Below, one piece after another: positions 1 through 40,000 of a stretch of DNA of 40,000 bases. The stretch spans positions 1,506 through 41,505 of the forward strand of contig MABA01000019.1 in NCBI GenBank assembly GCA_002162875.1. The letters run 5' to 3'. Made by a program: the position numbers and the translations under genes. A model generated the notes under the pieces. The model did not search any database. It had not been told where the DNA came from and saw nothing but the letters and a program-made list of their open reading frames with translations. Position 1 is the first letter of the stretch. The number at the start of each line of letters is the position of its first letter. This DNA is from Rhodobacterales bacterium 52_120_T64. Its GTDB lineage: Bacteria > Pseudomonadota > Alphaproteobacteria > Rhodobacterales > Rhodobacteraceae.

Positions 1-614
1 AGACTTCGGCGAACGCCGACATACATGAGAGCACCACTGCGCGTGAAATCATGGCTGATTTCGACGGAAAACAACTGGATTACTTTGTGACGGGTTATGG
101 AACTGGCGGAACCATGGTTGGGGTCAGTCGGGTTTTACGTAAAGAACGCCCGAATACGAAGATCATTTTGACTGAACCGGCTAACGCCGCACTTGTGTCC
201 AGCGGCGAGGTTCAGGAGCGCACTGAAGCAGGCGGCCCAGCCAAAGGCCACTCAGCTTGGGAGCCGCACCCTGTACAAGGTTGGACACCTGACTTTATTC
301 CACTGGTTCTACAAGAGGCGCTGGACAACCAAAGTTACGATGAATTGTTGAAGGTTGCCGGACCTGAGGGGATTGTTTGGTCGAAAAAACTGGCCCAGCA
401 GGAAGGGATTTTCACAGGCATTTCGGGTGGCGCGACGTTTGCGGTGGCCATGAAGGTGGCTGAAAGCGCCCCGAAGGGATCGATCATTCTGTGCATGTTG
501 CCTGATACCGGTGAACGGTATCTGTCAACACCCCTTTTTGAAGGGATAGGAGCCGACATGGACGCGGGCGAATTGGAATTAATGCAATCTACGCCGGGTT
601 GCCAGTTAGGCTGA
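1..614 (+). CDS. cysK: Cysteine synthase (fold-type II PLP enzyme, CysK/CysM family), C-terminal part; 5' end outside window
   Basis: The reading frame is open from the window edge (frame of position 3: TSANADIHESTTAREI precedes the listed Met). It shows GTGGTMVGVSRVL, SGGATFAVAMKVAE and LPDTGERYLST, typical of the C-terminal half of cysteine synthases. Confidence 0.8.
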   Translation, partial: TSANADIHESTTAREIMADFDGKQLDYFVTGYGTGGTMVGVSRVLRKERPNTKIILTEPANAALVSSGEVQERTEAGGPAKGHSAWEPHPVQGWTPDFIPLVLQEALDNQSYDELLKVAGPEGIVWSKKLAQQEGIFTGISGGATFAVAMKVAESAPKGSIILCMLPDTGERYLSTPLFEGIGADMDAGELELMQSTPGCQLG

Positions 615-635
615 GCAGGTATTAAACAAAGGAAA

Positions 636-662
636 AGAACCCGCGCGGACAGCGCGAGTTCT
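636..662 (+). terminator. Hairpin after cysK (AGAAC-C-CGCGC GGACA GCGCG-A-GTTCT) followed by ACGTTT
   Basis: Inverted repeat read directly, 22 nt after the cysK stop. The T-tract is weak. Confidence 0.4.
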
Positions 663-1033
663 ACGTTTGGGAGCATCGTCATGTGGTCCATTTCTGCATG
701 GATCTATAAGCGTTCGATCACAAACTTCAAATATGCACAATTTTCACGAAAATAGCGTGTCTGATGGCGCTGTCCGAAGAATTATAACCGGCCTCAATTT
801 ACCGCATGACGCGTGCACTTACGCGGAACGACGTTGGCGTCACGCGGAGAGAACTGCATCGCGGTTGAGCGTATCGCGCCGCAACCAACGACCGTTTCCT
901 GTCCTTCGTGACGGCGCTGAACGTTAAGTGCATTCCATTTTGCAGTTGCGGCGAAAGCACGGTTTGTCCGTTCTCCGACCGTTAAACCTTCATTTGGCTA
1001 TATATGCCCGACTGAAAGCATCAAACGGCTGCC

Positions 1034-1861
1034 TTGAGGATGTCACGTTCATTGATCATTGACCGATTTTCCCGCACGCTAACCACTATTTCGCACGCTG
1101 ACATTATGCGATACCAAGTCCGAGGGAACATATTGACCGATACAGACCCATTCCACCTTCACCCTGAACTGCGCAGCGTGATCAAACCTGCGGCAGAGTC
1201 ATTCTTCCGCGATTTTGACCTGAGCGTCCTTGACGCTCGTGCAGCGGAAGATGGAGACCCAATAGATTGGCGCACTTCTGACGAAGAACGCGAAGCAGGT
1301 CGGCGTGAATGGCTAAAGGACAGCTGGGATCAAGACCTTTGGATTTTTGGCTATGGCTCGCTCATGTGGGACCCGTCTGTCGAGTTTGACGAGGTCCGCC
1401 ATGCACACTGTCATGGATACCAGCGAAGCTTTTGTCTCTGGGTCGAGGGGGGGCGAGGCTCGAAAGAGGAGCCGGGGTTGATGCTGGCAATTGATGAGGG
1501 TGGTAATTGCGAAGGCCTCGCTTTCCGCGTTCAGGCCGATAAGCTAGATCATGAGACCTTCGTTCTATTTCGACGTGAAATGATTATCTCCGCCTATCGC
1601 CCTACATGGCTCAACCTGGACACCAAAGACGGGCCGATAGAGGCGCTCGGCTTCGTGGCTAACCATGATTACGAGGGAATCATACCTGATATTCCGATGC
1701 ACGATCAAGCCAAGATGATCTCGCGGGCGGAGGGATTTCTTGGCACCAACTTTGACTATTTGTCAAACACTCATGACCATCTGAAACTCCTTGAAATTGA
1801 AGATACCTACGTCTCGGAACTTTATGCTGCAGTGGATAACTTGCGCGATACTTCTATTTGA
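1034..1861 (+). CDS. chaC: ChaC-family gamma-glutamylcyclotransferase (glutathione-specific type)
   Basis: WIFGYGSLMWDP and GLMLAIDEGGNCEGLAFRV match the ChaC/GGCT core. There is an N-terminal extension of about 100 aa, so the start is uncertain (TTG 1034, ATG 1040 or later). Confidence 0.75.
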   Translation: MRMSRSLIIDRFSRTLTTISHADIMRYQVRGNILTDTDPFHLHPELRSVIKPAAESFFRDFDLSVLDARAAEDGDPIDWRTSDEEREAGRREWLKDSWDQDLWIFGYGSLMWDPSVEFDEVRHAHCHGYQRSFCLWVEGGRGSKEEPGLMLAIDEGGNCEGLAFRVQADKLDHETFVLFRREMIISAYRPTWLNLDTKDGPIEALGFVANHDYEGIIPDIPMHDQAKMISRAEGFLGTNFDYLSNTHDHLKLLEIEDTYVSELYAAVDNLRDTSI

Positions 1862-2466
1862 GAGTGGAGAAATCCCTCAGCGGAAATTGATGGCCCAGTT
1901 TGTCCGTATAGTGATTTTCCGCGGTGAAAATCTAGCTGATACTTGATCGAAATGGTCAGAATGCCGCATTGAGCTTCGAGCCGACAACTGCGTTTTTCAT
2001 CCTGTCGACGCAGCTTGGTGAAAACGCTAGTGATCTAACACTGCGTTATGGCAACATATCCAAAGCCTCTATAGGGGCAATCCAGCGTCGTTTGATCGTT
2101 TTGGAAAATCAGGGCGTTGCATTTTTTTGGTGAGGCCGCGCGAAATCTGGACGACATGATAGCCAAGACTTCCAGCACGCACTTCGGGCCTTTACGCCGC
2201 GTGATCAAAAAGCGTTACGCGCAGCGGTTGAAGCTTTCGCAGAATTTAAAGAACCGGAAGAGGAACCTGCAACGCGCGAATTTTCTAACGCAAGGCGATA
2301 TGGAAGAGAAACGCACTATTCGCGACCTACCGCCAAGCGCAGTACGAACCGCGGTTCGCGCGGCGACACTGCGACGCAAGTCTTTGCAAAATCACTGGTG
2401 ATCATTTGGCACCCAATTGGGGCGCTCGCTCGGGCTAGGTGCGCTTGGGAGTTTCTTTAAGAACCT

Positions 2467-3786
2467 TTAGATTAATGGGCGAATCCGGATTTTGGCAATA
2501 CGGTTCCGTTCGCGACTTAGCACCTCAAAGCGATATCCGTGGAACGAGAATATTTGTCCTTCGGTCGGAATGGTTTGCGCTTCGAATATAACCAGTCCGG
2601 CAACAGTATTGGCCTCTTCATCAGGTAAGGACCAGTCGCACGAACGGTTCACATCGCGGATCGTCATCGACCCGTCAACGATAACTTCGCCGTCCGTTGT
2701 GCGCTCGACTTCTTCCTCTTTTACGTCGTGTTCGTCAGCAATTTCGCCCACGATTTCCTCAAGAATATCCTCAAGCGTGATTAATCCCTGCAACGAACCG
2801 TATTCGTCTACCACCAAAGCAAAGTGCGATTTACGCCGCAGGAACTCGCGCATTTGATCATCGAGCGAAGTCGTTTCCGGTACGAAATACGGCTCCATCG
2901 CGATATCTAAAATGTTGAATTCTTTAAGACCTTCCAACCCGGCATTCGGGCCGCGCACCATCGCATCAACAGTACGCAACAAGTCTTTGGCATGAACAAC
3001 ACCGACAATGTTTTCAGGTTCATCCTTAAACACCGGAATACGAGTGTAAGCCGATTGCAGTGCTTGCGTCAAAATCGCATTCGGTTGATCTGCGGCATCA
3101 ATCATTTCGATGTTGGAGCGATGTAGCATGATCTCTTCAACCTCGCGGTTTTTTAGATCAAGTGCCCCAAGCAATCGGTCGCGGTCATCCTTTTGAACGC
3201 CACCTTCGGAATGGTGCAGCACAATAGCCTCGGCAATTTCCTGATGCGCTAGAATTCGGGTGTCTGGATCGATTGCTATCCCCAGAAGACGCAAGAAAAA
3301 GCGCACTAACAATCGCACAATACTAACAAAGGGGGAAAGAATGCGTACGACAATCGCAATAATAGGCGAGACAGATTTGGCTGCCGATTCAGGATTGGTG
3401 ATGGCGTAAGTTTTAGGCATAACTTCGGCAAAAATGAGCACAAGCAAAGTCATAACAATCGTTGCCACAGCCACTCCACTTGCACCATAGAGCAAAGTGA
3501 ACAAGCTCGTGGCCAACGCCGCCGCCAGGATATTTACAAGGTTATTGCCCAGTAAGACGGCCCCGATCAGCCGCTCATTATCGTCAGTTAAGTCCAACGC
3601 TTTCTGCGCTCCACTAGAACCTTTTTTCGCCATACCGTTCAACTTGGCACGACTAGCTGCAGTCAACGCGGTCTCGGAACCCGAGAAAAAGGCGGAGAGC
3701 AACAGCAGCGCAATGATTGCACCAATCGTACCCCATAGTGCCAGATCCCAAGTAACAATTTCGCCAGTGGCGGCTTCCATTTGCAT
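2467..3786 (-). CDS. HlyC/CorC-family transporter (DUF21/CNNM membrane domain + CBS pair + CorC_HlyC domain)
   Basis: The N-terminus is multi-TM. A CBS pair follows (VVHAKDLL..., ALVVDEYGSLQGLITLEDILEEIVGEI), then a C-terminal transporter-associated domain (FHGYRFEVL...RIAKIRI). Confidence 0.85.
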   Translation of the reverse strand: MQMEAATGEIVTWDLALWGTIGAIIALLLLSAFFSGSETALTAASRAKLNGMAKKGSSGAQKALDLTDDNERLIGAVLLGNNLVNILAAALATSLFTLLYGASGVAVATIVMTLLVLIFAEVMPKTYAITNPESAAKSVSPIIAIVVRILSPFVSIVRLLVRFFLRLLGIAIDPDTRILAHQEIAEAIVLHHSEGGVQKDDRDRLLGALDLKNREVEEIMLHRSNIEMIDAADQPNAILTQALQSAYTRIPVFKDEPENIVGVVHAKDLLRTVDAMVRGPNAGLEGLKEFNILDIAMEPYFVPETTSLDDQMREFLRRKSHFALVVDEYGSLQGLITLEDILEEIVGEIADEHDVKEEEVERTTDGEVIVDGSMTIRDVNRSCDWSLPDEEANTVAGLVIFEAQTIPTEGQIFSFHGYRFEVLSRERNRIAKIRIRPLI

Positions 3787-3860
3787 AAGCTCCTTGCAAT
3801 GCTGTTTTCCAATCTACAATTATGGGGTGTGAGCGTGGCATCCGCAAGCAGGAGATCGAC

Positions 3861-4661
3861 ATGAAAGTTACAGATTTGGGTGATTTCGAAGATCCCATAC
3901 TGGTTTTTGGCGGACCGTATTCGAATTTGCAGGCCTTTGATGCTCTGAAAGCCGCGGCTCGGCGGTTGGACATTCCTGCAGAGCGTATTATCTGCACTGG
4001 TGACGTGGTTGCGTACTGTGCGGACGCCGAAGCAACCGCGCAAGCTGTGCGGGAATTCGGTTGCGCTGCAGTGGCGGGGAATTGCGAGAAACAGTTGGCG
4101 GAAAGGAGCGAGGATTGTGCATGTGGTTTCGATTCTAGCTCACAATGTTCCATTCTGGCACGGGGATGGTATGCCCACGCGCTAGACCAGGTCTCGCAGG
4201 ATAGTCGAGATTGGATGGCTTCATGTCCTGATATAGTAGTTTTCACCAAAGAGGAGCGAAGGTATGCCGTTGTTCATGGTGGCTTAACGGATATTAGCCG
4301 TTTCATCTGGCCTGTTTCAAGCGACACAGCTTTTATAGAGGAATTCAGCGCGGTTGAAGAAGCGGTTGGGTCGGTTGACGGGATTATTGCAGGTCATTCG
4401 GGAATCCCCTTTGTTTACAATACTGAGCAACGGCTCTGGATTAACGCAGGTGCAATCGGAATGCCGCCCAATGATGGATCACCGGACACAACGTACGTGA
4501 CCTTTGATGACCAACCTCGCATTCATCGGCTAAGGTATGACTTCAATGCCACTAGACAAGCTATGGAAAATGCAGAACTTACTCAAGGTTATCACGAAAC
4601 TTTAAGCACTGGACTTTGGCCTAGCGAAGACTCGCTTCCCTGCATTATGCGCCACACCTAA
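3861..4661 (+). CDS. Calcineurin-like metallophosphoesterase family protein
   Basis: ILVFGGPYSN, CTGDVVAYC, VVHGG and GHSGIPF are metallophosphoesterase-type motifs. ATG 3861 is preceded by AGGAG. The ORF track starts at 3822. Confidence 0.7.
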   Translation: MKVTDLGDFEDPILVFGGPYSNLQAFDALKAAARRLDIPAERIICTGDVVAYCADAEATAQAVREFGCAAVAGNCEKQLAERSEDCACGFDSSSQCSILARGWYAHALDQVSQDSRDWMASCPDIVVFTKEERRYAVVHGGLTDISRFIWPVSSDTAFIEEFSAVEEAVGSVDGIIAGHSGIPFVYNTEQRLWINAGAIGMPPNDGSPDTTYVTFDDQPRIHRLRYDFNATRQAMENAELTQGYHETLSTGLWPSEDSLPCIMRHT

Positions 4662-5560
4662 GCCAAAGGATGTTTGGTTAACACCAACTCTTTCAAGCGT
4701 TCTTCAAGTACATGCGTATAGATTTCGGTGGTGGAGACATCCGCATGCCCCAACAACATCTGAATGGATAGAAGGTCAGCCCCATTTGCCAAGAGATGCG
4801 TTGCAAATGCATGACGAAGTGTGTGCGGAGATATACCTTTAGGGTCCAGCCCGCTAAATAGCGCCAAGTCTTTGATAAACAAAAAGAACGACTCTCGCGT
4901 CACATGTTCTTTCTTGCCCCGAGACGGAAAAAGAAACGTAGATTCGGTATGCTTTTCTTTCAAATTGGCATCTCGCACGAATAGCCATTCCGCCAGCGCC
5001 TCTCGGGCAGGATGGGAAAGCGGCACCATTCGTTCTCGCCCACCTTTACCGCGCACCAATATCATTCGCGGGTCGCCTCGGGTCGCGGCGACGGGCAGGG
5101 ATACTAATTCTGTAACGCGAAGGCCGGTCGCATAAAGAATTTCCATCAAACACGTGTTTCTAAGTTTGTCCAATGGGTTTTTGCCGAATGTCCGAGCCTT
5201 TTCAAGCAATATGACAACGTCCGCTTCGCTTAACGTGTTAGGTAAATGCCGCCCGCGTTTTGGCCCACGTATCTGTGCTGCTGGATCATCATCTCGCCAA
5301 CCTTCGGTGAAGGCAAATCGATACAGCTGCCGGATGGACGAAAGCCGGCGTGCGCGCGTTGATTTGGCCAGACCGATTGCTTCCTGTTCGATCAGATAGT
5401 TTTCGATATCCGCACGGTTCGCTTGTTCAGGTGTTTGCTTTTTGCGTTCCAGAAACGCGACGAAATCTTTTAGGTCGCGGGCATAAGCGTTCAGCGTGTT
5501 GATAGCCGCGTCTTGCTCGGCTTGCATGGCTTCCAGAAAAATTGGTAACCAAGGGTGCAC
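4658..5560 (-). CDS. xerD: Site-specific tyrosine recombinase XerD
   Basis: ATGLRVTELVSL, HTLRHAFATHLL and LLGHADVSTTEIYTHV give the R..HxxR..Y catalytic set. The N-terminal NTLNAYARDL core-binding domain and a length of 300 aa also fit. Confidence 0.8.
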   Translation of the reverse strand: MHPWLPIFLEAMQAEQDAAINTLNAYARDLKDFVAFLERKKQTPEQANRADIENYLIEQEAIGLAKSTRARRLSSIRQLYRFAFTEGWRDDDPAAQIRGPKRGRHLPNTLSEADVVILLEKARTFGKNPLDKLRNTCLMEILYATGLRVTELVSLPVAATRGDPRMILVRGKGGRERMVPLSHPAREALAEWLFVRDANLKEKHTESTFLFPSRGKKEHVTRESFFLFIKDLALFSGLDPKGISPHTLRHAFATHLLANGADLLSIQMLLGHADVSTTEIYTHVLEERLKELVLTKHPLA

Positions 5561-5562
5561 GA

Positions 5563-7116
5563 TTATCCTCCGACAGGTAAAAGTAGGATTTGCACCGCAA
5601 TTCGTCGCGCAGCGGCAGTCTGTCCTGCGGCAACAAGCACATATAATCCTGTGCGTACACCTTCAGGATCAGACATCGAACCATCGGAAAGCAAGCCTAA
5701 AGACGCTAGTATAGCCTGTCCTTGCCTATCTTCTTCAAGCAAACCAAGTAATCTTACAGTGGCGGGATTATTTGGCAGCGGGCCGTTCAGGCCGTTGATA
5801 ATCGATTGCTGCATCGCGGATCCGCTAGGATCAATTATTAGTGGGGCCTGCGTGACGATCGCGAGTGCTAGTCGACGGTTTTCATCTAATTCAACGCCGT
5901 CGGCCCAAGAGCTATTCGAAACATTTGCAAGGTGAAGTAAATCCAGAACGGGCAGTGCTGCTCCGTTAAATTCAGGTGAATACTCCAAAGTAGATAACAC
6001 TTCTGCATATTCTTCTGCCAAAGCGTTCAACAGTCCAGCGCTTGAAAATTCCTCATATATGTTCAAAAGCGCGCGCGAAAGGTTTTCGATATTCTTTTCT
6101 TTCAACGCGTCATCGAGCAATTGAACACTGTTGGCTCGGCCCCAAACACCGCCGGAACTTGCCGCTTTACCTTCGCGGTAAGCCGCGAACAGTAAGTTGG
6201 AAGGTAGGGAGCCGGCCATCACTAACCGCTCGGAGGCATCCAGTTTGGCGCGAAGAGGGGCGCGAGTACCAATGTCGCGATATAGGTAGGGAAGGGGCAT
6301 TAGACCGGTTGGTCTTGGCAACAGCACTGCCTCTCTCAAAACAAAGTCCATTATGTTCATAGGATTTGGTGCAGCAGGGTCCGGCTCGCCCTCAAACAAC
6401 TCTGGGTCAAGAAACCGCATTAACATTTCTGCGCGCGCAGGTTCTATCGCGCCTATTCCCGCACCGAGCGATAGCGTGATGGCCGCCGCGTTCCAGTCAC
6501 CACCGCGGGCTAAGCAAAATATCCGCGCACTAAGATCATCCGATATCGCTGGCGCAGTCTTTAAGGCGTCACATACTTCGCTTGTACGATTAGTTAGAAC
6601 TGAAATATTAAATTTTTGTTCAAATATCGAGGGATTAGTAGCCGGAGCTAATCCAATAAGCGCTTCAGCAGCATCTAGTGCGCCAATGTCTAACAGTCGT
6701 CCAGCGCGCGCTTGCAAGACTAGACCATTTTGAATGTCGTTGGGTGCAGGGTTAGCTTGGGCCAACAGAATACGGCGAAACACGCTGCGCGCTTCCGGCA
6801 TTCCTTCATTCGGGAAGTTGGTTATTAAATTCGCAATATCATCGGCAAGCATGTCGCCCCACAATCCCGCAGAAAAGCCAGTTAAAGCGGGGGATAACAA
6901 ACCGATGGCATCAGGGCTAACCGGTGTTAATCCCTTTTTTACGGAAATGTCCTGAATAAACGGTTCGACAAGTGGTGCGGTATCCGTGGGTATTTCGAAT
7001 ACTGGCGGATCGTTAATGCTATCGCTTAGCCAATCGATAGCGCTTAACGGTGCTTGCGCCATAACCGAGGCAGCGAAGCCAAGCGTAGAAATGAAAACCA
7101 AATAGAACAGGCGCAT
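5563..7116 (-). CDS. Hypothetical secreted/periplasmic protein
   Basis: 517-aa ORF with the signal peptide MRLFYLVFISTLGFAASVMAQAP. It is tightly packed with xerD (2-nt gap). I see no recognisable catalytic motif. Confidence 0.6.
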   Translation of the reverse strand: MRLFYLVFISTLGFAASVMAQAPLSAIDWLSDSINDPPVFEIPTDTAPLVEPFIQDISVKKGLTPVSPDAIGLLSPALTGFSAGLWGDMLADDIANLITNFPNEGMPEARSVFRRILLAQANPAPNDIQNGLVLQARAGRLLDIGALDAAEALIGLAPATNPSIFEQKFNISVLTNRTSEVCDALKTAPAISDDLSARIFCLARGGDWNAAAITLSLGAGIGAIEPARAEMLMRFLDPELFEGEPDPAAPNPMNIMDFVLREAVLLPRPTGLMPLPYLYRDIGTRAPLRAKLDASERLVMAGSLPSNLLFAAYREGKAASSGGVWGRANSVQLLDDALKEKNIENLSRALLNIYEEFSSAGLLNALAEEYAEVLSTLEYSPEFNGAALPVLDLLHLANVSNSSWADGVELDENRRLALAIVTQAPLIIDPSGSAMQQSIINGLNGPLPNNPATVRLLGLLEEDRQGQAILASLGLLSDGSMSDPEGVRTGLYVLVAAGQTAAARRIAVQILLLPVGG

Positions 7117-7119
7117 GAA

Positions 7120-7254
7120 TTAATCCAAATTGGGCGTAATCGACTGGGTCACGTCGGATTGTGGTGCAGGGAGTTCGAAAAACATGGCGTATCCAACTAT
7201 GCCAATTCCACCGATCACGGCCAAATAGAATAAAACTTTAATCAATCGAAACAT
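7120..7254 (-). CDS. Small single-TM protein (44 aa), below the ORF-track cutoff
   Basis: My own translation gives MFRLIKVLFYLAVIGGIGIVGYAMFFELPAPQSDVTQSITPNLD. Its stop lies 3 nt upstream of the next gene's ATG, so it looks operonic. Confidence 0.4.
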   Translation of the reverse strand: MFRLIKVLFYLAVIGGIGIVGYAMFFELPAPQSDVTQSITPNLD

Positions 7255-7407
7255 TCTGCCTGCTCCTTGTACAAAAGCGATGGTGCTCGCTTTTTCGTAG
7301 TATTATCGCGCATGCACAAATGCGGGGATTATCCCTCTTTCATATCGTGCCGGATGAAACTAACGTGAAGTTAACAAATCATCAATCGCCCAAAAGGGGT
7401 TTTATCA

Positions 7408-8001
7408 ATGCCCAATGCCCCTAAACGTGAAAGTAGCTATGGTTTGAACCGGACCGTAGTGCTCGTGGGGTTGATGGGGGCGGGTAAATCAACTGTAGGG
7501 CGGCGCTTGGCTGACCTGTTGGGGGTTCGTTTTGTCGATAGCGACAACGAGATCGAAGTCGCCGCCGATATGACCATCCCCGAGATTTTTGAACGTTTTG
7601 ACGAACAGTATTTTCGTGACGGCGAACGCCGTGTCATAGCCCGTCTTTTGGCGGACGAGCCTTGCATCTTGGCAACCGGTGGCGGTGCATTTTTATCCCG
7701 TGAAAACCGCACGATAATCGGAGATGGTGGCGTTTCTGTGTGGATCAAGGCCGACCTCGAAACTCTGTGGGAAAGGGTCAGGGACAAGTCCGGCCGACCA
7801 TTGCTGAATGGTGACAACCCCAAAGGGGTTTTAACCGATTTGCTAGAGGCGCGATATCCGTTGTACGCGACGGCAGAAATAGTGGTAAACAGCGCAGCTG
7901 GTGACCCGCACGAGATTGTCGTGAACGCAATCGTTGAAGAGCTGATAAAGACCGGGCATTTGAAAGCCGCGGGTGGAATCGAGGAATTACATGAGCATTG
8001 A
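7408..8001 (+). CDS. aroK: Shikimate kinase
   Basis: Walker A GLMGAGKSTVGRRLA, FVDSD, GGGA and a length of about 190 aa. It is followed by aroB, as in many bacteria. Confidence 0.9.
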   Translation: MPNAPKRESSYGLNRTVVLVGLMGAGKSTVGRRLADLLGVRFVDSDNEIEVAADMTIPEIFERFDEQYFRDGERRVIARLLADEPCILATGGGAFLSRENRTIIGDGGVSVWIKADLETLWERVRDKSGRPLLNGDNPKGVLTDLLEARYPLYATAEIVVNSAAGDPHEIVVNAIVEELIKTGHLKAAGGIEELHEH

Positions 8002-9106
8002 AACCCTGACCGTCGACCTGCCGGATCGCGCCTATGACATTGCAATCGGACCTGGCTTGTTGGCCGAGGCGGGTGTGCGGATTATGCCATTCCTAAAACG
8101 TCCAAAAGTTACGATTATCACCGATGAAACTGTTGCTTCGCTGCACATAAAAACATTGCAATCCGGCCTTTCAAATGCTGGACTTACCAGCGAGTATATT
8201 GCGATGCCTGCAGGTGAAAAAACCAAGGGTTGGACCGGGTTAGAGACCGTCGTTGAGTGGTTGATTGAACACCGAGTAGAACGCGACGACATCGTTATTG
8301 CTTTTGGGGGCGGAGTGATCGGTGACCTCGCCGGTTTCGCCGCAGCTATTCTCCGGCGTGGCGTGAATTTCGTACAAATTCCAACATCGCTTTTGGCCCA
8401 AGTGGATAGCTCCGTCGGTGGTAAAACAGGGATAAATTCACCTCTAGGGAAAAACCTGATCGGAGCATTTCATCAACCAAAATTGGTGCTGGCGGACACG
8501 GACGTTTTAGACACGCTAGCGCCTCGAGAGTTCACTTCAGGTTATGGTGAGGTCGTAAAGTATGGATTGCTCGGGGATGCCAGGTTCTTTGATTGGCTTG
8601 AGAAAAACGGGCCATCACTAGCGTTTGGCGATCAGGCAAACCGTATTTCTGCGATCAAACGGTCTTGCGAGATGAAGGCTGAGATAGTTGCGCGCGATGA
8701 AAAAGAACGCGGGGATCGAGCGTTGCTTAATCTTGGGCATACCTTCGGCCACGCGCTGGAGGCTGCGACCGGTTATTCGGACCGCCTGTTACACGGCGAA
8801 GGAGTGGCAATTGGTTGTGCTCTGGCTTTTGAATTGTCGCAAAAATTGGGGATTTGCTCGCAAGAAGCACCCAGTCGGGTGCGCCAACATCTAGCGGCAA
8901 TGGGCATGAAGAAAGACCTTTCGGATATTGCCGGCGATTTGCCCGATGCCGACGGTTTGATCGCGTTAATGGGGCAGGACAAGAAAGTTACAGACGGAAA
9001 AATTGCATTCATTCTGGCACGAAGTATTGGCGACACATTTGTCGAGAAGAATGTCGATATGGACGTTGTGAAATCCGTGCTGGGGGAAGCGCTAAAAAGG
9101 CGATAA
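7991..9106 (+). CDS. aroB: 3-dehydroquinate synthase
   Basis: GGGVIGDLAGFAAAILRRGVNFVQIPTSLLAQVDSSVGGKTGIN and GHTFGHALE. ATG 7991 has the GAGGA Shine-Dalgarno sequence and overlaps the aroK end. The ORF track begins at GTG 7973. Confidence 0.9.
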   Translation: MSIETLTVDLPDRAYDIAIGPGLLAEAGVRIMPFLKRPKVTIITDETVASLHIKTLQSGLSNAGLTSEYIAMPAGEKTKGWTGLETVVEWLIEHRVERDDIVIAFGGGVIGDLAGFAAAILRRGVNFVQIPTSLLAQVDSSVGGKTGINSPLGKNLIGAFHQPKLVLADTDVLDTLAPREFTSGYGEVVKYGLLGDARFFDWLEKNGPSLAFGDQANRISAIKRSCEMKAEIVARDEKERGDRALLNLGHTFGHALEAATGYSDRLLHGEGVAIGCALAFELSQKLGICSQEAPSRVRQHLAAMGMKKDLSDIAGDLPDADGLIALMGQDKKVTDGKIAFILARSIGDTFVEKNVDMDVVKSVLGEALKRR

Positions 9107-9174
9107 CTTTTCCGCCACTGATTAAATGCACTGACCTCCGAGAAAGCTCATCATAGGTGGCACAACTAAAGCCG

Positions 9175-10119
9175 TCAGGCGCTGCAACTCGCTCCACCTA
9201 GAACACAGAATTTTGCGCAGTGACGATGGTTCAGTTTAACGTCGGCTTCGGCGTCTTCAAGTGTTTCGCCCATCTCGAATTCCGCAGAATAGGGCAGCAG
9301 GGTGCAAGCAAGCACAACCGGTTTGACATGGCCTTTGCGCTTAACGACCATACGTGAGGTTGCACACATTACGTCGTTTGGCGATTTGTCGAGGATTCCC
9401 CAACATGCTGTGGTGATCTCTTGAACCTCAACAGTTTCGTCCATCTCAGGAAAAAGAACGGTCATTGCGGGATCATGCGCGTCGATCGGAAAACTTTCTT
9501 CCTTGTATAAGGCGGCATATCCTGCGCGACTGCTTGCATCACTGTCACCAAAAACTGAACGTCCAGCTAGTGCCATGCGAAACTGGTTATCACGAAGCCA
9601 GCGCATGCCCCTTAATGTGATGTCATAGGAACCATTTCCGCGCTCCGCGTCATGCAAGCGTTGGTCGAAATGGTCCAGAGAGACGCGCAGGGTCAACTTT
9701 TCGCCGAATTCTGCCAGCAATTCAAGCAGGCCGTTCTGTACGCGCTTTCGCATCATTGGCTGCATAGCATTCGTCAGGACCAGCACGTCAAACCCGCGTT
9801 CTAGCGGGGTGCGAAGCATCGCAATTATTTCGGGATTCATGAACGGCTCTCCGCCGGTGAAACCAATCTCGGTAACGGGCCAATCGCGTACGGCTATCTG
9901 GTCTAGATATTCCGCAATTTCTGGTTCTGTCATATAGACAAGGCGGTCGTTGTCAGGGCTGCTTTCAATATAGCAGTTCACGCACGTGATGTTGCAAAGT
10001 GTGCCAGTATTAAACCAAAGGGTTTTGGCACCACTTAAGGCAACGGACGCGCGCAGTTCGCCTTTGGCAGTCAGGTCCGGGTGTTCGAATTTGCCGAGGG
10101 CAAGGCTTTGGTCATTCAT
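9175..10119 (-). CDS. Radical SAM domain protein
   Basis: CNITCVNCY is the CxxxCxxC 4Fe-4S/SAM motif, followed by GGEPF. The C-terminus is Cys-rich. ATG 10119 is preceded by AAGGA. Confidence 0.75.
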   Translation of the reverse strand: MNDQSLALGKFEHPDLTAKGELRASVALSGAKTLWFNTGTLCNITCVNCYIESSPDNDRLVYMTEPEIAEYLDQIAVRDWPVTEIGFTGGEPFMNPEIIAMLRTPLERGFDVLVLTNAMQPMMRKRVQNGLLELLAEFGEKLTLRVSLDHFDQRLHDAERGNGSYDITLRGMRWLRDNQFRMALAGRSVFGDSDASSRAGYAALYKEESFPIDAHDPAMTVLFPEMDETVEVQEITTACWGILDKSPNDVMCATSRMVVKRKGHVKPVVLACTLLPYSAEFEMGETLEDAEADVKLNHRHCAKFCVLGGASCSA

Positions 10120-10414
10120 TATGCATTCCTTATCTAACACATAGAATCGGTTCCCATGCCCAAAACGTCAAGAGGACACCGTTGACGAATGATAAACGAA
10201 TACGTGATGAGGCCGTACAAGATATAGCGTGTACGCGAATGTGTGCTCGTATAGGTGGTGCGCGAATGCTGTAGCAATTTTGGGTTGAATGCTCGTTCAA
10301 TTAGAGGTATATAGGAAGGCAGAATATTTCCAACGGTGGGTTAGAAAAGTTCTATATATTAAGTGCATTTTTAAAAGTTAGTAGAACAGTAACCCGTATT
10401 TTGAGGAGCAGGAA

Positions 10415-12076
10415 ATGTTTAATTTCCGTTGCGTTTTCTCAGTTGATGCAAATTCCGCATCATCGAAAAAACAAATTGATTTAGGTGACAGGCTCGATGA
10501 TTTCGTCGAGGACGAAAGCGGTATTGCCACCGTATGGTCAATGTTTTGGCTTATCCTGTGTTTCTCCATCAGTGGTTTGGCCATTGATGTAACGAACGCA
10601 TGGAAAGTTCATACTATCCTTCAATCTACTGCTGACAGCTCGGCACTTGCCGGTGCTTATGAGCTGCAGTCTCGAGACACCTCCAATCAGAATTTATCCA
10701 ATATAGACATCAATGTCGCGGTCAAAGACTGGGCTGTGGATTTTGCCGAGCAAAATATGAATGTTGGAAGGTATGGCGACGCATTGCTAAGGCAGGATGT
10801 CCAGCTTGGATACTGGATCGCGGAAACTTTTGTTCCGATGGCCGTTTCACCTACTAACGCCGTAGACTATAATGCTGCACCTCAAGCAGATGCTGTTCGT
10901 GTTATCACGCGCCAATCCGGTACGGGGGCAACGAGCGCTGTTGGCACCTTCTTTCTTAGGTTCGTTGGCTTTGATCGATTTACGGTATCTACTAGTGCAA
11001 CTGTAAAAATATTCATTCAACAGTGCCAATATGACGGCCTTATAGCAACGGGTCAGGTTAAGCTTAGTACCGGTCAGGAATTCTTGAACAAGTTTTGTGT
11101 TCATGGTGAAGACGGAATTTATGCCGCCCAAAATAATTACTTTGATGAGGGCACCATCGCGAGTGCGCCAACAGTAGATGGCTGTGGGCAAAACGTCGGA
11201 AAATGCACGGATTCGCAGAATTTGGGCTTCAACGATGCATTTCGTGTTCAGTCTCTTTTTAGTGGATACGAATACCCGAACGGTGACGTCGTGCTTAGCG
11301 GTAAACCTGCCAAGATTGACGATTACATTGCCAGCTTTAGTGGTGAAAATGCCAACGGCGATTACAATCCGTTTTATGTCGATACAGCCACTGATCCTAT
11401 CAAAATTACGTTGAGAGGCGATGATGTCTTGGACTTAGGGAGGATTATTCCAGTTGGTGGAGCATCGTATACGGATGCTGATGGCAACATTTATGAGGCA
11501 GCTGGTGGTCGTTACATAATTGAATGCAAAACCGGAAAACCGGTTAAGCTGGCTTTCCCCGATGAATATGTTGGCGAAAAAATACTTGAAAGGGTCGTGG
11601 TGGTCGGTGATGGATGCGATTTCATTTTCGATTCTTCTGTAAAATATGAAGATGTGATGCTCGCAACAAACAGTACAGGTCAGCATACCTTTTCCGGTGC
11701 CACAGGTGTGGTCCTCGGGAGGGTGGAGGATGTTGATGATGAGAATGATCGTTGTGATACAAAATTGATTGATGATTACGAGGCCGAAATCGCTTCTGGC
11801 ACCCAGAATGTGCCCCCCCCACTAACTGGTTCGGTTACCTTAATTTCCCTAGGCTCAGTTAATTTCGCGTCGAAACTATCGGCCTATGGATTGGAAATAA
11901 TCGCCGCCGAAAACGTGCACCTTGCCTCAGAGGCGCAAGAAGCAAGCACGCACATCGGTACCAGTGTTAGTGCAGGCGGCGACATCGGCGTTACGCATGA
12001 TCATGTATTCTGGGGATGCGTAGGGCAAACGGTTTCAGTTTTTGACCCAATTATGGCTTGGGCGCTGGTTCGATAA
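10415..12076 (+). CDS. TadG/TadE-like (Tad_N-type) putative pilus-assembly/secreted protein, orphan
   Basis: The N-terminus ESGIATVWSMFWLILCFSISGLAIDVTNAW...LQSTADSSALAGA resembles the TadE/TadG hydrophobic segment. A GAGGAG Shine-Dalgarno sequence precedes the ATG. The gene is AT-richer than its neighbours. Confidence 0.6.
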   Translation: MFNFRCVFSVDANSASSKKQIDLGDRLDDFVEDESGIATVWSMFWLILCFSISGLAIDVTNAWKVHTILQSTADSSALAGAYELQSRDTSNQNLSNIDINVAVKDWAVDFAEQNMNVGRYGDALLRQDVQLGYWIAETFVPMAVSPTNAVDYNAAPQADAVRVITRQSGTGATSAVGTFFLRFVGFDRFTVSTSATVKIFIQQCQYDGLIATGQVKLSTGQEFLNKFCVHGEDGIYAAQNNYFDEGTIASAPTVDGCGQNVGKCTDSQNLGFNDAFRVQSLFSGYEYPNGDVVLSGKPAKIDDYIASFSGENANGDYNPFYVDTATDPIKITLRGDDVLDLGRIIPVGGASYTDADGNIYEAAGGRYIIECKTGKPVKLAFPDEYVGEKILERVVVVGDGCDFIFDSSVKYEDVMLATNSTGQHTFSGATGVVLGRVEDVDDENDRCDTKLIDDYEAEIASGTQNVPPPLTGSVTLISLGSVNFASKLSAYGLEIIAAENVHLASEAQEASTHIGTSVSAGGDIGVTHDHVFWGCVGQTVSVFDPIMAWALVR

Positions 12077-12175
12077 TCAAAACGATGTGGGGCGAAGTTG
12101 GTAAGGTCAGTTCGTGCATATGGCACAGACTGGCCTACTGGCGATCTACAGATTCGCATGCCAGACTTTTAATAA

Positions 12176-12250
12176 TGGAGCGGGTGAAGAGATTCGAACT
12201 CTCGACATTTTGCTTGGGAAGCAAACGCTCTACCCCTGAGCTACACCCGC
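12176..12250 (-). tRNA. tRNA-Gly (anticodon CCC)
   Basis: The minus strand reads GCGGGTGTAGCTCAGGGGTAGAGCGTTTGCTTCCCAAGCAAAATGTCGAGAGTTCGAATCTCTTCACCCGCTCCA. It folds as a cloverleaf with anticodon loop TTCCCAA, T-arm GAGAGTTCGAATCTCTC-like, and an encoded CCA. Confidence 0.9.
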
Positions 12251-12337
12251 AACATTTCCGCTTTTATGGTCAACGTCTTGCAGCGTCAAGCCAAAGGTGC
12301 TTGCACGAACGCGGCGCGGCGCGTAGAGAAAATCCTT

Positions 12338-13153
12338 ATGAGAATTTTGTTTTTAGGTGATGTCGTCGGCCGCACAGGTCGCAAGGCAATTACAACGCAT
12401 TTGGGGCGACTGCGCACTGAATGGCGGCTCGATTTTATTGTGGTTAACGGCGAGAATGCCACCGGTGGCATGGGTCTGAACCGTGGACATGCCCAGGGTA
12501 TTCTGGACGCAGGGGCGGATTGTATCACCCTTGGCGACCACGCGTTTGACCAGCGCGATATGATGACCGCGATCACACAAGAAAGCCGGATCATTCGACC
12601 TTTGAACTATGCGCCTAAAGCGCCCGGTGTCGGGGCGCGTATGTTTACCGCACAGAACGGCCAGAAGGTGTTCGTGACGCAGGCTTTGGGGCAGGTGTTT
12701 ATGAAACGCCCGTTCGCAGATCCGTTCTCGGCCCTTGATTCTGAGCTGAAGAAAGCCCCATTGGGTGGCTTGGCTGATGCTGTGATTGTTGACTTCCACG
12801 CCGAAGCGACTTCGGAAAAGGTTGCGATGGGGCATTGGCTGGACGGACGTGCGTCGCTGGTTGTTGGGACGCACACTCATATTCCGACAGCGGACACGCA
12901 GATTTTGGCGCATGGTACGGCTGTGCAATCCGATGCGGGGATGTGCGGCGACTACGACAGTGTGATCGGGATGGAAAAGCTGGAACCCATGCGCCGCTTT
13001 GTGACTGGTATGCAAAAAGGCCGGTTCACACCTGCCGAAGGCGAGGCGACTTTGTCAGGCGTATTCATCGAGACGGATAAATCCGGCAAAGCCATTCAGG
13101 CGCTTCCAGTTCGGGTTGGCGGGCGTTTATCACAAACAGGCCCCACCGATTGA
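12338..13153 (+). CDS. YmdB-like (TIGR00282-type) metallophosphoesterase
   Basis: MRILFLGDVVGRTGRKAI, VVNGENATGGMGL, DFHAEATSEK and GTHTHIPTAD. The ORF track starts earlier (12266), but that part overlaps the tRNA flank. Confidence 0.8.
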   Translation: MRILFLGDVVGRTGRKAITTHLGRLRTEWRLDFIVVNGENATGGMGLNRGHAQGILDAGADCITLGDHAFDQRDMMTAITQESRIIRPLNYAPKAPGVGARMFTAQNGQKVFVTQALGQVFMKRPFADPFSALDSELKKAPLGGLADAVIVDFHAEATSEKVAMGHWLDGRASLVVGTHTHIPTADTQILAHGTAVQSDAGMCGDYDSVIGMEKLEPMRRFVTGMQKGRFTPAEGEATLSGVFIETDKSGKAIQALPVRVGGRLSQTGPTD

Positions 13154-13167
13154 GACGTCATCGCAGT

Positions 13168-14031
13168 ATGTATCTCGCGTTAATAATTATGGGCGCGACA
13201 TGGGGTGTGACGCCCGTGCTCATAAAAATCGCGGTGAGTGCTGGGCACCATCCCTTCGGCATGATCGTTTGGACCAATCTTGTTAGCGTGATTTTGTCCG
13301 GAGTCGTGACCTTGGCGCAGCGTCGAAGTTTGCCGATATCCGCACCACATTTGAAGTTATATCTTGGCGTTTCGCTGCTTGGTGCCGTAATCCCTAACGT
13401 GCTTAATTTCACTGCGGCCGTGCATTTGCCAGCGGGCATTATGTCCATCATGATCGCCCTCGTACCCATGTTTGCTATGCCGATAGCGTTGGTGATGGGG
13501 TTTGAGAAGACCTCGCTAATTCGTTTTCTTGGTGCGCTATGCGGGGCGGTTGCGATTGTGTTGATCGTTGGGCCGGAAACCGGATTGCCCGATTCCAGCA
13601 AGGTTGGGTTCGTGTTCGTCGCCCTTGGTGCCTCGCTTTGTTATGGTGCCGAAGGGAATTTCTTGACGTGGTTCGGGATGCGTGAACTGAATCCTGTGCA
13701 GGTTTTGTTCGGCGCTTCGCTAGTGGGGTTAATAATTTCGGTACCAATCGCTGGGGCAACTGGACATTTCATTCCGCTGGACAATCTTGGCGCGTCTGAG
13801 TTTGCGATTATATTCGCATCGGTTATCAGCTGGGGGACCTACGCTACTTATATTTGGATAATTGGGCGGGCGGGGCCGGTGTTTGCTTCGCAAGTGGCTT
13901 ATCTGGTGACAGGTTTTGGCGTGATCTGGGCAATGTTGCTGTTGGGCGAGCGGTATTCTGTCTGGGTCTGGATGGCTTTTGCGCTTATGCTGGTCGGGAT
14001 TGCCTTGGTAAAACCGCACGAATCTGATTAG
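13168..14031 (+). CDS. DMT-superfamily (EamA-like) transporter
   Basis: About 10 predicted TM helices in two EamA-like halves. The start is either ATG 13168 or TTG 13150, which overlaps the previous stop. Confidence 0.7.
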   Translation: MYLALIIMGATWGVTPVLIKIAVSAGHHPFGMIVWTNLVSVILSGVVTLAQRRSLPISAPHLKLYLGVSLLGAVIPNVLNFTAAVHLPAGIMSIMIALVPMFAMPIALVMGFEKTSLIRFLGALCGAVAIVLIVGPETGLPDSSKVGFVFVALGASLCYGAEGNFLTWFGMRELNPVQVLFGASLVGLIISVPIAGATGHFIPLDNLGASEFAIIFASVISWGTYATYIWIIGRAGPVFASQVAYLVTGFGVIWAMLLLGERYSVWVWMAFALMLVGIALVKPHESD

Positions 14032-14041
14032 GAGGGACGCT

Positions 14042-15820
14042 TTGCTCGAATTCTTGACCACAGACCCGATCCCAGCCGTCGTCAGCCTGTTCGTTGTTGG
14101 CCTTATGTTTGTGTTGTTCATCCGCGAAACCTATCCGACAGAGGTTGTCGCCATCGGCGGTGTGGCTATTCTGTTGGTGTCTGGGGTTCTGCCAATCGCT
14201 GACTTGCAGGCCGTGTTTTCCAACCCCGCGCCTTGGACGATTGCTGCGATGTTTATCATTTCGGGTGGCTTGGTTCGAACCGGCGCATTGAATGCACTAA
14301 CCGGGATGGTATCGCGGTATGCCAGCAACCAACCCAAAATCGTTTTGGCGACTTTGGCGATTTTCACCATCATTGCATCGGCGTTTATGAACAACACACC
14401 TGTTGTGGTGCTGATGATACCGGTGGCGATGTCGTTGGCTGCAACGATGGGGATATCTTCTTCGAAACTTTTGATTCCGCTGTCTTATACGGCGATCCTC
14501 GGTGGGATGCTGACGCTTATCGGGACGTCGACCAACTTGTTGGTCGACGGTGTAGCCACCGCGCAAGGGTTGGAGCCGTTCGGCCTGTTTGAAATAACGC
14601 CGATGGCGATCATTCTGGTGGCCTTTGGTGGACTATATATCCGCTTTATCAGCCCCTTGTTGTTGCCTGATCGAAACTCCATGACGGATCTGTTGGTTAA
14701 CAAAAAGCAAATGAAGTTTTTTACCGAGGTGGCGGTGCCAGAGGGGTCGTCGTTAATTGGCGAACCGGTTCAGAAAGTTGCTGCTTTCAAACGCCAAGGT
14801 ATGCGGTTGATTGATGTGTTGCGCGATAATGAGTCGCTGCGACGCCGGTTGAGCAGTGTGAAGCTGGAAGCCGGGGACCGAGTGGTTCTTCGCACGGGTG
14901 TGGATGAATTACTGGGCCTGAAAGATGATCGAAACGTTGATTTGGTCGATCAACTTTCAAGTCGGAAAACCACGACGGTGGAGGCACTGATTTCGCCCGG
15001 CTGTCGATTGGCCGGACGCTCGTTAGGCGATCTTCGCCTTAGACGGCGGTATGGTGTCTACCCTCTTGCTGTGCACCGGCGAAACCAAAATATCGGCAGC
15101 CAACTAGATGAAATCGTCGTGCGAGTAGGGGATACCTTGCTTCTCGAAGGCGCCGCGGAGGATATTCACCGCATGGCACAGGACGAGCTACTGGTAGAGT
15201 TATCGGTACCGTCCGAGAGACCTTATCGTCGGCGCCACGCGCCCGTTGTATTCAGTGTGCTGGCAGGTGTCGTTCTTCTTGCTGCCATGGGCGTGGCATC
15301 GATTTTTGCGCTGGCGGTAATCGGTGTGGCTATTGTCTTGTTAACCCGCTGCATTGATGCGGAAGAAGCGTTTGGCTTTGTCGATGGACGACTTTTGGTG
15401 CTGATATTCGCAATGTTGGCAATTGGAGCGGCATTGCAAAGCTCTGGCGCGGTTATGCTTATCGCTGAAAGTTTGTCGCCCCACCTCATGGGATTGCCTG
15501 CACCGTTACTGATCTGGGGGATTTATCTGCTGACATCGGTGTTGACGGAGCTGGTTTCGAACAATGCGGTCGCGGTTGTGGTAACCCCGATTGCGATTGG
15601 ATTGGCTGCATCACTTGGCGTGGATCCGCGACCTTTGGTCGTGGCGGTGATGGTTGCGGCTTCGGCCAGTTTTGCGACGCCTATCGGGTATCAGACAAAC
15701 ACATTGGTTTATGGACCCGGCGGTTACAAATTTACGGACTTCATGCGGATTGGAATTCCGTTGAACCTGTCGATAGGCGTCCTCGCTAGTCTGCTTATTC
15801 CGGTATTCTGGCCGCTTTAG
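14042..15820 (+). CDS. SLC13/DASS-type permease with two central TrkA-C domains
   Basis: Multi-TM halves flank two TrkA-C-like segments (EVAVPEGSSLIGEPV...LEAGDRVVLRTG and EALISPGCRLAGRSL...VGDTLLLEG). The TTG start has a GGAGGG Shine-Dalgarno sequence 5 nt upstream. Confidence 0.8.
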   Translation: MLEFLTTDPIPAVVSLFVVGLMFVLFIRETYPTEVVAIGGVAILLVSGVLPIADLQAVFSNPAPWTIAAMFIISGGLVRTGALNALTGMVSRYASNQPKIVLATLAIFTIIASAFMNNTPVVVLMIPVAMSLAATMGISSSKLLIPLSYTAILGGMLTLIGTSTNLLVDGVATAQGLEPFGLFEITPMAIILVAFGGLYIRFISPLLLPDRNSMTDLLVNKKQMKFFTEVAVPEGSSLIGEPVQKVAAFKRQGMRLIDVLRDNESLRRRLSSVKLEAGDRVVLRTGVDELLGLKDDRNVDLVDQLSSRKTTTVEALISPGCRLAGRSLGDLRLRRRYGVYPLAVHRRNQNIGSQLDEIVVRVGDTLLLEGAAEDIHRMAQDELLVELSVPSERPYRRRHAPVVFSVLAGVVLLAAMGVASIFALAVIGVAIVLLTRCIDAEEAFGFVDGRLLVLIFAMLAIGAALQSSGAVMLIAESLSPHLMGLPAPLLIWGIYLLTSVLTELVSNNAVAVVVTPIAIGLAASLGVDPRPLVVAVMVAASASFATPIGYQTNTLVYGPGGYKFTDFMRIGIPLNLSIGVLASLLIPVFWPL

Positions 15821-15883
15821 CTTGAACCTCAGCTGTGCGCTGGCGTATACAGATCCAAACAGAATTTAGTGACGGAGATTACC

Positions 15884-16624
15884 ATGGCTGGCCACTCAAA
15901 ATGGGCAAATATTCAACATCGTAAAGGTCGTCAGGATGCGGCGCGCTCCAAGGTGTTTTCCAAGCTGGCCAAGGAAATTACGGTTGCTGCCAAAATGGGT
16001 GACCCGGATATTGATAAAAACCCGCGTCTCCGGATGGCCGTCAAAGAAGCCAAGAAGCTTTCAGTTCCTAAAGATGTGATTGAACGCGCGATTAAAAAAT
16101 CGCAAGCGAATGATGGCGATAACTACGACGAAATCCGGTATGAAGGTTACGGCCCGATGGGGGTTGCTGTGATTGTAGAAGCAATGACTGATAACCGGAA
16201 CCGTACGGCGTCTTCGGTGCGCTCTATCTTTGCTAAATCTGGCGGAAACCTTGGCGAAACCGGTTCGGTTGCGTTCATGTTCGACCGCAAAGGACTGGTG
16301 GCATATTCGCTGGATGCAGGGGATGCGGACACCGTGATGATGGCGGCAATTGAAGCCGGCGCTGAAGATGTAGAGACCACAGAAGATGGCCACGAGATTT
16401 ATTGCGAAGGCGCAGATTTACACGAAGTTTCGACTGCGCTCGAAGCCGAGTTGGGCGAATCTGAAAGCACGAAGCTGATTTGGAAACCGCAAACATCAAC
16501 TGATCTTGATTTGACCGGTGCAGAAAAACTAATGCGTCTGATCGAAGCCTTGGAAGATGATGACGACGTGCAGACCGTTACTGCCAACTTCGAAATTTCC
16601 GATGAGGTAATGGCGCAGCTATAA
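15884..16624 (+). CDS. YebC/PmpR-family DNA-binding transcriptional regulator
   Basis: [15 protein letters not shown]... with [26 protein letters not shown] 15884 follows GGAG. The ORF track begins at GTG 15869. Confidence 0.9.
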
Positions 16625-16691
16625 AGCGTTGATCCTAATCATTTTGTCTTAGGCAATTACTGCGCTATGCTTTCGTTAAGGAGGCGCGCGG

Positions 16692-17822
16692 ATGATTGCT
16701 GAACCGACACTGACCCTCGGGATCGAGGAAGAATACCTGATTGTTGACAGAAAAACCCGTGATTTGGTTCGAGAACCGGACGCGGGGTTTTTGGCTGCCT
16801 GCGCCGATTTGCTGGGCGAACAAGTGACGGGCGAATATCTGCAATGCCAAGTCGAAGTCGGCACCAAGCCGCACAAGCGTGTGCGGGATGCGCGCGAAGA
16901 TTTGGTTGGCCTTCGCAAAGCCATAAGCGCGGCGGCGGAAGCGTTTGATTATGCACCCATAGCAGCATCAACCCATCCGTTTGCCAATTGGCGGGAGCAA
17001 ACTCACACGCGCAAGGAGCGCTACGATGCGTTGCGCGATGATTTGGGCCTACCTGTGCGGCGAATGTTGATTTGCGGGATGCATATGCACATCGGGATCG
17101 AGGATGAAGATCTACGGATTGATCTAATGAATCAGGCCACGTATTTCCTGCCGCATCTGTTGGCGCTGTCTTGCTCTTCCCCCTTTTGGGAGGGGGAAGA
17201 TACCGGGTTGGCTAGTTGTCGCCTTACGGTTTTCGATGCTTTGCCGCGTACAGGGTTGCCCGATGTGCTTGGGTCCTACGGCGAATATACGCGAATGGTT
17301 GGGCAGTTGGTAAAGGTGGGCTGTATCGAGGATTCCAGCAAGATCTGGTGGGATATTCGACCGTCCTCCAAGTTCCCGACGATAGAGCAACGGGTGACGG
17401 ATGTGTGTTCATTGGTCGACGATGTGGCGGCGATTGCGGCCGTTTATCAGTCGATCATGTCGTTTCTATTTCGTCTTCGGAAGAAAAACCAGCGCTGGCG
17501 GGTGTATCCGCAAACGTTAATATTGGAAAATCGTTGGCAGGCGCAGCGGAATGGCGCGATGGGTAGATTGATTGACCACGGACGTGGTGAGTTGGTGCCG
17601 ATGTCGGAGTTGATGGAAGAGTTGATAGAAATGATTGGCGAGGATGCAGAACGATTAGCTTGTTCGACAGAGCTGGCGCGGGCGAAGGCAATCACGTTAA
17701 ACGGGAATTCCGCCGACCGTCAGCGAGTGAATTACAAAGCTGCTTTGGATGATGGCGCCAATCCACACGAGGCAAGCATTGTAGTGGTTGACGGGTTGAT
17801 CGAAGAATATTCGGTTAGCTAA
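16692..17822 (+). CDS. Carboxylate-amine ligase, YbdK/GCS2 family (glutamate-cysteine ligase family 2)
   Basis: LGIEEEYLIVD, QCQVEVGT, CGMHMHIG and WWDIRPS are GCS2 hallmarks. AAGGAGG precedes the ATG. Confidence 0.85.
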   Translation: MIAEPTLTLGIEEEYLIVDRKTRDLVREPDAGFLAACADLLGEQVTGEYLQCQVEVGTKPHKRVRDAREDLVGLRKAISAAAEAFDYAPIAASTHPFANWREQTHTRKERYDALRDDLGLPVRRMLICGMHMHIGIEDEDLRIDLMNQATYFLPHLLALSCSSPFWEGEDTGLASCRLTVFDALPRTGLPDVLGSYGEYTRMVGQLVKVGCIEDSSKIWWDIRPSSKFPTIEQRVTDVCSLVDDVAAIAAVYQSIMSFLFRLRKKNQRWRVYPQTLILENRWQAQRNGAMGRLIDHGRGELVPMSELMEELIEMIGEDAERLACSTELARAKAITLNGNSADRQRVNYKAALDDGANPHEASIVVVDGLIEEYSVS

Positions 17823-17836
17823 CCGCCCTAAAGGAA

Positions 17837-17856
17837 AACCCCGCCGGAGCGGGGTT
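17837..17856. terminator. Bidirectional hairpin between convergent GCS2 ligase and ssb (AACCCCGC CGGA GCGGGGTT)
   Basis: A perfect 8-bp GC-rich stem read directly. It is flanked by A-rich sequence on the left and T-rich sequence on the right. Confidence 0.65.
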
Positions 17857-17867
17857 TGTTGGTATTT

Positions 17868-18374
17868 CTAGAACGGGATTTCGTCGTCGAGGTTGCCGCC
17901 ACCGCCACCGCCGCTCTGATTACCGCTGCCATAACCGCCGCCGCCACCTTGGCCGCTACCGCCACCATAATCGCCGCCACCGCCGCCGCCTTGGCTACCA
18001 TAACTACTACCGCCGCCACCTTGATTGCCACCAAGCATGACGAGTTTGCTATCAAACCCTTGCAGCACAACCTCGGTGGAATAGCGGTCATTGCCGGATT
18101 GATCTTGCCATTTGCGAGTTTGCAATTTGCCCTCGATGTAGACGCTTGAACCCTTTTTCAGGTATTGTTCAACAACGCGCACAAGACCTTCCGAGAAGAT
18201 TGCAACTGTATGCCATTCGGTTTTCTCGCGGTTTTCACCGGTGTTTTTATCGCGCCAACGCTCGGACGTAGCGATGCGGAGGTTTGCGACCTTACCGCCA
18301 TTGCCGAATGTACGGATTTCAGGGTCCGCCCCCAAATTGCCGAGTATTATTACTTTGTTAACACTGCCTGCCAT
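17868..18374 (-). CDS. ssb: Single-stranded DNA-binding protein
   Basis: OB-fold N-terminus ([15 protein letters not shown]...WHTV), a Gly-rich linker and the acidic tip DDEIPF. Confidence 0.95.
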
Positions 18375-18513
18375 TTCACTCTCCTAAGTGCGAATCCGAT
18401 TTCGCGCGAGATTAACCATTATTCGAGAGGTAGACTACAGGATTGGCTAAGAAACTGTAAATATTCCGGTGCAAATAAATCTGTGTATGGTAAGTTGCGT
18501 CAGATAAATCAGG

Positions 18514-19107
18514 GTGCTGGATACTATGCGGATAACATTGCCAATTCTGGGGGCTATTTGTGTTTGGGCAACAATGCCTTTCGCGCAAAACTTCAATGCG
18601 ATGAGTCTGGATTTTCATGGGGCAAACAGTTTTATCGAAAAGAACCGGCTGGAAGCATCGCAATCCGGTGGTATGTCTGCGGAATTATATGCGTTGCGAG
18701 AACGCTTGTTAACGATACCGCCCCAAGTTCAAGAAGAGCTCCTACCTTCACGGTTTTACGATTATGCGCTGACCGTGGCGAACAGGTACGATATTCCCTC
18801 GCAAATATTTTTCAACTTGATAACGACAGAATCCAATTGGAATCCTGTCGTTACTTCGAGTCGAGGTGCTATCGGCCTGACGCAACTCATGCCACAAACG
18901 GCTGTGGAGTTGGGCGTAAACCCGTGGAACGCGCAACAGAATATTGAAGGTGGTGCAAGGTATCTGCGCCAGCAAAAAGACCAATTCGGAACGTGGTCGC
19001 TGGCATTGGCGGCTTACAATGCTGGCCCGGGGGCCGTTTCAAAGTATGGCGGCATCCCGCCGTACAAAGAGACAGAAGCATACGTCCAAAAAATACTGGG
19101 CCATTAG
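18514..19107 (+). CDS. Lytic transglycosylase (SLT domain) protein, secreted
   Basis: Signal peptide, then TTESNWNP, AIGLTQLMPQTA and AAYNAGPGAV (the E-S / GLxQ / AYNAG motifs). The start may be ATG 18526. Confidence 0.8.
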   Translation: MLDTMRITLPILGAICVWATMPFAQNFNAMSLDFHGANSFIEKNRLEASQSGGMSAELYALRERLLTIPPQVQEELLPSRFYDYALTVANRYDIPSQIFFNLITTESNWNPVVTSSRGAIGLTQLMPQTAVELGVNPWNAQQNIEGGARYLRQQKDQFGTWSLALAAYNAGPGAVSKYGGIPPYKETEAYVQKILGH

Positions 19108-19466
19108 GCGCGCTCTAACTCACCACCAGCGGAATGCCAGTGCATCAGTCCGCCGATGTTGTGTACGCTTTCAAAACCCATCTTCGATAGTGTACGTGCT
19201 GCCATGCCTGAACGCGCACCGGACGCACAATAAACGGCTACGGTCTTGGTTGTGTCCAATGCCTTGTTGAACTCAGGGTGACTTGGATTCGCGTGACTTT
19301 GCAGCAGCATCAAGGGGATGTGAAGTGCAGTTTTAGCTTTGCCTGTCTGCCGAAGTTCCGATATGTCCCGAACGTCAATGATAGTAATTTCGTTCTTTTT
19401 CGACATTGTGACAGCTTCCTGTGCGGATAGGGCTGGTGTGGCTGGTTTGCGGCTAAAGAAGCTCAT
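19104..19466 (-). CDS. Rhodanese-like domain protein
   Basis: IIDVRD...VAVYCASGARSGMAA shows a CxxxxxR active-site loop. Length is 120 aa. Confidence 0.8.
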   Translation of the reverse strand: MSFFSRKPATPALSAQEAVTMSKKNEITIIDVRDISELRQTGKAKTALHIPLMLLQSHANPSHPEFNKALDTTKTVAVYCASGARSGMAARTLSKMGFESVHNIGGLMHWHSAGGELERA

Positions 19467-19544
19467 TGTATTTCCTTACGTTTGATTTGGTGTCGAGCAG
19501 GTAGAAAAGGCTACCGGTTCAAATTCAACTTGGTAGAGTTAGTA

Positions 19545-19560
19545 ATTCAATAAATTGAAT
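19545..19560. promoter_or_regulatory. Perfect palindrome ATTCAAT-AA-ATTGAAT in the rhodanese/uvrA divergent intergenic region
   Basis: Read directly, about 120 nt upstream of the uvrA ATG. Function is unknown and it is not a canonical LexA box. Confidence 0.2.
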
Positions 19561-19681
19561 GTGTCTAGCGAAATTTTAGTATTATTGGGAATACCGCTTG
19601 CAATGATCTCGTTTTGTTCCCATTCTGCCTTCGCGGTCCGGCGCGGATTCGATACACCGTTACCGGACAAGGGGAGCTAAA

Positions 19682-22510
19682 ATGGCTGAGCTGAAAAATA
19701 TCGAGGTGCGCGGTGCGCGCGAGCATAACCTCAAGAATGTCGATATTGATATTCCACGTAATAAACTGGTGGTGATTACGGGACTGTCCGGTTCTGGAAA
19801 GTCGTCGTTGGCATTTGATACCATTTACGCGGAAGGACAACGGCGTTATGTCGAAAGCCTGTCAGCCTATGCGCGTCAATTCCTAGACATGATGCACAAG
19901 CCTGATGTGGATCACATTTCTGGCCTCTCGCCCGCGATATCGATCGAACAGAAGACGACGTCCAAAAACCCGCGCTCCACCGTTGGCACAGTTACCGAAA
20001 TTTACGACTACATGCGCCTGTTGTTCGCGCGTGTTGGCACGCCCTATTCGCCCGCCACCGGCTTACCTATCGAGGCGCAACAGATTTCCGACATGGTAGA
20101 TCGCGTAGCCTCGATGGAGGAGGGGACGCGTGCATATCTGCTGGCCCCTATCGTGCGTGACCGCAAAGGGGAATATCGCAAGGAATTCGCCGAACTGCGC
20201 AAGCAGGGTTTCCAGCGCGTTAAAGTTAACGGGGAATTTTTTGACCTTGAAGAGCCTCCGACGCTCGACAAAAAGTACCGCCACAATATCGATGTGGTTG
20301 TAGACCGTGTGGTGATTAAAGAAGATATGGAAGGGCGGTTGGCTGATAGTTTTCGCACGGCTTTGGACCTTGCCGATGGTATAGCGGTGCTGGAAATCGC
20401 GAATGAGGACGCCGAGCGCCACGTGTTTTCGGAAAAATACGCCTGCCCAGTTAGCGGTTTTACAATCCCCGAGATTGAACCGCGCCTGTTTTCCTTCAAC
20501 GCCCCTTTCGGGGCATGCCCCGATTGCGGCGGGCTTGGGGTTGAACTGTATTTCGACGAAAACCTGATCGTGCCCGATCGTAGCCTATCACTGCCAAATG
20601 GGGCGATTGCGAACTGGGCGAAATCAAAGTCGCCTTATTCGCGCCAAACGATTGAATCAATTTCCAACCATTACGGATTTGACCGCACGTTACCTTGGTC
20701 CAAACTACCCAAGGAAATTCATAACGTTATGCTGCGTGGCTCAGGTAAGGAGGAAATCAAGTTCCGATATGATGAAGGGGGGCGCGTTTACGAAATCTCC
20801 CGCCCGTTCGAAGGTGTTATCCCGAATATGGAGCGTCGCTATCGTGAAACCGACAGCAATTGGATACGCGAAGAATTCGAGCGCTATCAGAACAATCGCC
20901 ATTGCAAGGCTTGCGACGGATACCGTCTTCGTCCCGAAGCATTAGCGGTAAAGATCGCCGATTTGCATGTCGGTCAGGTAGTTCAGATGTCGATCAAGGA
21001 AGCTCTCGATTGGGCGCTGACGGTGCCGGACAAACTTTCGAAGCAGAAAAACGAAATCGCGCTGGCGATCCTTAAGGAAATACGCGAACGGTTGGGTTTT
21101 TTGGTAAACGTGGGGCTGGATTACCTAACGCTCTCACGCAATTCCGGCACGCTTTCGGGCGGTGAAAGCCAGCGAATTCGCCTCGCCAGCCAAATCGGTT
21201 CTGGTTTGACCGGTGTGCTTTATGTACTCGACGAGCCATCCATCGGGTTACACCAACGGGACAACGGGCGCTTGTTGGTGACGCTGAAAAATCTGCGGGA
21301 TCAAGGCAATACCGTTATCGTAGTAGAACACGACGAGGAGGCCATTCGCGAGGCGGATCATGTCATTGACATTGGCCCCGCCGCAGGAATTCACGGAGGC
21401 GAAATTATCGCCGAAGGAACGCCCAAGCAGGTTTGTGCAAATAAAAAATCTATTACAGGTCAGTATCTTACGGGCAAACGTAAGATCGATGTGCCGCTGG
21501 TGCGCCGTGAAGGAAACGGCAAAAAAATTGTCGTGACGGGTGCAACGGGCAACAATCTGAAGAACGTCACCGCGGAATATCCGTTGGGGACATTTACCTG
21601 TGTGACAGGCGTGTCCGGCGGTGGGAAATCGACGCTAACGATAGAGACGCTTTTCAAAACGGCCTCCATGCGATTGAACGGTGCGCGACAGGTTCCGGCC
21701 CCTTCGGAATCCATTAAGGGGTTGGAATATCTCGATAAAGTTATCGATATAAACCAGTCAGCTATCGGGCGCACACCGCGCTCAAATCCCGCAACCTACA
21801 CTGGCGCGTTTACGCCAATCCGCGAATGGTTTGCCGGCCTGCCGGAATCCAAAGCGCGTGGGTACAAACCCGGGCGATTCAGTTTCAACGTCAAAGGTGG
21901 GCGCTGCGAGGCGTGCAAAGGGGACGGCCTTATCAAGATCGAGATGCATTTTTTACCCGATGTTTACGTAGAATGTGAAAGTTGTGGTGGCAAAAGGTAT
22001 AACCGCGAAACCTTGGAAATACGTTTCAAAGGCAATAGCATAGCTGATGTTCTTGACATGAATGTCGAGGAAGCGGCGGACTTGTTTAAGGCTGTTCCAA
22101 GCATTCGGGACAAAATGACAACGCTGATGCGTGTCGGTCTTGGGTACATTAAGGTTGGCCAATCTGCCACCACCCTTTCGGGGGGGGAAGCACAACGGGT
22201 TAAGCTGTCAAAAGAATTGGCGAAACGGTCCACCGGGCGCACTTTGTACATTCTGGATGAGCCCACGACAGGCCTTCATTTCGAAGATGTAAAAAAACTG
22301 TTGGAAGTACTGCATGAACTGGTCGACCAGGGTAACTCGGTCATTGTGATCGAGCATAACCTCGATGTCGTGAAAACCGCCGACCACGTGATAGACATCG
22401 GGCCAGAAGGTGGAGACGGTGGTGGGCAGATCATCGCGACCGGATCACCGGAGGATGTTTCCAAAGTTAAAGCCAGTTACACAGGTCACTATCTCAAAGA
22501 AATGCTATAG
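19682..22510 (+). CDS. uvrA: Excinuclease ABC subunit A
   Basis: [51 protein letters not shown], two ABC modules ([24 protein letters not shown]) and zinc-finger Cys clusters. Length is 942 aa. Confidence 0.97.
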
Positions 22511-22646
22511 TGCGGTTTTATTTGAAGTACGTGAATTCTGGCACGGTTTTTCCATTGTGAAAACACTGTTAATGCGCTGCGCACCTGCTAAAGGTATACG
22601 TAACCATTGGAAGCCGTCGCGAAAGCGGCAATTTTAACTAATATGG

Positions 22647-23561
22647 ATGCCAAATATGGGTAAACCAAAAATTGGACTGGCTCTCGGCAGCGGCGGCGCG
22701 CGTGGTTGGGCGCATATCGGTGTGCTTCGGGCATTGGAGGAACGCGGGGTCGTTCCGGATTGTGTCGCTGGTTGTTCTATGGGGGCTCTCGTGGGTGCGG
22801 CTTACGTTGGCGGCCGGCTCGACGCGTTGGAAGATTGGGCGTTATCTATTACGAACAGAAAAATAGCTACCTTGATAGATGTTAACCTGCTAAGCGGCGG
22901 TTTGATCGAGGCCAAAAACGTTGTTAAGTTTTTTGAAAAACTTGGCATACCGAAGCAAATCGAAGACCTGAGCATTCCATTTGCAGCAGTTGCCACGGAT
23001 ATGCGATCAGGGCGGGAAGTTTGGATGCGCGAAGGCTCGGTTATCGAGGCGATGCGTGCCTCGATTGCCTTACCTGGGATTATCAGTCCGGTGCTGCGCG
23101 ATAACCGTTGGTTGATCGACGGTGGAATTACGAACCCGCTTCCAGTTTCAGTGTGCCGTGCGATGGGGGCAGACATTGTGATTGCGGTTAATCCCGAAGC
23201 AAAGAAACACAGTGTGATGTGGACGCAGGAAAAAGAAGAGCCGAACGAGACATGGCAATCCATCAAGGCCTCGCTGCCGCTTGCCGTTCGCAGCGCATAT
23301 GAAGCGGTTTCGGCAGCGGCCAAGCCCCAACGGGTGCGCCCCCCGAACTATTTCGATGTTGTGGCGACATCCATCGATGTGATGATCACACAAATCCGCC
23401 GTAGCCGTCTGATAGGCGACCCGCCACATGTTTTATTGGACGTGAACCTCGACGATTTTACAATTCTTGAGTTTAACCGAGCAAAAGAAGCGATTGAAGA
23501 AGGTCGGGCTTGCGTAGGACGCGCTGATGAGGCGTTGAGCGATCTATCAAAATATGCCTGA
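22647..23561 (+). CDS. Patatin-like phospholipase family protein
   Basis: GLALGSGGARGWAHIGVL, the GCSMG nucleophile elbow and the DGG catalytic Asp motif (WLIDGGITNP). Confidence 0.85.
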   Translation: MPNMGKPKIGLALGSGGARGWAHIGVLRALEERGVVPDCVAGCSMGALVGAAYVGGRLDALEDWALSITNRKIATLIDVNLLSGGLIEAKNVVKFFEKLGIPKQIEDLSIPFAAVATDMRSGREVWMREGSVIEAMRASIALPGIISPVLRDNRWLIDGGITNPLPVSVCRAMGADIVIAVNPEAKKHSVMWTQEKEEPNETWQSIKASLPLAVRSAYEAVSAAAKPQRVRPPNYFDVVATSIDVMITQIRRSRLIGDPPHVLLDVNLDDFTILEFNRAKEAIEEGRACVGRADEALSDLSKYA

Positions 23562-23743
23562 TGGTGCTGAATTTTATCAGTAACGATAGAACAGCTACTA
23601 TTTCGAAAACTAACAACATATTCGTTAGGTTGGCCTTTGAGCAAATCTATTACCATGCTAATCCAAGACAACTTTTCGACAAATTGTTGCCACATTAAAA
23701 TTTTAGTACCGTTTAAGACGAAATTCAAATCAGAGGTATTTCA

Positions 23744-24205
23744 ATGACGCGGCAATCTTTTTTTCGATTTTGGGATAATGAATCCGGGGCTGTAACGGTT
23801 GATTGGGTTGTTCTTACCGCTGCGATCGTTGGAATCGCAATAACCGTAATCGCGTTGATTTCCGGTGGTGTTGAGAGTGCGTCCAGTGGGACTAGTGATC
23901 GCGTCATAAGCGCTAGTTTGTTTGGTGGCGGTGGCACCGTTTATGGAAGTGAAAGTGACTATTCTCCATGGGGACATTTGTACCCAGACAGTTATAATTC
24001 GGGCATGAGTACGGCTGACGTTTCTGATCTTGAAACGCTATACCTTGCCGCCTACGATGAGGCATTGAATTCTCCGGATCCAATGACGATAGACACTCTT
24101 GCCGGATATGAAGCTGCAATGGTTGAAAGGGGCGTAGACGTTCCAGACGGTAATTCTTCAGCTTCAGAATTGCAGGAAGATTCAGGATTTGGTTTACCTA
24201 CTTAG
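23744..24205 (+). CDS. Hypothetical protein with Flp/TadE-like N-terminal hydrophobic segment and acidic C-terminal region
   Basis: ESGAVTVDWVVLTAAIVGIAITVIALI resembles the Flp/TadE-type prepilin-like segment (G/xxxxEY-like as G-AVTVDW). The rest has no motif I recognise. Confidence 0.5.
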   Translation: MTRQSFFRFWDNESGAVTVDWVVLTAAIVGIAITVIALISGGVESASSGTSDRVISASLFGGGGTVYGSESDYSPWGHLYPDSYNSGMSTADVSDLETLYLAAYDEALNSPDPMTIDTLAGYEAAMVERGVDVPDGNSSASELQEDSGFGLPT

Positions 24206-24222
24206 GACAAGGTCGGTAAAAA

Positions 24223-24250
24223 AAGGGGAACGGCTGCGCCAGTTCTCCTT
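24223..24250. terminator. Hairpin between convergent genes (AAGGGGAAC ... GTTCTCCTT, 10-nt loop)
   Basis: A 9-bp stem with one G-U pair, read directly. It is followed by TGTTG. Confidence 0.45.
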
Positions 24251-24280
24251 TGTTGTCGATTATTGCGTAGTTAAATTGGT

Positions 24281-24613
24281 CTAGTTACTACCAAGTAATA
24301 TCTCGAAAGCTTCAAGCACCGTAAATGTGTCGTCTGCGATTTTCAAAACATCCCCGTCCACTAAATAGTACAACCAATTACCGTTCGGTCTATCCAAACC
24401 GTAATAGGCCAGATCCGTGATCAGATCATATTGGACGCCCCGCGGAAGAGCTTCTCCGACGGTGTAACGCTTGGCAAGTCCGGGTGGAAGGCAGCCGTTA
24501 TTTTTGGCTGCCAATCCCGGAGGGCAGGATTTTGGCTGGCTGTGGGCGACGGAACTGTTGATGCCGATTACGGCCACCGACAAAGTAACGACTGACAATA
24601 AGAATTTAAACAT
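24281..24613 (-). CDS. Small secreted hypothetical protein
   Basis: Signal peptide MFKFLLSVVTLSVAVIGINSSVAHS. ATG 24613 is preceded by GGAGG at 6 nt. The ORF track starts at TTG 24625. Confidence 0.55.
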   Translation of the reverse strand: MFKFLLSVVTLSVAVIGINSSVAHSQPKSCPPGLAAKNNGCLPPGLAKRYTVGEALPRGVQYDLITDLAYYGLDRPNGNWLYYLVDGDVLKIADDTFTVLEAFEILLGSN

Positions 24614-24713
24614 AAGTGCCTCCAATTTTCCGGAGATTATACCGCATCGAATCCCTATTGGCGGTTTTGTTTTTTTGCCAGCGAATTTTCGCCCATTCTA
24701 AAGTTCAAACGCC

Positions 24714-24739
24714 CCCCAACAACACGATGGAAGTTGGGG
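24714..24739 (-). terminator. Candidate terminator downstream of the valine-catabolism operon (CCCCAAC / GTTGGGG stem, 12-nt loop)
   Basis: Inverted repeat read directly, about 70 nt after the stop at 24810. On the minus strand it is followed by GGCGTTTGAACTTT. Confidence 0.3.
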
Positions 24740-24809
24740 AATGAATGTTAATCGTGAGCGGAAAGCACTCATGATTATTGGCTGATGGTCAGCCGCGCTC
24801 CCACTACTG

Positions 24810-26723
24810 TTACGCGTCGTACTTTTGATTGCTCAGGTGTGGCAACATCGCCGAGAAATCCATTCCCAGTCCGCCATCCTCCACAAACGCTGCATACATG
24901 TCGCGGGCATGTTGACCAAGCGGTGTAGATGCGTCGGCTGCCTCGGCTGCCTGCTGCGCAAGGTTGAGGTCTTTCAACATCAATTCGGCTGCGAACCCGG
25001 GTTTGTAATCATTGTCAGACGGGCTGGTCGGGCCGACGCCAGGGGCAGGGCAGTAGGCATTCATTGACCAGCTATAACCGGAAGAGGTTGATGCCACATC
25101 AAACATCTTTTGGCGGTCCAAGCCCAGTTTGTCAGCCAACGCGAAAGCCTCGCACGTCACAATCATAGTTGCACCCAAAATCATGTTGTTACAGATTTTG
25201 GCAGCTTGCCCGGCACCAGCATCCCCACAATGCACGGCTTTTTGGCCCATGATATCAAACAGCGGGTTAGCTACGGCAAATGCAGCTTCGCTACCGCCTG
25301 CCATAAAGGTCAAAGTGCCCGCTTCTGCGCCACCGATACCACCGGAAACAGGGGCGTCCACAGATAGCAAACCGGCAGCACGGGTTTGCTCGGCAACGGT
25401 GCGGGCGGACTCTACGTCCACGGTCGAGCAATCGACCAGACAAGCACCTGATTTCATTGCCGGAATGACTTCGCCTGCCACATTCCGCAAGATAGCCCCG
25501 TTTGGCAGCATGGTGATGACAACATCCGCCTCAGTGGCCGCATCTGCGGCTGTCTGAACTGTGTTGGCTCCCTCGACCGATATTCCGGCGACGTCAAAAA
25601 CCGAAACCGCATGCCCCGCCGCGACCAGATTTCGCGCCATTGGTGCGCCCATGTTTCCAAGTCCGATAAATCCGATTTTCATGTGGGTATCCTCCAGTTT
25701 AAGGTCGTTTTTGCCCAAAGGCATCAGCATTTTAGTAACGTCAATGTCACGCACATCGCGCAACGTCGGAATTTTCCATTTTGGGTTTCGATCTTTGTCG
25801 ACGATTGCTGCGCGGATGCCTTCGACAAAGTCTCCGTCCGAAGCGCTGCGGTAGGTGAAGCGGAATTCCTGCTTTAACGCAGGCTCGATGGAGGTAAATC
25901 CACGTACGCGGTGAACCAGTGCGATAGAAGCGGCGATTGAAAGGGGGCAGCCACGGCCAAGAGTTTTGGCGGCCGCCAGGCACCAATCGCTGTCATCGAA
26001 ACCGTTCAGGATGTCGTTTATTGTCTCGCCGCCAAACGCCTTGTCGATTTGCTCCTGCTGCGCTTCAAGCGCGCTGGCAGGGGGCGTTTGCGCCATTTCG
26101 TCAACTCGCGTGTAATCACCGGTTTCAACTAAACGTGCCGTTAGTTCCGCCCAATCTGTCTGCGGAATATAGTAGTCTGCAAAACCACAATAAATCGCGT
26201 CGCCCGCCTTCATTCGCGCGCCCGTAGTCCCAAGGTACTCTCCCAAGCGACCTGGAGCCTGCGCCAGCAACAAGGAGCCACCGACGTCTGGAACCAGACC
26301 AATCCCGCATTCCGGCATCGAAATCTGGCTGCTTTCGCACACGACTCGGTGCGACCCGTGGCACGAAACCCCAACGCCGCCACCCATGGTGAAACCGTGC
26401 ATCAGCGCGATACAGGGCTTGGGGAAATTGGCCAATTTGGCATTCATGCGGTATTCATCCCGCCAGAATTTGCGACCATATTCATAGTCACCCGCCGATG
26501 CCGTGTCATACAGTTGCTGAATGTCGCCGCCCGCACAAAACGCCTTGTCGCCGACGGCATCAATAAGGATCAGCGCAACGCGATCATCGTTCGCCCATGC
26601 ATCAAGCGCATCGTCGATCTTCAAGACCATGTCGTAGGTTAGGGCATTCAGCGCGTCTGGGCGATTGAGGGTAACTCGACCGATTTTTCCCTCAATGCGA
26701 ATATCAATTTCAGCCACGATCAC
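24810..26723 (-). CDS. mmsB: Bifunctional fusion: 3-hydroxyisobutyryl-CoA hydrolase (crotonase fold, aa 1-347) + 3-hydroxyisobutyrate dehydrogenase (aa 348-637)
   Basis: The N-terminal half has RPDALNALT, FCAGGDI, GFTMGGGVG and PECGIGLVPDVGGS, and is ECH_2/HIBCH-like at about 350 aa. The C-terminal half has MKIGFIGLGNMGAPMARNL plus the NAD-binding and 6PGD-like domain. There is no stop codon between the two halves. Confidence 0.85.
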   Translation of the reverse strand: MIVAEIDIRIEGKIGRVTLNRPDALNALTYDMVLKIDDALDAWANDDRVALILIDAVGDKAFCAGGDIQQLYDTASAGDYEYGRKFWRDEYRMNAKLANFPKPCIALMHGFTMGGGVGVSCHGSHRVVCESSQISMPECGIGLVPDVGGSLLLAQAPGRLGEYLGTTGARMKAGDAIYCGFADYYIPQTDWAELTARLVETGDYTRVDEMAQTPPASALEAQQEQIDKAFGGETINDILNGFDDSDWCLAAAKTLGRGCPLSIAASIALVHRVRGFTSIEPALKQEFRFTYRSASDGDFVEGIRAAIVDKDRNPKWKIPTLRDVRDIDVTKMLMPLGKNDLKLEDTHMKIGFIGLGNMGAPMARNLVAAGHAVSVFDVAGISVEGANTVQTAADAATEADVVITMLPNGAILRNVAGEVIPAMKSGACLVDCSTVDVESARTVAEQTRAAGLLSVDAPVSGGIGGAEAGTLTFMAGGSEAAFAVANPLFDIMGQKAVHCGDAGAGQAAKICNNMILGATMIVTCEAFALADKLGLDRQKMFDVASTSSGYSWSMNAYCPAPGVGPTSPSDNDYKPGFAAELMLKDLNLAQQAAEAADASTPLGQHARDMYAAFVEDGGLGMDFSAMLPHLSNQKYDA

Positions 26724-27861
26724 GCTCCTGTAGCAAAGTGCGGGCAGTGATCAGTCGCATGATCTCGTTTGTGCCCTCAAGGATTTGATGCACGCGCAGA
26801 TCGCGTACGATTTTCTCAACGCCATAGTCGGATAGGTATCCATACCCACCCAGCATTTGCAAAGAACCGTTGGCCACCTCAAACGCGGTATCCGTAACAA
26901 ACCGTTTTGCCATAGCGCAGAACTTGCTTGCATCCGGTGCGCCTGTATCTAGCTTCCACGCAGCTTGGCGCAGGAAGGTGCGGGCGGCTTGTAGCTCAAT
27001 CTCCATGTCCGCTACACGGAATTGTAACGCTTGAAACTGGTCGATTGTTTTGCCGAACGCTTTGCGCTCACCCATATAATCAAGTGCGATGTTCAAGGCG
27101 TTTTGCGCTCCACCAAGAGCCGAGGCCGAGATATTCAAGCGCCCGCCATCAAGCCCCGCCATCGCGTAATTGAAACCTTTGCCTTCTTCGCCAATCAGAT
27201 TGTCAGCAGGGATTTTACAATGGTCAAACTGAACCTGTGCTGTTGGTTGCGCTTTCCAGCCCATTTTCTTCTCTAATGCGCCGAAAGACAAGCCGCTCGC
27301 GCCAGCCTCGACTACGACCGAGGAAATTCCCTTTGGGCCGTCTTTACCGGTGCGCACCATTACTACGTAAGCGTCAGAATAACCGCCGCCCGAAATGAAA
27401 GCCTTGGTTCCGTTCAGGCTGTAGCCCTCATTGGTTTTGTCGGCTTTGGTTCGCAAGGCGGAGGCATCCGAACCGCTGCCCGGTTCCGTAAGTGCATAGG
27501 AAAACACTTTGTCCATCGTGCACAGGTCGGGCAGCCACTTGGCTTTGGCTTCCGCTGAACCGAATTTGTCGATCATCCCGCCACACATATTGTGGATGGA
27601 CAAGAAAGACCCGACAGCAGGGCAGGACATTGCGAGGGCCTCGAACACCAGCGTCGCATCAAGACGCGACAAGCCGGAACCGCCATGTTCTTCCGATACA
27701 TAAAGACCGCCGAACCCAAGCGCTGCTATCTCTGGCCAGAGGGATTTGGGGATAGTTCCGTCTTCCTCCCACTGTGCCGCGAATGGTGCGATTTTTTCTT
27801 GGCCGAAATCGTAGGCCATATCAAAAATCATCTGTTGTTCTTCGGAGAGTGCGAAATCCAT
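26710..27861 (-). CDS. Acyl-CoA dehydrogenase (isobutyryl-CoA dehydrogenase inferred from context)
   Basis: LTEPGSGSDA, the FISGG region and YGYLSDYGVEKIVRDLRVHQILEGTNEI (catalytic Glu region). It sits between mmsA and the hydrolase-mmsB fusion. Confidence 0.85.
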   Translation of the reverse strand: MDFALSEEQQMIFDMAYDFGQEKIAPFAAQWEEDGTIPKSLWPEIAALGFGGLYVSEEHGGSGLSRLDATLVFEALAMSCPAVGSFLSIHNMCGGMIDKFGSAEAKAKWLPDLCTMDKVFSYALTEPGSGSDASALRTKADKTNEGYSLNGTKAFISGGGYSDAYVVMVRTGKDGPKGISSVVVEAGASGLSFGALEKKMGWKAQPTAQVQFDHCKIPADNLIGEEGKGFNYAMAGLDGGRLNISASALGGAQNALNIALDYMGERKAFGKTIDQFQALQFRVADMEIELQAARTFLRQAAWKLDTGAPDASKFCAMAKRFVTDTAFEVANGSLQMLGGYGYLSDYGVEKIVRDLRVHQILEGTNEIMRLITARTLLQERDRG

Positions 27862-27865
27862 GCGA

Positions 27866-28114
27866 TTATCCTGCGGTTAGAGTTAGGATCAGATTGTAAA
27901 TGCCGATTGGCCCAAACAATACGGCCATAAGAGCAGCCATTTTCGTTGGTTGTTGCTTGAAGCGGCGAATACCCAGCGGGTCGGATAACAGCGAAAACTC
28001 TTTGCTTTGCCGTTGGTATTCGTAATCATTCTTCAGGAAACGGTTATTGAGCACCGCGAAGGCGATAAGTGATAGTATGAAAATTATCAAATTATAGCTC
28101 ATCCGGTTTTCCAC
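27866..28114 (-). CDS. Small 2-TM membrane protein, hypothetical
   Basis: Two hydrophobic helices (YNLIIFILSLIAFAVL and MAALMAVLFGPIGIYNLILTL). Its stop is 4 nt from the downstream ATG. It is AT-rich, and the start is GTG 28114 or ATG 28102. Confidence 0.4.
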   Translation of the reverse strand: MENRMSYNLIIFILSLIAFAVLNNRFLKNDYEYQRQSKEFSLLSDPLGIRRFKQQPTKMAALMAVLFGPIGIYNLILTLTAG

Positions 28115-28186
28115 ATAGAAATGAATGGTTGTTCAGTTAATATAGAAAACCTGAACAGATTTGGGAAGCGTTTAGTTATTATGCAA

Positions 28187-28209
28187 ACGCCCCGAACGGG
28201 TCGGGGCGT
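28187..28209 (-). terminator. Strong hairpin 26 nt after the mmsA stop (ACGCCCCGA ACGGG TCGGGGCGT), followed on the minus strand by TTTGCAT
   Basis: A perfect 9-bp GC-rich stem read directly. It could be an intra-operon attenuator or terminator. Confidence 0.55.
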
Positions 28210-28234
28210 GTACTATTATTTAAAGTGGTGTCTA

Positions 28235-29731
28235 TTACATTGTTGGAATAGAGAAGTCCGCACCTTCTTTAGTGCCCGACGGCCAACGCGACGTAACCGT
28301 TTTGGTGCGCGTGTAGAACTTGAATGCATCAGGACCGTGCTGGTTCAAATCGCCGAATGCCGATTTTTTCCAGCCGCCAAATGTGTGGTAAGCCAAAGGC
28401 ACAGGGATTGGCACGTTGATGCCGACCATGCCAACGTTGATACGGCTTGCGAAATCGCGCGCTGTATCGCCGTCACGAGTGAAAATCGCAGTACCGTTGC
28501 CGTATTCGTGGTCCATAGCGTGGCCGACGGCCTCTTCATATGTCTCGGCGCGAACAACAGACAAAACTGGTCCGAAAATTTCCTGCTTGTAGATTTCCAT
28601 GTCGGTCGTGACGTTATCAAACAGTGATGCACCAACGAAGAAACCATCCTCGTAGCCTTGCAGCGAGAACCCGCGACCGTCTACAGCCAGCGTCGCACCT
28701 TGTTCAATTCCGCTTTCAACCAGCGCATTGATTTTGTCTTTGGCCGCACCGGTGATAACCGGACCAAAGTCGACGTCATTGCCAGATGTGTAAGGACCGA
28801 TCTTCAGGCTTTCCACGCGTGGGGCGAGGGCTGCAACCAGACGATCCGCAGTACCTTCGCCAACAGGGACAGCAACCGAAATCGCCATGCAGCGTTCGCC
28901 AGCCGCGCCATAACCCGCGCCGATCAGCGCGTCTACAACGTTGTCCATGTCCGCATCCGGCATGATGATGGCGTGGTTTTTCGCGCCGCCAAAGCATTGA
29001 ACGCGTTTACCTTTTGCACAGCCACCAGCGTAGATGTATTCCGCGATAGGTGTAGAGCCAACGAAACCGATCGACTGGATCGTTTCGTGATCAATGATCG
29101 CATCCACGGCTTCTTTATCGCCGTTAACAACCTGTATGATGCCTTTTGGCAAGCCGGCCTCTTCGAACAATTCCGCAATCATGATGGGCACGGAGGGATC
29201 GCGCTCCGATGGTTTCAGGATGAAAGCGTTACCACAAGCAATCGCTGGGGCGCACATCCACAATGGGATCATGGCAGGGAAGTTGAAAGGCGTAATACCA
29301 GCCGTCACACCAAGCGCCTGTTTCATCGAATACATATCGATGCCCGGGCCAGCGCCGTCTGTGTACTGACCTTTCAGCAACTCAGGTGCGCCGATGCAGT
29401 ATTCCACTACTTCAAGGCCGCGAACAACGTCGCCAGCCGCGTCGGGCAATGTTTTGCCATGCTCGCGCGAAAGGGCTTCGGCCAGCTTGTCCATGTCACG
29501 GTTCAGCAAAGAAACCATCTTCATCATGACGCGCGCACGACGTTGCGGGTTAACAGCTGCCCAAGCAGGTTGTGCCGCCGCAGCAGCCTGAACCGCAATA
29601 TCCATTTCCGCAGCCGAGGCTAGTGGCGTCTTGGCAATAATTTCGCCAATCGCAGGATTATATACGTCTGCAAAACGGCCGGACGTGCCTTTGACGTGCT
29701 CGCCGTTGATGTAATGTGTTAATTCTTTCAT
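28235..29731 (-). CDS. mmsA: CoA-acylating methylmalonate-semialdehyde dehydrogenase
   Basis: Aldehyde dehydrogenase fold with FPAMIPLWM, LKPSERDP, the catalytic Cys in GAAGERCMAISV and the C-terminal HTFGGWKKSAFGD, which is typical of MmsA. Length is 498 aa. Confidence 0.92.
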   Translation of the reverse strand: MKELTHYINGEHVKGTSGRFADVYNPAIGEIIAKTPLASAAEMDIAVQAAAAAQPAWAAVNPQRRARVMMKMVSLLNRDMDKLAEALSREHGKTLPDAAGDVVRGLEVVEYCIGAPELLKGQYTDGAGPGIDMYSMKQALGVTAGITPFNFPAMIPLWMCAPAIACGNAFILKPSERDPSVPIMIAELFEEAGLPKGIIQVVNGDKEAVDAIIDHETIQSIGFVGSTPIAEYIYAGGCAKGKRVQCFGGAKNHAIIMPDADMDNVVDALIGAGYGAAGERCMAISVAVPVGEGTADRLVAALAPRVESLKIGPYTSGNDVDFGPVITGAAKDKINALVESGIEQGATLAVDGRGFSLQGYEDGFFVGASLFDNVTTDMEIYKQEIFGPVLSVVRAETYEEAVGHAMDHEYGNGTAIFTRDGDTARDFASRINVGMVGINVPIPVPLAYHTFGGWKKSAFGDLNQHGPDAFKFYTRTKTVTSRWPSGTKEGADFSIPTM

Positions 29732-29837
29732 GGTTTTCTCCCGTTGGAATCAATTCTGAAGATAACATACTCTTGCATTTTTGCAGCTCATAGGGGCAAT
29801 ATGATAAAAACATAGTGCAATTATGCAAAGGGTGGCG

Positions 29838-30746
29838 ATGTCGATCAGTAAACTACGTTGGGATGACCTGAAGGTTTTCTTGCAAGTCGCACGGCTTAAC
29901 AGCCTCTCGAACGCAGGGCGGGCTTTGAAAATGGACCCCGCAACTGTGGGTCGCCGCGTGCAAAGACTTGAGGAAGATCTGACCGCGCGCTTGTTTACCA
30001 AAAGCCCGCAAGGATACGATCTGACGGATGCAGGCCAACGGCTTATGACCCACGCCAGCATGATGGAACAATCCTTGTTAGCTGCTGAATCCGAGGTTAA
30101 GGGCCAGTCAAACGTTCTGTCCGGAAGTGTTCGTATCGGCGCACCAGACGGGTCCGCGAACTATCTTCTGCCGCAAGTCTGCGCAGAAATCGTCGATGAA
30201 AATCCCGGGTTAGAGGTGCAGCTTGTCGCCCTGCCACGCGTATTCAATCTGTCTAAACGCGAGGCTGATATGGCGGTGACAGTTTCGCTACCGCAAGCGG
30301 GCAGGCTGACAGTGCAGCGGATTTCCGACTATCATCTGCACTTGGCCGCAAGCGAAGAGTACCTCAAAACGCATCCGCCTATCACCAAGCTGGGAGATCT
30401 TAAGGACCACCGTATGATCGGCTACATCAGCGATCTGATTTTTGATCAAGAACTCGACTATATGGGGGATGCGGGTAAGGGTTTGCAGCCGGACCTGACC
30501 TCCAACAGTTTTTCAGTGCAATTAAACTGGGCGCAGCGTGGTGCAGGAGTATGCATCGTTCATGATTTCGCGATTCCGACTTTTCCAAATTTGAAAAAAA
30601 TACTAACGGACCAGCTGTCTCTGAAACGCAGTTTTTTCCTGATCCGCCACAAAGACGACCAACGGGTGGAACGTTTGAACCGGTTTGCAGAAATTTTTGC
30701 AAAAAAAATCCGTTTGGAAGTTCAAAGATTGGAGGCCCTTACTTGA
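29838..30746 (+). CDS. LysR-family transcriptional regulator, divergent from mmsA
   Basis: N-terminal HTH LKVFLQVARLNSLSNAGRALKMDPATVGRRVQRLE plus a LysR substrate-binding domain. The alternative start is ATG 29823. Confidence 0.85.
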   Translation: MSISKLRWDDLKVFLQVARLNSLSNAGRALKMDPATVGRRVQRLEEDLTARLFTKSPQGYDLTDAGQRLMTHASMMEQSLLAAESEVKGQSNVLSGSVRIGAPDGSANYLLPQVCAEIVDENPGLEVQLVALPRVFNLSKREADMAVTVSLPQAGRLTVQRISDYHLHLAASEEYLKTHPPITKLGDLKDHRMIGYISDLIFDQELDYMGDAGKGLQPDLTSNSFSVQLNWAQRGAGVCIVHDFAIPTFPNLKKILTDQLSLKRSFFLIRHKDDQRVERLNRFAEIFAKKIRLEVQRLEALT

Positions 30747-30801
30747 CAGTTAATAGAGCCCTGATGCACGATTGAAGTATATTAAATAAGAGGAGAATAC
30801 C

Positions 30802-31239
30802 ATGCTTGTACGCGATATCCTTTCCACCAAAAAAATCGGGAAAATCATTTCTGTTGCAACAAATGACAAGGTTTCAGCGGCTGCTGAAATGCTTTCGGAA
30901 ATGCGAATTGGAGCGGTAATCGTGCGCGATGCAGGTAGCGAAATTGACGGTATCCTGTCAGAACGTGATATCGTGCGCGAACTGGGCCGCAGCGGCTCGG
31001 GGTGTTTGACCAAATCGGTGTCGGAATTGATGACGTCGAATGTGAAATCCTGCTCCCCCACAGAAACCACACAAAAAGTCATGCAAATGATGAGCGACGG
31101 ACGCTTCCGGCACATGCCCGTTATGGATGATGGCAAGTTGATCGGCGTGATCTCCATTGGGGATGTAGTGGCTGCGCGGATCAAGGAAGTTCAGTTCGAG
31201 AACGACTCCATGGCAGATTTGATCGCCGGAAATATCTAA
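30802..31239 (+). CDS. CBS domain pair protein
   Basis: Two CBS repeats (IGAVIVRD...GILSERDIV and RHMPVMDDGKLIGVISIGDVV). Length is 145 aa. Confidence 0.85.
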   Translation: MLVRDILSTKKIGKIISVATNDKVSAAAEMLSEMRIGAVIVRDAGSEIDGILSERDIVRELGRSGSGCLTKSVSELMTSNVKSCSPTETTQKVMQMMSDGRFRHMPVMDDGKLIGVISIGDVVAARIKEVQFENDSMADLIAGNI

Positions 31240-31297
31240 ACGCTCTTGACGTTTGGTGTAGAATAATGCTGCATTGCACAAAAATGGAGTTTGAATA

Positions 31298-31786
31298 ATG
31301 CGTACAGGTCTGTATCCAGGAACATTCGATCCGGTGACCCTTGGTCATCGGGATATCATCTCACGCGCTTGCACGTTGGTTGATCGCCTCGTGATCGGTG
31401 TAGCCATCAATCGCGACAAGGGGCCGTTGTTCACGTTGGAAGAACGTGTCGCCATGATCGAGGACGAATGTGCCAAGATCGATTGCAACGGCGCAGAAAT
31501 AGTCGTGCATCCTTTTGAAAACCTGCTGATTGATTGCGCCGTCGATGTAGGCGCCCAGACGATCATCCGCGGTCTTCGCGCTGTTTCGGATTTCGAGTAC
31601 GAATTCCAGATGGTCGGCATGAATCGCGCCATGAATGCGGAAATCGAAACGGTGTTTCTTATGGCCGATGCAGGTCATCAGGCGATTGCATCGAAGCTGG
31701 TCAAGGAAATCGCGCGCCTCGGCGGTGATATTTCCACATTTGTGCCCAGATCTGTTGCGGAAAAATTGTCGGAAAAATTCGGCTAA
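31298..31786 (+). CDS. coaD: Pantetheine-phosphate adenylyltransferase
   Basis: GLYPGTFDPVTLGHRDII (the T/HxGH motif) and RGLRAVSDFEYE. Length is 162 aa. Confidence 0.93.
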   Translation: MRTGLYPGTFDPVTLGHRDIISRACTLVDRLVIGVAINRDKGPLFTLEERVAMIEDECAKIDCNGAEIVVHPFENLLIDCAVDVGAQTIIRGLRAVSDFEYEFQMVGMNRAMNAEIETVFLMADAGHQAIASKLVKEIARLGGDISTFVPRSVAEKLSEKFG

Positions 31787-31857
31787 ATTTGCCACACCCC
31801 CTTTCGTTTCTGCCTCAAGCAACATAGTTTCCTGACAACATTAATCAGGAGGCAAAA

Positions 31858-32364
31858 ATGGCCGATATCAAAGATCCAGAGAATACCGTTATCATCGAAC
31901 TTAAAGACGGTAACGTCACAATCGAGCTGCTGCCCGATGTGGCCCCAAAGCACGTCGAGCGCATGAAAACCCTCGTTCGCGAAGGCAAGTACGACAACGT
32001 AGCTTTTCACCGCGTGATTGACGGCTTTATGGCGCAAACAGGCGACGTTCAGAACGGCAACATGGAAAACAATTTCAACCTTCGTGCTGCTGGCACAGGT
32101 GGATCCGAGTATCCAAACGTTCCTGCGGAATTTTCCAGCTTGCCGTTCGACAAAGGTGTTCTGGGTGCGGCGCGTTCGCAAAACCCTGATTCTGCCAACT
32201 CGCAGTTCTTCATCATGTTGGATGCAGGCCATTTCTTGAACAACCAGTACACTGTATTTGGTCGCGTGATTGATGGCCAGCAGCACGTGGACGTCATTCA
32301 ACGTGGCGAGCCAGCACCAAGCCCAGACCGTATGATCTCGGTTAAAGTTGCGGCAGACGTATAA
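31858..32364 (+). CDS. ppiB: Peptidyl-prolyl cis-trans isomerase, cyclophilin type (cytoplasmic)
   Basis: FHRVIDGFMAQTGD, ANSQFFIM and YTVFGRVIDG. Confidence 0.88.
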   Translation: MADIKDPENTVIIELKDGNVTIELLPDVAPKHVERMKTLVREGKYDNVAFHRVIDGFMAQTGDVQNGNMENNFNLRAAGTGGSEYPNVPAEFSSLPFDKGVLGAARSQNPDSANSQFFIMLDAGHFLNNQYTVFGRVIDGQQHVDVIQRGEPAPSPDRMISVKVAADV

Positions 32365-32957
32365 TGCGTCGCGCAGTTCTTAAGGGGCTGGCAGTTCTCG
32401 GGTTGTCGATGTTTGCATTTGGCGCAGTCGCGCAGGACATTGACCCCGAAAACGTGTTGGTGATCGAAATCGCGGGCGAGGGCGCCGGGATTGTTGAAAT
32501 CCTGATGCGCCCTGACGTTGCCCCGATGCACGTGGCCCGCATCAAGGAATTGGCGCGATCAGGCAAGTATGATGGCGTGGTTTTTCATCGCGTGATTGAT
32601 GGATTCATGGCCCAAACCGGTGACGTAGAATTCGGTAAAACCGCAGACTACGACTATCGTGTTGCGGGTCGTGGTGGCTCCGACATGGACAATCTTCCAG
32701 CCGAGTTTTCGAACATCACCTATGTCGAAGGTATCATCGGCATGGCACGTTCAAACAATCCGGATTCGGCGAACTCGCAGTTTTTCATTATGTTTGACGA
32801 CGCGAAATTCCTTGATGGTCAGTACACCGTCATCGGCCGTGTGATCAGGGGTATGGAATACGTTCACGCCATCAAACGCGGAAACCAAGGCGCCAATGGC
32901 GCAGTCTACGAGGACCCCGACTATATGGCATCGGTTCGGGTTAAATCCGACCTCTAA
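32364..32957 (+). CDS. ppiA: Peptidyl-prolyl cis-trans isomerase, cyclophilin type, with signal peptide (periplasmic)
   Basis: Signal peptide MRRAVLKGLAVLGLSMFAFGAVAQD, then FHRVIDGFMAQTGD and ANSQFFIM. Its ATG overlaps the previous stop (TAATG). Confidence 0.85.
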   Translation: MRRAVLKGLAVLGLSMFAFGAVAQDIDPENVLVIEIAGEGAGIVEILMRPDVAPMHVARIKELARSGKYDGVVFHRVIDGFMAQTGDVEFGKTADYDYRVAGRGGSDMDNLPAEFSNITYVEGIIGMARSNNPDSANSQFFIMFDDAKFLDGQYTVIGRVIRGMEYVHAIKRGNQGANGAVYEDPDYMASVRVKSDL

Positions 32958-33044
32958 GCTGATAGTTCACAAATATTGAAGGCCCGCACAATCGTTGCGG
33001 GGGTATAGTGATATCCGCCAATAAATACATTGGTCCACAAAATG

Positions 33045-33076
33045 AGGCCCGCACTTTGCAGTGTGGGCCTTGTTTA
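33045..33076 (+). terminator. Rho-independent-type terminator after the ppi operon (AGGCCCGCAC TTTGCA GTGTGGGCCT + TGTTTAT)
   Basis: A 10-bp stem with one G-U pair, followed by a T-rich tail, read directly. A weaker hairpin CCCGCA/TGCGGG lies at 32983-33001. Confidence 0.6.
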
Positions 33077-33254
33077 TGATTGTTGCGAAGGCAATCGAGG
33101 CCGTCGGTTCATCGGCTAGCGGTTAATCCAACCTTACTTAAATTCGATTGAGTTTGCAGGACACTCTGCACATACGATACACAAATCTTGATAGTTCTCA
33201 ATTCGAACTAACCACGGAACGTATCCAAGTTGGACTAAAAGTTGCGCAAAATTA

Positions 33255-33611
33255 TTAAAACGCCAATCCCCGTGCCTCCAGTGCACTCCAGCAATTTATG
33301 GATATTGGCGAGGGGTGAGGCAACACTGAGCGTACAAACACATGTGTTTTTCCAAGTTCACGAACCTCAGCTTTCAAGGTTTCAATGGCTCTTGGAGCAG
33401 TTGGAACTGGGTCCCAAAGCTTATTCCGGCAATCGATGCCAGCAATTTCTATTGCTGAATGCGGCGCACTATCGACAACTTGAACATCGTCAACTCGGAT
33501 ATTTGTAGTCCCAACTATATTGATCGGATCGCTAGCATTTGTGTTAGGCGCGGTTGACCCACATGCTCCAAGCGCTAGAGCTGCAAGCAGAGCGAAAACA
33601 GTTTTGTTCAT
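33255..33611 (-). CDS. Putative lipoprotein, hypothetical (first gene of the AT-richer accessory region)
   Basis: Lipobox LALGAC in MNKTVFALLAALALGACGS. Length is 118 aa with two further Cys residues. It has a faint RcsF-like pattern, but I cannot support that assignment. Confidence 0.6.
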   Translation of the reverse strand: MNKTVFALLAALALGACGSTAPNTNASDPINIVGTTNIRVDDVQVVDSAPHSAIEIAGIDCRNKLWDPVPTAPRAIETLKAEVRELGKTHVFVRSVLPHPSPISINCWSALEARGLAF

Positions 33612-33751
33612 TTAACTTTCCCTAATTGTCTAAAATCGCGCAACTAATTTCTTGCGTGATTCTGGGCATTATACTTACAATGTTTTCAATTTGAACGCTC
33701 TCTTGTCAAATCAGCCTATTGGGCCCCGTAAGCGCTGATGTCAGACTCTTG

Positions 33752-33773
33752 ATGCGGCTCCGGACGGGAACGG
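33752..33773. repeat. Left copy of gapped direct repeat ATGCGGCTCC-GG-ACGGGAACGG
   Basis: Exact 10-mer ATGCGGCTCC at 33752-33761 and 39085-39094. A second block reads ACGGGAACGG here (33764-33773) and ACGGGAGCAACGG at 39111-39123. Confidence 0.3.
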
Positions 33774-33867
33774 ATACGATGTTTCCAAATTCAAAAATTC
33801 ACTCTAACCTATGATTTAAATTGTACGGGAACTTGGGTACTATTTTGGCACTTGATTGGCCGCCTCG

Positions 33868-34968
33868 CTAATTATTTACCCGCAACTCCAAATTAACCCC
33901 ATGCACCACTCTCCGAGCCAATTCCGGACTAAGGCGACAAACCCCATTCTTCCGCAAGATAAAGTCCGCCCCAGAAAATACTTCTTCACTAACAAGTTTT
34001 ATAACTACCCGATCCACAACGGGCCTCAGTGGTTCCATCAAATCAAACACAAGTGAATGACTGTCAGGATTAACACTACTATGCAGCATCCCTCGTGCTG
34101 GATCATAACCATCGGCAATCACTCCAATGCGCACATGCGCTTCGAGCAGACTATAAGCATAGTTCAGCATGGCGTTCACAGGATGTGTGGCTCCACCATT
34201 TCGCACTCGTGCTCTTGTGTTCAATGACGACCGTGAAAAGAATTTCTGCCATTCAACGTGTACTGGGTAACGGGTTTGCGCTTTCCATTTGATTGGTAAC
34301 GCCCGCCAAGCGAAAAAATAGCCAGCAGCAACCCTACCTTCAATGGCTTGCAGTTCTCCGATTGTGGCTGGTGGTGATACTCCTAAGTCACGGATGGCGA
34401 TTTCCGCAGCTATTATTGCATTTTCTCTGGATTGCGATGGCGTCAGTAATTCCTTCAAGTTTACTAGGGTCGCTTTTGCCTTTGCGCGCATTAGCGGAGC
34501 CGCAAACTTAACCCGATCCAGTTCTGAAGACTGTGCAGAGATTTGCCAAGCTTGCTTTTTCGGATCAATTAATCCGCCTGATGCACTGATGAATGAAATC
34601 GGATAACCATCCCACTTTAACCGGATGAGAGTTACCTTCTGCTCTGTTAGCCAATCGAGAGTGTCGAACGTTATGTGGCCGGAGCCATCAACCAGTATAA
34701 TTCTGGCTGGTAATGTGAGATCACCCTTAAAGAACCGAAAGGCAGTTTTATTGCTCGGATAATGGGTATGTCCGTCCGTGATTAGTAAGGTATTTTTATC
34801 AACCTTCAGAGAAATACCGTGTCCGGTGAGGATTATCGGAGTTTTTTGTTTTTCCCGTCTTTTCTTTTTTGGAGTATGGTTTTGAATATTTTCCAACCAA
34901 TATTTTGAGCGTTCCGCCCATTCGTCAGTTTGGATTTTTTGTTCAATTTCGATAGTTGAAATAAACAT
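33868..34968 (-). CDS. cas1: Cas1 homologue, stand-alone (casposase-like integrase/endonuclease)
   Basis: ILTGHGISLKVDKNTLLI, IILVDGSGHITFDTLDWL, AIEGRVAAGYF (Glu), HPVNAMLNYAYSLLE, ARGMLHS (His) and SLVFDLMEPLRPVVDR (Asp). This is the Cas1 motif order with the catalytic E/H/D triad. ATG 34968 is preceded by GGAGGG at 7 nt. Confidence 0.85.
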   Translation of the reverse strand: MFISTIEIEQKIQTDEWAERSKYWLENIQNHTPKKKRREKQKTPIILTGHGISLKVDKNTLLITDGHTHYPSNKTAFRFFKGDLTLPARIILVDGSGHITFDTLDWLTEQKVTLIRLKWDGYPISFISASGGLIDPKKQAWQISAQSSELDRVKFAAPLMRAKAKATLVNLKELLTPSQSRENAIIAAEIAIRDLGVSPPATIGELQAIEGRVAAGYFFAWRALPIKWKAQTRYPVHVEWQKFFSRSSLNTRARVRNGGATHPVNAMLNYAYSLLEAHVRIGVIADGYDPARGMLHSSVNPDSHSLVFDLMEPLRPVVDRVVIKLVSEEVFSGADFILRKNGVCRLSPELARRVVHGVNLELRVNN

Positions 34969-35349
34969 TCTTTCACCCTCCAAATACCATATATTTTCGG
35001 AAATTATTTCCTTCCATAATTATACCTAATTTACTGTTAAATAACACTAATAATGCAGATAATATTATAAATTATTAGCAAAATATTAATTAAAGTGTTT
35101 CTGAAATTGGCAACCAAAAAACGTTTAACTTTGACTAGAGCCGATACTAATTTGATGTCGAATATTTGTTCAACTTTAATATTTGATAACTCCCGAATAT
35201 TTACCTCGAAGTGCCAAGTCCCAACTGATTCGTATTTGTGTCAATCCCGTTTCAAGCAAAAAGGCCCCCTGCCGCAACGCGTGTTCGCAGTCCATTTTTA
35301 ATCTCGAATCGTTGGCACTCCGTCGACGAAAATTAGCGAGACTAAAACT
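34969..35349. promoter_or_regulatory. Very AT-rich divergent control region between cas1 and the HTH-HNH-polB operon
   Basis: 381 nt with no ORF. It contains the 13-bp perfect palindrome GGAAATTATTTCC (34999-35011) and repeated AATATT cores (35061, 35082, 35161, 35178, 35196), including CGAATATTT twice. Confidence 0.5.
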
Positions 35350-35922
35350 ATGGCACGCAAACGTGACTACAAGGCAGAATACAAAAGGCGGATTGAACGT
35401 GGCTTGAAGGGCGGGTTATCTCGTTCACAAGCACGGGGGCATCCGTCAATCTTGGAAGTCGGAGTTTCCGGCTCATCGACTCCCGAACACAAAGAACAAT
35501 TGGGGGAAGCTCTTAAAGAGCTTCGCAGAGGTTCTACTCAGAAGGCAGCTGCACGTTCAGCTGGTGTATCGGTCGAGCGTTTTCGGAAATTCATCTACAG
35601 CAACAAACTAGCAGAACGAGATGGCCAATACTGGACCATGACGGATGAAAGACCCCGTCGTGTTCCTATCATTCATCGCGGTGAAACCAAGTCAGTAACC
35701 GTTCCGAGCTTTGCAGAGGCCAAGAAGTCCGGAGAATACTTTGAGGCTGTCGGGCAATTCCTCCGAACCAACTTCATAACCCACCTCGAACCTTTTGATG
35801 GAGATGGCCTGACGAATGTTCAAGGCAAGTTCTTCCAGTTCGAAACCGACCCGAATGCCCTCTATTGGCACGATGCTCAAGACAACCCCGACTTTCACGA
35901 AATCTATCAAATAGTCAATTAA
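35350..35922 (+). CDS. Helix-turn-helix DNA-binding protein, hypothetical
   Basis: The N-terminus is basic (MARKRDYKAEYKRRIERGLKGGLSRSQARGHP). There is an HTH-like segment STQKAAARSAGVSVERFRKFI. It is the first gene of the operon ending in polB. Confidence 0.6.
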   Translation: MARKRDYKAEYKRRIERGLKGGLSRSQARGHPSILEVGVSGSSTPEHKEQLGEALKELRRGSTQKAAARSAGVSVERFRKFIYSNKLAERDGQYWTMTDERPRRVPIIHRGETKSVTVPSFAEAKKSGEYFEAVGQFLRTNFITHLEPFDGDGLTNVQGKFFQFETDPNALYWHDAQDNPDFHEIYQIVN

Positions 35923-35933
35923 AGGAGAATCCA

Positions 35934-36311
35934 ATGACTAATAACTATCACGATGAAGAAACCCGACGCGAAAAAGACTATCGGCGACTTCGAACACGCA
36001 ATCCGATTTGCGTAGGTTGCGGATACAGTGATCATCCAGCAGCACTGGAACTCGCACATATTGCACCGCGTAAATTCCACGATGATGGAGTTGTTTTGTG
36101 CAGCAATTGCCACCGGGCACAAAGCGACACCGAAAAGGATTATTCCTATTCACCACAATCCGACAATCCGCAGATGGAGACAATAGGTCGTTATCTATTG
36201 GCACTGTCAGAGTTCTTTCAAATGATTGCGACCAGGATGTCCGAGTACGGGCAGTGGTTGTTGGAGCAATCTGAGAATGTTCTACCGTACAATCCGGAGG
36301 AAGTAGCATGA
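35934..36311 (+). CDS. HNH (His-Me finger) endonuclease
   Basis: CVGCG...ELAHIAPRKFHDDGVVLCSNCHRAQSD shows the CxxC...H...N/H...CxxCH arrangement. AAGGAG precedes ATG 35934. Its stop overlaps the polB ATG (ATGA). Confidence 0.75.
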   Translation: MTNNYHDEETRREKDYRRLRTRNPICVGCGYSDHPAALELAHIAPRKFHDDGVVLCSNCHRAQSDTEKDYSYSPQSDNPQMETIGRYLLALSEFFQMIATRMSEYGQWLLEQSENVLPYNPEEVA

Positions 36312-38377
36312 ACGAGCAATCCCCATCCGAGCTCTTCGTGCGGGCCTATACGGAGAGGCCAGGGGCTCGCGCTGTAGCGGCCAAGCCCCGCTTAAGTGTA
36401 GATGACACCCCGTCACCCTGGACGTTGACCTTCGATTGTGAAACCACCGTTGATGCGGCTCAGACTTTACGTGTTGGTGTGTTCCAGGTGCGAAAGTCCG
36501 GAAAGCTAAAACAGGAGGGATTATTCTTCAATCCACAATATTTGTGTGACGACGACATTGGCGAGATCGAGAGCTTCGCGGAAGTTAACAATCTTGAGAT
36601 TCTAACAACCGAAGAATTCCGAAAAGATATTTTCCTCAAAATCGTCTATCACAGGTGCGGATTGCTTGTTGGGTTTAACTTACCGTTCGACATATCCCGT
36701 ATTGCAATTGGTCATGGCCCGGCCCGTGGTTCGTTGCGAGGTGGTTTTACGTTCAAATTGAACGAATACAAAAGTGAGCCGCAGGTTCGTGTAAAGCATC
36801 TGAGTGCAAGGGCAGCCCTGATGGACTTTGCTGCGCCTGGCAATCTGGAAACTGGTCGGGGTATGCGCAATAGAGGGTTTAAGACACCACATCATCGTGG
36901 ATATTTTCTTGATGTGAAAACATTTGCGGCTTCTTTAACAAGCCGAAGCTTCTCGCTTGGAAGCCTGTGCAAATACCTTGGAACGACGACACAAAAGCTG
37001 GATACGGACGAACACGGTGGAGCAATCACTCCCGAGTATCTCGAATATGCACGTGCTGACGTTCAGGCAACGTGGGAGTGCTACGAAAAGCTACAAAAGC
37101 AATACGACGATCACGGTCTGGAAACAGCGAGCCACCGCATTCTGAGCGAAGCTAGTATTGGTAAGGCTTACTTGAAGCAGATGAATATCCAACCGCTGCT
37201 GGCTAATCTACCGGACTTTCCACGGGAGATATTCGGCAAGATAATGTGTGCATATTACGGAGGCCGTGCAGAGGTTCGTATTAGTCGAACCCCAACGCAA
37301 GTTCTCTACTGTGATTTTAAATCCATGTACCCAACCGTTAGCGCACTTATGGGGCTCTGGTCGTTTGTTGTCGCGGAAAACCTGAGCATAACCGACACCA
37401 CATCCGAAACGCAGGCTTTTCTAAATGAGGTTTGTCTGGAAGATATGCAAAAACCACACACCTGGAAACGGCTCCGAACTTTGGTACGCATTCGCACCGA
37501 TAACGACTTGCTGCCTGTTCGCGCCAAATACAATGGAAATACCAATACCATTGGTCTCAACCATATCTCCAATGATCAGCCGCTTTGGTACACTTTGGCG
37601 GATTGCGTCGTGTCCAAGCTTCTAACTGGTAAAACACCTATCATTGATGAGGCAATGACGTTTGAACCTGGGGATGTTCAATCCAACCTTCAACCAATCG
37701 ACTTGTTTGGAAACCCGGATTACAGGGTCGATCCTTCAAAAGAGGATGTCTTCACCCGGTTCATTGATCTTCGGGATGACGCCAGGGAAAAGGGTGATCC
37801 GGTACAACAGGCAATCAAGATTATAGCGAACTCTACCAGTTACGGAATCTTTATCGAAGTTAACCGGGACGATGCACCAAAGCCGGAACCTTTGGATGTT
37901 TATGGACCAGATGGACACTCACTCAACACCAACACAACAGCCGTTGAAGAGCCCGGGCGATACTTTCACCCGTTGCTCGGTACGCTGATTACCGGAGCTG
38001 CCAGGCTAATGCTGGCCCTTTCGGAGCGAGTGGCAGAAGACCAGGGTTTGAACTGGGTGTTCTGCGATACGGACAGTCTAGCAATGGCGAAACCGGATGA
38101 CATGAGCCAGGAACAATTCTACGAAAATGGCCAAACCGTAGTTGATTGGTTCGAGGGGCTTAACCCGTACAAAAAGCCAGGCTCAATATTGGAAATGGAG
38201 GACGCCAACTACAGCCCAAATACTAAGATACTAGAACCGCTTTATTGTTTGGCCATCTCCTCGAAGAGATACGCACTCTATAACAAGACTAAATCTGGTC
38301 AGATAATCCTCGGCACATGGCCTGGGTCATTTGATGGCTCCGTATACAGAAGACGATGCGCCCGATATCGGCGTTGA
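36308..38377 (+). CDS. polB: Family B DNA polymerase, fragment 1 of 2 (3'-5' exonuclease + palm/fingers); reading frame broken near 38306-38312
   Basis: ExoI FDCET, ExoII GFNLPFD, ExoIII YARAD, motif A DFKSMYPT, motif B KIIANSTSYG, motif C FCDTDS and a KxY-type SSKRYAL. GGAGGA precedes the ATG. The last ~22 codons (GTWPGSFDGSVYRRRCARYRR) look like out-of-frame read-through. Confidence 0.88.
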   Translation: MNEQSPSELFVRAYTERPGARAVAAKPRLSVDDTPSPWTLTFDCETTVDAAQTLRVGVFQVRKSGKLKQEGLFFNPQYLCDDDIGEIESFAEVNNLEILTTEEFRKDIFLKIVYHRCGLLVGFNLPFDISRIAIGHGPARGSLRGGFTFKLNEYKSEPQVRVKHLSARAALMDFAAPGNLETGRGMRNRGFKTPHHRGYFLDVKTFAASLTSRSFSLGSLCKYLGTTTQKLDTDEHGGAITPEYLEYARADVQATWECYEKLQKQYDDHGLETASHRILSEASIGKAYLKQMNIQPLLANLPDFPREIFGKIMCAYYGGRAEVRISRTPTQVLYCDFKSMYPTVSALMGLWSFVVAENLSITDTTSETQAFLNEVCLEDMQKPHTWKRLRTLVRIRTDNDLLPVRAKYNGNTNTIGLNHISNDQPLWYTLADCVVSKLLTGKTPIIDEAMTFEPGDVQSNLQPIDLFGNPDYRVDPSKEDVFTRFIDLRDDAREKGDPVQQAIKIIANSTSYGIFIEVNRDDAPKPEPLDVYGPDGHSLNTNTTAVEEPGRYFHPLLGTLITGAARLMLALSERVAEDQGLNWVFCDTDSLAMAKPDDMSQEQFYENGQTVVDWFEGLNPYKKPGSILEMEDANYSPNTKILEPLYCLAISSKRYALYNKTKSGQIILGTWPGSFDGSVYRRRCARYRR

Positions 38378-39047
38378 AACCATTCTACCATCTTCAGAAA
38401 CCTGTGTTATGCGCTGGCAGCATGATTTGTGGATCAACATCATTCGTGCCGCCTTAGGAGATACCCCAAATATTGTTCCTCTCGATTATCACCTGGCATT
38501 CAAAAATCCATGTGTTAGCCGATACGGTGCCACGAGCCCGCATCTTCTGAAGTGGGTTGATACGTGGAATGACGGTAAGCCTTATGAGCAGCAGATCAAA
38601 CCGTTTGGGTTTTTAATGGCGTTTACTGCTAGGTCAGGGCCGCTAGCTAAACCGAAAAATCCGGAGGTTGTCGATCCTACGCAACGCGGTCGACCTCCAA
38701 AGCTACAAAAGATCAAACCAATTGCTCCATTTGATCTCGATAACATGTCTGCCGTCTCAAAAGCGTTTGACCGGGATACAGGCAAGGCCGTTTGTCGAGA
38801 TGAACTCAAGACATATGAAGAGGCTCTAGCGCAGTTCCATCTTAGTACTGAGGACAAGTTCCTGAACGGGGACTTTGTAAATGTCGGGGAAACCAGGCGG
38901 CGGCATATTGTTGTTTCAGATCTCGGGCTGATTGGGAAAGAAGCTAACAAGGTTGGTTCTAGTGGTGAGGCTGATCCGATCGCGATGGCTCAGGTTTCGT
39001 ACGGAAATACTGAACAACTTATTAATCAAAGTAAGTGCAAATTATAA
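38310..39047 (+). CDS. polB: Family B DNA polymerase, fragment 2 of 2 (C-terminal/thumb region) in the +1 frame
   Basis: The frame opens right after a stop at 38304-38306 as SSAHGLGHLMAPY... It has no Shine-Dalgarno sequence and no ATG of its own (the track uses the internal TTG 38331). It continues for 245 aa to TAA at 39045-39047. Confidence 0.7.
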   Translation, partial: SAHGLGHLMAPYTEDDAPDIGVETILPSSETCVMRWQHDLWINIIRAALGDTPNIVPLDYHLAFKNPCVSRYGATSPHLLKWVDTWNDGKPYEQQIKPFGFLMAFTARSGPLAKPKNPEVVDPTQRGRPPKLQKIKPIAPFDLDNMSAVSKAFDRDTGKAVCRDELKTYEEALAQFHLSTEDKFLNGDFVNVGETRRRHIVVSDLGLIGKEANKVGSSGEADPIAMAQVSYGNTEQLINQSKCKL

Positions 39048-39084
39048 GTTGGGAGTATTTGGAATGTCCAGTTGTCCATCAGGA

Positions 39085-39123
39085 ATGCGGCTCCAATTCG
39101 ATATAGAGAAACGGGAGCAACGG
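39085..39123. repeat. Right copy of gapped direct repeat ATGCGGCTCC-(16 nt)-ACGGGAGCAACGG
   Basis: See the left copy at 33752-33773. This copy lies 38 nt after the polB stop. Confidence 0.3.
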
Positions 39124-39253
39124 TGAGTAGGCTATCCGTCAAAATGAAAAAAAGTGTATATGCTGAGCGATGATTTCAACGATGGCATTGCAATCATGGA
39201 TAGAAACTGCTTTTCAGTATTGTGCGGCTGTATAATCCGCAACGTACAGAAGG

Positions 39254-40000
39254 TTGAAAATTTTGAAAAGTCTTGCCAAGCATTTGAACGAGCCTGAGAC
39301 CATCATATTTGTAGGCTCGGGAGTGTCTCGATGGTCTGGCTTGCCTTCTTGGTCAGGAATGATTTCTGAACTTGCTGACTTTATGGACGAATCTGGCAAA
39401 AACTCTGAGCTTGTACGGAAAGAACAAAGTGACGGCGAACTTCTTCAGGCTGCTAGCTATGCTTTCGATCAACTGACACAACCACAAATTGGAGAGTTCA
39501 TTCGCCACTCCTGCCGCTATGGAACAGCAAAGCCCCATGAAATCCATAAGAAGATAGTTGAACTCGGCCCAACCAGCTTTGTAACAACGAACTATGATAA
39601 CCTCATTGAAGAAGCGCTACGTACATTTAGGCCGGATACATTTTTTGCTCCGCCTGTTACTAATTGCCATTTAAGTGAAATGGCAAGTGTGGCTCACGCC
39701 AAAAAATCAGGATTTATATTCAAACCTCACGGAGATGCATCCGACGCAAAAAGTATTATTCTTACTCGAGAGCAATATAGGAAGTTATTGCCTCAAGGCG
39801 AATGGAATCGCGCACTAGAGACCTTAAAAACGTTAATGATTAGTCGACCGGTTTTGTACGTGGGGTTTGGCCTAAGGGATCCAGATTTCCTGTATTTGAG
39901 AGATCTACTTACAAACACTTACGAAGGTGCTGTCCGAGATCACTACGCAATTTTGCCAGACATGAGTGAGCCGGAGATCGACTATTGGAGACGTGTCTGA
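39254..40000 (+). CDS. SIR2-like (SIR2_2 / defence-associated NADase-type) domain protein
   Basis: IIFVGSGVSRWSGLPSWSGMI, FVTTNYDNLIEEAL, FKPHGD...IILTREQY and PVLYVGFGLRDPDF follow the SIR2_2 motif order. The start is TTG 39254 or TTG 39263. An in-frame TGA occupies the last three bases of the window. Confidence 0.7.
   Translation: MKILKSLAKHLNEPETIIFVGSGVSRWSGLPSWSGMISELADFMDESGKNSELVRKEQSDGELLQAASYAFDQLTQPQIGEFIRHSCRYGTAKPHEIHKKIVELGPTSFVTTNYDNLIEEALRTFRPDTFFAPPVTNCHLSEMASVAHAKKSGFIFKPHGDASDAKSIILTREQYRKLLPQGEWNRALETLKTLMISRPVLYVGFGLRDPDFLYLRDLLTNTYEGAVRDHYAILPDMSEPEIDYWRRV

What the first reader, a model, noticed from the sequence alone, without database searches (positions are those of the whole stretch)
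33868..39047. Stand-alone Cas1 + family B DNA polymerase + HNH + HTH: a casposon-like self-synthesizing element (or domesticated derivative) in an alphaproteobacterial chromosome
Seen in the sequence: a 366-aa Cas1 homologue with the catalytic Glu/His/Asp intact lies on the minus strand. Divergent from it is a tightly coupled operon of an HTH protein, an HNH nuclease and PolB. The HNH stop overlaps the polB ATG as ATGA. PolB shows all exonuclease motifs (FDCET, NLPFD, YARAD) and all polymerase motifs (DFKSMYPT, KIIANSTSYG, FCDTDS, KRY). No cas2, no other cas gene and no CRISPR repeat array occur anywhere in the 40 kb. Established knowledge: Cas1 encoded next to a PolB without CRISPR defines casposons (Krupovic et al. 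2014), which frequently also carry HNH and HTH genes. As far as I recall, most described examples are archaeal and only a small family is bacterial. Inference: this is a compact bacterial casposon, possibly decaying given the polB frameshift, or a Cas1-PolB module retained in a defence island. The host lineage, the minimal gene set, the divergent layout and the adjacent SIR2 gene may not match described families. That is the part worth testing for novelty.
Basis: partly seen in the sequence, partly recalled or inferred. Interest (0 to 1): 0.85.

Follow-up and report, generated by a model that had tools for sequence, protein, structure and literature searches.

The report
Bacterial casposon end, with broken polymerase
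The Cas1–HTH–HNH–PolB cluster is the core of a real but already known kind of mobile element, a family 3 bacterial casposon, inserted into a gene's terminator hairpin and carrying defence-type cargo, with its polymerase gene broken by an 11-base deletion.

Summary
The genes are there as described. Cas1 scores Pfam 2.6e-34. PolB has all its motifs, and an HNH and an HTH protein are present. The window holds no CRISPR array.

The cluster is not a compact or new type of element. The Cas1 is 45% identical (E 1e-92) to the casposase of HenMar-C1, the published family 3 casposon of the alphaproteobacterium Henriciella marina. About 55 proteobacterial genome loci share the same divergent layout.

The family has inverted ends that start 5'-GGGGTATAG, with 12-17 bp target duplications (mode 15), mostly in terminator hairpins. 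The window holds exactly one such end, at 33000-33016. It is preceded by the 15-bp duplication CGCACAATCGTTGCG in the terminator of the prolyl isomerase gene.

The matching other junction lies on another contig (L098). Close relatives (L124-L126) have the uninterrupted empty site.

The element therefore runs from 33000 past 40000. ORF118 and the SIR2 gene are cargo. Adding the 3.2 kb seen on L098, it is at least 10.3 kb long.

Its polB carries an 11-nt deletion that intact relatives lack, so this copy probably cannot replicate itself.

Verdict: a new member of a known kind, with useful family-level by-products.

The parts
32985..32999 (.). Left copy of the 15-bp target-site duplication, CGCACAATCGTTGCG. 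It is the core of the terminator hairpin downstream of the prolyl isomerase gene.
   Evidence: The same 15-mer abuts the other inverted repeat in L098. The uninterrupted hairpin GGCCCGCACATATTTTGCGGGCC+T7 is present in relatives L124 and L125.
33000..33069 (+). Terminal inverted repeat on the Cas1 side. It starts 5'-GGGGTATAGTGATATCC and contains an internal hairpin at 33047-33070.
   Evidence: This is the only match to the family end motif in the window (0.12 expected). Homology to the repeats of L011, L036, L112 and L114 stops exactly at 33000, and the outside flanks are unrelated. It is 86% identical to the L098 repeat.
33255..33611 (-). ORF118, a small lipoprotein-like cargo gene downstream of cas1. 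Its function is unknown.
   Evidence: It lies between the inverted repeat and cas1. It has only a weak lipoprotein signal hit. No homologue was found in the other elements.
33868..34968 (-). Casposase (a Cas1 homologue), 366 aa, protein accession OUS05334.1.
   Evidence: Pfam E 2.6e-34. It is 45% identical (E 1e-92) to the HenMar-C1 Cas1. The best solved relative is the M. mazei casposase 6opm, at 7.6e-36, against 5.7e-22 for the best CRISPR Cas1.
34969..35349 (.). Divergent intergenic region, presumably holding the promoters. In most relatives this position holds a fifth, variable gene that is absent here.
   Evidence: Close intact relatives L086, L114 and L119 also have a gap of about 400 nt.
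35350..35922 (+). ORF190, a conserved casposon protein with a helix-turn-helix region around residues 50-85.
   Evidence: Alignment of 22 orthologues. HTH_28/29/23 hits in 3-4 of the orthologues.
35934..36311 (+). HNH (His-Me finger) nuclease, 125 aa.
   Evidence: C26, C29, E39, H42, C56, C59 and H60 are invariant, and N58 nearly so, in 17 orthologues. The protein's own Pfam HNH hit is weak, E 0.0036.
36308..39047 (+). Family B DNA polymerase gene of the PolB_CDTDS type. An 11-nt deletion between 38309 and 38310 splits it into 689-aa and 238-aa ORFs.
39263..40000 (+). SIR2-like cargo gene, 245 aa, SIR2 domain only.
   Evidence: Pfam SIR2_2 at 7.2e-27. PADLOC ThsA-type SIR2 at 3.3e-29, covering only the SIR2 half of the model. 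It is absent from all other loci. It lies between the left repeat and the right junction seen on L098.

Best explanation
The window holds the Cas1-side 7 kb of a family 3 (HenMar-C1-like) casposon in Rhodobacterales bacterium 52_120_T64.

Shown:
- The element begins at 33000 with an inverted repeat that starts 5'-GGGGTATAG.
- It sits in the terminator hairpin between the convergent prolyl isomerase and zinc-dehydrogenase genes, with a 15-bp target duplication.
- Its other junction lies on another contig (L098).
- Relatives have the empty site.
- The core is casposase, HTH protein, HNH nuclease and PolB. ORF118 and SIR2 are cargo. In L098 a P-loop-type protein lies next to the far repeat.

Inferred from studied family 2 casposases:
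- A casposase oligomer uses the 3'-OH ends of the element (...CTATACCCC-3') to attack the two target strands about 15 bp apart.
- Here the two attacks are symmetric about the hairpin dyad, and gap repair creates the duplication.
- PolB is thought to copy the element. HNH and the HTH protein are thought to help end processing and site recognition.

Because polB carries an 11-nt frameshifting deletion that removes invariant residues, this copy is probably unable to replicate itself. It would be immobile or dependent on a helper.
For: Casposase identity.

Family layout: the same layout occurs in about 55 genome loci across Alpha-, Beta- and Gammaproteobacteria.

Family ends: flanking inverted repeats of roughly 25-510 nt occur in most loci. 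They share the motif GGGGTATAG..AT.TCC. Target duplications are 12-17 bp, mode 15, in 26 elements, and 21 of the 26 targets are stable hairpins.

Window end: there is a single motif at 33000-33016. Homology to related repeats stops at 33000.

Other junction: L098 carries the reverse-complement hairpin and the identical 15-mer. Its flank is syntenic with the empty sites.

Empty sites: L124, L125 and L126.

Mobility in the family: several genomes hold multiple copies, and some hold internally deleted copies.

polB: the deletion is shown, and the residues it removes are invariant.

Shared chemistry with family 2: 14-bp duplications, ends reading ...TATATCCC-3', and targets starting CGCA (PMC6977970).
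Against: - The far end is not on the window's contig. The stretch between position 40120 and the end of L098 is unseen, so continuity is inferred from the identical duplication and from synteny.
- No proper Cas1 or PolB phylogeny was built.
- No transposition, polymerase or nuclease activity has been shown for any family 3 element.
- Cas1, HNH and the HTH protein are intact while polB is broken, so some retained function cannot be excluded.
- The duplication length is ambiguous by ±2 bp because the G/C runs of hairpin and repeat merge.
Confidence: 0.88

Rival explanations
1. The module is domesticated. The Cas1-HTH-HNH-PolB genes are kept by the host, for example for defence or repair, inside a defence island and no longer act as a transposon.
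For: polB is broken while the other three core genes are intact. Defence-type genes sit beside the core here and across the family.
Against: The element has a recognisable end and a target duplication. Close relatives (93% and 85% identical prolyl isomerase) have the empty site, so the locus is not fixed. The family shows multiple copies, tandem ends and deletion derivatives.
Confidence: 0.06
2. The casposon ends between polB and SIR2. On this reading SIR2 and what follows belong to a separate neighbouring island, and the L098 junction belongs to a different variant of the insertion.
For: SIR2 is found in no other element. Assemblies from several samples break just after SIR2.
Against: No end motif, even allowing 2 mismatches, occurs anywhere from 33017 to 40000. 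The 120 nt of contig beyond the window also show no such end when read by eye. In relatives the cargo normally lies between polB and the repeat. The L098 flank continues the empty-site synteny directly after the duplication.
Confidence: 0.04
3. It is a remnant of a CRISPR-Cas adaptation module.
For: Public annotation names the protein 'CRISPR-associated endonuclease Cas1'.
Against: The window has no repeat array. No other cas-type gene was found in the element. The closest solved relative is a casposase. The protein is an orthologue of the HenMar-C1 casposase.
Confidence: 0.01

Closest known systems
HenMar-C1, family 3 casposon of Henriciella marina DSM 19595 (Krupovic et al. 2014, PMC4046053)
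   Same: The host is an alphaproteobacterium. The Cas1 has no fused domains and is 45% identical over 302 aa. It has an HNH gene and a conserved HTH gene. Its insertion is intergenic. Its published end, CCCCCTCTCCCGGATCGGGAGGGGATAAGGG, has the same plan as here: a hairpin followed by GGGG-TA/AT-rich sequence.
   Different: HenMar-C1 was reported as 16.3 kb with a 37-bp repeat and a 1-bp duplication. The larger family analysed here suggests the hairpin is the duplicated target, about 15 bp, rather than part of the repeat. The cargo differs. The window copy lacks the fifth gene and has a broken polB.
NitAL212-C1 and other family 3 casposons (Nitrosomonas)
   Same: Nitrosomonas loci L057 and L059 carry the same four-gene core and flanking repeats of 330-400 nt. 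The duplication published for NitAL212-C1 is 14 bp.
   Different: Their Cas1 is only 37-38% identical. The published NitAL212 Cas1 carries zinc-binding and HTH fusions. Their repeats are long and overlap the polB 3' end.
Family 2 casposons (Aciduliprofundum boonei, Methanosarcina mazei)
   Same: They combine Cas1, a CDTDS-type PolB, HNH and HTH proteins. Duplications are 14-15 bp. The element 3' end finishes in CCC, and some targets start CGCA.
   Different: The hosts are archaea. The Cas1 has a C-terminal HTH domain. The target is the 3' end of a tRNA gene rather than a terminator hairpin.
CRISPR-Cas adaptation module (Cas1-Cas2)
   Same: It uses a homologous integrase and duplicates a partly palindromic target, the repeat.
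   Different: The window has no array and no cas2 was found in the element. The duplication is about 15 bp rather than 25-50 bp. Whole elements are inserted, not spacers.
Pipolins (piPolB elements)
   Same: They are bacterial integrative elements that encode a PolB and carry defence cargo (PMC11551731, abstract).
   Different: Pipolins use tyrosine recombinases and a primer-independent PolB. Here the integrase is Cas1 and the PolB is of the CDTDS type.

Membership tests
Casposon superfamily | Cas1-family integrase with the catalytic residues intact | tested here: met
   Pfam E 2.6e-34. E210, H296, D309 and E312 are invariant in relatives. The best solved match is the casposase 6opm.
Casposon superfamily | Family B DNA polymerase gene in the same element | tested here: met
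   Pfam hit, all motifs present and a PolB fold. In this copy the gene is frameshifted.
Casposon superfamily | Terminal inverted repeats at both ends | tested here: met
   The left repeat lies at 33000-33069 in the window. The right repeat is seen only on a separate contig, L098, and is 86% identical. Both arms are seen on one contig in 26 related elements.
Casposon superfamily | Target-site duplication of about 14-15 bp | tested here: met
   The 15-mer CGCACAATCGTTGCG lies at both junctions. The single-copy hairpin is present in empty sites L124 and L125.
Casposon superfamily | No associated cas2 gene or CRISPR array | tested here: met
   No repeats in the 40 kb. The island ORFs are accounted for. 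Sequence beyond the contig end is unseen.
Casposon superfamily | Cas1-dependent integration activity | not testable with these tools
   This needs biochemistry. No family 3 casposase appeared as characterised in the papers searched.
Family 3 casposons | Cas1 groups with the bacterial family 3 casposases | tested here: inconclusive
   It is 45% identical (E 1e-92) to the HenMar-C1 Cas1 with almost no gaps. Henriciella and Nitrosomonas loci are in the same homologue set. No tree with outgroups was built.
Family 3 casposons | [quoted passage not shown] | tested here: met
Family 3 casposons | PolB related to the family 2 casposon polymerases (CDTDS motif C) | tested here: met
   C586, D587, T588, D589 and S590 are invariant. 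The group is defined in PMC7544198. The fold is about equally close to phi29 and to Pol alpha / Pol II, as that paper describes for this group.
CRISPR-Cas adaptation module | cas2 gene and a repeat-spacer array next to cas1 | tested here: not met
Thoeris (ThsA/ThsB), for the SIR2 cargo | SIR2-SLOG ThsA together with a TIR-domain ThsB | tested here: not met
   The protein is only 245 aa and matches just the SIR2 half of the ThsA models. No TIR-domain gene is visible. The downstream gene is cut off by the contig end.
Pipolins | piPolB plus a tyrosine recombinase, with direct-repeat att sites | tested here: not met
   No recombinase other than Cas1 lies in the visible element. The ends are inverted repeats with a 15-bp duplication.

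The most novel reading that the evidence does not exclude
HenMar-like family 3 casposons are a large and recently active bacterial transposon family. On this reading their casposase recognises palindromic intrinsic-terminator hairpins and cuts symmetrically about the dyad, duplicating about 15 bp. That regenerates a target hairpin on each side, so back-to-back insertions arise. The family also serves as a vehicle for anti-phage defence genes. It would be a living, testable analogue of the proposed step from casposon target duplication to palindromic CRISPR repeat.
Probability: 0.45. Interest if true: 0.65.

Novelty: new member of a known kind. Interest (0 to 1): 0.4.

Why it matters
For the window itself the result is a clean annotation. 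A gene publicly labelled 'CRISPR-associated Cas1' is in fact the integrase of a decaying casposon that carries defence-type cargo.

The wider value lies in the family picture that came out of checking it. Family 3 was described from only four elements, yet Cas1 and PolB homologue searches each returned over a thousand proteins. These elements share a conserved end motif. They insert with a duplication of about 15 bp, centred on the dyad where it could be judged. Most of the insertions are in terminator hairpins. They often carry defence systems.

This gives concrete substrates (an end sequence and a target) for the first biochemical test of a bacterial casposase. It also bears on how palindromic CRISPR repeats could have arisen.

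Tried and rejected
- Inverted-repeat and self-BLAST searches inside the window found no pair of ends. The end was recognised only after the family motif had been derived from other loci.
- Look-ups of the exact Cas1, prolyl isomerase, ORF118 and SIR2 proteins returned no contig that extends past SIR2.
- The idea that the four genes alone form the mobile unit was rejected. It came from the fact that nucleotide homology between copies covers only the coding regions. Flanking repeats were then found 0.1-8 kb further out.
- The absence of the fifth gene was considered as a sign of decay and dropped, because intact close relatives also lack it.
- A sequence search of the PolB against solved structures was uninformative (E 0.5).
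- Pfam and PADLOC gave nothing for the 872-aa L098 protein or for the two classes of fifth gene.
- No relatives were found in viral contigs or plasmid records.
- The 2017 casposon review (PMC5665730) is not held in the paper library.
- The region near tRNA-Gly (12-18 kb) was checked as a possible second island. It holds ordinary transporter and metabolic genes.


Full report
1. WHAT IS IN THE SEQUENCE

Cas1 lies at 33868-34968 (-), 366 aa. It matches Pfam Cas_Cas1 at 2.6e-34 and many PADLOC and NCBIfam Cas1 models.

Divergent from it are three genes:
- ORF190, at 35350-35922.
- A 125-aa HNH protein, at 35934-36311.
- polB, starting at 36308 and overlapping the HNH stop as ATGA.

polB matches Pfam DNA_pol_B_2 at 6.8e-10, and all the quoted exonuclease and polymerase motifs are in the translation.

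The HNH call is weak for this protein alone (E 0.0036). The zinc-finger His-Me pattern C26, C29, E39, H42, C56, N58, C59, H60 is nonetheless invariant or nearly so in 17 orthologues.

ORF190 has no Pfam hit of its own. Three or four of 22 orthologues hit HTH_28/29/23 (best 4e-5) over the conserved stretch around residues 50-85.

A complete 245-aa SIR2-domain gene follows at 39263-40000. Self-BLAST and Tandem Repeats Finder found no CRISPR-like array in the 40 kb.

2. THE POLYMERASE IS BROKEN

Homologues of the PolB are single proteins of 900-916 aa. In the window the gene is split into 689-aa and 238-aa ORFs.

Alignment with a relative that is 91% identical and intact (P0121 on L086) shows an 11-nt deletion between 38309 and 38310. 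The deletion removes residues R669, K670 and A671, which are invariant in the family, and shifts the frame.

The same split is called on the contigs shown from two different samples. It is therefore a property of this lineage and not a sequencing error.

3. WHICH FAMILY

The supplement of Krupovic et al. 2014 (PMC4046053) prints the Cas1 of HenMar-C1, the family 3 casposon of Henriciella marina. The window Cas1 aligns to it at 45% identity over 302 residues with a single one-residue gap, E 1e-92.

A profile of the family finds the Methanosarcina mazei casposase (6opm) as the best solved relative, at 7.6e-36. The best CRISPR Cas1 scores 5.7e-22.

The PolB motif C is CDTDS, invariant in 30 relatives. 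Kazlauskas et al. 2020 (PMC7544198) named a PolB_CDTDS group after this motif. That group includes the A. boonei casposon polymerase and is related to both the protein-primed and the main PolB groups. In keeping with this, an AlphaFold model (pLDDT 81.8) matches phi29 polymerase (1.5e-11) and Pol alpha / Pol II (about 3e-11) about equally.

4. THE LAYOUT IS THE FAMILY NORM

A scan of one genome per species returned 207 matches, of which 80 loci were kept. About 55 of those loci have the same arrangement: cas1 divergent from ORF190-HNH-polB.

The hosts include Hyphomonadaceae (among them Henriciella), Rhodobacterales, Rhodospirillaceae, Caulobacteraceae, Nitrosomonas, Burkholderiales and Gammaproteobacteria. 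PolB is intact in nearly all of them. SIR2 occurs in none.

Most loci have a fifth gene between ORF190 and cas1. It belongs to one of two unrelated classes, of about 225 aa or about 320 aa. The window and its closest intact relatives lack it.

5. ENDS OF THE FAMILY

Self-BLAST of the loci found inverted repeats flanking the core in most of them. Examples are 96 nt at 98% identity in L003, 129 nt in L005, and 396-513 nt in L057 and L052. The elements defined this way are 7.5-19 kb long.

The arms share a terminal motif, 5'-GGGGTATAG..AT.TCC, followed by an A-rich stretch.

Direct repeats of 12-17 bp (mode 15) abut the arms. The length is uncertain by about 2 bp because G/C runs of target and repeat merge.

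In 21 of 26 elements the reconstructed target is a stable hairpin (z < -2 against shuffles), often with A and T runs on either side, which is the form of an intrinsic terminator. Where it could be judged, the duplicated segment is centred on the dyad.

Non-palindromic targets give 14-15 bp. One insertion (L070) is at a tRNA 3' end.

Other signs of mobility in the family:
- Several genomes hold two or three copies.
- One Robiginitomaculum genome holds two copies of an internally deleted derivative.
- Two 1.0-1.2-kb elements have both ends and a duplication.
- Back-to-back ends that share one hairpin also occur.

6. THE WINDOW'S ELEMENT

The end motif occurs exactly once in the window, at 33000-33016 on the + strand, reading inward towards cas1. 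The chance expectation is 0.12.

The next 70 nt or so match the repeats of related elements (L011, L036, L112, L114 and others). The sequence outside 33000 is unrelated among them. GC content drops from about 0.51 to about 0.45 at this point. Assemblies of another sample break at 33004-33025, as expected at a repeated end.

Just outside the end lies the hairpin GGCCCGCACAATCGTTGCG, 23 nt after the stop of the prolyl isomerase gene.

A metagenome scan with the 20-mer end sequence found L098, part of a 680-kb contig. There an inward-reading repeat is preceded by the exact reverse complement of that hairpin plus a T-run. Read in the window's orientation the junction is ...CTATACCCC|CGCACAATCGTTGCG|GGCCTTTTTT. 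The 15-mer at 32985-32999 is therefore duplicated.

Relatives with 93% and 85% identical prolyl isomerases (L124, L125, L126) have no element. In them the isomerase gene is followed by a single terminator hairpin and a convergent zinc-dehydrogenase gene, and in L124 and L125 by a DUF3179 gene after that. The same two genes flank the L098 junction.

The window aligns to L124 up to position 33001, and L098 aligns from the other side. The two alignments overlap by the 19-nt hairpin. The hairpin loop in L098 matches the window and not L124, so L098 comes from the same lineage or the same insertion event.

The element therefore spans 33000 to beyond 40000. It contains ORF118, the four core genes and SIR2. 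At the far end it contains an 872-aa protein with a Walker A-like GAGKS motif and no family match. The visible parts add up to at least 10.3 kb. The middle is missing because every contig stops 22-120 nt after SIR2.

7. CARGO

A census covered 119 cargo ORFs from 26 delimited elements. It found the following:
- Lamassu LmuA and LmuB
- PifA
- KAP-NTPase / PDC-S20
- Type I and type II methyltransferases
- mad2
- TIR domains
- nSTAND1
- a Schlafen-like helicase

The SIR2 gene in the window fits this pattern of defence-type cargo. Its own function is untested, and it does not meet the definition of Thoeris.

8. MECHANISM

Shown here: the gene set, one end, the duplication, the empty sites and the polB lesion.

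Inferred from work on family 2 casposases (PMC6977970, PMC5137440): the casposase joins the 3'-OH ends of the element to the two target strands about 14-15 bp apart, and repair fills the gaps. The M. mazei element end (...TATATCCC-3') and the CGCA start of its target resemble what is seen here (...CTATACCCC-3' and CGCACAATCGTTGCG).

The roles of PolB (copying the element), HNH and the HTH protein remain hypotheses, even for the studied families. With polB broken, this copy is most likely immobile or dependent on a helper.

9. COMPARISON AND NOVELTY

This is a new member of a known kind, a family 3 casposon.

Some points appear to go beyond the published description, as far as the held literature shows:
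- The size of the family.
- The shared end motif.
- The re-reading of the HenMar-C1 'repeat' hairpin as a duplicated terminator target.
- The small non-autonomous derivatives.
- The breadth of defence cargo.

The 2017 review could not be read, so some of this may already be known.

No relatives were found in viral contigs or plasmid records.

Noticed in passing
L003-L082, between ORF190 and cas1 (e.g. L003 9268-9951, L018 8845-9858); window 34969-35349: Nearly all relatives carry a fifth gene in the divergent intergenic region. It belongs to one of two unrelated classes. One is about 225 aa in the operon direction (31 loci). The other is about 320 aa in the cas1 direction with an HTH-like N-terminus (19 loci). 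Neither has a Pfam match. The window and its closest relatives lack it. Between otherwise 92%-identical copies in one genome (L021 and L022) this region is not alignable.
   Followed up: partly
L092 4066-5112; L100 508-1727: These are 1.0-1.2-kb elements with both GGGGTATAG ends and a 13-15-bp duplication in a hairpin, but no cas1 or polB. They look like miniature non-autonomous casposon derivatives.
   Followed up: partly
L071 1-1672 and L076 7956-10620 (Robiginitomaculum sp. Faavne_M6_B16): Two 96%-identical copies of an internally deleted element lie in one genome, beside a degraded full copy (L068). In them polB residue ~581 onward is joined directly to cas1 residue ~198 onward.
   Followed up: partly
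L016 14110-14158; also L019 ~3830, L040 ~14700, L015 ~3320: Back-to-back inverted ends share a single hairpin. This indicates repeated insertion into the regenerated target, giving tandem or head-to-head elements or remnants.
   Followed up: no
HenMar-C1 published ends (PMC4046053 supplement): The published 37-bp 'repeat' with a 1-bp duplication consists of a hairpin whose loop is inverted between the two arms, followed by GGGGATAAGGG. By analogy with 26 elements here, the hairpin is probably a duplicated target of about 15 bp and not part of the repeat.
   Followed up: partly
window 40000 plus 120 nt (L001 1-120): All assemblies stop 22-120 nt after the SIR2 stop. The stretch holds a perfect 14-bp inverted repeat (GTTTCTGTCTCATC ... 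GATGAGACAGAAAC) that overlaps the start of an ORF reading MRQKPGTRRTASEK. This may be a repeated or variable sequence that breaks assembly.
   Followed up: no
L098 7803-10421 (-): An 872-aa protein with a Walker A-like motif (GLPGAGKS) lies next to the far repeat. It has no Pfam or PADLOC match and may be uncharacterised defence cargo.
   Followed up: partly
L013 vs L015 (same genome): Identity between two copies is mosaic. cas1 is 93% identical and ORF190 90%, but most of polB is only 74%. This suggests recombination between elements. A third locus (L020) has cas1 alone, next to a 915-nt repeat that is 99% identical at three places.
   Followed up: no
window 33047-33070: A second GC-rich hairpin (GGCCCGCACTTTGCAGTGTGGGCC) lies inside the inverted repeat. 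It is conserved in the repeats of related elements (L011, L093, L103, L107, L114). Its role is unknown; it could be a terminator or a binding site.
   Followed up: no
26 delimited elements in L003-L089: The cargo is rich in defence-type genes: Lamassu, PifA, KAP NTPase/PDC-S20, restriction-modification methylases, mad2, TIR and nSTAND1. Many of the proteins are 900-1500 aa.
   Followed up: partly
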